A DNA stretch of 59,020 nt from Candidatus Desulfaltia sp. GTDB lineage: Bacteria; Acidobacteriota; Aminicenantia; Aminicenantales; UBA8522. Below the pieces are notes generated by a model, which searched no databases, had not been told where the DNA came from, and was given only the letters and a program-made list of their open reading frames with translations. Numbering within the stretch: position 1 is the stretch's first letter; every line of letters starts with the position of its first letter. Positions 1 to 59,020 of this stretch are shown piece by piece. The stretch lies in assembly GCA_035528895.1 (NCBI GenBank), contig DATKXS010000184.1, forward strand, positions 1 to 59,020. Direction: 5' to 3'. The position numbers were made by a program, and so were the translations under genes.

Positions 1-1509
1 GTCCATCATCCTATACTGGATAGCTTCGGCCACGTGGGCGGCGCGGATGTCCTCCTCCCCTGCCAGGTCGGCGATGGTGCGGGCGACCTTGAGGACGCGG
101 TCATAGGCCCGAGCGCTGAACCCGAGCTTCGTCACCGCCGTCTCCAGGAGCTTTTGGGAATCGGTGCAAACCTGGCAGAATTTCTTCACCTCGCGCGTCC
201 TCATCTGGGCGTTGGCGTAGATTTTCCGATCTTGGAACCGCTGGAGCTGCCGCTCCCGGGCCCGAACGACCCTCTCTCTAATCCGGTCCGAGCTCTCGCC
301 GTCCTGGCGGGAGATGATGTCCTTGAACTTGACCTCGGGGACATCCACCTGGATGTCGATCCGGTCAAGGAGAGGCCCGGAGATTTTGGCGTAATACTTT
401 TGTCTCTGCGCGTCCGTGCAGTCGTCTTCCCTCCCCACCAGACCTCTTAACACGTCTTCGCAGGGGTTCATGGCGGCGACGAGCATGAACGCGGCCGGGT
501 AGGTCACACTGATGGCGGCCCGGGCGACGGTCACCTGGCCGTCCTCGAGCGGCTGGCGGAGGTCTTCCAACACCCGCCGCTTAAATTCGGGAAGCTCGTC
601 CAGGAAGAGGACACCGTTGTGGGCCAGGCTGACCTCGCCGGGACGGGGAATATGGCCGCCGCCGATGAGGCCGGCATCGGTGATGGTATGGTGGGGCGAG
701 CGGAACGGCCGGGCGCAGACGGCGCCCCTGTCCTTGAGCAGGCCGGCGGCGCTGTAGACCTGCGTCGCCCCGATGATCTCCTCGAAAGTCATCGGCGGAA
801 GGATGGAGGGCAGGCGTCTGGCCAGCATGGTCTTGCCGGCGCCGGGAGGCCCGATGAGGAGGACGTTGTGGGCTCCGGCCGCGGCCACCTCCAAAGCCCG
901 TTTGACCTGCTGCTGGCCTTTGACCTCCGAGAAATCGCCATCGTATGAACCCGGACGAAAGATTTCCGATGGCTCGTACCGGCAGGGAGAAATGGTTTCC
1001 GGCTCGTTGAGGAGGCGGACGACCTGGACTAAATTTTCAAGGCCGTAGATATCCAGGCCGTCGACCAGAGCCGCCTCTTTCTCGTTCTCCTTGGGAATGA
1101 CGATGGCCCGGTAGCTTTTTTTTTGGGCCAGGAGAGCGGCCGGGAGGATGCCGCGGACGGGCTTCAGCCGGCCGTCCATGGCCAACTCGCCGATGAAAAG
1201 ATAGTCGTCCAGGCGCCCGGCATCCACGACTCCCAGGTAAGCCAGCAGTCCAAGGCTGATCGGCAGGTCGAAGGCCGATCCCTCCTTCCGCCGTCCGGCC
1301 GGGGCCAGGTTGACGGTCAATTTGCGCGGCGGCATCTCGTAGCCGCAATTCTTCATGGCCGCCCTGACCCTTTCCTTGCTTTCCCGGATGGCGGCATCGG
1401 GAAGTCCGACCGTGACACAGCCCGGGATGCCTGTGGAGACATCCACCTCCACTTCGACCAGGTAAGCATCGATGCCCAAAAGGGCGGCGCTGGCGGTCTT
1501 GACGAGCAT
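1..1509 (-). CDS. comM: YifB/ComM family Mg-chelatase-like AAA+ ATPase, 3' end cut by the window edge
   Basis: Absent from the ORF track, so I translated it by hand. ATG at 1509 gives MLVKTASAALLGIDAYLVEVEVDV..VGLPDAAIRESKERVRAA..NLAPAGRRKEGSAFDLP. It contains Walker A GPPGAGKT and LFLDELPEF, and ends SARAYDRVLKVARTIADL..AEAIQYR at the window edge. Confidence 0.95.
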   Translation of the reverse strand, partial: MLVKTASAALLGIDAYLVEVEVDVSTGIPGCVTVGLPDAAIRESKERVRAAMKNCGYEMPPRKLTVNLAPAGRRKEGSAFDLPISLGLLAYLGVVDAGRLDDYLFIGELAMDGRLKPVRGILPAALLAQKKSYRAIVIPKENEKEAALVDGLDIYGLENLVQVVRLLNEPETISPCRYEPSEIFRPGSYDGDFSEVKGQQQVKRALEVAAAGAHNVLLIGPPGAGKTMLARRLPSILPPMTFEEIIGATQVYSAAGLLKDRGAVCARPFRSPHHTITDAGLIGGGHIPRPGEVSLAHNGVLFLDELPEFKRRVLEDLRQPLEDGQVTVARAAISVTYPAAFMLVAAMNPCEDVLRGLVGREDDCTDAQRQKYYAKISGPLLDRIDIQVDVPEVKFKDIISRQDGESSDRIRERVVRARERQLQRFQDRKIYANAQMRTREVKKFCQVCTDSQKLLETAVTKLGFSARAYDRVLKVARTIADLAGEEDIRAAHVAEAIQYRMMD

Positions 1510-1575
1510 GGCTTTCCCTAAGTAAAGACGAGGCCTGTCGAAAGGGTGTATCAACCGGGATAAATGAGGGGACGG

Positions 1576-3777
1576 TCAGCGGAATCGAAGGTCGAGGTGG
1601 ACGAAGACTCCCAAGAAGCGTTTATCTCTACTATTCATATCGATATTGTAAGGATAGAACCCTCCCGCTTCCCCGACCTGAAGGGTGTAGAGATACCTCC
1701 CCTTCCAGCGAAAGGGTCGCGGAGAGGAAAAGAGGAGAACCTGTTCGGCCATGTTCCAGGAAGGACGTCTCGACTCCTGCTTTTTGCTTCCCAGCTGAAC
1801 CGTCGCCTTCCCTTCCACAGGACTCTCCAGTCTGACGGCCACCTCGGAGACGGGCCGGTCCGTCCTGATGACCAGCGTTGCCCGGCTTTCTCCCCTCACC
1901 CAGAACCCGCTGAGCTCCGGCCCCAGGCAATTCTTGTCTTGGGCAAAGGCTTCGCCTCCGCTCACCGCCAACCCGTTCTCGAGCCGAACATCGAAAAAGG
2001 ATAAGGTCACGAACGCCATCCCCAGGAATGCGACCAGCGCGAGATGTCCCTTCAACCCAAGCCGAACAGCTTCCGGGCTTTTCGCCCTCTCCTTCCGGAG
2101 GAAAATCAGGGTGATCGCCAGGACGGCGATCGTCCAGAAAAAGGCCACCCCCCAGGTCTTCTGTTCCCGGACGGTCGTGGCCAATGTGGGGACCCATTTT
2201 GTCCAATCGACGAGCAGACTGTTTAGGCTGTTCAGGAGACGGCTTGGCATTTCAGGATGGCCGGGACCCAGGAGGAAGAACATGCTGTCCTGATAGAGAA
2301 GCCGGGGATTGCGGAGCGCCACGAAAACCAAAAAAAAGCTCAGGACGACCAGCCCTTTGCGGATAGCCAGGGCCACCTTGTTCCTCTCATTCGCCAATCC
2401 CGAGGCCAGGAATAGGGCCGGAATCCAGATAACGGGAAGGAGCGGTCTCCCCGGCGGGCAAAAACCTGCCCAGTAAAACGTCATCGAACAAAAGACCCAA
2501 AAGGTTACGAACAGCCCACCCAAGAGATAAACTGGCTGGGGCCTTGTCCTCCGAAGCATAAGGGCCCCAAAGAGGCTGAGTATCAGTATCGGCGCATAGA
2601 TGAAGAGGCCGGTCCTTTGGTCGAGAAGATAAGCCAGCAGACGGCTCAAGAAATCCGCCAGGTCTTTGACCAGGAAACGAGAGATGGACGGATCCGCCCC
2701 CCCAGCCGAGCCCCGGTAAACAGCCTGAGGAGAAATCCTTCCATACAGGCTATAAAGGAAAAGGAGGAAAAGCCCCGCCGAAACGGCCAAGGGAGCCAGG
2801 AAAGAGACTGCGGCTTTGGTCTTGCCCCTACCCTCCCTCGCCGCCAGAAAAACAACGATCAGGAAGGCCGCGCCGGCCAGGGGGATATACTTGATCCCGA
2901 ACCAGGGCAAGAGTCCGATCCCCGCGCCCGCCCAGAATAAGTCGCGGGCAGAGGTCCGCTTTTTCAGGATAAGTCCGTAGGCCCCGCCGGCAAGGATCAA
3001 GGCGACGGGCAGCTCGGGATAGATCAGTTGGGAATAGAAAAGGAGCGGCGAGGTGAAGCTAAAGATCATCCAGGCTAAAAGGGCGGCACTTTTTTTCCGC
3101 GTCAGTTCCCAGGCCGAGAGAAAAAAGACCAGACCTAGCAGCGCGGTCAGGAGACAGATGGGAAGACGGGAAAAAAAGACAAGGAGGGTCCTCTCGCCAA
3201 CGGCCCCCTGGGTGAGCGAAGAGAGCACACGGGCGACCTTTTGGCCGGCGACATAAAAGGGCGCGATCAGGACGGGGAGGCCGGGAAGATGCCTGGAATA
3301 AAGGAACCTCTCGCCCTTTTTCCCAGGGTAAGCATGAAGGTCAAGCTCCCCATCATAGAATGCCTTGTATTCTTTGTTCTGATAATCGTCGGCCAGGTTG
3401 AGGTCCCCGTCGGTGACGAGGCTTCTGGTGATCAGAAGATAATGAGGCTCGTCGCCGGTGAACGGGAGGGCGGGAAAGATGAGTCCGGTCGCATAAAGCC
3501 CATAGATCAGCAAACTGAGAAGAAATAGGCGCCAGGAAAGACGCCGGGCAGGCAGGGAGTCGAGTAAGGCTTGAATCGCGCCCCTTTTGTGCTGGGTGAG
3601 ATAGGCCGTTAGGAGCACGACGACACCCAGGCCTGAAACGACGAGGAGCGCACCGTCGATACCTCTCAAAAAGACGATGCGCCGGACGAAGGTGAGCCCG
3701 AGAAAAAGAAGAGGCGTCAGGATGAGAATGAAAGAGCGGGAAAAGAATGCCCTGGCGGTCCGGATGGGGGGTCTCAA
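1576..3777 (-). CDS. Polytopic membrane glycosyltransferase-like protein (GT-C/ArnT-PMT-like) with a soluble C-terminal domain
   Basis: 733 aa with many hydrophobic helices. A GDEPHY motif follows an early TM helix, as in GT-C enzymes. It sits at the end of a glycosyltransferase cluster. TTG start is uncertain. Confidence 0.65.
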   Translation of the reverse strand: MRPPIRTARAFFSRSFILILTPLLFLGLTFVRRIVFLRGIDGALLVVSGLGVVVLLTAYLTQHKRGAIQALLDSLPARRLSWRLFLLSLLIYGLYATGLIFPALPFTGDEPHYLLITRSLVTDGDLNLADDYQNKEYKAFYDGELDLHAYPGKKGERFLYSRHLPGLPVLIAPFYVAGQKVARVLSSLTQGAVGERTLLVFFSRLPICLLTALLGLVFFLSAWELTRKKSAALLAWMIFSFTSPLLFYSQLIYPELPVALILAGGAYGLILKKRTSARDLFWAGAGIGLLPWFGIKYIPLAGAAFLIVVFLAAREGRGKTKAAVSFLAPLAVSAGLFLLFLYSLYGRISPQAVYRGSAGGADPSISRFLVKDLADFLSRLLAYLLDQRTGLFIYAPILILSLFGALMLRRTRPQPVYLLGGLFVTFWVFCSMTFYWAGFCPPGRPLLPVIWIPALFLASGLANERNKVALAIRKGLVVLSFFLVFVALRNPRLLYQDSMFFLLGPGHPEMPSRLLNSLNSLLVDWTKWVPTLATTVREQKTWGVAFFWTIAVLAITLIFLRKERAKSPEAVRLGLKGHLALVAFLGMAFVTLSFFDVRLENGLAVSGGEAFAQDKNCLGPELSGFWVRGESRATLVIRTDRPVSEVAVRLESPVEGKATVQLGSKKQESRRPSWNMAEQVLLFSSPRPFRWKGRYLYTLQVGEAGGFYPYNIDMNSRDKRFLGVFVHLDLRFR

Positions 3778-3782
3778 GGCAC

Positions 3783-4598
3783 TCAGGATGGCTTGGTCTT
3801 CTTCGGCTTCTCCAGGAATTCCTGGGATAACCTCTCCAGCTCCAGCTCGACCTCATCGAGAGTCCGGAGCTTCATCTTCCTCATCTGGGTGTCCGCATCC
3901 TCTTCGGGATTGACGAACTCCACCTCTTCCTCTTTCTGGGTCGCTTCCCTGACCGCTTCCTGGGCGCTGTTTCCTGCGGCCGCTTTTTCCTCCTCGCCGT
4001 CCGCGACGCCCAGGACCTGTTCTTTCACCGCCGGCACGGTCAGCTTGGCCACCTCTTTGAGCGTTTCGAAAACGCCGACGCCGTTGATCGCCGAGGCTTC
4101 GAAGTAAGGGAGACTCTGCGGGTTGAGGAGCTGGTTGAAAGTCTCCACCGGGATGAGATCATCGAGGTCCCGCTTGTTGTACTGGAAGACGAGCGGCACG
4201 TTGTTGATGTCGACCTCGAGGCTCAGCAGGTTCCTCCTCAGGTTGTCGAAGCTCTCCAGGTTGGCGTCGAGGAGCGGGATCTGCGAGTCGGCCACGAAGA
4301 CGATCCCGTCCGCTCCCCGGAGGACGTTCTTGCGGGAGGCTTCGTAGAAGATCTGCCCGGGCACGGTCATCAGCTGGAAGTGGGCCTTATAATCACCGAT
4401 CAGCCCGGCCTTGATCGGGAGCAGGTCGAAGAAATAGGTCCTTTCCGTGTCGGTCTCCAGGCAGACGAGGTCGCCGCGCGAGGAGGGATCGAGCTTGAAA
4501 TAGATGAAGCGGAGGTTGGTGGTCTTCCCGCTCAGACCGGGGCCATAATAGACGATCTTGATGGCCACTTGCTTGGTGACATGGTTGACAAAAGACAT
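3783..4598 (-). CDS. mglA: MglA-family small Ras-like GTPase with an acidic C-terminal extension
   Basis: MSFVN..KIVYYGPGLSGKTTNL, ERTYFFD, TVPGQ, ADGIVFVADS, QYNKRD and EASAINGVGV closely match Myxococcus MglA. About 75 extra C-terminal residues. Confidence 0.88.
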   Translation of the reverse strand: MSFVNHVTKQVAIKIVYYGPGLSGKTTNLRFIYFKLDPSSRGDLVCLETDTERTYFFDLLPIKAGLIGDYKAHFQLMTVPGQIFYEASRKNVLRGADGIVFVADSQIPLLDANLESFDNLRRNLLSLEVDINNVPLVFQYNKRDLDDLIPVETFNQLLNPQSLPYFEASAINGVGVFETLKEVAKLTVPAVKEQVLGVADGEEEKAAAGNSAQEAVREATQKEEEVEFVNPEEDADTQMRKMKLRTLDEVELELERLSQEFLEKPKKTKPS

Positions 4599-4682
4599 CG
4601 TCAAGTCCGCTCAGTTCGATAATCCTTAACACACAACCCCGATCAAGTCAATCAGCCGGCGTTTCCCGTTTTGTCGGAGATA

Positions 4683-5855
4683 TCAAGCCGAAGCGAGGAA
4701 GCGAAACAGGCGTTCGTATTTCCCCAGGACCTTCGGCCAGGCATAGTTGTCCTGGACATAGAAAAATCCGTTCTCCCCCAGGGCTTTCCTCAGCCTGGAA
4801 TCGCCCAGCAACAGGTCCAGGGCGGCGGCGAACTCCCGGGCGTTGGAATAATACAGCCCGCACTGCCCCCGCAGGCAGTGCTCTTTGAGGGGGTCAGCGG
4901 CCTCCTGGACGAGGAGGGGCGTTCGAACGGCCAGCGACTCCTGGGCCGCCATGCACAGGCTCTCCAGGCGGGAAGGATGGACGGTCACGGCGGCCGCCGT
5001 CATGGCCGCGTTCTTTTCCTCCGGGGAAACGAACCCGAGATAACGGATCTTCGGATGGGACGGCAGGTCCATCAGCAGGTTCCCGATCAGGACAAGAGTG
5101 AGCTCGGGCCTGCGGGGGCTCACGGCAAGAAAATGATCGATGAGCTCCCGGCATCCTTTTCCCGGCTCGATCCGTCCGGCGTACAGGACGAACGGCCCAA
5201 CGAGGCCGTGTCTCCGGCAGAACCCGGCCGTGTCCGGACGGCCCGGGATATCAACGCCGACCCCGACAGTATCCTGGTACTTGTCCGCGAAGGAGAAACG
5301 GGCGCCGAGCATCTTCCGCTCGGACTCGGTGTTGAACATGAAAGCCGCCGGCCGCGCGAAGACCTCCTTCATGACTTCGAGACGGAGGGCCGGTTCGTCA
5401 TGGGCCGTGGGGACCAGTGTCTTTCGGCCCTTGATCCTCCTCAGTCCCCAGAAGGTGGTGTAATAGAGATAGGTAAAAAAGACGAAGGCGTCGTGTTGGC
5501 GCTCTTCTTTCTCCAGGGCCTCCAGCAGGTCGGGAGCCACCGGCCCCTGACGGTCCAGCCATTCCAGCTCGTCCCTCTCCGTATGATCGTGGAAAAAGAT
5601 CCAGTCCGAGTATTCGTTGAAAGAATCCATCTGCCGGGTCCTGGCGACGCGGAACCGCCGAACGGCAACACCGTTGAAGTCCGATTCACCCGGAGGATAG
5701 AAATTCTCCCAGGTCGTATATTCCCGGGCGCAGGTTGTGTAGACGGAGACGGCGTGCCCGGCCGCGGCGACCCGCTCGGCGATGAGACGGCAGTGGAGCT
5801 CCGACCCGCCCATCACTTCCGGGCCGTATCGCTGGACCACGAAGGCGATCTTCAT
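4683..5855 (-). CDS. Glycosyltransferase family 4
   Basis: [25 protein letters not shown] and an ExxxxxxxE motif ([10 protein letters not shown]). Confidence 0.9.
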
Positions 5856-5865
5856 TCTGTTTCCT

Positions 5866-6942
5866 CTAAGGCTTCGTCCCTCGCAGCCTCTCGACCATCT
5901 GGAGAAGGAAGGGCTCCCGGCCGACGGTCCGGAGTCTCTCCAGACGCTCCCGCTGGCCGCGGACGATCTTCTCCCGGAGACGGCGGTCGCGGACGACGGC
6001 GTCCAGGAGCTCCGCCACCCTGTCCACTCGTTTCTCTTTCAACAGGATGCCGCAGCCGTCGAGGGTGTCCGGAACGGCCGTGGAATCGTAGGCGACGATC
6101 GGCAGGTCGAAGATCATGCTCTCCACCAAAGGCAGACAGAAACCTTCGTGTTCGCTCATCGAGAGAAAGACATCGGCCGCCCGGTAGAGAGCGAACATCT
6201 CGTCGTCGGGGACATGATCGACAAAGACGATTTCTTCGGGCGTGAGCAGAAAGTCATCGGCCAGCCTGACCAGCGATCGGTAATAGGCGGGCAGAGACGA
6301 CGTCTTCCCGACGATGACCAGCCGGACCAGGGGAGAGATGAATTTCTTGTAATAGAAGGTGACCTTGATGAGGTCCTCGATCTTCTTGTTGGGTGCGACC
6401 CGGCCGACGAACAGGATGTTGGCCCGGCCGTCCCGGAACAGCCGGTGAAGGAAGGCGTTCAGCGGCTTCCGGTATTTGGCGAAATCCACGTACAACGGAA
6501 AGACAAGCGGCTCCCTGAACCCGAACTCGGCGAGCTCCCGGGCGTTGAACGGGGAATCGGCCAGGGCGACATCGACGGCGCCGGCCAGGGAGCGCAGCTC
6601 TTCCCGGCCGAGGCGGGCGATGCGGACCATCTCCTCGCTGTAGCCGATGAAGAACTCGGGCGAGGTGACGTTGTGGTGGATGATGACTTTCTTCGAACGG
6701 AGGCTCCGGAAAGCGGCGGTCAGGGGCGAGGGCAGCGCAAAATGGAGGATTGTGATATCGCCGGAAGACGGTTCGGGAAAGGAGGCAAAATCCTTCGATT
6801 CGGCCTCGAGCTCCCGGTCCGAGCTCAATCGAAAGATGTCCGACTCGAACCCCTGAGACAGGAAGAACCCCCGCAGGAAGGCGGCTTCGTCGCCGATGGC
6901 ATCACCCCGGTGGTAGGCGGGGACGAGCTGGTCGATCCTCAT
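5866..6942 (-). CDS. Glycosyltransferase family 4
   Basis: True start is MRIDQLVP at 6942, with an ATGA overlap on the upstream stop. Motifs [12 protein letters not shown] and [13 protein letters not shown]. Confidence 0.9.
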
Positions 6943-8009
6943 CTCCGGGTGACCTCCTCGATGTGCTGCCGGAGGATGCGGGCGACATTCTCCCGGCTGT
7001 ACCTCTCCAGGGCCTTGAGCTGGCCCCGGATGACAGCCTGGCGCACGTCCTTCTCGCAAACCAGAACATCGATCAGGGCGGCGATCCGGAAGAAATCTTT
7101 GTCCCGGACGAGCACCCCTCCGCCGTTCATGGTCTCTCCGACCGCCCCGGCATCGAACCCGATGACCGGAATTTTCTTGTAGAACGCCTCCAGGATGGGA
7201 ACGCCGAACCCCTCGTGCTCGCTAAGGCTGAGATAAACGTCGGCCAGCTCGAAATAGGCCAAGAGCTCTCCGAAATCAATATGTCCCGAAAAATGCACAT
7301 CCTGGACCCCGAGCCCGTCGACGAGCGCGAGGAGCGAGGCCTGGTATCTTTCCAGGCCGCGATAGTCGCCGGCCAGGATCAGACGGGAGTCGGGGTTGAA
7401 GCACTTCTTGTAGAGATGGAACGCCTTGATGACGTCTTCGAACTTCTTATTGGGGATGACCCGGCCGACGAAAAGGATGGTCGTCTTGCCGTCCCCGAAA
7501 AGGCGCCGCGTGACCGGGTCTCCCGGCCGGTCGAACTTGGAGAAGTCCATCAGGATGGGCAGCACTCCGGTGTGGGGATATCCGGCGGCCTCGAGCTCGC
7601 GGCGGTTGAACTCGGAGTCGCCGACCGCCAGGTCCACCTTGTCCATAAAAAGCTTGATCTCCAGCCGGCCCTTGTAGCACTCCCGGGCCAGGATGCGGTG
7701 CCAGTCGACGAAGAACGCGTGGGGCGTGATGTTGTGGTAGATCATGATCTTCCGGTCGGGGACGCGGAAAAATAGCTTGGAGACGGGCGACCCGATGGAG
7801 AAATGGAAGATGACGACGTTGCCGGCCGAGCTGAGTTTCCTGTACTCGCGGTAATCGCGCCTCAGGCCGGCCAGCCGGGGGTCGAAGAAGCGGGTGAAGA
7901 TCTCGGACAGATGGCCTTGCTCGCGCAGGACCTTCTGGATCTCGAGCATCTCGTCGGAGATGGCATCGCCGTAGGTCAGGGAGGTCGAGAACTGGTGGAT
8001 ATCCATCAA
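6939..8009 (-). CDS. Glycosyltransferase family 4, paralogue of the downstream GT4
   Basis: GDAISDE N-terminus, VGRVIPNKKFED and SEHEGFGVPILEA. The start may be the second ATG at 8006. Confidence 0.9.
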   Translation of the reverse strand: MMDIHQFSTSLTYGDAISDEMLEIQKVLREQGHLSEIFTRFFDPRLAGLRRDYREYRKLSSAGNVVIFHFSIGSPVSKLFFRVPDRKIMIYHNITPHAFFVDWHRILARECYKGRLEIKLFMDKVDLAVGDSEFNRRELEAAGYPHTGVLPILMDFSKFDRPGDPVTRRLFGDGKTTILFVGRVIPNKKFEDVIKAFHLYKKCFNPDSRLILAGDYRGLERYQASLLALVDGLGVQDVHFSGHIDFGELLAYFELADVYLSLSEHEGFGVPILEAFYKKIPVIGFDAGAVGETMNGGGVLVRDKDFFRIAALIDVLVCEKDVRQAVIRGQLKALERYSRENVARILRQHIEEVTRR

Positions 8010-8016
8010 GCGCTCT

Positions 8017-8523
8017 TCATTTGAAAACTTCTTTTTCCAGGGCTTTCTCCCGTTTTCCCAAAAAGTCGAAATCCTTTTCCATGATCCGCGTTTTCGTCTT
8101 CAGCGTCTCCTCCTCGATCTTCAACTTGCTCATCTCGACGACGAGATTGTGGCAGAGATGATGGAGAAGCTTCGTGTACTCTTGCAGGCGGTTGAGCCGC
8201 TCGCTGGTCAGGTGGCGTTCCTGTTCCAGCCGGTCGATCCTCCTATTGGCGTGGTCGAGGATGAGGACGGTCCGGCGGTGCTCCTCAGCGACGGGAAGGA
8301 TGAGCAGCTTGATCAGCGGCTTCAAGGGAGACATCAACCGGAGAAGGATCCGTCTCGCCCTTCCCTGCCCGGCCGCAGGATCAAGATCGGGGATGGGGGC
8401 GGGATCATCCCCCGACATTCGGGGCGCATCCCCGGCCACGACGGCGACCTTCTTTTTGATCTGATCCATGATCAGGGCCACATCGATATGGTCATAATCG
8501 ATCTCGATTTTTTCTTGATCCAT
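8017..8523 (-). CDS. Hypothetical coiled-coil protein
   Basis: 168 aa with a heptad-like, E/K/L-rich C-terminal half. Co-oriented with the GT4 genes and tightly spaced. Confidence 0.7.
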   Translation of the reverse strand: MDQEKIEIDYDHIDVALIMDQIKKKVAVVAGDAPRMSGDDPAPIPDLDPAAGQGRARRILLRLMSPLKPLIKLLILPVAEEHRRTVLILDHANRRIDRLEQERHLTSERLNRLQEYTKLLHHLCHNLVVEMSKLKIEEETLKTKTRIMEKDFDFLGKREKALEKEVFK

Positions 8524-8534
8524 CTCTCGTCCCC

Positions 8535-8750
8535 CTAGTTGTGGTCTTTCTTGAACAGATGGTTCTCATAGACATTCTGAACGTCCTGGATATCCGGAAG
8601 AGGCTTGAGCCGAAGCTCCTCGATCTCGCGGACATCCTTTTCAGTCAGGGTGCCGTCCTTCAGCTTTTCGGCAATCCTTTTCTCGACCTCTTCGGCCAGC
8701 CTTTTCTGCTCATCCGGGGTCAGGCTCTCGGCCTCGAAAAATGCGGACAT
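8535..8750 (-). CDS. Small helical hypothetical protein
   Basis: 71 aa, charged and helical. A GGAGAA RBS-like sequence lies upstream. First gene of the GT operon. Confidence 0.65.
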   Translation of the reverse strand: MSAFFEAESLTPDEQKRLAEEVEKRIAEKLKDGTLTEKDVREIEELRLKPLPDIQDVQNVYENHLFKKDHN

Positions 8751-8898
8751 GGATATTCTCCTTCCTGTATATCTTAGCTGTGTGGAAGATTTTAGTCCAT
8801 TCAGGGCCTCCGTTCAATCGTTTCTGCTCGTCCCCGTTTGAATCTGATTGAAAAGGGAGGAGGTCTGTGGTAAATAAGGAAATCAAGGTATTATCATC

Positions 8899-9363
8899 AT
8901 GAGCGAATGGAGAAAGAAGATCCGCATCGGAGTCATCGGCGGGAGCAGCCCGGACGACCGGGCCATACTGATGGCCTTCCGCGTCGGCCAGGCGATCGGC
9001 GAAGCGGGGGCCGTCCTCGTCTGCGGCGGGCTGGGAGGAGTCATGGAGGCGGCCGCCTCCGGGGCCAAGAAAGCCGGCGGCCTCACCGTCGGCATCCTCC
9101 CCGGTGCCAGCCCCGCCGAGGCCAATCCATCCATCGACCTCCCCATCGCCACGAGCCTGGGGTACAGCCGGAATTCCCTAGTAGCCCTGAATTCAGACGT
9201 CCTGATCGCAGTCGCCGGAGAATACGGCACGCTTTCGGAGATCGCTTACGGCAACATCTACGGCAAGAAGGTCATCGGCCTGGACACCTGGGAGGTCAAG
9301 GGAGTGATCAAGGCGAAGACTCCCGAAGAGGCCGTCCAGATGGCCTTGAACGAATGCGTGTAA
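8899..9363 (+). CDS. TIGR00725 family (LOG/SLOG Rossmann-fold) protein
   Basis: IGVIGG, LVCGGLGGVMEAAASGA, VGILPG, RN..VA and GEYGTLSEIA. Confidence 0.9.
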   Translation: MSEWRKKIRIGVIGGSSPDDRAILMAFRVGQAIGEAGAVLVCGGLGGVMEAAASGAKKAGGLTVGILPGASPAEANPSIDLPIATSLGYSRNSLVALNSDVLIAVAGEYGTLSEIAYGNIYGKKVIGLDTWEVKGVIKAKTPEEAVQMALNECV

Positions 9364-10082
9364 CCAAGCTCATTCTGAGCTACGACGGCACCGATTTCTG
9401 CGGCTGGCAGAGGCAGCCCGACGAGCGGACGGTCCAGGGAGTGGTCGAGGACGCCCTGGCCGAGCTCAGCGGAAAAAGAATCCCCGTCGCGGGGGCCGGA
9501 AGAACCGACGCCGGCGTCCACGCCCAGGGCCAGGTGGCCAGCTTTCGGGCCGAGTTTCGCCTCAAGAACGACGCGCTTCGCCGGGCGCTCAATGCCCTGC
9601 TTCCCGGCGACGTCCGGGTGCTCTCGGCCGGCCCCGCGCCGCCCGGCTTCGACGCCCGCAGGTCGGCCCGGTCGAAGGTCTATCGATACCGCATCTTCAA
9701 CGGGCCCCGGATCAGTCCATTTCTTTTCCGCTACGTCCTCCACTGGACGGGACCTCTCGACCTCGAAAAGATGGCCGAAGCGGCCGGGCGGTTCGTGCGG
9801 GCCGCGGATTTCACCGCCTTTTCCTCGAACCGGCTCCTCCACCCCGTGCGCCGGGTCAGCCGCTCCGAGCTTCATAAGAAAGGTTCGGAGATCATCTACA
9901 CGGTCGAGGCCGACGGTTTCTTGCGCTATATGGTCCGGACGATCGTCGGCACCTTGCTTGAAGTGGGACGGGGAAAGATCGATCCCCGGGCGATCGAAGA
10001 CCTTTTCGCCGGCAAGAGGCGGTCCTTAAGAAGCCCCACCGCCCCCGCCAAAGGTTTGTGTCTCGTCAAAGTGATTTATTGA
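9354..10082 (+). CDS. truA: tRNA pseudouridine(38-40) synthase TruA
   Basis: Start MRVTKLILSYDGTDFCGWQRQ, then GAGRTDAGVHA, FLRYMVRTIVG and TAPAKGLCL. Confidence 0.96.
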   Translation: MRVTKLILSYDGTDFCGWQRQPDERTVQGVVEDALAELSGKRIPVAGAGRTDAGVHAQGQVASFRAEFRLKNDALRRALNALLPGDVRVLSAGPAPPGFDARRSARSKVYRYRIFNGPRISPFLFRYVLHWTGPLDLEKMAEAAGRFVRAADFTAFSSNRLLHPVRRVSRSELHKKGSEIIYTVEADGFLRYMVRTIVGTLLEVGRGKIDPRAIEDLFAGKRRSLRSPTAPAKGLCLVKVIY

Positions 10083-10132
10083 CAGAGGCGAGGCGCCTTT
10101 ATATAAATAGGATTCACGAAAGGAGATCAAAC

Positions 10133-11893
10133 ATGAATTGGAAAAAAACCTTCTGGTTCGGACTCCTGCTTTTCGCGGTCATCGCCTTCCTCCGGGTCTC
10201 CGCCTTCGCCCCGGAAGACGTCGAAAATTGCGTTTCCTGCCGCTCCGATCTCTCCTCCGAGGCCTGTACCGTCATCATCGTCGGCAAAGACGCTTCGGTC
10301 GACGGCTCGGTCATGACCACCCATACCTGCGACTGCGGGGTCTGTGATTGGACTTTTCGCTACATCCCCGCCGCCGATTGGCCGGCCGGCTCGACCCGCA
10401 AGATCTACCACATCGATCAGTTCCACGCCTACCCGCCGGAAGTCGGCCTGAAGTGGGAGAGGATCAAGGACAACTTCACCGGCCTGGAGATCCCTCAACC
10501 CGCCCAGACTTACGGCTACATCCACGGCTCCTTCGGCTACATGAATGACAACCAGGTGGCCATCGGCGAGTCGACGATCGGCAGCCAGAAGAAAATGGAG
10601 AACAACACCCCGACCGCCAAGCTCGATATCACCATGCTGACCCTGATCGCCATGGAGAGGGCCGCGACGGCGCGCGAGGCCATCAAGATTATGGGCGAAC
10701 TGGCCGAGAAATACGGCTACGGGTTCACCGACACGGGCGAAATGCTGGCCTTGGCCGACCCCAACGAGGTCTGGATCTTCGAGATCATGGCGGTCGGCCC
10801 GTTATGGACGCCCCAGAGCGGGAAGCCGGGTGCGGTTTGGTGCGCCCAGCGCGTCCCCGATGACCACGTCAGCGTCTGCCCGAACGAGTCCCGGATCGGC
10901 GAGATCGACCTGAAGAACCCCGATTATTTCATGTTCTCGCCGAACGTCGTCTCTTTCGCCGTCGAACAGAAGTTCTACGATCCCAAGAGCGGGAAACCGT
11001 TTAACTGGAAGCGGGCCTATTCGCCGAACGAGGTCAGCGCCGCCTCGACCAACGGGTCGCGCGTCCGGCTGTGGCGGTTCTTCGACCTCGTCGCGCCCTC
11101 CCAGAAGTTCAGCCCGGAGACGCCGAATATGGACCTCCCCTTCTCCATCAAACCGGAAAAGAAGCTCTCGGTCCAAGACGTCATGATGATGACGAGGGAC
11201 AAGTGCGAGGGGACGCCGTTTGACCCCGCCCGCGGACTGCAGGGCGGACCGTTCGCCAACCCCAACTTCCTCCCTTACGGTTTCGAGCTCGAGGGCCAGA
11301 GATACAACACCTCGCGCATCATCAGCGTCAACCGCGCCGAGTACGTGACCGTGACCCAGTGCCGGAGCGGATTTCCCAATCCCATCGGCGGGATCGTCTG
11401 GCTGGCCTTCGGCTCCCAGGACACCTCCTGCTACATGCCTTTCTACATCGGCGTCACCGAGATCCCGAAATCCTTCGAGGTCGGCGACCACTGGACCTTC
11501 AGCCGCGATTCGGCGCGCTGGGCCTTCGATTATGTCGACTTCCACACCCAGCCGCTCTATGCGCTGGCCATCCGGGACGTCCGCAAGGCCCAGGAGAAAT
11601 TCGAGCGGACGGCCGTCGAACGGGCGCCCGGGATCGACCGGATGGCCCTGGAGATCCATCAAAAGGACCCGGCCGAGGCCCGCCGGTTCCTGACGGACTA
11701 TTGCCTCAACAACGCCGCCGCGGTGATCAACGCCTGGTGGGAGCTGGGCGACAGCCTGCTCGTCAAGTACAACAAGCTCTGGATCTATGACGCCGGAACG
11801 CGCAAGCGCCTGCCGCTCAAGTTCCCCGATTGGTACCTCAAGTTGCTGGTCGAGCACAACCAGATCCCGCCGCAGACGCCGGAGAAACATTAG
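10133..11893 (+). CDS. Exported peptidase C69 (dipeptidase A/secernin, Ntn-hydrolase) family
   Basis: AGGAG RBS before ATG 10133, a signal peptide, the Cys nucleophile motif ACTVIIVGK..DGSVM, MNDNQVAIGEST and VCPNESRI. Confidence 0.88.
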   Translation: MNWKKTFWFGLLLFAVIAFLRVSAFAPEDVENCVSCRSDLSSEACTVIIVGKDASVDGSVMTTHTCDCGVCDWTFRYIPAADWPAGSTRKIYHIDQFHAYPPEVGLKWERIKDNFTGLEIPQPAQTYGYIHGSFGYMNDNQVAIGESTIGSQKKMENNTPTAKLDITMLTLIAMERAATAREAIKIMGELAEKYGYGFTDTGEMLALADPNEVWIFEIMAVGPLWTPQSGKPGAVWCAQRVPDDHVSVCPNESRIGEIDLKNPDYFMFSPNVVSFAVEQKFYDPKSGKPFNWKRAYSPNEVSAASTNGSRVRLWRFFDLVAPSQKFSPETPNMDLPFSIKPEKKLSVQDVMMMTRDKCEGTPFDPARGLQGGPFANPNFLPYGFELEGQRYNTSRIISVNRAEYVTVTQCRSGFPNPIGGIVWLAFGSQDTSCYMPFYIGVTEIPKSFEVGDHWTFSRDSARWAFDYVDFHTQPLYALAIRDVRKAQEKFERTAVERAPGIDRMALEIHQKDPAEARRFLTDYCLNNAAAVINAWWELGDSLLVKYNKLWIYDAGTRKRLPLKFPDWYLKLLVEHNQIPPQTPEKH

Positions 11894-11996
11894 CTGTTCT
11901 CTTTTTTAAGTCGTAAAGATCATCAACCTGATGAAAGAGGAGGGACTCCTCCACCAGTATTTTTCTTATCAGAAGTTTATCCACCAGAAAGACTGA

Positions 11997-12164
11997 TATG
12001 AACGCAATCATTTATGTTACGCTGTCATTGCGAGCGACCCTTGGGAGAGAAGCAATCCGGCCCTTGCTCCGTCATGAACATGGCGAGGGATCTCCGGGTT
12101 TGCTTCGGCTTCGCCTTGCCATCACTTCGTTACTGTCAATGACAGATCATTCAATGCGTTCATA
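11997..12164. repeat. REP/MITE-like nested palindrome
   Basis: Outer IR TATGAACGCA (11997) / TGCGTTCATA (12155). Inner IR TGTCATTG (12023) / CAATGACA (12137). The interior has GTCATTGCGAGCG..GAAGCAATC..TTGCTTCG, a REP-type motif. Confidence 0.7.
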
Positions 12165-12181
12165 GCAGAGAGGAGGCGAAC

Positions 12182-13531
12182 ATGAAAAAGCCGCTGCTTC
12201 TGATCATTACACTCTGTCTTTTCCTCGGTCTCGACCTGGCCGCCCAGTTCGGCTATCGCTACACCAATCCCGAGCTGCGCGAACTCATCAGGAAGGGCAA
12301 GCTGGACGAGCTCCTCGTCCCGATCTTGGAAGAATTCGGGATCGACTGTTGGGTCACCCTGACTCGCGATCCCTGCGACGACATGACCAACGTGATCTGG
12401 GAACGGAGGATCCAGCTCGACCCGATCGTCGAATACATCGGCGGCGAGGAGGTCAAGGTTCCGGCCGCCTTCATCTTCACGACGGCGGACCAACGGATCG
12501 CCATCGCCGCCGTGGGAGACGCCAAGGCGGTCGAGGACACGGGGATCTACAAAAAGGTCCTGACATACGCCTATAACAGGGAACAAGGCCACACGGAATT
12601 CCTGGAGAAGCTCGGAAAAACACTTCGGGAGCTCAACCCCAGGACCATCGGCCTCAATTTTTCGGAGGACGAAGGTGTGGCCGACGGGCTGAGCTACGGG
12701 ATGAAGATGATGTTCGACCGGGCAGCCGGTCCGGAGCTCGCCTCGCGGGTCGTTTCGGCCGAGAAGATCGTCGTCTCGCTGTGGAACCGCAAGGTCGCCG
12801 CCGAAGTCCAGCTCATCGAAAAATCGAGCCGCAAGTCGGCCGAGATCACCCTGGAAGCGCTCCGCATGGTCAATCCGGGTGTGACGACGGCCAGGGGGAT
12901 CTTCAATTACATAAGAAGAAGAGTCAAGGAAGAGGGGATGGAGCCGGGCTGGCAGGAATGGTGGTGCCCAACCGTCAGCGTGAGCGCCTTCCGGCTGGGG
13001 AGGCCGCCCTCCGACAAGGTCATCGAGCGGGGTGATCTCATCGTCATCAACTCGGGATTCCTCCTGGAAGGTCATATGTCGGACCTGAATAAGGCCGCCT
13101 ATGTCCTCAGGGAAGGAGAGAAAGAGCCGCCGGAGCTCGTCAAGAAGCTATTCGCCACCGGTCTCGAAGCCACCCGGGCTGCGGTCGCGAAGATCAAGCC
13201 CGGCGCCACGGGATACGAAGTCGACCGGGCGGCGAGAGATGTCGTCACCAAGGCCGGCTTTCCCGAATACGGGCACGCCACCGGCCACACGACCGGGGTG
13301 TGGGTGCACGGACTGGGCGCCATTCTCGGCCCGCCCTGGAAGGCTTACGGCGAAAAGATCCACATGAAGATCCACGAGAACGACATCTATGCCGTTGAGC
13401 CTAGCCTCGGAGCTTACTCCGAGCCGCATGGAGGCCATCTCAGGATGCATTTCCAGGAGATGGTGATCGTCGAGAAGGCAGGGGCCCGCTACCTAACGCC
13501 GCCCCTGACGGAGCTCATCCTGATCCAATGA
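12182..13531 (+). CDS. Exported M24 (Xaa-Pro aminopeptidase) family metallopeptidase
   Basis: Signal peptide, creatinase-like N-domain, SDLNK, GHATGHTTGVWVHG, EPS and FQEM. RBS AGGAGG. Confidence 0.85.
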   Translation: MKKPLLLIITLCLFLGLDLAAQFGYRYTNPELRELIRKGKLDELLVPILEEFGIDCWVTLTRDPCDDMTNVIWERRIQLDPIVEYIGGEEVKVPAAFIFTTADQRIAIAAVGDAKAVEDTGIYKKVLTYAYNREQGHTEFLEKLGKTLRELNPRTIGLNFSEDEGVADGLSYGMKMMFDRAAGPELASRVVSAEKIVVSLWNRKVAAEVQLIEKSSRKSAEITLEALRMVNPGVTTARGIFNYIRRRVKEEGMEPGWQEWWCPTVSVSAFRLGRPPSDKVIERGDLIVINSGFLLEGHMSDLNKAAYVLREGEKEPPELVKKLFATGLEATRAAVAKIKPGATGYEVDRAARDVVTKAGFPEYGHATGHTTGVWVHGLGAILGPPWKAYGEKIHMKIHENDIYAVEPSLGAYSEPHGGHLRMHFQEMVIVEKAGARYLTPPLTELILIQ

Positions 13532-13553
13532 GAAGCGCCTCGAGTCGATTGTC

Positions 13554-14561
13554 TTGTTGAAAAAAGAACTCGTTCCCGGCTGGCTGCTGATGGTCGCGGT
13601 CGGCGTCCTCTCCATATTCCTCTCCAACCTGGTCGTGGCCGGCGGAAAGCATCCCCTCGAGGCGACCGCGCTGGCCGTTATCATCGGCATCCTCGCCCGA
13701 AATCTGGGCCTCGTGCCCGCCCTCTTCCATGCCGGCATCAAACAATTCGAAAAGCCGCTCATCTGGGGCGTCATCCTCATCGGCGCAACGCTGAACTTCA
13801 GGGACATCGGCTCCCAGGGCCCCCAGATGCTGACGATCATCCTGGTGACCATGACCGTCAGCTATTTCGTGATCTACGCTCTGGGCCGGCTGTTCCAACT
13901 CTCCCCCACCCTGTCGACGCTTCTCTCGGTAGGCACGACCATCTGCGGCGGCTCGGCCATCGCCATCACCGCACCGCTGATCAAGGCGAAAGAGGAAGAG
14001 ACGTGTTATGCCATCGGGACGATCACGCTCTGGGGGTTGGCGGCCATCCTTTTTTATCCCCAGATCGCCAGGGCCCTCGGAGTGGGCGACATCGCTTTCG
14101 GGGTGTTCGCCGGCACGGCCATCCATGCCACCCCCCAGGTCGTCGGGGCAGGGTTCATTTTCTCCGACCTGGCCGGGAAGACGGCCACGGCCGTCAAGCT
14201 CGTCCGCAACTGTTTCATGGCCCCGCTGGCCTTTTTGATCGCCGCCTGGTTCACCAGGACCTATCTTCAGGCCGCCGCCAAGGAAAAAAAGCGGGTCAAC
14301 TGGACGAAGGCCTTCCCCTGGTTCCTCTTCGGCTACTTCGTCATGGCCGGGCTCAACACCGCCGGCTATTTCTCGGCCAAAGGCGTGAGCGGCCTGACCT
14401 GGCTGGGGCGGATTCTGATCGTCGTCTCCATGGCCGGGATCGGGCTCAATACGGTCTTCAGTGCATTCAAAAAGGTCGGGCTCAAACCGCTCGTCGTCGG
14501 CCTTCTCGGAGCGCTGGTCGTCGCCGCCTGCAGCATCCTGATGATCCACCTATTGCTGTAA
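13554..14561 (+). CDS. YeiH/UPF0324 family membrane transporter
   Basis: About 10 TM helices. GTTICGGSAIA, GTAIHATPQVVG and VKLVRN. Confidence 0.9.
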   Translation: MLKKELVPGWLLMVAVGVLSIFLSNLVVAGGKHPLEATALAVIIGILARNLGLVPALFHAGIKQFEKPLIWGVILIGATLNFRDIGSQGPQMLTIILVTMTVSYFVIYALGRLFQLSPTLSTLLSVGTTICGGSAIAITAPLIKAKEEETCYAIGTITLWGLAAILFYPQIARALGVGDIAFGVFAGTAIHATPQVVGAGFIFSDLAGKTATAVKLVRNCFMAPLAFLIAAWFTRTYLQAAAKEKKRVNWTKAFPWFLFGYFVMAGLNTAGYFSAKGVSGLTWLGRILIVVSMAGIGLNTVFSAFKKVGLKPLVVGLLGALVVAACSILMIHLLL

Positions 14562-14689
14562 CGTAGAGGGGACGTCCCCCGCGGAGCCACGCTTCTCCCC
14601 CCGCATAAAAACATTCTTATTGCGATCTCGCCTTATCAGGTCAAGTTGAGACTTTTTCTGTTTGAATTCAAAAACGGCAAGGTGTCCCT

Positions 14690-15130
14690 TTAGGGAACGT
14701 CCCCCAGGTGCAGGCCGAGGACGAGGGCGTCCTCGGGGGGGATGGTGTAATAGCCCTTCCGGATCGCCAGCAGCTTGAACCCGAGCTTCTTGTAGAGCGA
14801 CACAGCCGCCGTGTTGGACGGCCGGACCTCCAGGCTGATCAGACGCGCTCCGCGGAATTTCACCTGCTCGATGACCTGGCGCAACACTTGTTCGCCGATT
14901 CCCATCCCCCGGAAATCGGGATGGAGGGCGATATTGTTGATCTGGACATCCTCACCGATCACCCAGAACATAACGTAGCCGATGACCCGGTTGAGCGTCG
15001 TCTGGACGATGACCAGCGGAAAAGAGATGGGGCGGTGTTGGAGCTCTCCCCGGAAGGTTGTTTCGTGCCAGGGATGAGGGAAGGATAGCTCTTCGATCTC
15101 CAGGACGGACCGGAGGTCGTTTATCTCCAT
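14690..15130 (-). CDS. rimI: Ribosomal-protein-alanine N-acetyltransferase RimI
   Basis: SFPHPW, NIALHPDFRGMGIG, LEVRPSNTAAVSLYKKLGF and RKGYY. Adjacent to tsaB. Confidence 0.93.
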   Translation of the reverse strand: MEINDLRSVLEIEELSFPHPWHETTFRGELQHRPISFPLVIVQTTLNRVIGYVMFWVIGEDVQINNIALHPDFRGMGIGEQVLRQVIEQVKFRGARLISLEVRPSNTAAVSLYKKLGFKLLAIRKGYYTIPPEDALVLGLHLGDVP

Positions 15131-15171
15131 CCGCCGCAGGTGGTAGAACTTTTCGGCGAGTTTTCCGCGCT

Positions 15172-15852
15172 CTATTTCTTATCCTCCGCCTGGGACTTGC
15201 GATAATAAAGCGGCTCGAGGGCTTCAGCGCTCACCCCTTTGCCCTTCCTCAAGATCTCGTCTCCGATGAGTCCGACCTCGAAACCGATGAACAGCGAGCG
15301 CGACGATAGCCGTGCCTTGTCCTTGAGGTAGGCCAGGATCTTCTCCTTATAAACCTCGACTCCGGTCCCGATGAAGTGGATGACCCGGTGAGCCGGCAGC
15401 CGGGCGAGCAAAGCGTCGGGTCCATAGGCCCCCTCCTTGATGACCGCCTTGAGGCTTCTGCCCTGCAGCTCGAAGAGCGCCGCGAAGACCTCGCCCTTTT
15501 TGGCATCGATCATCGGGCAGAACAGGCGGCCCTGCGTCTCCTGGAGCTTCATGGCCAGAGCGGCGAGGCTGGACACCGGAGCGACCGATTTTCGAGAGGC
15601 GAAGGCGAAGGCCTTGATGGTGCTGAGCCCGATCCGGATTCCGGTGAAAGAGCCGGGCCCGGCGGCCACGGCGAATCCATCGATTTCCTGGATCTCGAGC
15701 GAATTTCTCTTCAGCAGATAGTCGACGGACCGGAGGAGGCGGGAGGAATGGGTGGAGGGGGATGCGGCGTTGATCTCGGCCAGGAGCCTGGTATCTTCAA
15801 GCAGGGCGACCGAGCCGCTGCCGGTGGTCGTGTCGAGCGCCAGGATGCGCAT
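15172..15852 (-). CDS. tsaB: tRNA threonylcarbamoyladenosine biosynthesis protein TsaB
   Basis: MRILALDTT, HSSRLL, GPGSFTGIRIG, IDAKKGEVF and EPLYYRKSQAE. Confidence 0.95.
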   Translation of the reverse strand: MRILALDTTTGSGSVALLEDTRLLAEINAASPSTHSSRLLRSVDYLLKRNSLEIQEIDGFAVAAGPGSFTGIRIGLSTIKAFAFASRKSVAPVSSLAALAMKLQETQGRLFCPMIDAKKGEVFAALFELQGRSLKAVIKEGAYGPDALLARLPAHRVIHFIGTGVEVYKEKILAYLKDKARLSSRSLFIGFEVGLIGDEILRKGKGVSAEALEPLYYRKSQAEDKK

Positions 15853-15853
15853 C

Positions 15854-16402
15854 TCAGTCTTTCCGTCCGGACGACCGGCCGAAGGCAAAGAGGTCTCCCG
15901 CCCGGAAGATATCCCGCTGGACAGCGCTCATCGGCTCCAGCGAAAAGGCCTGTTTCTTGCTCAGGTTATGCCCTCGGCCGTTCAGGAAATCGACCTCGAC
16001 CTCATCGCCCGTCTCCATCTTCCGTCCAGCTACGAGTGAATCGAGCTCGACACACCTCAGGATGGGAAGCCCGGAATTGACGGCGTTCCGGAAATAGATC
16101 GATGAATAGGAAGGAGCCAGGATGACGCCGACCTTCAGGGCGGTGAAACAGTCCACGGCCTGCTGGCGTGAGGAGCCGGCACCGAAGTTCCTTCCGGCGA
16201 CGACGATGTCTCCGGGATTGGCCTTTTTTGGGAAATCCTTCCAACCTTCAAGGTTTCCCAGGGCATATTGCCCCATCTCGGCGATTTCGGTGATGTGCAG
16301 GAAGGGGTTGTGGAAGATCTGGTCGGTATCGATGTCTTCAATCAGCCTTCCGGACCCATCGGCGAGAACCCAGACGCGGCCGCGGTGAGTTGATTTATCC
16401 AT
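15854..16402 (-). CDS. leuD: LeuD/HacB-type dehydratase small subunit, copy 1 (divergent)
   Basis: DIDTDQI, GDIVVAGRNFGAGSSRQQA and IYFRNAVNSGLP. Start MDKSTH at 16402. Confidence 0.85.
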   Translation of the reverse strand: MDKSTHRGRVWVLADGSGRLIEDIDTDQIFHNPFLHITEIAEMGQYALGNLEGWKDFPKKANPGDIVVAGRNFGAGSSRQQAVDCFTALKVGVILAPSYSSIYFRNAVNSGLPILRCVELDSLVAGRKMETGDEVEVDFLNGRGHNLSKKQAFSLEPMSAVQRDIFRAGDLFAFGRSSGRKD

Positions 16403-16403
16403 G

Positions 16404-17654
16404 TCACAGATCCTCCAGTCCGGCGATGTGCCCCAGGACACAGGAAGCGGCCACGACGGCGGGGCCGGCCAGGTAGGTCCGGCCCTTCCCCTGCTTTCCG
16501 GGAAAGTTGCGGTTCCCCGTGCTGATCTGGACCTCTCCCCGGCCCGTCAGTCCGACGTGGCCCTCGGCGCAGCCGCCGCAGCCGGGATTGACGACGATGG
16601 CGCCGGCCTCGAACAGGTCCTGCAGAATCCCCTTGGCCAGGAGCTCCTTGTAGACGCGGCGGGTCGCCGGGACGATCTTGAGCATGATGCCTTTCCTGAC
16701 GCCGCGGCCTTTTAGGATATGGGCCGCGACGGCGAAATCCTCGACCCGGCCGTTGGTGCAGGAGCCGATAAACCCCGAGTCGATCTTCGTCCCGCCAAGC
16801 TCGGTCACGGTCTTAACGTTGGCCGGAGAGGGCGGCGCCGCCACCTGAGGAGGAAGTCCCTGGAGGTCGATCTCGATCGTCTCGGCATAACCGGCATCCT
16901 TGTCTGCCACCAAGGGAGAGAAAGGAACTCCGGAGAACGCTTCGCTCTCTTCCCTGGCCGCCGGGCTGCATTCCGGGATGAATCCGATGATCCCGGCCAT
17001 CTCCGTCACCATGCTGCAAAGCGTCAGGCGGCCGGCCAGCGAAAGTCCGGCGACCGCGGGCCCGTAGAATTCGGCCGAGCAAAGGGCGATCTTCTTTGTC
17101 CCCAGCTCTTTCAATAGATACAACGTCAGATCTTTCGCCGAAGTCGGCGGTTTGAACGTTCCTTTCAGCACGACCTTGACGCTCTCCGGCACCTCGAACC
17201 ACGTCCGGCCGGTGCGGAAGGCGAAGGTGATGTCAACATCGCCCATTCCCTGGCCGAAGGTGCCGAGCGCACCCAAGATGTTCATGTGGCTGTCCGTGCC
17301 GACGACCGTACCGTTGGTTCGAGCCAACCCTTCCTCCATCAGGACATGGGTGCCGATGCCGCTATCCACGTCGTAAACCTCCACTCCGTACTTCCGGGCG
17401 AAGTCGCGGCAAACCTGTTGATTATCCGCATATTTGAGGGTGCAGGCCGGGGCGCAGAGGTCGAAGGTGAAGAACGTCTTGGCCTTGTCCGCGAGGGGGA
17501 GCCCCGCATATTCCCGCTCGTAGTTTTTGACAACATTAGGGCCCCCGAAATCCCGGGCCGAGCGGATGTCCAGGTCCATCCAGACGATCTTCCCCGGCGC
17601 GACCTCGTCGGCCGTGTGGGCCTGGATGATCTTTTCGATGACCGTTTTTCCCAT
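16404..17654 (-). CDS. leuC: LeuC/HacA-type aconitase-family dehydratase large subunit, copy 1 (divergent)
   Basis: GTDSH, GSCTNGR, PGCGGC and STGNRNFPGKQG. The three Fe-S cysteines are present. Confidence 0.88.
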   Translation of the reverse strand: MGKTVIEKIIQAHTADEVAPGKIVWMDLDIRSARDFGGPNVVKNYEREYAGLPLADKAKTFFTFDLCAPACTLKYADNQQVCRDFARKYGVEVYDVDSGIGTHVLMEEGLARTNGTVVGTDSHMNILGALGTFGQGMGDVDITFAFRTGRTWFEVPESVKVVLKGTFKPPTSAKDLTLYLLKELGTKKIALCSAEFYGPAVAGLSLAGRLTLCSMVTEMAGIIGFIPECSPAAREESEAFSGVPFSPLVADKDAGYAETIEIDLQGLPPQVAAPPSPANVKTVTELGGTKIDSGFIGSCTNGRVEDFAVAAHILKGRGVRKGIMLKIVPATRRVYKELLAKGILQDLFEAGAIVVNPGCGGCAEGHVGLTGRGEVQISTGNRNFPGKQGKGRTYLAGPAVVAASCVLGHIAGLEDL

Positions 17655-17668
17655 CCGCGGTGCTCCTG

Positions 17669-18784
17669 TCAGAGTCTGTCCGCCACGGCCCGGGCAACGT
17701 CGAGAGTCGTCGAAGTCCCGCCCATGTCATAGGTGCGGACCTTCCCCTCCTTGATGACCGCGGCGATGGCCTCTTCCAGGCGCCTTCCCTTTTCGGCCTC
17801 GCCCAGCCACTCGAGCATCATCTTGGCGGCCAGGAAAGTGGCCAGGGGGTTGACCTTGTACATCCCGGCGTACTTGGGCGCGGAGCCGTGGGTCGGCTCG
17901 AAGACGGCATACTTATCGCCGATGTTCCCGGCCGAGGCGAACCCCAGCCCGCCGACGAGCTGGGCGCTGAGGTCGGAGATGATATCGCCGAAGAGGTTCT
18001 CGGCGACCAAGACGTCGTAATCATGCGGGTTCTTGACCAGCCACATGCACATGGCATCCACGTTGGCTTCCTTGAGGGGGATCCCGGGGTATTCCTTGGC
18101 AACGGCCCGGGCGATGTCCAGCATCAGCCCGCCCGTCTCCCGGAGCACATTGGGCTTCTCGACGATGGTGACCGAGCGGCGCTTGAACTCGCGGGCGTAT
18201 TCGAAGGCCGCCCGGACGATCCGGGTGCAGCCTTTTTTGGTCATGATCCGGGTGGATATGGCGATCTCGTCGAGAGGAGTCTCCTTGAAGGCCTTCATCT
18301 TGGGATGGACGAGCAGCGCGTCCCGGACCGCCTGGGGCAACGGATGGAACTCCACCCCGGCGTACATGCCCTCGGTGTTCTCCCTGAAGATCACCAGGTC
18401 AATATTGTCCCGGTAGTTCAGCGGGTTCCCGGGAAAGGCTTTGCAGGGCCGGCGGTTGGTGTAGAGGTCGAACTCCTGGCGGAGCCTGACGATCGGGCTG
18501 AAATAGGAAAGTCCTTTGCCCTTGAGCGAGGGATCGAGCTCGGCGGCGGCGTCCTCCTTCGGCTTCGAGGTGATGGCGCCGAAGAGGCAGACGTCGGTCT
18601 CCTTGAGCATCTTGATGGTGCGGTCGGGAAGAGCGTTTCCCTCCTTACACCAGAATTCCCAGCCGATGTCAGCGTAGACATATTCTGCGTCCACGGCCAG
18701 CTTGTTGAGGACCATCATGGCCGCTTCGATGACGTCCCCTCCCACACCGTCTCCGGGCAACACGGCGATCTTGTACTTAGCCAT
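17669..18784 (-). CDS. Isocitrate/homoisocitrate/isopropylmalate dehydrogenase family protein
   Basis: IAVLPGDGVG, RENTEGMY, NLFGDIISD and EPTHGSAPKYAG. Confidence 0.92.
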   Translation of the reverse strand: MAKYKIAVLPGDGVGGDVIEAAMMVLNKLAVDAEYVYADIGWEFWCKEGNALPDRTIKMLKETDVCLFGAITSKPKEDAAAELDPSLKGKGLSYFSPIVRLRQEFDLYTNRRPCKAFPGNPLNYRDNIDLVIFRENTEGMYAGVEFHPLPQAVRDALLVHPKMKAFKETPLDEIAISTRIMTKKGCTRIVRAAFEYAREFKRRSVTIVEKPNVLRETGGLMLDIARAVAKEYPGIPLKEANVDAMCMWLVKNPHDYDVLVAENLFGDIISDLSAQLVGGLGFASAGNIGDKYAVFEPTHGSAPKYAGMYKVNPLATFLAAKMMLEWLGEAEKGRRLEEAIAAVIKEGKVRTYDMGGTSTTLDVARAVADRL

Positions 18785-18840
18785 ATTCAGCTCCTTTCAT
18801 GGGCAGCAAAAATGTAGCATATTTACCCGAAAAGAGGAAG

Positions 18841-18974
18841 AAAAATGGGGACGGGCCAAAGAAATGGGGGCCAGCCAAAAAAATGGAGACGGGTCATTTT
18901 TTTTAATATCCCTCTCCCTTGATGGGAGAGGGTGGAGGGAGAGGGTGAAAAAAAATAGAACCGTCCCCATTTTT
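18841..18974. repeat. Composite REP-like palindrome
   Basis: Perfect 14-bp IR AAAAATGGGGACGG / CCGTCCCCATTTTT. It encloses tandem degenerate copies and the hairpin CCCTCTCCC-ttgat-GGGAGAGGG at 18910-18932. Confidence 0.75.
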
Positions 18975-19033
18975 CTCATCTTTACACCGGGCAAAGATTT
19001 CCATACAATGACCGCACGCACAGGAGGTCGCAG

Positions 19034-20287
19034 ATGAAAAAACGAAAATTGGGCGTCGGCATCATCGGCGGAGGTTTCGTCGCCGGGTTTCATATCCGTT
19101 CCTGGGTCGGCGTCCGCGATGCGGATATTTTGGGGATCTATGACCCCGACAGGAAAAGGGCCGAAGAGGCGGTCGGCATCGCCCGGAAGCTCGAGGTGGG
19201 TGACGCCAAGTCCTACAAGTCGATCACCGATATGATCGCTGATCCCAGGATCGACGCCATCTGGATCTGCGCCCCGAACTTCACCCGGCTGGAAGTCACT
19301 GAAGAGATCGTCCACGCTTTAGAGAAAGGGAAAGGGGACCTGACCGGCGTCTGCTGCGAGAAGCCGCTCGGCCGGAACGTCAAGGAGGCGCGCCGGATGT
19401 TGGAGCTTGTCAGGAAAGCGAAGCTTCTCGACGGCTACCTGGAAAACCAGGTCTTCGCGCCGGCTGTCGTGCGGGGCAAAGGCATCATCTGGGCCCGTGG
19501 GGCGACTCTATCAGGGCGTCCGTATCTCGCCCGGGCGGCCGAGGAGCACAGCGGACCGCACATGCCCTGGTTCTGGGAAGGCTCCCTCCAGGGTGGCGGT
19601 GTGCTTAACGACATGATGTGTCATTCCGTCGAAGTGGCCCGCTTCCTGCTGACCCCGCCCGGGGCGCCGCGGGGCGTGCTGACACCCGTTAAAGTCAACG
19701 CCTACGCCTCCTGCCTGAAATGGCAGAACCCGGAATACGCCAAGGTCCTCCGCGATCAGAGCGGCGGCAAGACCGATTATCTCAAGCGGCCGGCCGAGGA
19801 CTTCGCCCGCTCCCTCATCGAATACAGGGACGAGAAGGGAAACGTGGTCGTCGTCGAGACGACGACCTCTTGGTGCTATGTCGGTGCCGGATTGCGTCTG
19901 AGCATGGAGCTCCTCGGGCCCGAATACGCCCTCCAGATCAACACCCTCGACGCCGGGCTCAAGGTCTTCTTCAGCCGGAAGGTCAAGGGGAAGGCCGGGG
20001 AGGACCTGGTGGAGAAACAGAACGCCGAGGTCGGCCTCATGCCCGTGGTGGCCGATGAGGAAAACGAGTACGGCTACCAGGCGGAGGACCGGCACATGGT
20101 CCAGTCTTTCCTCAAGGGCGCGCGTCCGAACGAGAATTTCGACGACGGCCTCAACGTGACCGAGCTTCTGATGGCCGCCTACATGAGCGCCGAGCGGGAT
20201 AAGACCCTGGCCTTCCCACCGCCGGGGTTGGCGAACTTCATTCCGGCCGTCGCGCAGGGAACCTGGAACCCGAAGAGCAGCAGATAA
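19034..20287 (+). CDS. Gfo/Idh/MocA family oxidoreductase
   Basis: GVGIIGGGFVAGFH Rossmann motif, CEKPLG and GGGVLNDMMCH. Confidence 0.9.
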   Translation: MKKRKLGVGIIGGGFVAGFHIRSWVGVRDADILGIYDPDRKRAEEAVGIARKLEVGDAKSYKSITDMIADPRIDAIWICAPNFTRLEVTEEIVHALEKGKGDLTGVCCEKPLGRNVKEARRMLELVRKAKLLDGYLENQVFAPAVVRGKGIIWARGATLSGRPYLARAAEEHSGPHMPWFWEGSLQGGGVLNDMMCHSVEVARFLLTPPGAPRGVLTPVKVNAYASCLKWQNPEYAKVLRDQSGGKTDYLKRPAEDFARSLIEYRDEKGNVVVVETTTSWCYVGAGLRLSMELLGPEYALQINTLDAGLKVFFSRKVKGKAGEDLVEKQNAEVGLMPVVADEENEYGYQAEDRHMVQSFLKGARPNENFDDGLNVTELLMAAYMSAERDKTLAFPPPGLANFIPAVAQGTWNPKSSR

Positions 20288-20358
20288 GGAATCTGGAGCC
20301 GGGGCGCGGTCAAGAAAACGACGATCCAGGGCTTGACCTAAGAGCTGCGGCGATTCTC

Positions 20359-20556
20359 TCAAGAAGACTTTGGAACACTGTTCACCACTCTGGCGATTTT
20401 AAGGTCTATTTCCAATCCGGATAGGACGTTTTTAGGGGGGAGCACCCCCAGCAGGATCGCCTCGTTATACATGGCCTCGACAAGGCGGAAATTCTCCAAA
20501 ATATCGACCTTTTCTGATCGAATGATCTCCAGTTCAAATTTTTGAGTCGTCCTCAT
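20359..20556 (-). CDS. Small hypothetical protein, putative antitoxin-like partner of a nucleotidyltransferase
   Basis: MRTTQKFELEIIRSEKVDILENFRLVEAMYNEA..GLEIDLKIARVVN. The AT-richer segment overlaps a truncated second ORF (GTG at 20378). The family assignment is from memory only. Confidence 0.5.
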   Translation of the reverse strand: MRTTQKFELEIIRSEKVDILENFRLVEAMYNEAILLGVLPPKNVLSGLEIDLKIARVVNSVPKSS

Positions 20557-20639
20557 ATGTATATATATGCATGTTTTATGCATTTATATCAAGGCCAGAA
20601 AAAATGGCTCTTCATGGCTCTGCTGCCACCCCGCAGGCC

Positions 20640-20750
20640 AAAGATCCCCCTCCTCCCCACCTCCTCCCACCAGGGGAGGAGGGTTTGGGGTGGACAGTTT
20701 GTTCCTTCCCCCTTTGTTCTTTCACTTTTGTTCCTTCCCTTTAGACTTTG
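20640..20750. repeat. REP-like hairpin plus short direct repeats
   Basis: CCTCCTCCC-accag-GGGAGGAGG hairpin and two copies of TTTGTTCCTTCCC. Confidence 0.5.
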
Positions 20751-20821
20751 AGAGGAAGAGAGGTGGGGGAATCTCCTAAGTAACAACGCCAATAAAAGAC
20801 GACGGAAAAACAATATGATTC

Positions 20822-21316
20822 TCAGCGGCCGGAGGCCAGCTTCTTTTTCGTATGCTCGATTAGGCCGCCGGCCTCGATGATGCCGATGACCGACTCGGGA
20901 AGCGGGAAGAATTTGAAGACGCGGCCGCCCGAGATGATCTTCCCTCCCGCGAAGTCAATTTCGACCTCGTCGCCCGTCTTCAGCGCATCCGACGCCTCCT
21001 CGCACTGGAGAACGGCTAACCCCAAATTAATAGCATTTCGAAAATAGATCCGCGCAAACGACTTGGCGACTACAGCCTGGACTCCCGCCGCCCTCAGGCA
21101 CGCCGCCGCCTGCTCCCGCGAGCTCCCGCAGCCGAAATTCTTTCCTCCCACGACCACATCGCCGGGCTTGACGTTCCTAGCGAAATCGGGATCGAGGTCT
21201 TCCATGGCGTGCTTGGCCATTTCGGCCGGCTCCATGATCTTGTAGGTGTACCGCCCCGGAAAAATGACGTCGGTGTTGACATCGTCCCCGTACTTCCAAA
21301 CGCGTCCTTTGCTCAT
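20822..21316 (-). CDS. leuD: LeuD/HacB-type dehydratase small subunit, copy 2
   Basis: [33 protein letters not shown] and [14 protein letters not shown]. Confidence 0.93.
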
Positions 21317-22566
21317 CGGTGTTTCCTCGGGTCAGTGATCTTGCCTTCGAGCGCGGAGGCGGCAGCTGTAGCCGGAGAAGCCAGGTAGATCTCGGAGTCT
21401 CGGTTTCCCATCCGGCCCCGGAAATTCCGGTTCGAAGTGCTGACCACGACCTCGCCCGCCGCCAGCAGGCCCTCGTGGGCGCCGAGGCAGGGCCCGCATC
21501 CGGGGTTGAGAATGACGCATCCCGCTTCGGATAAGATTTCGAGCAGGCCTTTCCGCATAGCTTCAACATAAACTTCCCGCGATGCGGGGAGCACGAGCGC
21601 CCGGACGCCCGGATGGACCTTTTTCCCTTTCAGGATCCCGGCCGCGACCTCGAAGTCCTCCAGGCGGCCGTTCGTGCACGTCCCGATGAGTGCCTGGTGG
21701 AAGGGCTTGCCCTCGACTTCGCGAACGGGCTTGACGTTGTCCACGGTATGAGGGCAGGCGACCTGCGGCTCGAGCACAGACAGGTCATATTTCAGAATCG
21801 CCTCGTACTTGGCATCTTTATCTGACCGGACAACCTCGTAATCGGCCCGGGCCCGCGCCTTCACCCACTCGAGCGTCTTCTCGTCCGGCTCGAAATAGCC
21901 GTTTTTGGCCCCCATCTCGGCGGCCATGTTGGCCAGGACCATGCGCGAGGCCAGGCTGAAATCCCCGGCCGCCAGACCGGCGAATTCGACGGCCTCGTAG
22001 TTCGCCCGGTCGGCGCCGTTATCGCCGATGACCTTGAGGATGACGTCCTTGGCATAAACGCCGGCCGGTAGCTTCCCGGAAAACTCGATCCGCAGCGTTT
22101 CCGGCACGCGCAGCCAGATTTCGTCTGTTGCCCAAATCGAGGCCGCTTCGGTCCGGCCGATCCCGGCCGCGAACGCCCCGAAAGCCCCGTAGGTCGTGGT
22201 ATGGGAATCGCTCCCGACGATGAGCTTTCCGGGAAGGGCGAAGCTCGCCTCGCTCAGGACCTGGTGGCAGACGCCGTGCTGGATGTCGAAGAAATTGGGC
22301 AGGCCCTGGACAGCCACGAACTCGCGGATGGTCTTGTGGTTCTGGGCGTACTTCTCGTCGGCCGCCGGGACGATGTGGTCGAGGATGATGACCAGCTTCC
22401 CGGGCGCCTTGACACGCTCCACGCCCAGTTTCTTGAACTCGCCGATGATGGCGGCCGAGTTGTCGTGGGAAAGGCAGTAGTCGGGAGCGACGGTCACGAC
22501 CTCGCCGGCGCTGACCTCTTTGCCGGCCTTCTTGCCGAGGATCTTTTCCGAGAATGTCTTGCCCAC
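21313..22566 (-). CDS. leuC: LeuC/HacA-type aconitase-family dehydratase large subunit, copy 2
   Basis: LSHDN, LDHIVP, GSDSHT, GTCTNGR, PGCGPCLG and NRNFRGRMG. GTG start with an AGGAGG RBS. Confidence 0.93.
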   Translation of the reverse strand: MGKTFSEKILGKKAGKEVSAGEVVTVAPDYCLSHDNSAAIIGEFKKLGVERVKAPGKLVIILDHIVPAADEKYAQNHKTIREFVAVQGLPNFFDIQHGVCHQVLSEASFALPGKLIVGSDSHTTTYGAFGAFAAGIGRTEAASIWATDEIWLRVPETLRIEFSGKLPAGVYAKDVILKVIGDNGADRANYEAVEFAGLAAGDFSLASRMVLANMAAEMGAKNGYFEPDEKTLEWVKARARADYEVVRSDKDAKYEAILKYDLSVLEPQVACPHTVDNVKPVREVEGKPFHQALIGTCTNGRLEDFEVAAGILKGKKVHPGVRALVLPASREVYVEAMRKGLLEILSEAGCVILNPGCGPCLGAHEGLLAAGEVVVSTSNRNFRGRMGNRDSEIYLASPATAAASALEGKITDPRKHR

Positions 22567-22595
22567 TCTTCCCCTCCTTAACCTTTCCCTACTCA

Positions 22596-22895
22596 GGAGA
22601 ATGAGGATTTGGGCAAGTTAGCCCATTTGTTTTTCCAAGGGTGAGGGATGTATGGTGAGAAGTCCGTATGAGCGACGAGCGGGTACTCCTTATTGCGGCA
22701 AGGCGAGAGGCAGTGGCATGAGAAACCCGTATGAGGAGTGAGCGGGCACGATTTCTCGATCGCAGGGAGAGAAGAGCGAACGACGAATCGAGCCCGTTTT
22801 CCGCGCTGGGAGAAAACGGGCGCGGTTTCGATGCCACTATCTCGAGCCTTCCGCTCAGTCTTTGACGGGCTGACTTAACCAAATCCTCATTCTCC
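22596..22895. mobile_element. MITE (non-autonomous insertion element), 300 bp
   Basis: 28-bp terminal IRs, perfect for the first 17 bp: GGAGAATGAGGATTTGG..AAGT.AGCC / GGCT.ACTT..CCAAATCCTCATTCTCC. No transposase inside. It lies between two co-oriented genes. Confidence 0.8.
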
Positions 22896-22896
22896 C

Positions 22897-23430
22897 TTAA
22901 CCCTTGAGCACATCGAAGTTGACGAAGTCGGCGTGGTTGACGATGATGGCCTCGACCGTCCGGCGCGACCCATCCCCTTCTTTGGAATGGGCGGCGATGA
23001 TGTGGACGACCTCCTGGGGAAGGCCGTGGGCGAAAGCAAATGCCGCCCCGGAGATGGGATGGCGCAGCAGCTCTCCTTCCCGGCTCTTGACGAACTCCCC
23101 CTTCTCCCGCTTGTATTCGAAGAGCTTGCCGACGTCATGAAGGATGGCTCCGGAAAGAAGATGATCGCGGTGGATGGCGATCTTGCCCGGGTACTCCGCC
23201 AGCAGGACCTCGGCGATCTTCAGGGCCGCCAGGGTGACGGCCCGGGTGTGGGTGATGAGGTTGACATCGGTGTGCTTGATCAAGAGCGTGAAGGGCATCT
23301 CGGCTAAATCCTTAATCCCCCAGCCGGCCCGCTCCATCGCCTCCACCCAAACCTTGATGGTCTTCTCCCGAAGCTCCGCGTCCTTGATAAGCTGGAGCTC
23401 GGGCAGCAGCGCCTCCAATTGCTTTCTCAT
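22897..23430 (-). CDS. HD-domain (HDIG-like) metal-dependent phosphohydrolase
   Basis: THTRAV, AILHDVGKLFEY, HPISGA, IIAAH and HADF. ATGA-coupled to the citryl-CoA lyase gene. Confidence 0.88.
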   Translation of the reverse strand: MRKQLEALLPELQLIKDAELREKTIKVWVEAMERAGWGIKDLAEMPFTLLIKHTDVNLITHTRAVTLAALKIAEVLLAEYPGKIAIHRDHLLSGAILHDVGKLFEYKREKGEFVKSREGELLRHPISGAAFAFAHGLPQEVVHIIAAHSKEGDGSRRTVEAIIVNHADFVNFDVLKG

Positions 23431-24206
23431 GGGATCTCTCTTTCTCCCGGCCCGTCGTACTCATGGTCGGACGGGTGGATCTTGCGCATGGGCTTCATCC
23501 TGGTCTTCTCTTCCTGGATGTGGGCGACGAGTCCCGGCACCCGGGATATGATGAAGAAGGCGTTGCCGATCTCGGCCGGGATGCCGAGATCGCAGAGCAG
23601 GGCAGCTATGGCGCCGTCCACGTTGATCGGCAGCGGCTTGCCGCTCTCCCTGAATATCTTTTCGACGATCCGGGCGATGCGGACGTAGCGGCCGGCCAGT
23701 TTCAGCTCTTCCGCCATGGCGAAGAGCTTCTCTGTTCGGGGGTCCTGGGTGTGGACGCGGTGGCCGAACCCGGAAGCGCGCTCGCCCCTCGTTCTCATCT
23801 CGGCCAGGATCTCCTGGGCCGCTTCTTCTACCGTGATCTTCATCTCTTCCGTCCGCTTGGAGATGGCCTGGAAGAGCTTCATCCCCTCCTCGATGGCCCC
23901 GCCGTGGAGGCGGGAGATGGCCAGCACCCCGGCCGCGATGGCGGCATGGAGCTCGGCCCCGGTCGAGGCGACGGTGCGGGCAGCAAGGACCGACGGCGGA
24001 CCGGCGCCGTGGTCGACCGAGGAAACGAAGACAGCGTCGAGGAGCTTCCCGACCTCGGGCGAAGGCAACTCGCCCTTGAGGACAAGGTAGATCGCCTGAG
24101 AAAAGGTGATCTTTCCCATCAGCTGGTCGATGGGATAGCCGCGCAGCTGGACCTTATTCGGCTGGACGCTGGTGATTCCGGTTTTCCAATGAAGATCTTC
24201 GGCCAT
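23427..24206 (-). CDS. ccl: Citryl-CoA lyase (citrate-synthase-fold, Ccl-like)
   Basis: WKTGIT..LRGYPIDQL, SVDHGAGPPS, LHGGAIE, GFGHRVHTQDPR, INVDGA and SRVPGLVAH. About 260 aa, the small-domain type. Confidence 0.85.
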   Translation of the reverse strand: MAEDLHWKTGITSVQPNKVQLRGYPIDQLMGKITFSQAIYLVLKGELPSPEVGKLLDAVFVSSVDHGAGPPSVLAARTVASTGAELHAAIAAGVLAISRLHGGAIEEGMKLFQAISKRTEEMKITVEEAAQEILAEMRTRGERASGFGHRVHTQDPRTEKLFAMAEELKLAGRYVRIARIVEKIFRESGKPLPINVDGAIAALLCDLGIPAEIGNAFFIISRVPGLVAHIQEEKTRMKPMRKIHPSDHEYDGPGEREIP

Positions 24207-24216
24207 TGTCTTTCCC

Positions 24217-25125
24217 TCACTGACTCTGGATCGATCCGGCAAGCTCCTTGGCCTTGACGGGAATATCGGAGATCGCCTCGACGACGTGCGCGCCGACCTC
24301 GCGCAGCCTCCTCACCTTGGTTTCGTGGGAGCCGCGCGAGCCTTCGACGATGGCCCCGGCATGGGAGAAGCGCGTCCCCGACTTGGCCGCTTTGCCGCCG
24401 ATGTAGGCGATGAGGGGTTTGGTGAACCGGCCGCTTTCGATCAGGTCGGCCACCCGCTCCTCCTGGGACGTCCCGATCTCCCCGAACATCACGGCCATCT
24501 TCGTCTCCGGGTCCTCCTCGAAGAGCACCATGATCTCGGGATGGGAGAGGCCGATGACGGCGTCTCCGCCGACATGGACGATGGTGCTCTGGCCCAGGCC
24601 GGCCTGGGTGAGATAATAGGAGATGGCCGAGGTCATGCCGCCGCTCCGGGAGCTGACGCCCACAAACCCGGGCCTGAACCATTCCTTGGCCCGCTCGGCG
24701 CGTCCGCCGATCATCCCCAGGACCGCTTTGCCCGGGCTGACCAGGCCGAGGGTGTTGGGGCCGACGAAACGCGCGCCTTTCTCGGCGGCCCGGGCGGCGA
24801 TCTCCAGGACGTCATGGATGGGCACGCGGTCGGGGACGATGACGAGAAGCTTCACTCCCGCGTCGATGGCCTCGAGAGCGGCTCCCCTGACCAGGGCGGC
24901 GGGGACGAAGATGACGCTGACGTCCATCGACCCCTGTTTCTCCCAGGCCTGGAGCACGGAATCATAGACCGGGATGCCGTAAACATCCTGGCCGCCGCGG
25001 CCGGGCGTCACTCCGGCGATGACTTTCGTCCCGTAATCCTTCATCAACTGCGCCCGGACCATGCCCTCCCGGCCGGTGATGCCCTGGATGATGACCCGCG
25101 ACTTCTCATTCACCAAGATGGCCAT
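24217..25125 (-). CDS. sucD: Succinyl-/citryl-CoA synthetase alpha-type (SucD/CcsB-like) subunit
   Basis: IQGITGREG, GVTPGRGG, GPNTLG, SRSGGMT, GEIGTSQEE and the phospho-His motif RFSHAGAI. Confidence 0.85.
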   Translation of the reverse strand: MAILVNEKSRVIIQGITGREGMVRAQLMKDYGTKVIAGVTPGRGGQDVYGIPVYDSVLQAWEKQGSMDVSVIFVPAALVRGAALEAIDAGVKLLVIVPDRVPIHDVLEIAARAAEKGARFVGPNTLGLVSPGKAVLGMIGGRAERAKEWFRPGFVGVSSRSGGMTSAISYYLTQAGLGQSTIVHVGGDAVIGLSHPEIMVLFEEDPETKMAVMFGEIGTSQEERVADLIESGRFTKPLIAYIGGKAAKSGTRFSHAGAIVEGSRGSHETKVRRLREVGAHVVEAISDIPVKAKELAGSIQSQ

Positions 25126-25190
25126 GATATTTGATCTCTTTGCTCTCCGTTATTCATTGTTCTTATTCTTATTATGTTCTATGTGAGTTA

Positions 25191-26756
25191 TCAGGTTTCC
25201 CTTTTGACGGCGATGATCTTGTCTCTATACTCTTTGAGTCCGGGGATGGGAAGACGGATGACGATCGCGTCCTGTTCGTGGAACTTGCAGAAAATTTCGC
25301 AGGCCAGACATTCAGTGCACTTGCCTTTCTTGGCCTCCTCCGGAGAGACGGCTAAAACCGGCTTCCCGTCCTCGATCTTCAAGATCTTGGGAAGGCAGGC
25401 CGGGACGCAGCCCTTGGTCCGGCAATCCGCGCATTTGACATGGTCGAAGGAGATGCGGCCGGTGACCGTCTCGAAGACATAGGCTTTCTCGGGAACCGCG
25501 GGTTCGACGATCGGCCGCACTTCATGGCGCCCGTCCGGATTCTTCGCTACCAGCTCTTCGAGCCGGCGGGCGCAGAATTCGGGCGTATCGTCACGACCGT
25601 ACCCCTCGACGACACCCGGGATTTCCTTCAAATAAGTCTGCAGGATCCAGATCGCCCTTTCTTCGAAATTCCCGCCCAGCCGGATGACCGCGGGGATGGC
25701 CAGTCGCTCCTCCTGGAAGGCCTTGACCAGGCCGCGCGCCGAATGGAACTGCTCCTGGCTGGCGACCCCCGATCCCGAGGCGAAATAGCCCCTGATCCCG
25801 GGCTGGGAGAGGATGATCTTGGCGGCCCGGTAGACCTTGCTGGCCGGAGGGTTGCCGCTCGTGTCGCAAAAATTGGCCAGCTTGAACCCGCGGTTTAGGA
25901 CCGCGTCCATCGACATCATCGACCCGCCGCCACCGGCGCCATGGAAGCCGATGTATTTCTCGTTAGCGGCCGTTTGTTCGACCATCTGGAAGAAGTAGAA
26001 GGTCCCGCGGTAGTCTTTTTCCTCGACCCGGTAGGCGATCTTCTCCAGCTCGGTCGGCGGCCGGTCGAACTCCCGCGCCACCTCGATCCCGAACTCGGGA
26101 TGGCGGTAAACAGCATAGTCATCGATGATAAGGTGACAGTCGGCGGCGAACAGATTTCCCTCTGCCGTGAGGACAAGAGGGTTGATCTCGGCCGAGCGGG
26201 CGTCACTCGAGCGGGCGATTTTATAGAGCTTGGTCAGGAGATCGGACAGCTTCGGCAGGAGCGCGCCCTCGATCCCCACCCGGAGGAGCATGTTCCGCGC
26301 GTCGTACTCAGGAAATCCCTTGAGGACGTCGATAGTCTGGCGGGCGACTTTTTCCGGATGGAGGCGGGCGATCTCCTCCACGCCGGTGCCTCCGACCGGG
26401 CTGAAGATGAGAAGCGGCCGTTTGGAAGCGTCATCGATGACCACCCCGGTGAAATACTCGGCCTGGATGTCCAATTTTTCTTCCACCAGGATCCGGTCGA
26501 CGACGAAATTCTTGACCTTCATCCCCAGGAGCCCGCGGGCCTTGGTTTCCACCTCCTCGGGTGTGGCGGCAAACTGGATCCCGCCGACCCCCGCCCGTCC
26601 GGTCACCCAGACCTGGATCTTGAGGACAACCGGCCGGCCGATCGTCTCGGCGATGCCGCGGGCTTCCTCGGGGGTGGAAGCCACACCTCCCGCCGGGACA
26701 GGAATGCCCCCTTGCTTCAGCAGCTTCTTGCCCTGGTACTCGAACAGTCTGGCCAT
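25191..26756 (-). CDS. sucC: Succinyl-/citryl-CoA synthetase beta-type (SucC/CcsA-like) ATP-grasp subunit fused to a C-terminal 2x[4Fe-4S] ferredoxin-like domain
   Basis: LFEYQGKKLL, GRAGVGGI, EINPL, GAGGGGSMMSMD and DTSGNPP. C-terminal CADCRTKGCVPAC and CTECLACEIFC. Confidence 0.85.
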   Translation of the reverse strand: MARLFEYQGKKLLKQGGIPVPAGGVASTPEEARGIAETIGRPVVLKIQVWVTGRAGVGGIQFAATPEEVETKARGLLGMKVKNFVVDRILVEEKLDIQAEYFTGVVIDDASKRPLLIFSPVGGTGVEEIARLHPEKVARQTIDVLKGFPEYDARNMLLRVGIEGALLPKLSDLLTKLYKIARSSDARSAEINPLVLTAEGNLFAADCHLIIDDYAVYRHPEFGIEVAREFDRPPTELEKIAYRVEEKDYRGTFYFFQMVEQTAANEKYIGFHGAGGGGSMMSMDAVLNRGFKLANFCDTSGNPPASKVYRAAKIILSQPGIRGYFASGSGVASQEQFHSARGLVKAFQEERLAIPAVIRLGGNFEERAIWILQTYLKEIPGVVEGYGRDDTPEFCARRLEELVAKNPDGRHEVRPIVEPAVPEKAYVFETVTGRISFDHVKCADCRTKGCVPACLPKILKIEDGKPVLAVSPEEAKKGKCTECLACEIFCKFHEQDAIVIRLPIPGLKEYRDKIIAVKRET

Positions 26757-26894
26757 CGTCCTATCCTGAAGGCTAATATTATTGAAGCTGGCGCGGATAA
26801 AGTCAACGGGGACGCGTCATGATCGCAACGTCTTGATTGACCGGCCTTTTACGGAAACGAGATCATTTTCTGCCGAGAGGAAAAAGCAAGGCCT

Positions 26895-27743
26895 TCACTC
26901 GATCCAGATCTTGATGATCCGGGTTTTGTCATCCCGGGGCCGGATCTCGATGATGTTTCCCCTAATCCGGGTCAGTTGATGGACGATCTTGTCCAGGTCA
27001 TACCCTTCGGCCCTTAAAGCGGCCTTGTCCTTTTCCGGGATGGCCTGAAAAGCCAGGTCCGCCAGCGCCCAGGGGATATTGAGCGAAAACACGGGCTCTC
27101 TCTGCCCTTCGACGACGACGGTGATCCTAAGGGCTCTGGCCCTCCCCCGCTCTTCCTGGTCCTCGATATGTTTCAGGGCGTCAGGAGATATCCTCAATAG
27201 TGCGATCTTCGCCCTATCCCTGAGTTCCTTGTCGCCCTCCTCGACGATGATCCTCTCCAGCACCGGAATGGCCTGGACGGCGATCTGTTTATCCTTCAGC
27301 AGGCTCAGTTTGAAGGCGGCGTAATACCGGATGACGCGGTTGGGATTTTCCAGGCGCTGCTCGATTTCGTCCAGGTAGTCCTCCTCATCGTCCTTATAAA
27401 GCTCATAGGCGAGGTCGATGATGGAGGATTCCGCCTCCTCGGCCAGGCTGTCGTTTCTCCGCTTGCCCGAAAGATAATCCTTGTACGCCTCGATGGCTTC
27501 TTCCTCGTGGCCCTTTCGCCTGGCCAGACACTGGGCCCTGTAGAAGGTCGCCTGGGGGAGCAGAGAGCTTTCGGGATAGTCGTGCAGGAGATCTTCGAAC
27601 TTCTCCTGGGCGTCTTCCCATTTCTCGTCGAAGAAGAGAAGCTTGGCCTCCTGGAAGAGCTTCTCATCCGAAGACTCCTGGGCGGTCGCCCGGACGCAGA
27701 CGAGACCCGCCAGGATGATTATGATAAGGGCTGTTTTTCTCAC
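26895..27743 (-). CDS. Exported TPR/HEAT-repeat protein associated with the ECF sigma locus
   Basis: Signal peptide. BamD-like TPR (AQEKFEDLLHDYPES..ATFYRAQC) followed by HEAT-like helices. Confidence 0.7.
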   Translation of the reverse strand: MRKTALIIIILAGLVCVRATAQESSDEKLFQEAKLLFFDEKWEDAQEKFEDLLHDYPESSLLPQATFYRAQCLARRKGHEEEAIEAYKDYLSGKRRNDSLAEEAESSIIDLAYELYKDDEEDYLDEIEQRLENPNRVIRYYAAFKLSLLKDKQIAVQAIPVLERIIVEEGDKELRDRAKIALLRISPDALKHIEDQEERGRARALRITVVVEGQREPVFSLNIPWALADLAFQAIPEKDKAALRAEGYDLDKIVHQLTRIRGNIIEIRPRDDKTRIIKIWIE

Positions 27744-27744
27744 C

Positions 27745-28542
27745 TTATGCCTCGCTTTCCTGGAGCTCTTTCTTCAAAAGCTTTATTTTCAAGAGAATGT
27801 TTTTTTCCTCGATCATGTTTTGGATTCCCCGGCACTGAGCGGGAGTCAGGCTCTCGCTGACCTGGGCGAGCTCGAAGAACAACATCTCGATCTGGTCGCA
27901 GATGGCCTTGGCCTTGGCCATCCGGGCCTTCTCGAGCTGGGGATTCAGGTACTTTTTCTTGGACAGCAGTTCCCTGGTCTCGCGCGCCGCGGCCTTGCTC
28001 AGGCGACAATCCCCGCTTTCGGTTTGAGTCTGGGCCAGTTCCAGCAGCACGTACTGGCTCTTGTCCAGGTAGTCCAGGATTTCCCGGCGGGCGAACTCCT
28101 GGTCGATACGGCCCAGAAACTCGTTGCTGGCGAAAAACGCCTCGGCTGGCGGCTTCTCCAGCACTCCACTGCGATAAACGACGAACATGGCCGCCGCTCC
28201 GACCATGATCCCGAGGAGGAGGCCGGCGAGAACGGGCTTGAACCGGGGCCCGAACAGGCACACCCGCTCCCGTCTCGGCTCTATCTGCGGCCGCACCTTT
28301 TCATCCCAGACTGCGCTCACGATCTTCTCCGCCTGGGCGTCCCAATCGATGCCGGCCAGCACGGACTTCATCTCCCGGCCCAGCGAATCGGCGTTCTCCA
28401 GGATCCCCTCCAGGGCCTTGAACTCCTTGGCGCAGGCCGGGCAGGAGTCGAGATGCCGCTTGATGTTTTCTCGGTCGCGTTCGCTCATTTCTCCTCCCCA
28501 ATAGGCCGCGAGATCTCGCCTTAGGCGCCGGCATTCGTTCAT
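27745..28542 (-). CDS. Zinc-finger (zf-HC2/ZAS) transmembrane anti-sigma factor
   Basis: HLDSCPAC (HxxxCxxC) and a single TM helix. Overlaps the sigma gene stop. Confidence 0.88.
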   Translation of the reverse strand: MNECRRLRRDLAAYWGGEMSERDRENIKRHLDSCPACAKEFKALEGILENADSLGREMKSVLAGIDWDAQAEKIVSAVWDEKVRPQIEPRRERVCLFGPRFKPVLAGLLLGIMVGAAAMFVVYRSGVLEKPPAEAFFASNEFLGRIDQEFARREILDYLDKSQYVLLELAQTQTESGDCRLSKAAARETRELLSKKKYLNPQLEKARMAKAKAICDQIEMLFFELAQVSESLTPAQCRGIQNMIEEKNILLKIKLLKKELQESEA

Positions 28543-29141
28543 GGTTGCATCCCCAGCTGCGGGCTCAGCCAGTGTTTGAGGTTCCGGACGGCCTTGAAAT
28601 GAAGGGATTTGACCGTCCCCACGGAGATCCCCATGATCTGGGCGATCTCCCTGTACTCGAGCCCGTTGTAGTGTCTCATCACGAAGATCAGCCGCTGCCT
28701 CTCCCCCAATCGCTCGAGGCAGAGAGAAATGACCCGGCGCAGTTCCGAGGACGCCGGGTTGGAGCGGTAATCTCCGGCCGCCAGGTTAAGATCCTCGACG
28801 CTCCGGCCGCTCTCTAGTTCCCGGCGCCGGCCGTGATGCTTCCGGAAATAATCGATACTGATGTTCTTGGCGATCTGAAGGAGCCAAGCCTGGAAATTCC
28901 TCTCCTTCTCGTATATGTCGAGCTTCTGATAGAGCCTCATGAAAGTCTCCTGAACGACGTCTAGGGCGTCTTCTCGGTTCCGCAGGATGGAATAGGCCAA
29001 GAGGAAGACTTTCTGCTGATAGAGGCTGACGATGTCCTTGAAGGCCTGCCGGTTGCCCTCGACGGCTCTTTCGAGCAGAATCCGGATGTCTTCATTGTTC
29101 GTCGTCCTGGTTTCTTCCATTCTCGGTCTATCGGCTATCAT
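28539..29141 (-). CDS. ECF RNA polymerase sigma factor
   Basis: DALDVVQETF, FQAWLLQIAKN, region-4 HTH (YREIAQIMGISVGTVKS). The start could be 29120. Confidence 0.93.
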   Translation of the reverse strand: MIADRPRMEETRTTNNEDIRILLERAVEGNRQAFKDIVSLYQQKVFLLAYSILRNREDALDVVQETFMRLYQKLDIYEKERNFQAWLLQIAKNISIDYFRKHHGRRRELESGRSVEDLNLAAGDYRSNPASSELRRVISLCLERLGERQRLIFVMRHYNGLEYREIAQIMGISVGTVKSLHFKAVRNLKHWLSPQLGMQP

Positions 29142-29432
29142 AGCGCCGTCGGATGGTGAAGTCATCCTGCACCTGAACGGCGGTAAGCGTTGCGGGCGGA
29201 CGCTTTTCCATGTTCATTCCTGACCTCACCTGGGCGCTTCACAGACTTCTACGAACGGATTCGGACAAAGGTTCACCGGCCGGGGCGGAAAGCCGGGAAA
29301 ATCGCTCCCCGGCCACGTCCAGGCAACCGGGATTCAGACCGGCAGGGGAAGGCAAGAACGCAGAATCCTCCCCTCTCTGGAACCTGCTCCCGGGGATTTC
29401 CAGAAAAGGGAAACGAAAGGGTGAAACTTATA

Positions 29433-29726
29433 TTAGAACTTACCGAAATCTCTTCGATCTCTCCGCTCGCCGCCGCTGCGCCCGCTCCTCTCTGTCCTCG
29501 GGCGAGCGTCGTTGACGATGATTCTCCGGCCGTCGAATTCCGTGCCGTTCAATTTCGCCTTGGCGTCCTGGGCGCCTTCCGGAGTGCCCATCTCCACAAA
29601 GCCAAAGCCGCGCCCCTGGAGGACGTTGACTGAAGTCACCTCTCCGTACTGGGAGAAGAGTTCTTTCAGCTTGTCCTCTGTGGTCCTGTAGTTGAGGTTG
29701 CCTACATAAAGTTTTACAGCAGACAT
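29433..29726 (-). CDS. RRM (RNP-1) RNA-binding protein
   Basis: RNP2 KLYVGNL, RNP1 RGFGFVEM and an R/G-rich tail. GGAGGT RBS. Confidence 0.93.
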   Translation of the reverse strand: MSAVKLYVGNLNYRTTEDKLKELFSQYGEVTSVNVLQGRGFGFVEMGTPEGAQDAKAKLNGTEFDGRRIIVNDARPRTERSGRSGGERRDRRDFGKF

Positions 29727-29925
29727 ATAAAAAGACCTCCTTGCGCTCTCACCCTCATCTTTCCCATCGAGACGGGACGGATGACGGCGAAGGCCGAATC
29801 ATTCTTTCATATCCATTTTAAGAAATCAAGTCCTATCCGCGACTCCTCTTTTTCTGATATATTGGAGGCGCCCGCGGGGCGAAAACCTGTTGCCGAAAAA
29901 TCCGTAGTTGGGATAAGGAGATGAG

Positions 29926-31635
29926 ATGAAGAAAGGCAGATATGTCCTCTTGATATTCCTGTTCTTTGCGGTCCTGGTAACGGCCACCATCCTGGCTTTC
30001 CTCTACAGCGAGTTCGGTCGGCCGCCCGTAGTCAAGGCCGGCTCTTACCTCGACATCGACCTGGCCGGCCCGTTCCCGGAGTTCTCCGCCCCGGATTTCC
30101 TGACGATCTATTTCCTCGGGAGACCCATCTCCGTCCGCGATATCTGGGAGAGTTTCCGTAAGGCCAAGGCGGACGACCGCATCCGCTGCGTCCTCCTCCG
30201 GCTTGGTTACCTGGAATGCAATTGGGCCAAGGTCAGTGAGGTCCGGGAGGCCATCCGGGAATTCCGCGCCTCCGGGAAAAAGGTCTATGCCTACATCGAG
30301 GAGGCTCCCGAATTCGACAAGGAATATTACCTGGCAACGGCCTGCGATCGGATCATCCTCCACCCCCTCGGCTGGCTGGGTGTCAACGGCGTCGGCGGCT
30401 GGGTTCCTTTTTTCAAGAAAGGGCTGGACAAGCTGGGCATCGAGGCGCAGTTCGAACACGTTGAAGAATTCAAGACCGCCTACAACATGTTCATGGAAAA
30501 GGGTTTCACCGAAGCCCACAAGGTGATGCTCGAGGCCATCTATCAGGATATCTTCTCCGAATACGTCCGGGCCGTTGCCGAGGCCAGAAAAAAGAGCGAA
30601 GCCGAGGTCAAAGCCATCATCGACCAGGGCCTCTACCAGGGTGAACAGGCACTCGACGCCGGTCTGGTGGACGAACTCCGCTACGAGGACGAACTGGAGA
30701 AGCTCCTCCAGGAGGAAGACCGGAAACTCCACCGGACCTCCCTTTCTGAATACCTCAGGATCAGCCCGGCCTCCCTCGGTCTGGAGGCCGGCCGGAAGAT
30801 CGCCGTCATCTATGCCGCGGGACCGATCATCGGCGGCGAAAGGCCATACGGCACGATCGGCAGCCGGACGCTTTCGCGGGCCATCCGGAGGGCCAGGGAA
30901 GACCGCTCCGTTGCGGCGATCGTGCTTCGCGTGGACAGCCCCGGCGGATCGGCCGTCGCTTCGGACGTCATCTGGCGCGAGACGGTCCTGGCCAAGAAGG
31001 AAAAGCCGGTGGTCGTCTCCATGTCCGACCTGGCCGGCTCGGGAGGTTACTGGATCTCCATGGCCGCCCACCGGATCGTCGCCCAGCCCCAAACCTTGAC
31101 CGGGTCGATCGGCGTCCTGGGAGGAAAGTTCAGCCTGGCCGGGCTCTACGAAAAACTGGGGATCACAGCCGAGAAGATGACCTTCGGACGGAGGGCCGAC
31201 CTGTTCTCCACCTTCCGGCCTTTCAGCCCGGAGGACCGCAGGCTCTTGAAAGAACAGATCCTCTGGACCTACGATAAGTTTCTCAGCAAGGCGGCCGAAG
31301 GCCGCAACCTCTCCAGGGAAGATGTCGACAGGGTCGGCCGGGGACGCGTTTGGACCGGACACCAGGCCAAGGAGGTCGGGCTGGTCGATGAGCTGGGCGG
31401 CCTGGACAAGGCCCTGGAGCTGGCCAAGGACCTGGCCGGCATTCCTTCTAATGAGAACGTCAGGCTGGTCGTTTGGCCGAGGAAAACAACCCTGTTCGGG
31501 ACTCTCTCCGGCCGGCTGGATATCAAGGCTTTGCAGCCCTTATCTTCCGACCTGCATGGCCTGCTGCGAACGCTGGAAATCCTGCAAAAGGAGAATCCCT
31601 GGGCGGTCATGCCCTTCTGGCTGCCTACCGACTGA
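29926..31635 (+). CDS. sppA: Signal peptide peptidase SppA, 67K type
   Basis: Two S49 domains. LRVDSPGGSAVAS, AGSGGYW and TGSIGV. Confidence 0.93.
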   Translation: MKKGRYVLLIFLFFAVLVTATILAFLYSEFGRPPVVKAGSYLDIDLAGPFPEFSAPDFLTIYFLGRPISVRDIWESFRKAKADDRIRCVLLRLGYLECNWAKVSEVREAIREFRASGKKVYAYIEEAPEFDKEYYLATACDRIILHPLGWLGVNGVGGWVPFFKKGLDKLGIEAQFEHVEEFKTAYNMFMEKGFTEAHKVMLEAIYQDIFSEYVRAVAEARKKSEAEVKAIIDQGLYQGEQALDAGLVDELRYEDELEKLLQEEDRKLHRTSLSEYLRISPASLGLEAGRKIAVIYAAGPIIGGERPYGTIGSRTLSRAIRRAREDRSVAAIVLRVDSPGGSAVASDVIWRETVLAKKEKPVVVSMSDLAGSGGYWISMAAHRIVAQPQTLTGSIGVLGGKFSLAGLYEKLGITAEKMTFGRRADLFSTFRPFSPEDRRLLKEQILWTYDKFLSKAAEGRNLSREDVDRVGRGRVWTGHQAKEVGLVDELGGLDKALELAKDLAGIPSNENVRLVVWPRKTTLFGTLSGRLDIKALQPLSSDLHGLLRTLEILQKENPWAVMPFWLPTD

Positions 31636-31684
31636 TGTCTCGGCCGCCGCTCAGGAGTTTCCCGGCTCCCGCGCAACCTTCCTG

Positions 31685-34645
31685 TCAGTAGGCATACGTC
31701 TTTGGACAGATCGTCTTGAATTCGCAGAGCCGGCAGTTGTGATAATCGGGCCGGGCGGCAAAACTCCGGATCCGAATGCCCTCTTCCGCTTCTCTGACCT
31801 TGTGCCAGCCCCGTTCGATCTCCTTCTCGCCCTTGGCGACGTGTCCGACCAGGTCCGATTCCAGGAAATAGAGTTCCGTCCCGAGGAGAGGACCGTCCTG
31901 GGTTCTGACGAACGAGAGGGCATAAAGGTCCATCTGGAGGCTGTCCGCCGTCCGCTTGTCCGCCTCTTTCTGGTTTTTGACCTGGGTGGCCTTGAAGTCA
32001 ATGATGACGGCTCCTTCCGGGCGGACGTCGACCCGGTCCCAGCGCCCGATAAATCGGATCCTATCCTGCTGCCACTTGAAGCTTTTTTCCAGGTATGTCG
32101 GAAGGCCGCCCGATGATTCTTCGCGCCGGAAGAAGCGTTTGAGGGCTTCCCGCCCGGCTTTTTTTCTCTGCGCTTCATGCTCGCGGCTCAGGAATCCCTC
32201 GTTGATCCACTGTCCTTCATACTCCCGAAGGAGCTCTTTCTCGCTGATTTCTTCGCCGGCCATCCTTTTCATTAGGTACGAATGGATGACGTTGTGGAGG
32301 ACCCGGCCGAAGACCAGCGTGTGACGGGGTGGAACGGGGATTCGCCAGACATGCCGAAACTGGTATTTAAGCGGGCACACCAGGTAATCCTCAACCTGGA
32401 AATAGCTCAGGGTGAGAATGTCCTTGACCTTGAGCCGGGGCGAAACCCGGCCCGCCGACGCCCCTTCGCCATAGCGGCTGATCTCTTCCCGGGCCGAAGT
32501 GCGCTGGACCTCCCCGGGCTGCTTGGGAATGTCCAGGGCTTCCAAGACGAATGGACTCACCTTTTTCAGGCGCTTGAGCCCATAATCTCTTGCCCAGGTC
32601 AGGTAGAGATCCCTTTTTGCCCGCGTCATGCCGACATAAAAAAGACGCCTTTCTTCCCGAAGCGAACCGATATCCGAGGACTCGCTCCCGGTCCCGGAAC
32701 CGTCGTCGGAGGGGAGCCTTTCTTTCAAGATCTCGCCCGGGAACGGGATCTTCTCCCGTTTCTCCCGGCCGGGGAACCGGTCGGCGATCAGGCTCACCAT
32801 GAAGACGACCTCGAATTCGAGGCCCTTGGCCTTGTGGACGGTCAGAACGTTGACCGCTTCTTCCTCGAGCTCGGCCTCGGCCGTCGCCGGGTTGTCTCCG
32901 ACCTCCTGGAGAAGGTCGAGGTGCTGGGCAAAAGATTGGATCGAGTCGTTCTCCACGACCTCGGAGAAATTCTTGATCTTATCGAAGAAGAGCCGGAGAT
33001 TCTTGATCTTGAGCTCGGCCTCAAGGCTCCCCGATTCGACGAGCGCCTTGAGATATCCCGTCTTCTCGAGAAAGGCGAAGACCACTTGGCCGGCATTCTT
33101 GGTGTCGGAGAGACGAACGAAATGGTGCAGGTCCTCGTAGATTCTTTTTACGCTCTCGACGGCTTCGGGCTTAACTTCCAGGGTCAGGGCCTCCTGAGCG
33201 ATCTCCCGGAAAACGCCGTGGAGCGGAAGGTTTCTCCTCTGGGCATAATTGGAAATGATCGTCAGGCTGTAAAGGTCCATTCGGTAGACCTCGGAGTGGG
33301 CGAGAAAGAAGAGGCTCCGGCCGTCTTCGAAATCGGTCAAGGCCCTGACGAACGAGACAAGGATCTTGACCTCGTCCTGGGAATAGAGGCCCCGACTTCC
33401 GGAAAATCGGAAGGGAACCTGCTTCATGTTCAAAGCCCGCAGGAAGGCGTCGGCGTCGGCGTTCCTCCGGACGAGAATGGCGATGTTCCCGAGCCTGGCC
33501 CCGGCTTCCCATTTCGTGCGGACCAGCTCGGCCACCCGGTCCGCTTCGTGGGACAGGGTGTCGAATTGGAGGAGATGGATGCTTTTTTCTTCTCTGTCCA
33601 CTGCGGAGACGAGCTTCTTCTGGACCTTCGCCCTGACCTCCAGGCGGTGAGGATTGTTGTGTTGGATCAAGGTGTAAGCGGAATCAAGGATCTGCTGAGT
33701 GGACCGGTAATTCCGGGTCAGGACGACCTCCCGGACCCTGATCCCCCGGTCTTTGTAATAGGCGCGAAAGTTGAGGATATTGGCCAGGGACGCCCCCCGA
33801 AAACGGAAGATGCTCTGGTCATCGTCTCCCACGACAGTGAGATTGTTGTGGCGGGCGGCCAGGAGCTTCAGCAGCTCGAACTGGATGTAGTTGGTGTCCT
33901 GGAATTCGTCGACAAGGATATACCTGAATTTTCCCTGGAACTCCGCGAGGACGGAGGGCCTTTTCCGGAACAGCTCGACGACCAGCCGGACCTGGTCCTC
34001 GAAATCGATTTTGCCCTCTTTCTTCAGGAACGTCTCGTAGGCTCCGTAGACTCGGGCCATCTCCAGATGTTTGAGGGTCCTTTCCTTGTCCGCAGGATCG
34101 ACGGACCGCTTTTCCAGCTCGCCTGCGTACCGGAGATATTCCTCCGGGCTGATATCCTCCTGCTTGAGCTTCTTGATCGTGTCCAGCAGCTCCTGGATAT
34201 GCCGGGTGGGAACACTGAGAGGACGGTAGTAATCGAGGGGAAGGCGGAAGAGTCTCTCCCGGAAAAAGATGGCCTGCTCGACATCATCCAGGAGCCTGAA
34301 ATCCGGCGGATAGCCGAGGTCAAGGGCATAATCCCGCAGAACCCTCTCTCCAAACGAGTTGAAAGTGCTGATCTCGACAAAGGAATAACTGTAGGGAATG
34401 AGCTGGTCGACCCGCTCCTCCATCTCGTTGGCCGCTTTCTCGGTGAAGGTCACGGCCAGGATCTCTTCCGGTTTGGCCATCTTGGCAGCGATGAGGGTGG
34501 CGATCCGCTGGGTGATGACCCGGGTCTTGCCGGTGCCGGCGCCGGCGATAATGAGGAGCGGCCCAGGGCCATGGGCCACTGCCCTTTTCTGTTCTTGGTT
34601 GAGGTCTTTGAGCAGGTCTTGCGTTTCTTGGAGCGGCAGCCTCAA
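31685..34645 (-). CDS. SF1 UvrD/PcrA-type helicase fused to a C-terminal PD-(D/E)XK nuclease (AdnA/B- or AddA-like)
   Basis: AGAGTGKT, VDEFQD, VGDDDQSI, TVHKAKGLEF and YVGMTRA. Nuclease part: CPLKY..GRWDRVD..IIDFK..CRLCEFKTICP. Confidence 0.92.
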   Translation of the reverse strand: MRLPLQETQDLLKDLNQEQKRAVAHGPGPLLIIAGAGTGKTRVITQRIATLIAAKMAKPEEILAVTFTEKAANEMEERVDQLIPYSYSFVEISTFNSFGERVLRDYALDLGYPPDFRLLDDVEQAIFFRERLFRLPLDYYRPLSVPTRHIQELLDTIKKLKQEDISPEEYLRYAGELEKRSVDPADKERTLKHLEMARVYGAYETFLKKEGKIDFEDQVRLVVELFRKRPSVLAEFQGKFRYILVDEFQDTNYIQFELLKLLAARHNNLTVVGDDDQSIFRFRGASLANILNFRAYYKDRGIRVREVVLTRNYRSTQQILDSAYTLIQHNNPHRLEVRAKVQKKLVSAVDREEKSIHLLQFDTLSHEADRVAELVRTKWEAGARLGNIAILVRRNADADAFLRALNMKQVPFRFSGSRGLYSQDEVKILVSFVRALTDFEDGRSLFFLAHSEVYRMDLYSLTIISNYAQRRNLPLHGVFREIAQEALTLEVKPEAVESVKRIYEDLHHFVRLSDTKNAGQVVFAFLEKTGYLKALVESGSLEAELKIKNLRLFFDKIKNFSEVVENDSIQSFAQHLDLLQEVGDNPATAEAELEEEAVNVLTVHKAKGLEFEVVFMVSLIADRFPGREKREKIPFPGEILKERLPSDDGSGTGSESSDIGSLREERRLFYVGMTRAKRDLYLTWARDYGLKRLKKVSPFVLEALDIPKQPGEVQRTSAREEISRYGEGASAGRVSPRLKVKDILTLSYFQVEDYLVCPLKYQFRHVWRIPVPPRHTLVFGRVLHNVIHSYLMKRMAGEEISEKELLREYEGQWINEGFLSREHEAQRKKAGREALKRFFRREESSGGLPTYLEKSFKWQQDRIRFIGRWDRVDVRPEGAVIIDFKATQVKNQKEADKRTADSLQMDLYALSFVRTQDGPLLGTELYFLESDLVGHVAKGEKEIERGWHKVREAEEGIRIRSFAARPDYHNCRLCEFKTICPKTYAY

Positions 34646-34959
34646 CGCTTCTCTTCTTTTTTCTTGACGATGACCTTTTCGTCGGGTTTGATCAGCCAGA
34701 GTTTCTCGCGGGCCTCTTTCTCCACGGCCAGCGGGTCCCTCTGGAGTTCCTCGATCTCCTTCTGGAGCTCGAGTTTTCTGGCCTCGAGGCTCTGGACCTC
34801 CTGGAGCAAAGCCTCGTAGTTCTTTTTCACCCGGTAGATTTCGATGAGTCCTTTCTTGCCGAAAAAGGAAGAAATAAGAAGTACCAGAAAAAAGAAGGCC
34901 ACGGCCGCCAGGGCGAGCTTCCGCCGGAGAGAGGTGCCTTTGCGTTCTTCCCGGGCCAT
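34642..34959 (-). CDS. ftsB: Septum formation initiator FtsB/DivIC
   Basis: One TM helix, a coiled coil and AREKLWLIKPDE. Confidence 0.88.
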   Translation of the reverse strand: MAREERKGTSLRRKLALAAVAFFFLVLLISSFFGKKGLIEIYRVKKNYEALLQEVQSLEARKLELQKEIEELQRDPLAVEKEAREKLWLIKPDEKVIVKKKEEKR

Positions 34960-36359
34960 CAGGTCAGCCCCTTCGTTCCGAGGGCGAGAAGCCTCTCCAG
35001 TTCCGCCTTGGAGCCGGCCTCGGCGTAGCAGCGGACGATCGGCTCGGTCCCGGACAGCCGGAGGAGGAGCCAGTCGTCATCATCGAAATCGAGCTTGATG
35101 CCGTCGATCCGTTCGACACCTAGGACCCGTCTCCCGCCGAGATGTTCCGGCGGGTTGATGATAAGCTCTCTCAGGACGTGCTCGTTTCTCGGCTGGAGAG
35201 GGAGGCTCCGCTGTCCGCTGAACTTCCGTCCGTATTCGCGGAAAAATCCTTGCTGCAGTTCGGTCAGGCTCTTTCCTGTTACCGCCATCATTTCGGCCAC
35301 GAGGAGGCCGGCGAAAATACCGTCCTTTTCCGGCAGGTGCGACTTGACGGCGATACAGGCGCTCTCCTCGCCGCCGAAGATGATCTGCCGGCGAAGGAAG
35401 AGGTCGGCTATATACTTGAATCCGACCGGCGTCTTGAACAGGGGGAGACCGTACCGCCGGGCGACACGGTCGATCAGGTGGGTGGTGGACACAGAGCGGG
35501 CGACCCCTCCCCGCCATCCCTTCACGCGGATGAGGTAATCCAGCAACAGGGAAAGAATGATGTTCTGAATGACAAAACGTCCGTTCTGGTCGAGGATCCC
35601 GAAACGGTCCCCATCGGCATCCGTAGCGATGCCCAGGTCGCATTCTTTCTCCAGGACCAGCTTCCGGAGCTCGCGCAGGTTCTGCTCGGTGCACGAGGGC
35701 GTGATGCCGCCGAAATAGGGATCGACATAGCCGTGGATCTCCTCGACCGGAATATTGTTGTCTTCGAGGATCTCGTCCAGGTACTCACGACTCGTCCCAT
35801 AGAGAAGGTCGACGCCGATCCGGAGCCCGGATTTCTGGATAGAGGCGAAATCGATCTTCTTCTGGATGAACTCCAGATAGTCGCTCTGCAGGTCGATCTT
35901 CTGGACAAAATCCGTCCGCGGGTAGTACGGGAAGGAAGCGGGACTTTTGGCCAGGCGACGGACCTCCTCTTCGACTTTATCGGTCTCACCGGGGAGAGCG
36001 GGAGCGCCGGTCTCGAGGTTCAATTTCAAGCCGTTGTACTCGGGTGGGTTGAAAGAAGCGGTGAAGTTGATCCCCGCCTGGGCTTTCCGCATGATAACCT
36101 GAAGCGCCTGGGCTTGAGCCGGGGCGTCCCGGTCGGAGAGCAGCGCCTGGATCTGGTTATGGGAGAGGATCTTGGCCGCCTCGTTGGCGAAACGCTCCGA
36201 GAGGAAGCGGGTGTCGTAGTTGACGACGACGGAGATCGTCCGGCCCGGAAACCTCCGTTTCAGATAATTGGCGATGGCTTGGACGACGATTCGGACATTG
36301 GCAAAGGTGAACTCCGCGCCCATCACGGCCCGCCAACCCGAAGTCCCAAACTTGATCAT
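34959..36359 (-). CDS. Phosphoglucomutase/phosphomannomutase family protein
   Basis: IKFGTSGWR, TASFNP (variant), DADGDRF, GGEES and LLRLSGTEP. Confidence 0.88.
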   Translation of the reverse strand: MIKFGTSGWRAVMGAEFTFANVRIVVQAIANYLKRRFPGRTISVVVNYDTRFLSERFANEAAKILSHNQIQALLSDRDAPAQAQALQVIMRKAQAGINFTASFNPPEYNGLKLNLETGAPALPGETDKVEEEVRRLAKSPASFPYYPRTDFVQKIDLQSDYLEFIQKKIDFASIQKSGLRIGVDLLYGTSREYLDEILEDNNIPVEEIHGYVDPYFGGITPSCTEQNLRELRKLVLEKECDLGIATDADGDRFGILDQNGRFVIQNIILSLLLDYLIRVKGWRGGVARSVSTTHLIDRVARRYGLPLFKTPVGFKYIADLFLRRQIIFGGEESACIAVKSHLPEKDGIFAGLLVAEMMAVTGKSLTELQQGFFREYGRKFSGQRSLPLQPRNEHVLRELIINPPEHLGGRRVLGVERIDGIKLDFDDDDWLLLRLSGTEPIVRCYAEAGSKAELERLLALGTKGLT

Positions 36360-36407
36360 CTCGTGCGGGCCAAAATTAGCACAAGAGCAGGCCGAAAAGC
36401 AAATCGT

Positions 36408-37136
36408 CTAGCCGTCCTTTTTCTTCTGCGCCTCTCCTGTCATGGGGACGAAGCGGACGTCTGAGATCTCTTTTTTTCGCAGCCTCCCACCCTCTTTAGT
36501 GAGCAGCGTCAAGGTCTGGAAATGACGGGCACTCCCCAGGGGAATGATCAGGCGGCCGCCTTCCCCGAGCTGCTCGACGAGGGAAGGCGGGACCTCGGGG
36601 GAAGCACAGGTGACAATGACGGCATCAAACGGGGCCTCCTCAGGCCAGCCTCGATAGCCGTCGCCGCACCTGATCTGGACATCGTCATAGCCGAGCGCCC
36701 GAAGAGTCCGGGCGGCTTGAGCCGCCAATCGTTCGTTGATCTCGACCGAAAAAACCCGCGCCCCGATCTCGGCGAGGACGGCCGCTTGATAGCCGGATCC
36801 CGTCCCGACCTCCAGGACCTTTTCCCCGCCCTTCAAGCCGAGGCATTGAGTCATCAGGGCCACGATATAGGGCTGAGAAATGGTCTGGCCCTCTTCGATG
36901 GGCAGGGGATAGTCTTCATAAGCCTGATCTCGATAGGCCGGAAGGACAAACAGGTGCCGGGGAACCTTCCCCAGGACTCCGAGGACGCGGCGGTCGAAGA
37001 TGTCCCGACCGGCGAGCTGTTCGATCACCATCCGGCGCCGTTTCTCGGCATAAGCATCCGGGTCTTGGCCTTCCCAGGAGACCAAGGCCGGGACCGCGCT
37101 GAACAATAAAAGAAGAAGGCCAAGACGTCGTCTCAT
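36408..37136 (-). CDS. pcm: Protein-L-isoaspartate O-methyltransferase with an N-terminal hydrophobic leader
   Basis: VPRHLFV, QTISQPYIVA, LEVGTGSGYQAA and GDGYRGWPEEAPFD. Confidence 0.95.
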   Translation of the reverse strand: MRRRLGLLLLLFSAVPALVSWEGQDPDAYAEKRRRMVIEQLAGRDIFDRRVLGVLGKVPRHLFVLPAYRDQAYEDYPLPIEEGQTISQPYIVALMTQCLGLKGGEKVLEVGTGSGYQAAVLAEIGARVFSVEINERLAAQAARTLRALGYDDVQIRCGDGYRGWPEEAPFDAVIVTCASPEVPPSLVEQLGEGGRLIIPLGSARHFQTLTLLTKEGGRLRKKEISDVRFVPMTGEAQKKKDG

Positions 37137-37427
37137 GGCGGCATTTCTCCCACAGATCTATCTTATTCTATTTTCCCCTATTCCCGCCGACAAATCAACC
37201 GCCCCGCCCGCCGGCGAAGAACATTCGATCCTTGTGGCTCATCCTTATTGGTGAGGCGGACCGGCGATTTATCACCTCCCATCTCCCCGCTAGGGGTGAT
37301 TGACGCCCCGGCGGGGATATGAGATTCTGGGTACCGTCGAAAATCTTTGGCCGAGGAAGATTTTCTGTTGACAAAGGCGATGCTTTCTGATAATGAGAAT
37401 GATAATCTGGTTGAGACGGAGAGATCT

Positions 37428-37940
37428 ATGCCTTGGATGGAGAGGAGAGCAGTATACCCGGGCTTCTTCGATCCCATTACCAACGGCCACGTGGACATCA
37501 TCCTGCGGGGGTTGAGGCTGTTCGACATAATCATCGTCGCTGTGCTTAAAAATCCCAAAAAAGAGGCTCTTTTCTCGACTAAAGATAGGGTGACCATGAT
37601 CGAGGAGATCTTTGCCGATCAGCCGAAGATCGAGGTTAAGGCCTTCGGCGGACTTCTGGTCGAATTCGTCCGGAGCCTTCAGGCCCGGATCGTGATCCGG
37701 GGACTGCGGGCGGTTTCCGACTTCGAGTATGAACTGCAGATGGCTCTGATGAACCGCCAGCTCGACCCCGACATTGAGACACTCTACATGATGCCCAGCG
37801 TCCATTACTCCTTCCTGAGCTCCAGTGTGGTCAAGGAGGTCTTTTCGCTGGGCGGATGCGTCACCGGGCTGGTTCCGGAGATCGTGGAAAACCGGCTCCG
37901 AGAAAAGCTCCGACAGGGCAAGCTATCGGTTTCTCATTAA
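37428..37940 (+). CDS. coaD: Phosphopantetheine adenylyltransferase
   Basis: AVYPGFFDPITNGH, IRGLRAVSDFEYE and SSSVVKE. Confidence 0.95.
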   Translation: MPWMERRAVYPGFFDPITNGHVDIILRGLRLFDIIIVAVLKNPKKEALFSTKDRVTMIEEIFADQPKIEVKAFGGLLVEFVRSLQARIVIRGLRAVSDFEYELQMALMNRQLDPDIETLYMMPSVHYSFLSSSVVKEVFSLGGCVTGLVPEIVENRLREKLRQGKLSVSH

Positions 37941-37965
37941 AACCTTAATAAAGGCAGGCGCAAAC

Positions 37966-39045
37966 ATGCTCGGTTTAAACCAAGAAAAAGGGATCGTCGG
38001 ATTGGACATCGGTTCTTATTCTATCAAGGCGGTCGAGCTTGCTGCCAAGAAGAAAAAGGACCGGGACGTTTTCGAAGTCGTCCGCATCGGCTACGAGCTG
38101 CTCCCCCATGACGCCATCGTCGAAGGAACGATCATCGACTCCACCGCCGTCGTCGAAACGATCAAGATGATCTTCGACGAGAACAAGTTCAAGAACCGGA
38201 ACGTCGCCATCTCCATTTCCGGCAACTCGGTGATCATCAAGAAGATCTCTCTGCCGGCCATGGACAAGGAGGAACTGGCCGAATCCATCGTCTGGGAGGC
38301 CAAGCACAACATCCCCTATCCCTATGAGGAAACCAACGTCGACTACGCCATCCTCCGGCCGCCCCGCGGTTCAGAGGAACGGAATCTGGACATCCTCCTG
38401 GTCGCCGCCAAGAAAGACAAGATCGCCAACTACAGCAACGTGGTCAACCAGGCCCGCAAGAACCTCGTGGCTATCGACATCGACGTCTTCGCCCTCCAGA
38501 ACTCCCTGGAGGTGAACTACCCCGAAGATTTTCAATCCAAGATCCTGGCCGTCGTCAACATCGGGGCCAATATCACCAATGTGGCGATCATCGAGCGGGG
38601 AACATCGCAGCTCGTCCGCGACCTCTCGCTCGGCGGTTTCTTCTTCATCGAGAACATCCGCAAGGAACTGAACCTCAGCTTCGACGAAGCCGAGAAGCTG
38701 CTCAAAGGAATTCCCGTCAAGAGCGTGGCTCCCGAGAAGGTGGACGAACTGGTCAGTTTCAACGTCAAGGACTTGCTCGATGAGATCGACAAGACCTTTT
38801 CCTTTTACGAGGCCGGTGAGAAGAAAGAAAAGAAAATCGAACAAATTTATCTGAGTGGCGGATTGGCCCAACTCAAGAACATCGCCCAGTCCTTCGAGCA
38901 GAAGTTCGGGATCAAGACCGAGGCGTTCAATCCCTTCCGCAACGTCGCCTTTGATGAGAAAAGGCTCGAACCCGTCTATCCGCAGGAAATGGCCCCCCTC
39001 TTCGGTGTGGCCGTCGGGCTCGCCATCAGGAAAATGGAAAAGTAA
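37966..39045 (+). CDS. pilM: Type IV pilus assembly protein PilM
   Basis: VGLDIGSYSIK, YLSGG and VAVGLA (actin-like fold). First gene of pilMNOPQ. Confidence 0.95.
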   Translation: MLGLNQEKGIVGLDIGSYSIKAVELAAKKKKDRDVFEVVRIGYELLPHDAIVEGTIIDSTAVVETIKMIFDENKFKNRNVAISISGNSVIIKKISLPAMDKEELAESIVWEAKHNIPYPYEETNVDYAILRPPRGSEERNLDILLVAAKKDKIANYSNVVNQARKNLVAIDIDVFALQNSLEVNYPEDFQSKILAVVNIGANITNVAIIERGTSQLVRDLSLGGFFFIENIRKELNLSFDEAEKLLKGIPVKSVAPEKVDELVSFNVKDLLDEIDKTFSFYEAGEKKEKKIEQIYLSGGLAQLKNIAQSFEQKFGIKTEAFNPFRNVAFDEKRLEPVYPQEMAPLFGVAVGLAIRKMEK

Positions 39046-39046
39046 C

Positions 39047-39679
39047 ATGATCCGAATCAACCTCTTAAAACCGGAAAGCAAAGAGTTCAGGGAAGGGCCC
39101 GTCGTCGCCGGGCCGAAGTTCAAGGCCAAGAAGGCCTTTCCCATCACCTCGGTCTTCGCGCTGCTCCTCATTGTTGTCCTGGCCGCCGCCTTTTTTCTTC
39201 AAAAGAGGATGATCAACCAGGAAAAAGAGCGGCTCCAGACCGCCCAGGCCGAGAAGAAGAAGCTCGAGTACGTCATCGCCAAGCTGGATGAGCTCGAGAA
39301 GCAGAAGGCCCTATTCGAGCGCAAGATCGGCCTCATCATCCAGCTGCGCGCCCAACAGGACAGCGCCGTCACCATCATGGACGAGCTCAGCAGGAAGCTC
39401 CCGGACTGGATTTGGCTGACCGAGGTCTCCTGCCAGGGCCAGATGATCCAGATCAAAGGGAACGCCCTGTCCAACAACCTCATCGCCGATTATATCTACA
39501 ACCTGGAGAGCAGCCCCCACCTTACCAACATCAACCTTATCTCCTCCACTCAGAAGTCGGGACGGAACGCCCAGTTCCTCGAGTTCTCGCTGACCCTGAA
39601 CTACGTGCTGCCCGCGGCCGCGCAGCCGCCCCCCCAGAAAGCCGCGGCCAAGCCGAAGCCCAAAGCCAAGAAAAGGTGA
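39047..39679 (+). CDS. pilN: Type IV pilus assembly protein PilN
   Basis: MIRINLL motif, one TM helix and PDWIWLT. Confidence 0.93.
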   Translation: MIRINLLKPESKEFREGPVVAGPKFKAKKAFPITSVFALLLIVVLAAAFFLQKRMINQEKERLQTAQAEKKKLEYVIAKLDELEKQKALFERKIGLIIQLRAQQDSAVTIMDELSRKLPDWIWLTEVSCQGQMIQIKGNALSNNLIADYIYNLESSPHLTNINLISSTQKSGRNAQFLEFSLTLNYVLPAAAQPPPQKAAAKPKPKAKKR

Positions 39680-39684
39680 TCATC

Positions 39685-40269
39685 ATGAAAAACACGCCCT
39701 GGTACGGCTACATCCTTTTAGCGGTGATCATTCTCGGACTAGCCTTTTTCCTTTATTTCAAGCCTCAACAGGCCGAGCTCAACCAGATCAAGGTGGAGAG
39801 GCAGAACGTGGAAAAAGAAGTCCAGTCATTCCTCGAAAAGAAACAGCAGCTGGACATTATCGAAGCCGAGCTGGCCACCCTCACCCAGACCCTGAAAGAG
39901 CTGGAAGTGATCATCCCTCTCAGGAAGGAGGTCGATGTCATCCTCAGGCGGGTCCAGCAGATGGCTTTCGATTCCAGGCTGGACCTAATCCGCTTCACTC
40001 CCCGGGGAGAGGTCAACCGGGAATTCTACTCGGAATGGCCGATCCCGATGGAGATCCGGGGGAATTATCATAACCTGGCTTCCTTCTTCGACCGGCTGAG
40101 CAAGTTCGCCCGCATCTTCAACATCGAGAACTTCACGATCAAAGCCCTGAATAACCAGACGGATGATTTGACCATCTCCTCCAACTTCACGGCCAAGACT
40201 TACATCTTCCTGGAAGAGGCGGAAACCGCGCCGGCGGCAAAACCTCAGCCCACGAGGAGGACAAGATGA
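39685..40269 (+). CDS. pilO: Type IV pilus assembly protein PilO
   Basis: TM helix, coiled coil and EFYSEWPI..GNYHNLASFF. Confidence 0.92.
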   Translation: MKNTPWYGYILLAVIILGLAFFLYFKPQQAELNQIKVERQNVEKEVQSFLEKKQQLDIIEAELATLTQTLKELEVIIPLRKEVDVILRRVQQMAFDSRLDLIRFTPRGEVNREFYSEWPIPMEIRGNYHNLASFFDRLSKFARIFNIENFTIKALNNQTDDLTISSNFTAKTYIFLEEAETAPAAKPQPTRRTR

Positions 40270-40724
40270 AACATCCCGGCATTCTGCTGCTTTGTCTGAG
40301 CCTTTTTCTCGGAGGGATCGGCCTCCTCTTCCCGCAGGAGCAGAAGCCCGCGCCGGAGAGGGAGCCTCTCATCGACCTGCAGATGAACCAGCCCACCTAC
40401 GACGCCTCCGGCCGGAGGGATCCCTTCAAGAATCTCCTGGGCGGAAAAGAGCTCAAGGATAAGTCGGCGCTCGGCGCAGCGCCTCAGCTCTTTATCGATG
40501 ATATCAACCTCATCGGGATCGTCAAATACAAAAAGAAGTATACGGCCATCCTCAGCGGTCCCCAGGGATTCCCGTACTATTTCGAGATCGGCGATAAGTT
40601 ATCGGACGGGTTCACCCTGTCGATCGGAGAGACCCAGGTCATCTTTCGCAAGACCAACGAGCGGGGCATCCCTTTGACTAAACCCAAAGATATCATCAAA
40701 GAAATAAACCCAGAGGAGCGTTAA
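40266..40724 (+). CDS. pilP: PilP-like protein
   Basis: YDASGRRDPF motif and LIGIV. Lies between pilO and pilQ. Confidence 0.75.
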   Translation: MKHPGILLLCLSLFLGGIGLLFPQEQKPAPEREPLIDLQMNQPTYDASGRRDPFKNLLGGKELKDKSALGAAPQLFIDDINLIGIVKYKKKYTAILSGPQGFPYYFEIGDKLSDGFTLSIGETQVIFRKTNERGIPLTKPKDIIKEINPEER

Positions 40725-40727
40725 AAC

Positions 40728-43040
40728 ATGAAAAGGAAAGCTTATTGGCTGCTCTTCACCACCCTGAGCCTTGTGGTTGTTTTCGCCGGCTATGGGCACG
40801 GTTCCCCTGCCGCGGCCACGATAAATAAGATCACCGCTCAACCGGGTCAGCTGAACAACTGGGTCGTCCTGGAAACAGACAAGCCCCTGACTCTCACCCG
40901 GACCTACTACGCGGACAAGGCGCTCGTCCTCGAGCTCGACCACGTCAACCTCAGCGCTCAGCCCCAGATCCAGACGGCCGATTCCCCGCTCGTCACCGCT
41001 ATCCAGCTGGAAAGAGCGGGGGCCGAACGGGCCCGGTTGTCGATCCATCTCCGCGAACCCGTTCCCTTCACGGTCACGGTCGAGGAGAACCGGACGGTCG
41101 TGGCACTGAACAGGATCCAGAGGGGACCGGGAGATCCCCCGATCGAGACCCAGGTCCAGCAGCAGTTGGACGAGAGCGCCGGTTCGACGGTCTTCATGAA
41201 CACGGTGAACATGGAAAACAAGGAGGGCGAGGTTCAATTCCGGGCCAAGCTCAGCGGCGGCATCGTTTCTCAGGTCTTCACGCTGGAAAATCCCCTGCGC
41301 CTGGTTGTCGATGTCTTCAACGCGGTTTACGAAGAGCCGGCCTCCTTGCTTCCGGTTGATCGGTACGGATTGAAAAAGGTTCGGGTTGCCCAATTCCAGC
41401 TCAGCAATCCCCGCTCCATCACTCGGATGGTCTTCGACCTGAAGGAACCTTTATATTACAGTCTCCGCTCGGACAGCGACGAGATCGTCGTTTCGTTTAT
41501 CAAGAACGAGACTCCGGTCCTGGCCTCAGCCGGCGGACCCGCTGTCCGGAAGTCGGACCCCCCTCCCCCGCCCCCGGTTGTGAACGCTCCCCAGATCGAA
41601 GCCGCTCCCAAGGCCGAGGTCAAGTCCCTTGTTCCCGCCGCCCCGGCCAAAGCGGATAACGGAAAGAACGGCAAGGCCGCTACCGAAAAAAGCGCTCCGC
41701 CGCCCACCCGGCAAGAGGACTTGAACATCGGTCAGGAACAGGAACAGAGATACCAGCCCAAAACTCTCATGGAAAGAGAGGTCAAATACACGGGTGAGAT
41801 CATCTCCCTGAAGTTCAAGGATGCCGACCTCCGGGATGTCATCCTCTATCTCGGTGACTTCGCTAAGCTAAACGTCGTCTTCGACCCCGAGGTCAGGGGC
41901 GTCGTGACCTGTAACCTCGAGGATGTCCCCTGGGATCAAGCCCTTGATATTCTTCTCCGCAATAACAAGCTCGGCAAGGTCCTGGAGGGGAACGTCCTCC
42001 GCATCGCCCCGGTCAGCGTGCTGACCCGGGAGGACGAGGACCAGAGAAAGCTACGGGAGAGTAAAGAACTCGCCGGTCCGATCATCGTCAAGACAGTCAC
42101 CCTGTCCTATTCCAAGGCCCGGGACGTGATGGCTCTCCTGAACGCCAAGAAATCACAGCGGGGCGAGATCACCATCGACGAACGGACGAACACGCTGATC
42201 ATCTCCGACGTCCGGGAGAACCTGGACCTCCTCGAGAGACTGCTCTCCGTCCTGGACACGCCCACGCCGCAGGTGTCGATCGAAGCGCGGATCGTCGAGG
42301 CCACCTCGACCTTCATCCGCAACCTCGGCATCCAGTGGGGCTGGCGTGGAGTGGCCGATCCTTTCTACGGAAACCAGACCAGCCTCCAGTTCCCCAACAA
42401 GGCACTGGTGGACGGCTCGGTGATCCCCCAGGGCATCGTGACCAAGGGGATCGGCGGCCCGCTCGGCGGATACTCCATCAACCTGCCGGCGCCCGCCTTC
42501 AACACCGCCCTCGGGTTCTCCTTTGCCAACATCCTGGACACGTTCCGGCTGGACATGTACCTCTCCGCCCTGGAGCATGCCGGAGAAGGCCGGATCATCT
42601 CGAGTCCCAAGGTCACGACCCAGAACAACCAGCAGGCTGAGATCGTCCAAGGCCGGCAGATCCCGGTTCAGACGGTGGCCAATTTCACGGTCACGACGCG
42701 TTACGTCAATGCCGCCCTGGAGCTCCGGGCCACGCCCCAGATCACGGCCGAAGGGACGATCATCATGACGATCGAGATCCAGAACAACGCCGCCGATTTC
42801 GCCAACCTGGTCAACGGCATTCCGCCGATAACCACCCAAAGCGCCAGGACGACGGTGATGATCCCCGACGGCGGGACCACGGTCATCGGCGGCATCTACC
42901 GGACGGAGGATTCGATCACCCGAGAACGGGTACCGTTCCTGCACACCATACCCATCCTGGGCAACCTGTTCAAATCGTTCGCCCGGACGAAACAGAATCG
43001 GGAGTTACTCATCTTTATCACTCCCCGAATCATAAAATAA
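40728..43040 (+). CDS. pilQ: Type IV pilus secretin PilQ with AMIN domains
   Basis: AMIN-like repeats, YTGEIISLKFKDAD, VPWDQAL, PQVSIEARIVEA, VPFL..IPILGNLF and ELLIFITPRII. Confidence 0.95.
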   Translation: MKRKAYWLLFTTLSLVVVFAGYGHGSPAAATINKITAQPGQLNNWVVLETDKPLTLTRTYYADKALVLELDHVNLSAQPQIQTADSPLVTAIQLERAGAERARLSIHLREPVPFTVTVEENRTVVALNRIQRGPGDPPIETQVQQQLDESAGSTVFMNTVNMENKEGEVQFRAKLSGGIVSQVFTLENPLRLVVDVFNAVYEEPASLLPVDRYGLKKVRVAQFQLSNPRSITRMVFDLKEPLYYSLRSDSDEIVVSFIKNETPVLASAGGPAVRKSDPPPPPPVVNAPQIEAAPKAEVKSLVPAAPAKADNGKNGKAATEKSAPPPTRQEDLNIGQEQEQRYQPKTLMEREVKYTGEIISLKFKDADLRDVILYLGDFAKLNVVFDPEVRGVVTCNLEDVPWDQALDILLRNNKLGKVLEGNVLRIAPVSVLTREDEDQRKLRESKELAGPIIVKTVTLSYSKARDVMALLNAKKSQRGEITIDERTNTLIISDVRENLDLLERLLSVLDTPTPQVSIEARIVEATSTFIRNLGIQWGWRGVADPFYGNQTSLQFPNKALVDGSVIPQGIVTKGIGGPLGGYSINLPAPAFNTALGFSFANILDTFRLDMYLSALEHAGEGRIISSPKVTTQNNQQAEIVQGRQIPVQTVANFTVTTRYVNAALELRATPQITAEGTIIMTIEIQNNAADFANLVNGIPPITTQSARTTVMIPDGGTTVIGGIYRTEDSITRERVPFLHTIPILGNLFKSFARTKQNRELLIFITPRIIK

Positions 43041-43051
43041 GGGGTGCGACC

Positions 43052-43648
43052 ATGAAAAACATGAAGAAGGTATTCGGCACAGCGGTCATCATTTCGGCTT
43101 TCCTGGTGCTCAATTCCTGCAACCCGGTCGAGGACGATTCCCGGTCGGCCAGCTGGCTCATCATCGATAACATCCTGGGCACGGATGCCGACGGCACCAG
43201 CGCGAATTTCCTGCAGTCCGATGTCCTGTTGAGCACGGGAAGCGTCCGGTCGGATTCGGCCACGGCAACCCTCCGGGCGGAGACCCTGGACTCTGACCCG
43301 CTCCTGGGAACGTCCCAGTACAACGATATCGTCGTAACCCGTTACCTGGTGAGTTTCACCCGGACGGATGGCAGGAATGTCCCCGGTCAGGATGTCCCTT
43401 ATCCCTTCGAAGGGTCGATGTCCACCGTCGTCAAGGCCGGCTCGACGGCATCGTTCAGCCTGGTCCTGGTGAGGGAGGTCGCCAAGCTGGAGACTCCCCT
43501 GATCGAGCTGGGCGACCTCGGAGCGGAGATGGTCCTGGCCTGCACGGCCAAGGTCGAATTCTACGGCCATGACATGGTGAACAGGACGGTCAAGGCCACC
43601 GGCTACCTGACCGTCTATTTCGCCAATTACGTGGATCAGGCCAACTGA
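43052..43648 (+). CDS. Putative lipoprotein, beta-rich
   Basis: Signal II with lipobox LVLNSC. Directly after pilQ. Confidence 0.75.
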   Translation: MKNMKKVFGTAVIISAFLVLNSCNPVEDDSRSASWLIIDNILGTDADGTSANFLQSDVLLSTGSVRSDSATATLRAETLDSDPLLGTSQYNDIVVTRYLVSFTRTDGRNVPGQDVPYPFEGSMSTVVKAGSTASFSLVLVREVAKLETPLIELGDLGAEMVLACTAKVEFYGHDMVNRTVKATGYLTVYFANYVDQAN

Positions 43649-43677
43649 TAAAACCCGAGTATGAAAAGGTGATCAAC

Positions 43678-44154
43678 ATGAAGACAAACAAAAAGCCTGT
43701 TTTGATCGCGATCTCTTTGGCCTTGATTCTTTTCGCTCTCAATTCTTGCAAGAGTGATACCATCAGCGAACCTTCTCCCTTGGGCCCTTCTTCGATTGCG
43801 GTCATTCTCAACCTGACCGCCAGTCCCAATGCGATCATTGCGGGCCCTTACGAGCGGCAGATGGCCACGATCACAGCCACGCTGAAAAAATACGACGGGA
43901 TTCCTCTGGCCGGTCAAACTGTCTTGTTCAAAATAGACTCCCCCCGTGGCAGCCTCGGCTATTTCGAAGACAAATTGGATTTTCTGACAAAAACCACAGA
44001 CGCGAACGGTACTGTCCAGACCAGCTACTATGGCCCGCTCTACAACGAATTGGGGAGGGAAATGACGATCTACATCCGGGCGACGGTTGCCTGGGAGGGG
44101 TCCCAGTTTATTTCCGACAAAACCCCTATCTATGTTATTCGCAGCGACGAGTAA
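43678..44154 (+). CDS. Putative lipoprotein with a bacterial Ig-like (Big_1-like) domain
   Basis: Lipobox FALNSC, ITATLK..GIPLAGQTVLF and TTDANG. Confidence 0.72.
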   Translation: MKTNKKPVLIAISLALILFALNSCKSDTISEPSPLGPSSIAVILNLTASPNAIIAGPYERQMATITATLKKYDGIPLAGQTVLFKIDSPRGSLGYFEDKLDFLTKTTDANGTVQTSYYGPLYNELGREMTIYIRATVAWEGSQFISDKTPIYVIRSDE

Positions 44155-44225
44155 CAATTGACCTTGATCCGCGAAGCTGATCCCGGGATACGGAGGTTTT
44201 TCTTTCGGGACTTGCGCCTTTCTTC

Positions 44226-46376
44226 TTAATCGAAGAAAAAAACAGACTTTTTTGTTCGAATCCCCGGGAGTATTTGAGCCAGAATTTTGGCTATCTTCTC
44301 AGTTCTCCGTGCCCTGAGAGTCACCTGGACGCGGTGAAGCCCCCTCATTCTGGCTATCGGGGCCAAGGCAGGCCCGTAAACCTGAATGCCTTTTCCTATC
44401 GTTTTGACCTGACTGGCAAACATTCTCGCCGTTCCGGCCAGCCGGCGCAAATTCTCGCCGCTGAAGACGACTTCCGCCAAGGAAGAAAAGGGCGGATAGT
44501 CGAGAAGGCGGCGGAACTCGAGCTCCCGCTCGTAAAACGCCGCGTAGTCCCCCCGGGCTGCCTCCCGGATGCTGTAATGGTCGGGTGCGAACGTCTGGAT
44601 AAAAATCTCGGCGCCTTTTTCCTCCCGCAGGAAACGGAAGGCCCGGGAGATCGCCTGGTAGGCTTTCTGCCCCGACCGGAAGTCAGCCAGATGAAGGACC
44701 ATCTCCGGATGGAGGATGCCGACAAGCGCAACCGGCGGAAGGCCGGCTTTGTGGGCCAGGAATTGCGTCCCGACCAGGATATCGATTTCCCTTTTCTCAA
44801 ACCCCCCCAGAAGAGACTCCCTTTCCTTTTTCCGGCCGGCTTCGTCGGCGGCGAAGACCTCGATTCGCTTCCGGGGAAATGTCCGTCTCAAATCCTCGGC
44901 CACGGCCTCGATCCCGGCGCCCCTCCTGGCGGTCAGGCGCCCCCGGCAGCGCGGGCAATTCATCTCTGCCGGAACGGTCCGGCGGCAGGCATGGCAGACC
45001 AGCTTTCCTTCGCTCCTATGGTAGGCCAGGGAAAGATCACAGCGGTCGCAGCTCGGTACGAACCCGCATCGGTTGCAGACGAGATAGGAGGCATAACCCC
45101 GGCGGTTGAAAAACAGGATAGCTTGCTCGTGCCCGTCCAGCCGCTCCTGGATGGCCCTGATCAGCCGGGGATCGATCAGCCCTGAACGGCCGCGGAAATC
45201 GAGCAGGGTTACTTTCGGTCTGAAAGACTCAGGGCCGAGATCGATCAGATAACGGCCTTTTCGGGCCCGCTGGAAGGATTCGATCGTCGGCGCAGAGCTG
45301 CCCAGCACCAGGACGGCCTTCTCCTCCTCAGCCCGGAGCCTCGCTGCCCTCCGCACATCAAAGGGCAGTCCCTCCTGCTGAGAATAACTTTCGTCTTGCT
45401 CTCCGTCGAGGATGATCAGACGGAGGTTGTCGAGCGGCGAGAAAAGCGCCGAGCGGGATCCGATGACAACCTGGACACGGCGCTCTCTGACCTTTTGCCA
45501 TTCGAGTTCTCGCTGTCTGTCCGTCATCTGGCTGTGCAGGAGCGCCAGCCCGTCTCCAAGGCTCTTCTCGAACTCCTCGATCAAGGCCGGCGTTAGAGAG
45601 ATTTCGGGGACGAGAAAAAGGACGCGCCCCGAGCTCGAGACCGCCTCCCGAAGAAGACGGGAATAGACGGCCTTTCGCCGTCCGGCCGGACCGAAAAGGA
45701 GAAAGGGAGAGAAGGCCTTTTTCGCCATCGCCCCGGAGATCGTCCCGGCCGCCCGGAAGACCGTCTCACCCGAAGAGAAGTCCAGCTCGAGCTGGGCGGA
45801 TCCTCGGGTGGCCTCGGGTCGGATCCTTCGACGCACCTGCCGGACCGATTTCTCGACCGTAACAAGCTCCTTTTTCCGCATCCTGGACAGGAGAGCGGAG
45901 ACGTTCTTGACCCGGCTTTTCCTCTCCAGGAAAAGCGGCGAATGGGGCCTTGTCCCGAGCAGAGCCGCCAGTTGGCATTCGTCTTCGCTGAGGAGACCTT
46001 TCTCAAGGGCCTCTTTTCCTTGCGGCGTCAGGGAGACAGAAGCCCTGCTCCTGACGAAGAGAGAAGGCGGCACCGCGGACTGGAGCATTTCTCCCCAGGG
46101 AACAAGAAAGGATCGGCCGACCCTCCGGGCGAAGGCAAGAAGCTGGGGAGTGAAGAGAGGTGTCTCATCCAGCACCTCGGCGACGGGCTTGACCTTCATG
46201 GCCCGCTCGGGCTTTCTTTTCCTGAGACCGACCACGATTCCCGTCAGCCAACGTTCTCCGAGCGGGACGAGGACGCGCGAGCCCACCCGGGCTTTCCCTT
46301 CCATCTCCTTGGGCAGAGAGTATGTGTAGGGTTGATCGAGAGGGAGGGGCAGGATGACGTCGGCGTAGAGCGTCAT
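44226..46376 (-). CDS. priA: Primosomal protein N' (PriA) with degenerate helicase motifs
   Basis: Start [13 protein letters not shown] (ATGA overlap with udg). Four CxxC pairs, FFNRRGYAS and YPPF. ATPase motifs are altered. Confidence 0.92.
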   Translation of the reverse strand: MTLYADVILPLPLDQPYTYSLPKEMEGKARVGSRVLVPLGERWLTGIVVGLRKRKPERAMKVKPVAEVLDETPLFTPQLLAFARRVGRSFLVPWGEMLQSAVPPSLFVRSRASVSLTPQGKEALEKGLLSEDECQLAALLGTRPHSPLFLERKSRVKNVSALLSRMRKKELVTVEKSVRQVRRRIRPEATRGSAQLELDFSSGETVFRAAGTISGAMAKKAFSPFLLFGPAGRRKAVYSRLLREAVSSSGRVLFLVPEISLTPALIEEFEKSLGDGLALLHSQMTDRQRELEWQKVRERRVQVVIGSRSALFSPLDNLRLIILDGEQDESYSQQEGLPFDVRRAARLRAEEEKAVLVLGSSAPTIESFQRARKGRYLIDLGPESFRPKVTLLDFRGRSGLIDPRLIRAIQERLDGHEQAILFFNRRGYASYLVCNRCGFVPSCDRCDLSLAYHRSEGKLVCHACRRTVPAEMNCPRCRGRLTARRGAGIEAVAEDLRRTFPRKRIEVFAADEAGRKKERESLLGGFEKREIDILVGTQFLAHKAGLPPVALVGILHPEMVLHLADFRSGQKAYQAISRAFRFLREEKGAEIFIQTFAPDHYSIREAARGDYAAFYERELEFRRLLDYPPFSSLAEVVFSGENLRRLAGTARMFASQVKTIGKGIQVYGPALAPIARMRGLHRVQVTLRARRTEKIAKILAQILPGIRTKKSVFFFD

Positions 46377-47128
46377 GTTTTGCTGAGGACGGCCATGACC
46401 TGCTTCATGTCCTGCCAGACAAGCTTCTTGAGCTCCTTGTTGCCTTCGTTCCGGACGATATAGGATGGATGGAAGGTGGGCATAACGAGGATCTTCCCGG
46501 ACTCGACGAATTGCCCCCTCAGCTTGGTCATCCCCGTCGGTGAGGGATGGAAAAAGTCGGTAGCCACCTTGCCCAGCGACACGATCACCCTGGGGGCGAT
46601 CGCCTCGATCTGGGCGATGAGGTAGGGCCGGCAGGCCTCGATCTCTTCCCGGACCGGCGTGCGGTTCTTGGGCGGTCGGCATTTGACGATGTTGGTGATG
46701 TAGACGTCTTCGCGCTTGAAGCCCATGGCCGCGATGATCCTGCTCAGGAGCTGCCCGGCCCGGCCGACGAACGGTCGGCCCTGGGAGTCTTCGTCCGCAC
46801 CCGGACCCTCGCCGACGAACATCAATTCCGCCCGGTCATTGCCTTCCCCGGGGACGGCGTGCGTCCGACCCTGAGAGAGAGGGCAAAGGGTGCAGGTTAG
46901 GATCCTCTGGTTCAGGTCTTGGAGGACCTTCGACTTCTCCGCGCCGCCCGTTCGTTGGATATGGGATCGGGGAGCCGCCTCCGCGGACGGCGTTATACCC
47001 ACTTCCGGGCCCTTCATCAGAGTTTTTCTTTTTCCCCCCGGAGCAAAGATGAACTCGGCGCCGATATCGGAAAGGAAGCGGAGTTCCCGCTCGAGGCGCT
47101 CGAGGCGCGGCCTATTTTTTTCGGTCAA
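46373..47128 (-). CDS. udg: Uracil-DNA glycosylase family 4 (Fe-S)
   Basis: [26 protein letters not shown] and FHPSY. Confidence 0.93.
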
Positions 47129-48311
47129 GCAAAACCTCGATTCGATCCATGATCAGGCGGCTGATCTCCCGCTTGCTCGCTTTGTCCGATTCGACGGCCG
47201 TCCCTTTCCGGTCGATGATCATGACCTGGTTGTCCTCGGAATTGAACCCGATGTCTTTCCGGGAAACGTCGTTGGCGACGATGAGATCGAGCTTCTTCGC
47301 CCGGAGCTTTTTCAAGGCGTTGGCGGCGACGTCCTCGGTCTCGGCCGCGAACCCGACGATGATCCTCTTCGCCCGGCCGCCGTCCCGGCCCAGAGTGGCC
47401 AAGATATCTTCGGTCGGCACAAGCCTGAGCACCGGCGGTGCCTCTCTCTTCTTGATCTTCTTTTGGGACCGGCCGGCCGACCGAAAATCGGCCACGGCCG
47501 CGGCCATGATCAGGACATCGGCCCAGGCGAAATTCTTCTTGACCTCCCGGGCCATCTCGGCGGCGGTTTCCACTGCCCGCATCTCGGCACCGGGCGGGGG
47601 GAAAAGCGAGGTCGGCCCGGAGACGATAATAACCCTGGCTCCCCGTCGCAGAGCTTCCCCGGCCAGCTCGTAGCCCATCCTCCCCGAGGACCGGTTGGAG
47701 AGGTAGCGGACGGGATCGAGGGGTTCGCGGGTCGGTCCGGCCGTGACGAGGATGGTCCGGCCTTTTAGACTCTCGCTCCTCTCCAGAAGCTGCAGGCCGC
47801 ATTCAACGATCCTTTCGGGAGCGGGCAGGCGGCCCCAGCCTTCCTCCCGGCAGGCCAGATAGCCTTTTCCGGGCAGGATGAACTCGACGCCAGCAGCCTG
47901 GAGCTTCCGGATATTGGACTGGGTCTGGGGATGGAGATACATGGCTTCGTTCATGGCCGGGGCGATGAGCACCGGGCAGCGCACGGCCAGGTAAAACGTG
48001 GACAGGAAATCATCGGCCACCCCGCCGGCCAGCTTGGCGATAATGTTGGCCGTGGCCGGAGCGATGACCAGAAGAGAAATCTCCTCAGCCAGAGAGATAT
48101 GGGCGATCCGGTCCGTGTCCCCTTCTCCGAAGAGGTCGACCGCCGCCTCCCTGCCGGAGAGGGCGCTGAACAACTGGGGCGAGACGAGCTTGGCCGCGTT
48201 CGGTGTCATGATGACCTGGACGGCGATCCCTTTTTTCTGGAAACCGCGGAGGACCTCACAGGCCTTATAGATACTGACGGAGGAGCTGACGCCCAAAGCG
48301 ATTTTATGCAT
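47112..48311 (-). CDS. coaBC: Bifunctional phosphopantothenoylcysteine decarboxylase/ligase
   Basis: HISLA, APATAN, PAMNEAM, TAGPTRE..DPVRY and AAAVADF. Confidence 0.96.
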   Translation of the reverse strand: MHKIALGVSSSVSIYKACEVLRGFQKKGIAVQVIMTPNAAKLVSPQLFSALSGREAAVDLFGEGDTDRIAHISLAEEISLLVIAPATANIIAKLAGGVADDFLSTFYLAVRCPVLIAPAMNEAMYLHPQTQSNIRKLQAAGVEFILPGKGYLACREEGWGRLPAPERIVECGLQLLERSESLKGRTILVTAGPTREPLDPVRYLSNRSSGRMGYELAGEALRRGARVIIVSGPTSLFPPPGAEMRAVETAAEMAREVKKNFAWADVLIMAAAVADFRSAGRSQKKIKKREAPPVLRLVPTEDILATLGRDGGRAKRIIVGFAAETEDVAANALKKLRAKKLDLIVANDVSRKDIGFNSEDNQVMIIDRKGTAVESDKASKREISRLIMDRIEVLLDRKK

Positions 48312-48320
48312 AGCAGTTTC

Positions 48321-48923
48321 TCACCCTTTGCCGCGGAAACTCTTCAGGATCGGCTGGATAGCCCGTCTCCGGTCCGAAAGAAGCGCCCGCCGGCACCGCA
48401 GGATGGATTCGAGCTCGTCCGCGGCTCTGTCGAGATCGTCGTTGACCAGGACGTAATCGAACGAAGCGTAAGCCCGGACTTCATTCCTGGCCGTGGCCAT
48501 CCTTTTCCGGACGGCCTCGGCACTGTCCAGCCCCCGTCCCTCGATCCTCTTCCGCAGCTCTTCGAAGCTCGGCGGCAGGACGAAAATGAAGACGGCCGAG
48601 GGGACCTTTTTGCGGATCTGACGGGCTCCCTGGATATCGATGTCCAGGACGATGTCTTTGTAGCCGCCTTTGGCCAGCTCTTTCTTGGACGTCCCGTAGT
48701 AAGCTCCATGGACGAGCGCCCACTCGACGAATTGGCCCCTCCGGACCATCCTCCGGAAGGAGTCCCGGTCCACGAAATAGTAATCCCTCCCCTCAACCTC
48801 CGCTTCCCGTTTCTCCCGGGTCGTGTGGGAGACCACGAAGCGGACATCCTCGAGGTTGGCGAAGACCTGCCGGATGAGGGTCGACTTCCCGCATCCCGAT
48901 GGCCCGGAGACGACATAAATCAT
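48321..48923 (-). CDS. gmk: Guanylate kinase
   Basis: SGPSGCGKST, SHTTR, GRDYYF and YYGT. Confidence 0.96.
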   Translation of the reverse strand: MIYVVSGPSGCGKSTLIRQVFANLEDVRFVVSHTTREKREAEVEGRDYYFVDRDSFRRMVRRGQFVEWALVHGAYYGTSKKELAKGGYKDIVLDIDIQGARQIRKKVPSAVFIFVLPPSFEELRKRIEGRGLDSAEAVRKRMATARNEVRAYASFDYVLVNDDLDRAADELESILRCRRALLSDRRRAIQPILKSFRGKG

Positions 48924-48932
48924 CTCTTTCTC

Positions 48933-49808
48933 TCACTCAATGTTCTGGATGTGTTGGCGGATACTTTCCACCTCACCCTTGATGGCCAGACTCTCCTTGG
49001 TGATGACGATATTCTGGCTCTTGGAGTTGACGGTGTTGGCTTCCCGGACGATCTCCTGGGAGAGGAAGTCCAGCATCCTCCCCACCGGCTCCTCCCGCTC
49101 CGGCCTAAGCCACTGCTCGAAGGCACCGATATGGCTCTGCAGCCGCATGATCTCCTCGGCGATATCGGCCTTCTGAACGAGGAAGGCCACTTCGCCCGCG
49201 ATTCTTTCTTCCTCCACGGGGAGATTCCCGTCGAGCTCCCTCAGACGCTGGGCCAGCCTGGCCCGGATCCGGCGCGGCTGCGCCCTGGCCAGGCTTTCGA
49301 TCCGGCGGAGGGACCGCTTCATCGAATGGAGGTGTCGCCGGACCTGACGGGCGGTCTCTCGCCCTTCACGGCGCCTCTCTTTAAGGACCTGATCGAGGGT
49401 CTCATCGAAAGCCCTCTCCAGGAACGAGCGCGTCTCTGGAGTCAGTTCCTTGCGCCGGACCTCGACCACCTGAGGGATGCGAAAGATATTGTCCACCGAG
49501 ATGCTGACGGACTTCCCCATGCGCCTGGACGCCTTCTCCATGGTCGCCAGGATCTTCTCGAGGAGGGCTTCGTTGATGACAATCTCCCAGCGCGACGGAT
49601 CCAGGAAGTCCAGGTCGATGGCCGCCTCGATGCGACCGCGGAGAAGCTTTTTCTGGGCCAGGGCGCGGAACCTGTTCTCCAGTTCGCCGAGCGGAGCCCC
49701 CTTGTAGTTCCAGTCGAAAAAGCGGTGGTTGAGGCTTTTTATGCTGATCTTGACGCGGAAACCCGGCGCCGTGAACCTCCTCTCGCCGAACCCCGTCATG
49801 CTCCTCAT
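48933..49808 (-). CDS. yicC: YicC/YloC family endoribonuclease
   Basis: MRSMTGFG, SLNHRFFD, GRMLDFLSQE..REANT..SKS and IQNIE. Confidence 0.95.
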   Translation of the reverse strand: MRSMTGFGERRFTAPGFRVKISIKSLNHRFFDWNYKGAPLGELENRFRALAQKKLLRGRIEAAIDLDFLDPSRWEIVINEALLEKILATMEKASRRMGKSVSISVDNIFRIPQVVEVRRKELTPETRSFLERAFDETLDQVLKERRREGRETARQVRRHLHSMKRSLRRIESLARAQPRRIRARLAQRLRELDGNLPVEEERIAGEVAFLVQKADIAEEIMRLQSHIGAFEQWLRPEREEPVGRMLDFLSQEIVREANTVNSKSQNIVITKESLAIKGEVESIRQHIQNIE

Positions 49809-51610
49809 GGGATGTCCTCCTCTTTCTCAGGGAACTGCAGGTCGTAAAGCTTGCGGTAGATGCCGTTCATTTCGTACAGCTCGTCATGACTCCCGGATTC
49901 GACGATGCGGCCGTTGTCCACCACGAAAATCCGGTCGGCGTTGCGGATGGTCGAGATCCGGTGGGCGATGACCAGGGTCGTGCGGTTCTTCATGACGTTG
50001 GCCAAGGCGATCTGGATGAGCCTCTCAGATTCGGTGTCCAGGGCGGAGGTGGCCTCGTCGAGGATGAGGATGGGGGGGTTCTTGAGCAAGGCCCGGGCGA
50101 TGGCCAGGCGCTGGCGCTGGCCGCTTGAGAGCTGCCCTCCTTTCTCGCCGATCGCGCTATCGTAACCCTGGGGAAGGGCGGCGATGAACTCGTGGGCTTG
50201 GGCGGCCCGGGCGGCTTCGACGACCCGCTCGAACTGAACATCCCCCAGGCCGTAGGCGATATTGTTGCGCGCGGTATCGTTGAAAAGGATGGTCTCCTGC
50301 GTCACCAGTCCCAATTGAGAGCGGAGGGAGCTCAGGGTCACCTCCTTCACGTCGATGCCGTCGATCATGATCCTTCCCGACGTCGGATCGTAGAAGCGGG
50401 AAAGGAGGTTGATGATGGTCGTTTTCCCGGCGCCGCTGAGCCCGACGAAGGCGGCCGTTTCGTTGCGGCCCACTTCGAAAGTGATATCGCTGAGCGTCGG
50501 CCGGTTTTCGTTGTAGCAGAAGGAAACCCTCTCGAAGGTCACGCGACCCTGAACGGACGGCAGCGGGTAGGCCGCAGGGGCATCCTGAATCTGGGGCATC
50601 TCCTTCAGGATCTCCCCGATGCGCTGATGAGAGGCGACGGCCTGCTGGATGACGTTGTTGGCGCGATTGAGGCGGTTGATGGGAGTGTACATCATGAAGA
50701 CGGCCATGACGAAGGCGCCGAAATCGCCGGGGCTGATCGCGCCCTGGGAGATGCGGCGTGTCCCCACATAAAGGATAAAGGCTCCGACCACACCGCCGAG
50801 GAATTCCATGAAGGGAGAAGAGAGGCTCCCGATCCAGGCCAGTTTCATGCTCGTCCGGAAATAGCTGGCCGTCGTCTGGAAGAATTTCCTGATCTCGAAC
50901 TCTTCGCTGGTGAAAGCCTTGATGATCCTGTTGCCGGTGATGCCCTCGTGAAGGAGACTGTAGATCTGGGACATCTTTCTCTGGCCGACCAGACTTTTTC
51001 TCTTGAGCTGGCGGCTGAACAGGGCCAGGGGGATAACGGCCAGCGGGGTGATGACAAAGGCGGCGATGGCCAGGCGGAAGTCGATGACGAAGACACCCAC
51101 AAGGAGGGCGAATAGGATGAACATCTCTTCAATGAAATCGGCCATGCTCCCCGAGATGGCCTGGTGGATCTTCTCCACGTCGCTGGTCAGGCGCGACATC
51201 AGATCACCGGTAGGCACCCGGTCGAAGAAGCTGCTGGACTGGTAGATAAGATGGGTGAAGAGGTCGTCGCGCAGCCGCTTGACCACCCGATGCCCCACTC
51301 CCTTCATGAAATACGAGGAGAGAAAAGTGAACAGCCCCTTGCCGAAAATGACGATCAAGACGAGCAGGGGGAGGAACTTGACGAGCTGGGTTTCGTCAAT
51401 GCGCAAAAACCGAAAAACGACATCCATGAAGCGGGCCTTTCCAGGAACGGATTTTGCAGGGCCCAGTTGGAAGAGCCTGTCCATGATGGGCTGGACGAGG
51501 TTGATAAAGACATAGGTGAAAAAGGCCACAAAGGCGGAACAGACGAAGGACAGGATGAGGAGCCTCTTCTCCCGACGGGCGAGCCGGAAGAGGGCGAGAA
51601 TATCTTTCAT
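49805..51610 (-). CDS. msbA: MsbA-like ABC exporter (TMD-NBD fusion)
   Basis: Six TM helices, GLSGAGKT, LSSGQRQR, LDEATSALD and AHR. Confidence 0.8.
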   Translation of the reverse strand: MKDILALFRLARREKRLLILSFVCSAFVAFFTYVFINLVQPIMDRLFQLGPAKSVPGKARFMDVVFRFLRIDETQLVKFLPLLVLIVIFGKGLFTFLSSYFMKGVGHRVVKRLRDDLFTHLIYQSSSFFDRVPTGDLMSRLTSDVEKIHQAISGSMADFIEEMFILFALLVGVFVIDFRLAIAAFVITPLAVIPLALFSRQLKRKSLVGQRKMSQIYSLLHEGITGNRIIKAFTSEEFEIRKFFQTTASYFRTSMKLAWIGSLSSPFMEFLGGVVGAFILYVGTRRISQGAISPGDFGAFVMAVFMMYTPINRLNRANNVIQQAVASHQRIGEILKEMPQIQDAPAAYPLPSVQGRVTFERVSFCYNENRPTLSDITFEVGRNETAAFVGLSGAGKTTIINLLSRFYDPTSGRIMIDGIDVKEVTLSSLRSQLGLVTQETILFNDTARNNIAYGLGDVQFERVVEAARAAQAHEFIAALPQGYDSAIGEKGGQLSSGQRQRLAIARALLKNPPILILDEATSALDTESERLIQIALANVMKNRTTLVIAHRISTIRNADRIFVVDNGRIVESGSHDELYEMNGIYRKLYDLQFPEKEEDIP

Positions 51611-52653
51611 TTCGCCGCCCGTCCTCCGGGTTTGTGGTCGAACAGGATGCGGGCGATCTCCAGAGCGTTGAGGGCGGAGCCGCGGGTCAGGTTGTCGGTA
51701 ACCGTCCAGATCCAGAAGGCCCGGGGAAAGGATTCTTCCCTCTTGATCTGACCGATGAAGATCTGCTCTTTCCCGGCCACGGAGATAGAAGAGACCACGC
51801 AGGAAGAGGAGGCCGAACTGAGCTTGAAGAGCGCCCCCTCTTTGTAAAGACCTTCCAGGTCTCGAATGTCCGCCTCGGCCCGAAGCTCCAGATAGGCCAT
51901 AACGGAATACGTGTGGAAGACAGGCGCCTGGACGACCGATAGGGAGAGAGGCAGACCGGGAAGGCCGAGGACCTTTTTGACCTCGGCGACGACCTGCCGC
52001 TCCACCGAGGAGAAGCCGTTGGCGCTCGGGGCCTCGGTGTGAGAGAGGATGTTGAAGGCAATCTGCTCCTGGAAGACCTCCTTTTTGATGGAGGCGCTGG
52101 AGAGCATGGCGGCGCTCTGGCCGGCCAGTTCCTCGATGCCGGACTCATCGAAAGCCGAGACGGGTTGCAGGGCGAAGACGACGGCCTTTTCCAGGCCGAA
52201 CTTGGCGACGAGTCGATGGAGAAGGGAGGAGAGGATGATCGCCAGCGGGTGGGGGTTGGCGATCAGGGGGAAGCGTCGAGCGGTGAGCAGCGAGTCGTTC
52301 ACCCCGGCCACCACAAGAGGGATGTCATCCTGGCCGCTGAAAGCCTCGCTCAAGTCGATCGCCTGGTATTTCTTCTTGGCGGCCAGCCGGCCGTAGAGCC
52401 GGTTGGTCTCCTTATCGGCGGCCAGGAAAACGAGGTCCAGGCCTTCGAGGGCCGCGCCCCCGGGATGATGGATGACCCGGGGCTCGTCACGGAACTCGGT
52501 CAGCTTGCTGTACTTTTCCTCAACATCCACATCAAAGAACTCGATATGAGAGAGGGGAAATTTTTTAACGCTGAGGATGGCCTTGATCTCTTTTCCCCGC
52601 AGCGAATCGGTGCCGATCAGAGCGACCCGGAATTTCTTCTTCTGGCTGGACAT
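51607..52653 (-). CDS. Aspartate-semialdehyde dehydrogenase homologue, probably non-catalytic (Usg-like)
   Basis: Asd fold motifs (PLVVAGVN, QPVSA, IAFNILSH, DNLTRGSALNA), but ANPHP replaces ANPNC and FHTYS replaces FxGHS. Confidence 0.8.
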   Translation of the reverse strand: MSSQKKKFRVALIGTDSLRGKEIKAILSVKKFPLSHIEFFDVDVEEKYSKLTEFRDEPRVIHHPGGAALEGLDLVFLAADKETNRLYGRLAAKKKYQAIDLSEAFSGQDDIPLVVAGVNDSLLTARRFPLIANPHPLAIILSSLLHRLVAKFGLEKAVVFALQPVSAFDESGIEELAGQSAAMLSSASIKKEVFQEQIAFNILSHTEAPSANGFSSVERQVVAEVKKVLGLPGLPLSLSVVQAPVFHTYSVMAYLELRAEADIRDLEGLYKEGALFKLSSASSSCVVSSISVAGKEQIFIGQIKREESFPRAFWIWTVTDNLTRGSALNALEIARILFDHKPGGRAAK

Positions 52654-52678
52654 TCTGGGGTGCCTCCGGGGCGGTGAC

Positions 52679-52900
52679 TCAGCGCTCCTTCCGGAACTCG
52701 GCCATCATCAGGTACATCTTGTCCTTCAAAGCAAGTTTGCGCTTTTTGAGTTCCCGTTCCTCGAGTTTTTCCTCTTCGCTCAAGAAACTTTTTATCTGAA
52801 GGATTTCGAGCCTTTTTTCGCATTCCTGGTGTTCATCATGGAGCTTCCGGAAGTCCTCATTTTCCCTGAGCATAAGCTCTTTCAGAGCCTGTTCATCCAT
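52679..52900 (-). CDS. YdcH/DUF465 family small coiled-coil protein
   Basis: FRKLHDEH..LKKRKLALKD, with a GGAGG RBS before ATG 52900. Confidence 0.85.
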   Translation of the reverse strand: MDEQALKELMLRENEDFRKLHDEHQECEKRLEILQIKSFLSEEEKLEERELKKRKLALKDKMYLMMAEFRKER

Positions 52901-53028
52901 GCAGACGCCTCCCTCGCCAAGGATATCATAAGAAAGGGGGCAATTCAATTTATGCCCTTGCCAGAAAGAAAGGCGCTATTGGCGGTCTCAATTGGCCTTG
53001 TCGCTAACAGGCCCTCGCCTTGTTGATA

Positions 53029-54078
53029 TCAGAGGTTCCCGCTCAAGAATCCACGAAACGTGGCCTCCAGCCGCTCGGCCAGAGCGTCCCAGGTAAATTC
53101 CCTGATCTTCTGGTAGCCGGCGTTCGCCAGGCGAAGGCGCAATCCGGGATCATCGATCAGGCGCTTGATCTGCCGGGCCAGGAACCAGGGGTGGGTAAAG
53201 GGGACGACGAGGGCGGTCTTTTCATGAACCGCAAAATCGCGGGTGCCGCTGGCCGTGCAGACGACGGGAAGCCGGCAAGCCATGGCCTCGGCGGTTGTGT
53301 TGGACCAGCCGGCGCGTCGCTCGGCGCTGGCGAACATATCGGCCTGGGCGAAGAGCCAGGCCATCCGGGCTTGGGGAAGGTCGAGATAGAACTCGGAGGG
53401 CACGGATGTCTTGACGAGCGGGCGGGGATCACGTCTATCCCCGCCGACCAGGCTGTCGAAAAAAATCAAAAGGAGATGAGGATTCCCTCGATGAAGCTTC
53501 TCGACGGCCTTGATCACCTGCCGGACGCCCTTTCTCTTCTTGTAGATTCTGCCATAACAGAGAATCTTGAATTCCCTGCCCGGATCAGATTGGCCGGAAT
53601 CGGACTGAGCAGCAATCTGTCCCTCAGAAAGTGGCGCAGGAGATTCAGGCTCCGGCAACCGAAAAAATATCTCCGGATTTATTCCGCCCGGCGCTCGGAA
53701 ACAGCGGCGGCCGTATTTCCGCTCGACCCGCCGGCAGATGCCTTCAGAATTTCCCAGCAAGTGATAACCACGCCGGGCGACTTCTTTTTCCTTTTTATGG
53801 CCCTCGAGCACGAAGTAGAAGCATTTCGCCCTGGCCTTGAGGGCGTCGAACTGTTTCAGGATGGAATACTCGCTGCAGAGTCCGATGTCGAATTCGGCCT
53901 CCGTAACGGCCTCAAAGGACCGGACCTCTCCCCGGTACTCCAGCCAATCAGGCTTCTTCCCTGCCGGGGTGAAAAGTGTGAAGCCATGACCTCTTCGGGT
54001 CAACGCGTTGCCGATCTCGAGATAGCGGCGGACGCCGCCGAAGACTTCCACGTGGGGAAGGAGCGCCGCGATCCTCAT
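53029..54078 (-). CDS. Glycosyltransferase family 4
   Basis: FGGVRR, RKGV and WSNTTAEAMACRLPVV. Confidence 0.88.
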   Translation of the reverse strand: MRIAALLPHVEVFGGVRRYLEIGNALTRRGHGFTLFTPAGKKPDWLEYRGEVRSFEAVTEAEFDIGLCSEYSILKQFDALKARAKCFYFVLEGHKKEKEVARRGYHLLGNSEGICRRVERKYGRRCFRAPGGINPEIFFRLPEPESPAPLSEGQIAAQSDSGQSDPGREFKILCYGRIYKKRKGVRQVIKAVEKLHRGNPHLLLIFFDSLVGGDRRDPRPLVKTSVPSEFYLDLPQARMAWLFAQADMFASAERRAGWSNTTAEAMACRLPVVCTASGTRDFAVHEKTALVVPFTHPWFLARQIKRLIDDPGLRLRLANAGYQKIREFTWDALAERLEATFRGFLSGNL

Positions 54079-54137
54079 CTGCGAATGAACCTACCATGCG
54101 CCGTCGGGCCCGTCAAGCGCGTGGAGCGATTTCTCCA

Positions 54138-54166
54138 TTGACTTTCGGGGGGTGGGAAAATATACT
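54138..54166 (+). promoter_or_regulatory. Sigma70-like promoter
   Basis: TTGACT, 17-nt spacer, TATACT. Near-consensus, divergent from the GT4 gene. Confidence 0.6.
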
Positions 54167-54524
54167 ATAAGCCGCTTTGCTGATCGGCCTTTCGAAGCCA
54201 TGGCGAGGTAGGCCAATCGGCGAGTTTTTCGGTCTTCCCTGATTTCCCCTTAAACCCTTGAAATAGAAAGGATTCCAGAATTCCCCGAGATGTCAGGGCG
54301 TCCCAGAAAAGCGCATATTTGCCGGCCTTTGGGCGAACTATGGGCGAGATTATACCCTGCCGGGTCTGTTGACAGAGGGCGCGGGGGGCTGGTCGCAAGA
54401 GCCCGATGAATAGAAGTACAATAAACAAGAATTGATAGAGTTCTTGATAACGCATGAAATATGGATGTAGAATAGTTTGACAATGCCAAGCCAAAAATTT
54501 TCAGAGGGTTGAGGGGTAATCGAA

Positions 54525-57179
54525 ATGTCCAATTCATCGGCTAATAAATTCTGCAAGTCAGCTGATTTGACGAATGAGGCCAGCGTTGAATCTTTTTTCG
54601 TGCTTCGTCTTCTTGCCGATCTGGGCTATAAAGACAGCGAAATAAAAACGAAACAGGCTATTCAAACCCTTCGCATACCGAAAGGGCGTAGCAAGGAACT
54701 ATACAAACCCGACTTTCTTCTATTCTGCCATAAAAAGCCGCGATGGTTAATAGAAGCAAAGTCACCAACAGAGCGTATTGAGCAGTATACCTATCAATGT
54801 GCCGGTTATGCGCTCCAGATTAATCGCAAGTATCTTGAGCGACCCCTTCATTATTATATGTTAACTAATGGTTTCCTTACGCGCGTCTATGTGTGGGACC
54901 AAGAGGAAGCGATTCTCTCTTTGCGTTTCGAAGATGTAAACGACCATAATTCAAAATATGAAACTTTTCGTCGGCTTTTTTCCGCAGATGTGGCACGGTC
55001 CGGATGGAAAACAACTCCTAAGATTATGACTGAAGGTCACGAGCTAAGCCGTCCAACAATGGATGCCGTCAAAAAGGCATTCCTGCGTTGTCACCGTATC
55101 ATCTGGAAAACCGAAAAGATGAGTCCACAAGCAGCATTTATGGAATTTGCTAAAATACTCTTTGTGAAACTTTGGGAAGATCGGCGGCTCCGTGATGATC
55201 CAAATCTCCTTGAGATGATTACCAGGGGTAACCCCCTACCATCCAATAAGGTGCGGTTCGCCACGCGCTGGATTAGGGAGCAGGAATCCAACAATGCAAA
55301 TCCCATAGATGCGCTACTGTTCAGGCAATTAGTTGAGTCTTTGGAACAGGAAATCGAATCGCGCCAGAGAAAGCGAATATTCGAGTCAGACGAAAAGTTA
55401 AATATATCACCCGGCACGGTTCGACGTGTTGTCAAGGAGCTGGAGAATTACTACCTTTTCGGCATTGACGAAGATTTGAATGGGAGAATGTTCGAAGCAT
55501 TTCTCGCCGCAACGATGCGAGGCAAGGAACTTGGGCAGTACTTCACTCCGCGAAGTATTGTTAAATTGATGACTAAGCTCGCAAATCTCAAGGCTCAGCG
55601 TGGTCCAAATGGCATCGAGAAGCTTATCGATGCTTGTTGTGGTACAGGAGGCTTCTTAATTGAGGCTCTGACAGAAATGAGGCGGCAGGTTTATGATAAT
55701 CAGTCTCTTTCGAGCAGCGAACGCAGTGAGCTACTTGAAAAGGTGGCTAATCAAGCCATTTTTGGTATTGATGCAGGCCGTTCTCCAATGATTGCTCGCA
55801 TTGCTCGAATAAATATGTACCTTCATGGAGATGGCGGCAGTAGAGTATATATGACAGATGCCCTCAAACATCCTCCAGAGGCCTCTCTCGCCGACACAAT
55901 TGAAGTAAGGGGTGAAGTGGAGGAACTCCGTAGCCTTCTTGAAAAGGAGACTAAATTCGATGCCGCACTCACGAACCCTCCGTTTTCGATGGACTATTCG
56001 TCGAGCATCCCTGAAGAAAAGGACATGCTTGACACATATGAATTGACCACATATGGGGGTAAGCGCAGGAATTCCTTGAGATCGTCAGTTATCTTCATTG
56101 AAAGATATTGGAATCTACTCCGACCAGGCGGTCGGCTTCTTACCGTTATCGATGATAGCGTGCTCGCCGGCAAGAACTTTCCATTCGTACGCGATTTCAT
56201 CAGAGAACGGTTCATCATAAGGGCAGTGATTAGCTTGCACGGAGATGCCTTTCGTCGTGCCGGCGCAAGGGCAAAGACATCAATTCTCTACTTAGTAAAA
56301 AAGAGGAATCAGCCTGAGATACAACAAGGTTGTTTCGTTTATGAAAGCCAATATATAGGCCGCGATGATGTTCCGCCTAAGACGAGACCAAGCGACGCCG
56401 AACATGCCCGAAAACTTGCCGCCGATGAGACAGAAGAAATAACGACGACATTCAATTCTTTCCTTCAGGGACGGAATGGGCCGTGGCTCGTGCCGCCAGA
56501 CAAATTAAACGGCAGACTGGATGCAAAGCACCTTAGACCCTGGTCTGTTTCCGAACTGGAGAATAAATGGACGATTGCAGGAGCAGATTCCGATATTATC
56601 GAGAACCTTCTCGATCTAATTGAAGAATCTGTGGATCTTGACCCGAATACACGATATACTTTCCTTCGTATTAGCTACGAAGGCCGGCCTGAGAGGGGCG
56701 ATGCGGTATTGGGTAAAGAAGTGTCCTATAAGAAAGTGTTCAGGGCCAAAAAGGGCGATATAATCATTAGCAATATCAATGCGGTGAACAAGGCGATCTG
56801 CGTAATGCCGAACGACATGAGCGATTTGCTAATCTCGCCAGCGTTCACTGTGTTACGACTCAAACCTTCGTTGAGAGATCGCGTCGATCAAATGTATATT
56901 TGGTCGGTACTGCGGACCCCGGCGGTAGTTGCCGAATGGCTCTCACATACGACCGGCTTCGGGAGGCACTATGTTGACTGGAATCACATCCGTAAGCAGA
57001 GAATTCCGCTATTGCCTCCCGATAAACAGCAGCACATAGGAAGTATGCTTCGTGAATTATTTCAGCATGAGCAGGAGATATCGATTAAAAGGGCGGCTGC
57101 GGCTGATCAGCTCGCCATCCTGGGTTTGGATGATGATCGTGCTAAAGATAGGCTCATAAGGGCGAAGCCACCGAGATAA
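54525..57179 (+). CDS. Fused restriction-modification enzyme: HsdR_N-like nuclease + N6-adenine methyltransferase + TRD (Type IIG/IIC-like)
   Basis: KPDFLL..LIEAKSP (PD-D/ExK), GQYFTPRSIV, DACCGTGGFL, TNPPF and an HsdS-like C-terminus (ISNINAV..SPAFTVL). Visibly AT-richer than the flanks. Confidence 0.9.
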   Translation: MSNSSANKFCKSADLTNEASVESFFVLRLLADLGYKDSEIKTKQAIQTLRIPKGRSKELYKPDFLLFCHKKPRWLIEAKSPTERIEQYTYQCAGYALQINRKYLERPLHYYMLTNGFLTRVYVWDQEEAILSLRFEDVNDHNSKYETFRRLFSADVARSGWKTTPKIMTEGHELSRPTMDAVKKAFLRCHRIIWKTEKMSPQAAFMEFAKILFVKLWEDRRLRDDPNLLEMITRGNPLPSNKVRFATRWIREQESNNANPIDALLFRQLVESLEQEIESRQRKRIFESDEKLNISPGTVRRVVKELENYYLFGIDEDLNGRMFEAFLAATMRGKELGQYFTPRSIVKLMTKLANLKAQRGPNGIEKLIDACCGTGGFLIEALTEMRRQVYDNQSLSSSERSELLEKVANQAIFGIDAGRSPMIARIARINMYLHGDGGSRVYMTDALKHPPEASLADTIEVRGEVEELRSLLEKETKFDAALTNPPFSMDYSSSIPEEKDMLDTYELTTYGGKRRNSLRSSVIFIERYWNLLRPGGRLLTVIDDSVLAGKNFPFVRDFIRERFIIRAVISLHGDAFRRAGARAKTSILYLVKKRNQPEIQQGCFVYESQYIGRDDVPPKTRPSDAEHARKLAADETEEITTTFNSFLQGRNGPWLVPPDKLNGRLDAKHLRPWSVSELENKWTIAGADSDIIENLLDLIEESVDLDPNTRYTFLRISYEGRPERGDAVLGKEVSYKKVFRAKKGDIIISNINAVNKAICVMPNDMSDLLISPAFTVLRLKPSLRDRVDQMYIWSVLRTPAVVAEWLSHTTGFGRHYVDWNHIRKQRIPLLPPDKQQHIGSMLRELFQHEQEISIKRAAAADQLAILGLDDDRAKDRLIRAKPPR

Positions 57180-57333
57180 CGGTGGAATTTGAATGCCATT
57201 GGCCAATCCCCTCACGGCCGCAAAATCCGCCTTTCTCAGGTCTTGCGTCTTCCGGAGCTTGCGCCCCTTGTAGATATACCCAAACAGGCCATCCCGCTTC
57301 ACGATCTTCCCCATCTCGATGGCCTGATCGAAG

Positions 57334-58554
57334 TTAGAAAAGACACCGGATGAACTTGCCGATCTGCCACTTCCAGAACGGCCGGCCTTTGATGAACCGC
57401 TCGTAGCAGGACTGCGGAGGAGGCGGCTCTGGTTCCGGCTCAGGGGGAGTCGGTAACTCGGGCAGCGGCGGCTCATAATGATATTTTTCCTCCGGTTTTT
57501 TCCCGTTCAAGCCTTCGTAGATGGCAGAGACCGTTTTCTTCTGGCAACCCAAGTCCCCGCCTTTCGGGAGGTGCTCGATAACAATGTCGTTCCCGTAGGC
57601 CCTTGCTGTTTCGGCAATCATCTTCATCCGGGGCGCAGACGGACGGCGGCGTCCGGTAGACGCCTCGAAGTCGCACTCGGAGTCGCCGTTCCAGGAGCCG
57701 TCATTGGACAGCCAGATGCGGATGCCGTTGTCCTTCTTCCGGGCCCACCAGAAGAGGGACTGATGGAGACTCGATCCCGGCTCCGACCATTTTGGACCAT
57801 CGCCGACTCCATGGACTTCCTTCCAGATTGCGAGTTTTCCCTTCTCCCCAACCACGGACTCAACCCTTTTCTTCAGCGTGTCCAGGGCGCCCGCGTTTGC
57901 CGGCAGATATTTCCAGCTGCTATCGGACTCGTCCCAAACCCAGTCCCGGGACTGCATCGTGGCGCCATAAGTACAGCGTTCCGGTTTGAGCTTTCCGGAC
58001 GCCAGGCGGGGGAAGATAACCTTCTCGGCCACGTCGATGAACTGGTCGGGCATCTCGTTCCCCCAGGAGTACCAGGGCTCGAACTCGTCGAGCTCCAGGA
58101 TGCTCTTGTCGATGAACTTCCCAAAGAACGGGTGCGCCGCCTTTTCATACAGCGTCGTGATGCCGTTCAGGTTCGTCACCCACGGCGACCACTTTTTTGT
58201 AGGGCCGTGGAATTGACAGTTATCAGCCAGACACCATACGGTCGTGATGCCGTAGCTCTTCCCGATGGCGACGACCTTGCGGACGATAGGCCAGTACCAG
58301 CTGTTCCAGGCGCTCAGCTCGAAGTTCGATCCGATCAGGACGTATGGAGCGAACTGGCTCTTCATCCCTTCCGGGTGCTCTCCCCAGGGTGACCAGGGCA
58401 TGAGCCTCTGGAGAGTCGCCCCAGAGTTCGCCATCGCGCAATCCAGGGTGTTCACGGCCACCTCGTCGAGGATCCAGACGCCATCCTCGCGGCGGACATA
58501 TTCCTTCTCGCCTAACATGCAGATCTGGCTGTAGCAGGCTTTTCTTATGGTCAT
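57334..58554 (-). CDS. Phage-associated hypothetical protein, possible clan GH-A-like TIM-barrel hydrolase
   Basis: Trp-rich 406 aa with WGNE and a later IVIEH. Pro-rich linker near the C-terminus. GGAGGA RBS. Confidence 0.55.
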   Translation of the reverse strand: MTIRKACYSQICMLGEKEYVRREDGVWILDEVAVNTLDCAMANSGATLQRLMPWSPWGEHPEGMKSQFAPYVLIGSNFELSAWNSWYWPIVRKVVAIGKSYGITTVWCLADNCQFHGPTKKWSPWVTNLNGITTLYEKAAHPFFGKFIDKSILELDEFEPWYSWGNEMPDQFIDVAEKVIFPRLASGKLKPERCTYGATMQSRDWVWDESDSSWKYLPANAGALDTLKKRVESVVGEKGKLAIWKEVHGVGDGPKWSEPGSSLHQSLFWWARKKDNGIRIWLSNDGSWNGDSECDFEASTGRRRPSAPRMKMIAETARAYGNDIVIEHLPKGGDLGCQKKTVSAIYEGLNGKKPEEKYHYEPPLPELPTPPEPEPEPPPPQSCYERFIKGRPFWKWQIGKFIRCLF

Positions 58555-58629
58555 CGATCCTCCTGGCTCAGCAGAGATGGCCGCAGATGATCCGGCACTT
58601 ATCGCTCATGTTTTCACCTCGTCAATTTC

Positions 58630-58905
58630 TTACGGTAGTATTGTCCAGGGGAAGGAGACGTCCTGGAGCTTGTAGGTCGTAATCCCGATGCCGGAAATCT
58701 CGATGTCATAGTAGGCGCCGCCCGTCGCGTAGAAGGAAAAACGACCGTAAGAATCCGTCTGGAAGGGGTTGTCCTTCTGGACCGAGCCGTTCTTGTCGGC
58801 GTAGATCGTGGCCGGCGTCGAGGTCCCGGGAAGGTAGACCGTCACCGTGGCCGCGATAGGCTTCCCCCCGTCGCTCAGGACAGCGTCGAAATAGCCTGTC
58901 TTCAT
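58630..58905 (-). CDS. Phage-like protein resembling the N-terminal beta-sandwich of tail/tailspike proteins
   Basis: VTVYLPGTSTPATIYAD..NPFQTDSYGRFSFYA..YDI. AGGAGG RBS. The resemblance is from memory. Confidence 0.55.
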   Translation of the reverse strand: MKTGYFDAVLSDGGKPIAATVTVYLPGTSTPATIYADKNGSVQKDNPFQTDSYGRFSFYATGGAYYDIEISGIGITTYKLQDVSFPWTILP

Positions 58906-58917
58906 GGCGTCCTCCTA

Positions 58918-59019
58918 TCAGTACATCTCGAGATGGATCATGCAACGGCCCGCGGCATTACTTTGGGGCTCCGTTATCTTGAGGGTGTGGAAGCCGTCAG
59001 AGGTGATTAGGTCCGTGAT
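58918..59019 (-). CDS. C-terminal fragment of a gene entering from beyond the window
   Basis: Open frame ITDLITSDGFHTLKITEPQSNAAGRCMIHLEMY-TGA-TAG, immediately followed by the RBS of the next gene. Confidence 0.6.
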   Translation of the reverse strand: MTDLITSDGFHTLKITEPQSNAAGRCMIHLEMY

Positions 59020-59020
59020 A

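What the first reader, a model, noticed from the sequence alone, without database searches (positions are those of the whole stretch)
44226..46376. PriA looks like a pseudohelicase
Seen: Walker A is GPAGRRKAVY (canonical GxTGSGKTEVY), Walker B is DGEQD (DEEH), motif III is GSSAPT (SATP), motif V is TQFLAHKA (TQMxAKG) and motif VI is QAISRAFR (QxxGRAGR). The 3'-binding domain, all eight Zn cysteines and the CTD are intact in a full-length ORF. Established: ATPase-dead PriA can still load the primosome, and Deinococcus radiodurans PriA is a described pseudohelicase. Inference: an independent loss of helicase activity in this lineage.
Basis: partly seen in the sequence, partly recalled or inferred. 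Interest (0 to 1): 0.65.

Follow-up and report, generated by a model that had tools for sequence, protein, structure and literature searches.

The report
Motor-dead PriA in Aminicenantes bacteria
This is the only copy of the replication-restart protein PriA in an uncultured Aminicenantes bacterium; it has lost the residues needed to burn ATP but is still kept by selection, as in nearly its whole class, which adds a lineage to the one published case (Deinococcus).

Summary
Window 44226-46376 (minus strand) encodes a 716-aa PriA with its 3'-DNA-binding domain, both RecA-like lobes, all eight zinc cysteines and the C-terminal domain. The ATP-site motifs are destroyed: there is no GK[S/T] anywhere, Walker B reads DGEQD, the motif III Thr and motif V KGH are gone, and both motif VI arginines are replaced.

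- It is the only priA in the genome.
- It is not a decaying gene. ω is 0.19-0.28 overall and 0.15-0.26 in the dead lobes (upper 95% bound 0.37 or less). Canonical PriAs of the same phylum give 0.11-0.22.
- All 44 PriAs examined from the order (Aminicenantales) and a sister family share the state. Four further families of the class are more eroded. One family of the class and 37 genomes of other Acidobacteriota classes are fully canonical.
- The loss is therefore old, nearly class-wide and independent of Deinococcus-Thermus. Whether it happened once or twice in the class is unresolved.

RecG is missing from every genome of the order sampled, nested inside the dead-PriA group. The link is only suggestive, because some canonical-PriA genomes also lack a RecG hit. 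ATPase and helicase loss is inferred from sequence and not measured. This is a new member of a known kind; interest is moderate.

The parts
44226..46376 (-). priA coding sequence: 716 aa plus TAA stop. The ATG at 46376 overlaps the stop of the upstream UDG gene (ATGA).
   Evidence: Orthologs in 29 relatives start at the same M-x-x-[YF]-A-[DE]-V. TIGR00595 scores 421 bits against a cut-off of 230.
46068..46361 (-). 3'-DNA-binding domain (aa 6-103), intact
   Evidence: PF17764 scores 93.5 bits over the full profile length. Y19, G32, G46, G95 and P103 are kept in 98-100% of the clade.
45837..46049 (-). Winged-helix-like region (aa ~110-180), the most variable part
   Evidence: Secondary structure of the AF2 model. 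Highest dN/dS of the domains in several pairs, 0.24-0.53.
45663..45695 (-). Walker A (motif I) remnant FGPAGRRKAVY. It has a one-residue deletion and no GK[S/T]. R234 is invariant in the order.
   Evidence: R234 is invariant in 68 Aminicenantales PriAs.
45591..45614 (-). Motif Ia LVPEISLT, retained
   Evidence: P257 is kept in 100%, E258 in 98% and I259 in 80% of the degenerate clade.
45384..45413 (-). Walker B (motif II) ILDGEQDESY. Here DEEH has become DGEQ. The closest relatives read DEEQ.
   Evidence: The Gly at the first Glu is specific to this genome and a few others.
45360..45383 (-). Aromatic-rich loop equivalent SQQEGLPF (E. coli KQQEGWRY). The Q-Q-E is kept; the Trp and Arg are replaced.
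   Evidence: Alignment. ARL residues and their roles come from PMC5175346. The Arg at position 338 is kept in 0 of 44 sequences.
45285..45305 (-). Motif III remnant LGSSAPT (canonical GSATPS)
   Evidence: The Thr is kept in 11% of the clade.
45093..45113 (-). Motif IV region FFNRRGY, retained
   Evidence: N424 is kept in 95%, R425 in 98%, R426 in 86% and G427 in 100%.
44946..45077 (-). Cys-rich region, four CxxC pairs (two-zinc module), intact
   Evidence: PF18319. All eight Cys are kept in 100% of 44 sequences and are invariant in 68 sequences.
44736..44774 (-). Motif V remnant VGTQFLAHKAGLP. G-T-Q is kept; K-G-H is replaced.
   Evidence: K542, G543 and H544 are kept in 0%.
44622..44660 (-). 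Motif VI remnant YQAISRAFRFLRE. Both arginines of GRxGR are lost; the first is replaced by a clade-conserved Phe.
   Evidence: G581 is kept in 7%, R582 in 0% (Phe in 34 of 44) and R585 in 5%.
44247..44492 (-). PriA C-terminal domain (aa 629-710), intact
   Evidence: PF18074 scores 52.8 bits. G668 and P669 are kept in 95% and R682 in 89%.
46373..47128 (-). Upstream gene: uracil-DNA glycosylase superfamily protein. Its stop overlaps the priA start.
   Evidence: PF03167 scores 144.9 bits. ATGA overlap shown.
47112..48311 (-). Upstream gene coaBC (Flavoprotein + DFP domains), overlapping the UDG gene by 17 nt. It is probably in the same operon as udg-priA.
   Evidence: PF02441 and PF04127. ORF coordinates.

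Best explanation
This is the organism's single, functional priA gene, and its product is a pseudohelicase.

Shown:
- It keeps the complete PriA architecture: 3'BD, winged-helix region, two RecA-like lobes, a two-zinc Cys-rich region and the CTD.
- It keeps the DNA-contacting elements: motif Ia, motif IV, G-T-Q of motif V and Q-Q-E of the aromatic-rich loop.
- It has lost the residues that bind and hydrolyse ATP: the P-loop GK[S/T], the motif III Thr, motif V KGH, the motif VI arginine fingers, and in this genome also the first Glu of DEEH.
- It has lost the residues that couple ATP hydrolysis to DNA binding (aromatic-rich-loop Trp and Arg).

Inferred mechanism:
- The protein recognises abandoned forks and D-loops through the 3'BD, the CRR and the helicase-lobe surface.
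- It acts as an ATP-independent platform that recruits the replicative helicase DnaB. Recruitment probably goes through the DnaC/DnaI-family loader that the genome encodes, since DciA is absent.
- This matches E. coli PriA K230R (priA300) and D. radiodurans PriA.

The state arose in an ancestor of most of the class that contains Aminicenantales, independently of Deinococcus-Thermus, and has been maintained by purifying selection since.
For: **Identity as PriA**
- Pfam and NCBIfam calls.
- End-to-end HMMER alignment to 4NL4, 6DGD and 8FAK.
- AF2 model with pLDDT 84 and pTM 0.81. The nine best PDB matches are all PriA; the best is 8FAK_H with TM 0.80/0.88.

**Dead ATP site**
- Motif strings and no GK[S/T] anywhere.
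- Site-specific loss: 0-11% retention at ATP-site positions against 100% at the eight Cys and mostly 80-100% at DNA-binding and structural positions.
- The first four P-loop positions are hypervariable among relatives, while R-[RK]-E-x-[VI]-Y is conserved.
- Published genetics and biochemistry: K230R, K230A and K230D abolish ATPase and helicase activity but priA300 cells restart replication (PMC5778457). D. radiodurans PriA carries K to R, has no ATPase or unwinding activity, and still binds forks and DnaB (PMC4504706). ARL W333A and Y335A abolish unwinding (PMC5175346).

**Still functional**
- Single copy.
- Intact ORF in over 100 genomes and metagenome clusters.
- ω is 0.19-0.28 overall and 0.15-0.26 in the RecA lobes, with bootstrap upper bounds of 0.39 or less. 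Canonical PriA pairs give 0.11-0.22.
- The gene is translationally coupled to an upstream DNA-repair gene.

**Independent origin**
- Other Acidobacteriota classes and family f10 of the same class are canonical.
- Among the 120 best homologs listed (47% identity or more), none is named Deinococcus-Thermus.

**Partners**
- DnaB is present at 511 bits.
- A DnaC/DnaI-family AAA+ protein with an N-terminal Cys cluster is present.
- DciA is absent in 80 of 81 genomes of the class.
Against: - No biochemical data exist; loss of ATPase and helicase activity is inferred from motifs alone.
- This genus has a Lys at aa 235. HMMER aligns it with the catalytic Lys, so a deviant P-loop cannot be formally excluded for this genus. 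However, the position is Glu in 25 of 44 relatives.
- The Walker B Asp and third Glu stay conserved (91% and 100%) without an obvious catalytic reason.
- A second, weaker nucleotide site has been proposed for E. coli PriA and cannot be assessed here.
- The partner chain from PriA to DnaB in this lineage is unknown; no PriB, DnaT or DnaD search was possible.
- The genome is 93.5% complete, so a second priA in the missing part is not strictly excluded. Closed genomes of the order show one locus only.
Confidence: 0.85

Rival explanations
1. The protein keeps a weak or non-canonical NTPase or translocase activity. It would use a deviant P-loop (G-x-x-G-R-R-K in this genus) and the retained Walker B acidic residues, so it would be a slow or regulated motor and not a dead one.
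For: K235 can be aligned with E. coli K230. D324 and E326 of Walker B, and G-T-Q of motif V, are conserved. The RecA lobes are as constrained as the rest of the protein.
Against: - K235 is Glu in 25 of 44 clade members, so it is not under selection as a catalytic Lys.
- The Gly before the Lys and the Ser/Thr after it are both missing.
- The motif VI arginine fingers, motif V KGH and the motif III Thr are kept in 0-11%.
- This genome has also lost the first Glu of DEEH.
- In E. coli the single change K230R is enough to abolish activity.
Confidence: 0.07
2. The protein has been re-purposed. It still binds branched DNA but no longer serves replication restart, for example acting only as a fork-protection or regulatory factor, and DnaB reloading is handled by another route.
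For: - The downstream primosome partners are unidentified.
- The lineage has an unusual replication toolkit: no DciA anywhere in the class and no RecG in the order.
- The clade has fixed replacement residues rather than random decay: R234, F422, E558 and F582.
Against: - All domains that mediate restart in characterised PriAs are conserved: 3'BD, CRR and CTD.
- Helicase-dead PriA supports restart in E. coli, and D. radiodurans PriA binds DnaB.
- No other PriA-like gene exists that could take over.
Confidence: 0.06
3. The gene is a decaying relic (pseudogene in the making) of no functional importance.
For: Catalytic motifs are destroyed. A few relatives show a split or interrupted priA (G040 in two adjacent frames, G028 with an in-frame TGA).
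Against: - The ORF is full-length and of almost constant length (716 aa) in most of the order's genomes and metagenome clusters examined.
- ω is well below 1 in every domain, with tight bootstrap intervals.
- The eight Cys and many other positions are conserved at 100%.
Confidence: 0.02

Closest known systems
Deinococcus radiodurans / Deinococcus-Thermus PriA pseudohelicase (Lopper, Boone & Morrow 2015, PMC4504706)
   Same: - It is a full-length PriA ortholog with poor matches to motifs I and II.
- An Arg sits at the Walker A Lys position. Here that is the invariant R234 under the MAFFT alignment.
- The DNA-binding architecture is retained.
- It is the only priA in the genome.
- The state is lineage-wide rather than sporadic.
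   Different: - The origin is independent: sister Acidobacteriota and one family of the same class are canonical.
- The P-loop has a one-residue deletion and has also lost its glycines and its Ser/Thr.
- Motifs III, V and VI and the ARL Trp and Arg are lost as well.
- Within the class, erosion continues to forms of ~600-650 aa that no longer reach the TIGR00595 cut-off.
- D. radiodurans has DciA and gives a RecG-model hit in the control searches; this lineage has neither.
- The Deinococcus protein has been assayed; this one has not.
E. coli PriA K230R (priA300) and K230A/D engineered helicase-dead variants
   Same: The ATP site is inactivated while fork recognition and primosome assembly are preserved. 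This is the functional model for how the protein would work (PMC5778457).
   Different: Those are engineered single substitutions in an otherwise canonical protein that works with PriB, DnaT and DnaC. Here the inactivation is natural and spans several motifs, and the partners are unknown.
Canonical PriA replication-restart helicase (K. pneumoniae 4NL4/6DGD, E. coli 8FAK/6DCR; TIGR00595)
   Same: Same six-part architecture and fold. HMMER E = 5e-83 over aa 5-694 and Foldseek TM up to 0.80/0.88.
   Different: Identity is about 27%. All ATP-binding and hydrolysis signatures are absent.

Membership tests
PriA (primosomal protein N', TIGR00595; SF2 DNA helicase family) | N-terminal 3'-DNA-binding domain | tested here: met
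   PF17764 scores 93.5 bits over aa 6-103, the full profile.
PriA (primosomal protein N', TIGR00595; SF2 DNA helicase family) | Two RecA-like lobes with the PriA-specific Cys-rich two-zinc insert (CxxC x4) in lobe 2 | tested here: met
   PF18319 hit and four CxxC pairs at aa 434, 443, 461 and 474. The AF2 model matches PriA structures over the full length.
PriA (primosomal protein N', TIGR00595; SF2 DNA helicase family) | PriA C-terminal domain | tested here: met
   PF18074 scores 52.8 bits over aa 629-710.
PriA (primosomal protein N', TIGR00595; SF2 DNA helicase family) | Score above the curated equivalog cut-off | tested here: met
   TIGR00595 scores 420.9 bits against a cut-off of 230.35. 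The lineage-specific PRK05580 sub-models are all below their cut-offs.
PriA (primosomal protein N', TIGR00595; SF2 DNA helicase family) | SF2 ATPase motifs: I (GxxGxGKT), II (DEEH), III (SAT), V and VI (QxxGRxGR) | tested here: not met
   There is no GK[S/T]; Walker B reads DGEQ; motif III reads SSA; KGH is replaced by HKA; GRAGR is replaced by RAFRFLR. The protein is a PriA ortholog but fails the enzymatic signature.
PriA (primosomal protein N', TIGR00595; SF2 DNA helicase family) | DNA-dependent ATPase and 3'-5' helicase activity | not testable with these tools
   Requires purified protein.
PriA pseudohelicase (kind defined by D. radiodurans PriA, PMC4504706) | Clear descent from a helicase-active PriA ancestor | tested here: met
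   Orthology, plus canonical motifs in sister lineages of the same class and phylum.
PriA pseudohelicase (kind defined by D. radiodurans PriA, PMC4504706) | Catalytic Walker A Lys replaced, and poor match to motifs I and II | tested here: met
   R234 is invariant, the position after it is Glu in most relatives, and the P-loop is one residue short.
PriA pseudohelicase (kind defined by D. radiodurans PriA, PMC4504706) | No ATP hydrolysis and no duplex unwinding | not testable with these tools
   Inferred only.
PriA pseudohelicase (kind defined by D. radiodurans PriA, PMC4504706) | Retained ssDNA and fork binding, and interaction with the cognate DnaB | not testable with these tools
   Indirect support only: conservation of the 3'BD, CRR, motifs Ia and IV, and the ARL Q-Q-E, and DnaB present in the genome.
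PriA pseudohelicase (kind defined by D. radiodurans PriA, PMC4504706) | Maintained by purifying selection as the sole priA | tested here: met
Deinococcus-Thermus PriA clade (common descent with the published case) | Phylogenetic membership in, or transfer from, Deinococcus-Thermus | tested here: not met
   The PriA tree places it inside Acidobacteriota, next to canonical class and phylum relatives. Among the 120 best database homologs, all that carry a taxon name are Aminicenantes or Acidobacteriota. No Deinococcus sequence was placed in the tree directly.

The most novel reading that the evidence does not exclude
The dead ATP cleft was rebuilt and did not simply decay. Fixed replacement residues lock the two RecA lobes into a permanent, nucleotide-independent, fork-bound-like conformation. 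These are R234 at the Lys site, F582 at the first arginine finger, E558, Q543 and F422, together with the retained Walker B D324 and E326. The AF2 model is closest to fork-bound 8FAK.

Once PriA could no longer unwind DNA, RecG became dispensable and was lost in Aminicenantales. One role proposed for RecG in E. coli is to restrain PriA helicase. This would be a natural replay of the E. coli result that priA300 suppresses recG phenotypes.

The class would then hold a stepwise series: canonical PriA with RecG, then dead PriA with RecG, then dead PriA without RecG.
Probability: 0.2. Interest if true: 0.7.

Novelty: new member of a known kind. Interest (0 to 1): 0.5.

Why it matters
[quoted passage not shown] A second, independent and ancient loss covers most of a widespread uncultured class. 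It comes with a graded series from canonical to extremely eroded PriA inside one class.

This supports the view that PriA's indispensable job is fork recognition and helicase recruitment, and that unwinding is not essential. It also provides natural variants that show which residues matter for that scaffold role.

The nested loss of RecG gives a comparative-genomics handle on the PriA-RecG antagonism, which so far is known only from E. coli genetics.

In practice, the most eroded forms fall below the TIGR00595 cut-off used for genome annotation, so they may not be named PriA.

Tried and rejected
1. **RecG loss drove PriA inactivation: rejected as stated.** RecG is present in families f11, f12, f71 and f72, whose PriAs are even more degenerate. 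PriA death is therefore the wider state and RecG loss is nested within it. A strict coupling is also rejected: nine of the ten RecG-hit-lacking genomes elsewhere in the phylum were checked and all have canonical PriA.

2. **DciA absence tracks the PriA state: rejected.** DciA is absent in 80 of 81 genomes of the class, including the canonical-PriA family f10.

3. **A single inactivation event: not established.** The full-column tree supports one clade of dead PriAs (SH-aLRT 97). With the motif columns removed, f10 moves next to the f11/f72/f71/f12 group (support 87). One or two events remain possible, and long branches meet in that part of the tree.

4. **Second priA copy: none.** The extra TIGR00595 hits in the genome are Mfd (1146-aa frame) and UvrB.

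5. **Rfam scan of the window:** nothing at gathering thresholds.

7. **Literature:** no relevant paper links Aminicenantes and PriA, and no published motor-dead PriA lineage other than Deinococcus-Thermus was found.

Full report
**1. What is there**

The finding's coordinates hold a minus-strand ORF. The longest ATG-initiated frame runs to 46682. All orthologs start at the internal M-T-L-Y-A-D-V, which is the ATG at 46376. This ATG overlaps the TGA of the upstream gene (…AAAACATGACG…). That upstream gene is a uracil-DNA-glycosylase-superfamily gene (PF03167, 145 bits), and it is preceded by coaBC.

The 716-aa product is unmistakably PriA:
- PriA_3primeBD 93.5 bits, Zn_ribbon_PriA 29.8 bits and PriA_C 52.8 bits, with only weak DEAD and Helicase_C hits.
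- TIGR00595 scores 421 bits against a cut-off of 230.
- HMMER alignment to K. pneumoniae and E. coli PriA structures covers aa 5-694 at E = 5e-83.
- An AlphaFold2 model built on 68 relatives has pLDDT 84.1 and pTM 0.81. Its nine best PDB matches are all PriA. The best is fork-bound E. coli PriA 8FAK_H, with TM 0.80/0.88 and rmsd 4.4 Å.

**2.

Against solved PriAs and 35 canonical PriAs of the same phylum:

| Element | Window protein | Canonical |
|---|---|---|
| Walker A | FG-PAGRRKAVY | HGVTGSGKTEVY |
| Walker B | ILDGEQD | IVDEEHD |
| Motif III | GSSAPT | GSATPS |
| Motif V | GTQFLAHKAGLP | GTQMIAKGHDFP |
| Motif VI | QAISRAFRFLRE | QVAGRAGRG |

- Walker A has a one-residue deletion.
- No GK[S/T] occurs anywhere in the protein.
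- The Walker A alignment is ambiguous. HMMER pairs K235 with E. coli K230 and deletes the Thr. MAFFT pairs R234 with the Lys.
- R234 is invariant in 68 Aminicenantales PriAs. Position 235 is Glu in 25 of 44 relatives. The Lys in this genus is therefore not a conserved catalytic residue.
- An Arg at the Lys position is what Deinococcus-Thermus PriAs and the engineered E. coli K230R carry (PMC4504706; PMC5778457).
- The aromatic-rich loop that couples DNA binding to ATP hydrolysis is KQQEGWRY in E. coli. W333A and Y335A abolish unwinding, while Q329, Q330 and E331 crosslink to DNA (PMC5175346). Here it reads SQQEGLPF: Q-Q-E is kept and the Trp and Arg are gone. The Arg is kept in 0 of 44 clade members.

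**3. The loss is site-specific**

I took the alignment positions that are at least 90% conserved in the 35 canonical PriAs. I then asked how often the 44 non-redundant sequences of the window's order plus family f13 keep the same residue.
- Retention is 0-11% at Walker A T-G-S-G-K-T, the motif III Thr, motif V K-G-H and T550, and motif VI Q/G/R/G/R. The same holds for R338, R383, M394 and Q609.
- Retention is 100% at all eight cysteines.
- Retention is mostly 80-100% at motif Ia (P-E-I), H281, W293, G306, R308, motif IV N-R-R-G, the G-T of motif V, D565, F614, E618, R622, Y-P-P 627-629, and conserved 3'BD and CTD positions. The motif V Gln is kept in 75%.
- Several positions carry new, clade-conserved residues rather than noise: R234, F422, E558 (44 of 44), F582 (34 of 44) and Q543 (36 of 44).
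- The first four P-loop positions are hypervariable among relatives (PAGR, SLPR, SRSR, PPER, EPEK and others). This is as expected if no nucleotide is bound.

**4. Selection and copy number**

- Pairwise Nei-Gojobori ω between the window gene and genus-level orthologs is 0.19-0.28.
- Codon bootstraps give 95% upper bounds of 0.39 or less for the whole gene.
- The two RecA lobes give ω = 0.15-0.26, with upper bounds of 0.37 or less. The dead motor is as constrained as the DNA-binding parts.
- Canonical PriA pairs of the same phylum give 0.11-0.22 at comparable divergence, apart from one outlier at 0.40. Constraint here is therefore slightly relaxed at most.
- The window's genome (3.02 Mb, 93.5% complete) has one priA. 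The other TIGR00595 hits are Mfd and UvrB.
- Single-contig genomes of the order also show one locus.

**5. Distribution**

Record titles identify the lineage as Candidatus Aminicenantes / Aminicenantales, within Acidobacteriota.
- All 30 orthologs from the genus, family and order are degenerate, as are 21 more from the order.
- 28 genomes from other classes of the phylum are fully canonical, and so are 9 further ones.

Within the class:
- Family f10 (1.5-2.4 Mb genomes) is canonical (GITGSGKTF, DEEHD, SATPS, GTQLISKGHNFP, GRAGR).
- The window's order and f13 share the one-residue-deleted P-loop form.
- f11 and f72 (~630 aa) are more degenerate.
- f71 and f12 (~600-720 aa) have lost even Walker B (ERAGS) and motif V. 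They score only 55-150 bits on TIGR00595, below its cut-off. The f71 and f12 representatives scanned still have a significant PriA 3'BD (64 and 41 bits) and their Cys clusters.

A PriA tree rooted on the other classes puts f10 as sister to one clade of all the dead PriAs (SH-aLRT 97). With the motif-bearing columns removed, f10 moves beside f11/f72/f71/f12 (support 87). The (order + f13) clade stays at 97-99. One or two inactivation events are both compatible with the data, and long branches meet in that region.

The origin is independent of Deinococcus-Thermus. None of the 120 best homologs listed (47% identity or more) in a 5.8-billion-protein search is named Deinococcus-Thermus; those that carry a taxon name are Aminicenantes or Acidobacteriota, and all are annotated plainly as "primosomal protein N'".

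**6. Replication context**

- The genome has a canonical DnaB (511 bits).
- DciA is absent from it, and from 80 of 81 genomes of the class, including f10.
- It encodes a 247-aa DnaC/DnaI-family AAA+ protein with an N-terminal Cys cluster, next to a sigma-70 gene. It scores 142 bits on PRK08116, 90 on DnaI and 80 on DnaC, all below the equivalog cut-offs. This is the likely helicase loader.

RecG:
- RecG is absent from the window's genome; only Mfd is hit.
- It is absent from all 50 sampled genomes of the order at E ≤ 1e-120.
- At E ≤ 1e-3 it is absent from four closed and six near-closed genomes of the order, and from f13 genus g26.
- Full-length RecG is present in f10, f11, f12, f71 and f72, and in one f13 genome with 9% contamination.
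- It is present in 128 of 138 genomes of other classes.

[quoted passage not shown] The nested pattern, with dead PriA widespread and RecG lost only inside it, fits the idea that a dead PriA makes RecG dispensable.

The link is not strict, for three reasons:
- It rests on one or two evolutionary events.
- Dead-PriA lineages mostly keep RecG.
- Ten genomes elsewhere in the phylum lack a RecG hit at that threshold, including 3 of 3 in family f22. The nine checked have canonical PriA.

I rate it as a lead.

**7. Mechanism**

Shown:
- PriA orthology, architecture and fold.
- Destroyed ATP-site and coupling residues.
- Retained DNA-binding and structural residues.
- A single copy under purifying selection.
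- An ancient and independent origin.

Inferred:
- The protein does not hydrolyse ATP or unwind DNA.
- It acts as an ATP-independent fork-recognition platform that recruits DnaB, probably through the DnaC/DnaI-like loader.
- This follows the behaviour of E. coli PriA K230R and D. radiodurans PriA.

**8. Novelty**

- Published work names Deinococcus(-Thermus) as the only exception to conserved PriA helicase motifs.
- I found no paper on Aminicenantes PriA and no other published motor-dead lineage.
- Unchecked notes of this scan report similar motor-dead PriAs in CPR/Parcubacteria, Synergistota and Omnitrophota. Two first-reader notes concern close relatives of this protein. The phenomenon therefore looks recurrent in uncultured bacteria, which lowers the surprise of this single case.
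- Specific to this case are the graded erosion series inside one class and the nested RecG loss.

**Verdict:** a real feature and a new member of a known kind, of moderate interest.

**9. Limits**

- There is no biochemistry.
- Family, order and class labels are the tool's anonymous GTDB ranks.

Noticed in passing
Own genome and relatives (genome search); not in the window: RecG is absent from the window's genome and from all 50 sampled genomes of its order, including four single-contig genomes; only Mfd is hit. It is present in the other families of the class and in 128 of 138 other genomes of the phylum. Family f22 of another class also lacks a RecG hit (3 of 3), although its PriA is canonical in the two genomes where a PriA locus was found (Walker A reads GVTASGKT).
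   Followed up: partly
G000 contig 52 (L116:1480-2223, minus strand); class-wide search: DciA (PF05258) is undetectable in 80 of 81 genomes of the class. The genome instead encodes a 247-aa DnaC/DnaI-family AAA+ protein with an N-terminal CxxC…CxC cluster, immediately downstream of a sigma-70 gene. It is the likely DnaB loader. All equivalog scores are below their cut-offs.
   Followed up: partly
L101-L107, L109, L110 (families f71 and f12 of the same class): These are extremely eroded PriA orthologs of ~600-720 aa. The 3'BD and Cys clusters are kept, but Walker B reads ERAGS or IDEGP, motif V is unrecognisable and the winged-helix region is shortened. TIGR00595 scores across these families are only 55-150 bits, below the 230-bit cut-off, so they may not be named PriA in annotation.
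   Followed up: partly
G040:C1:66960-69106, G028:C28:63878-66024 and G021:C16:9095-10912: In a few genomes of the order priA looks interrupted or remodelled. In the closed genome G040 it is two adjacent frames (aa 1-411 and 416-715). G028 has an in-frame TGA. In G021 nothing aligns to the winged-helix region within a 911-aa frame. These could be sequencing errors, real splits or local decay.
   Followed up: no
window 46373-48311 (-): The gene order coaBC, UDG-superfamily glycosylase, priA has overlapping stop and start codons (ATGA at udg/priA; a 17-nt overlap at coaBC/udg). This suggests one operon that couples a base-excision-repair gene to priA.
   Followed up: partly
window 40728-44154 (+): A PilQ-type secretin (770 aa; AMIN, STN, Secretin_N and Secretin domains) is followed by two small ORFs with signal-peptide-like N-termini. 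One (198 aa) has no Pfam hit and the other (161 aa) has a weak Big_1 Ig-like hit. They converge on priA.
   Followed up: partly
window ~54000-58000: GC content drops to 0.47-0.52 against about 0.60 in the rest of the window. This may be foreign or mobile DNA. No Rfam family is found anywhere in the window.
   Followed up: no
AF2 model ma4b5c31ea248: The predicted structure superposes much better on fork-bound E. coli PriA (8FAK_H, rmsd 4.4 Å, TM 0.80/0.88) than on apo or ADP-bound K. pneumoniae PriA (4NL4, rmsd 14 Å, TM 0.68/0.70). This could be a modelling bias or a hint of a fixed open conformation.
   Followed up: no
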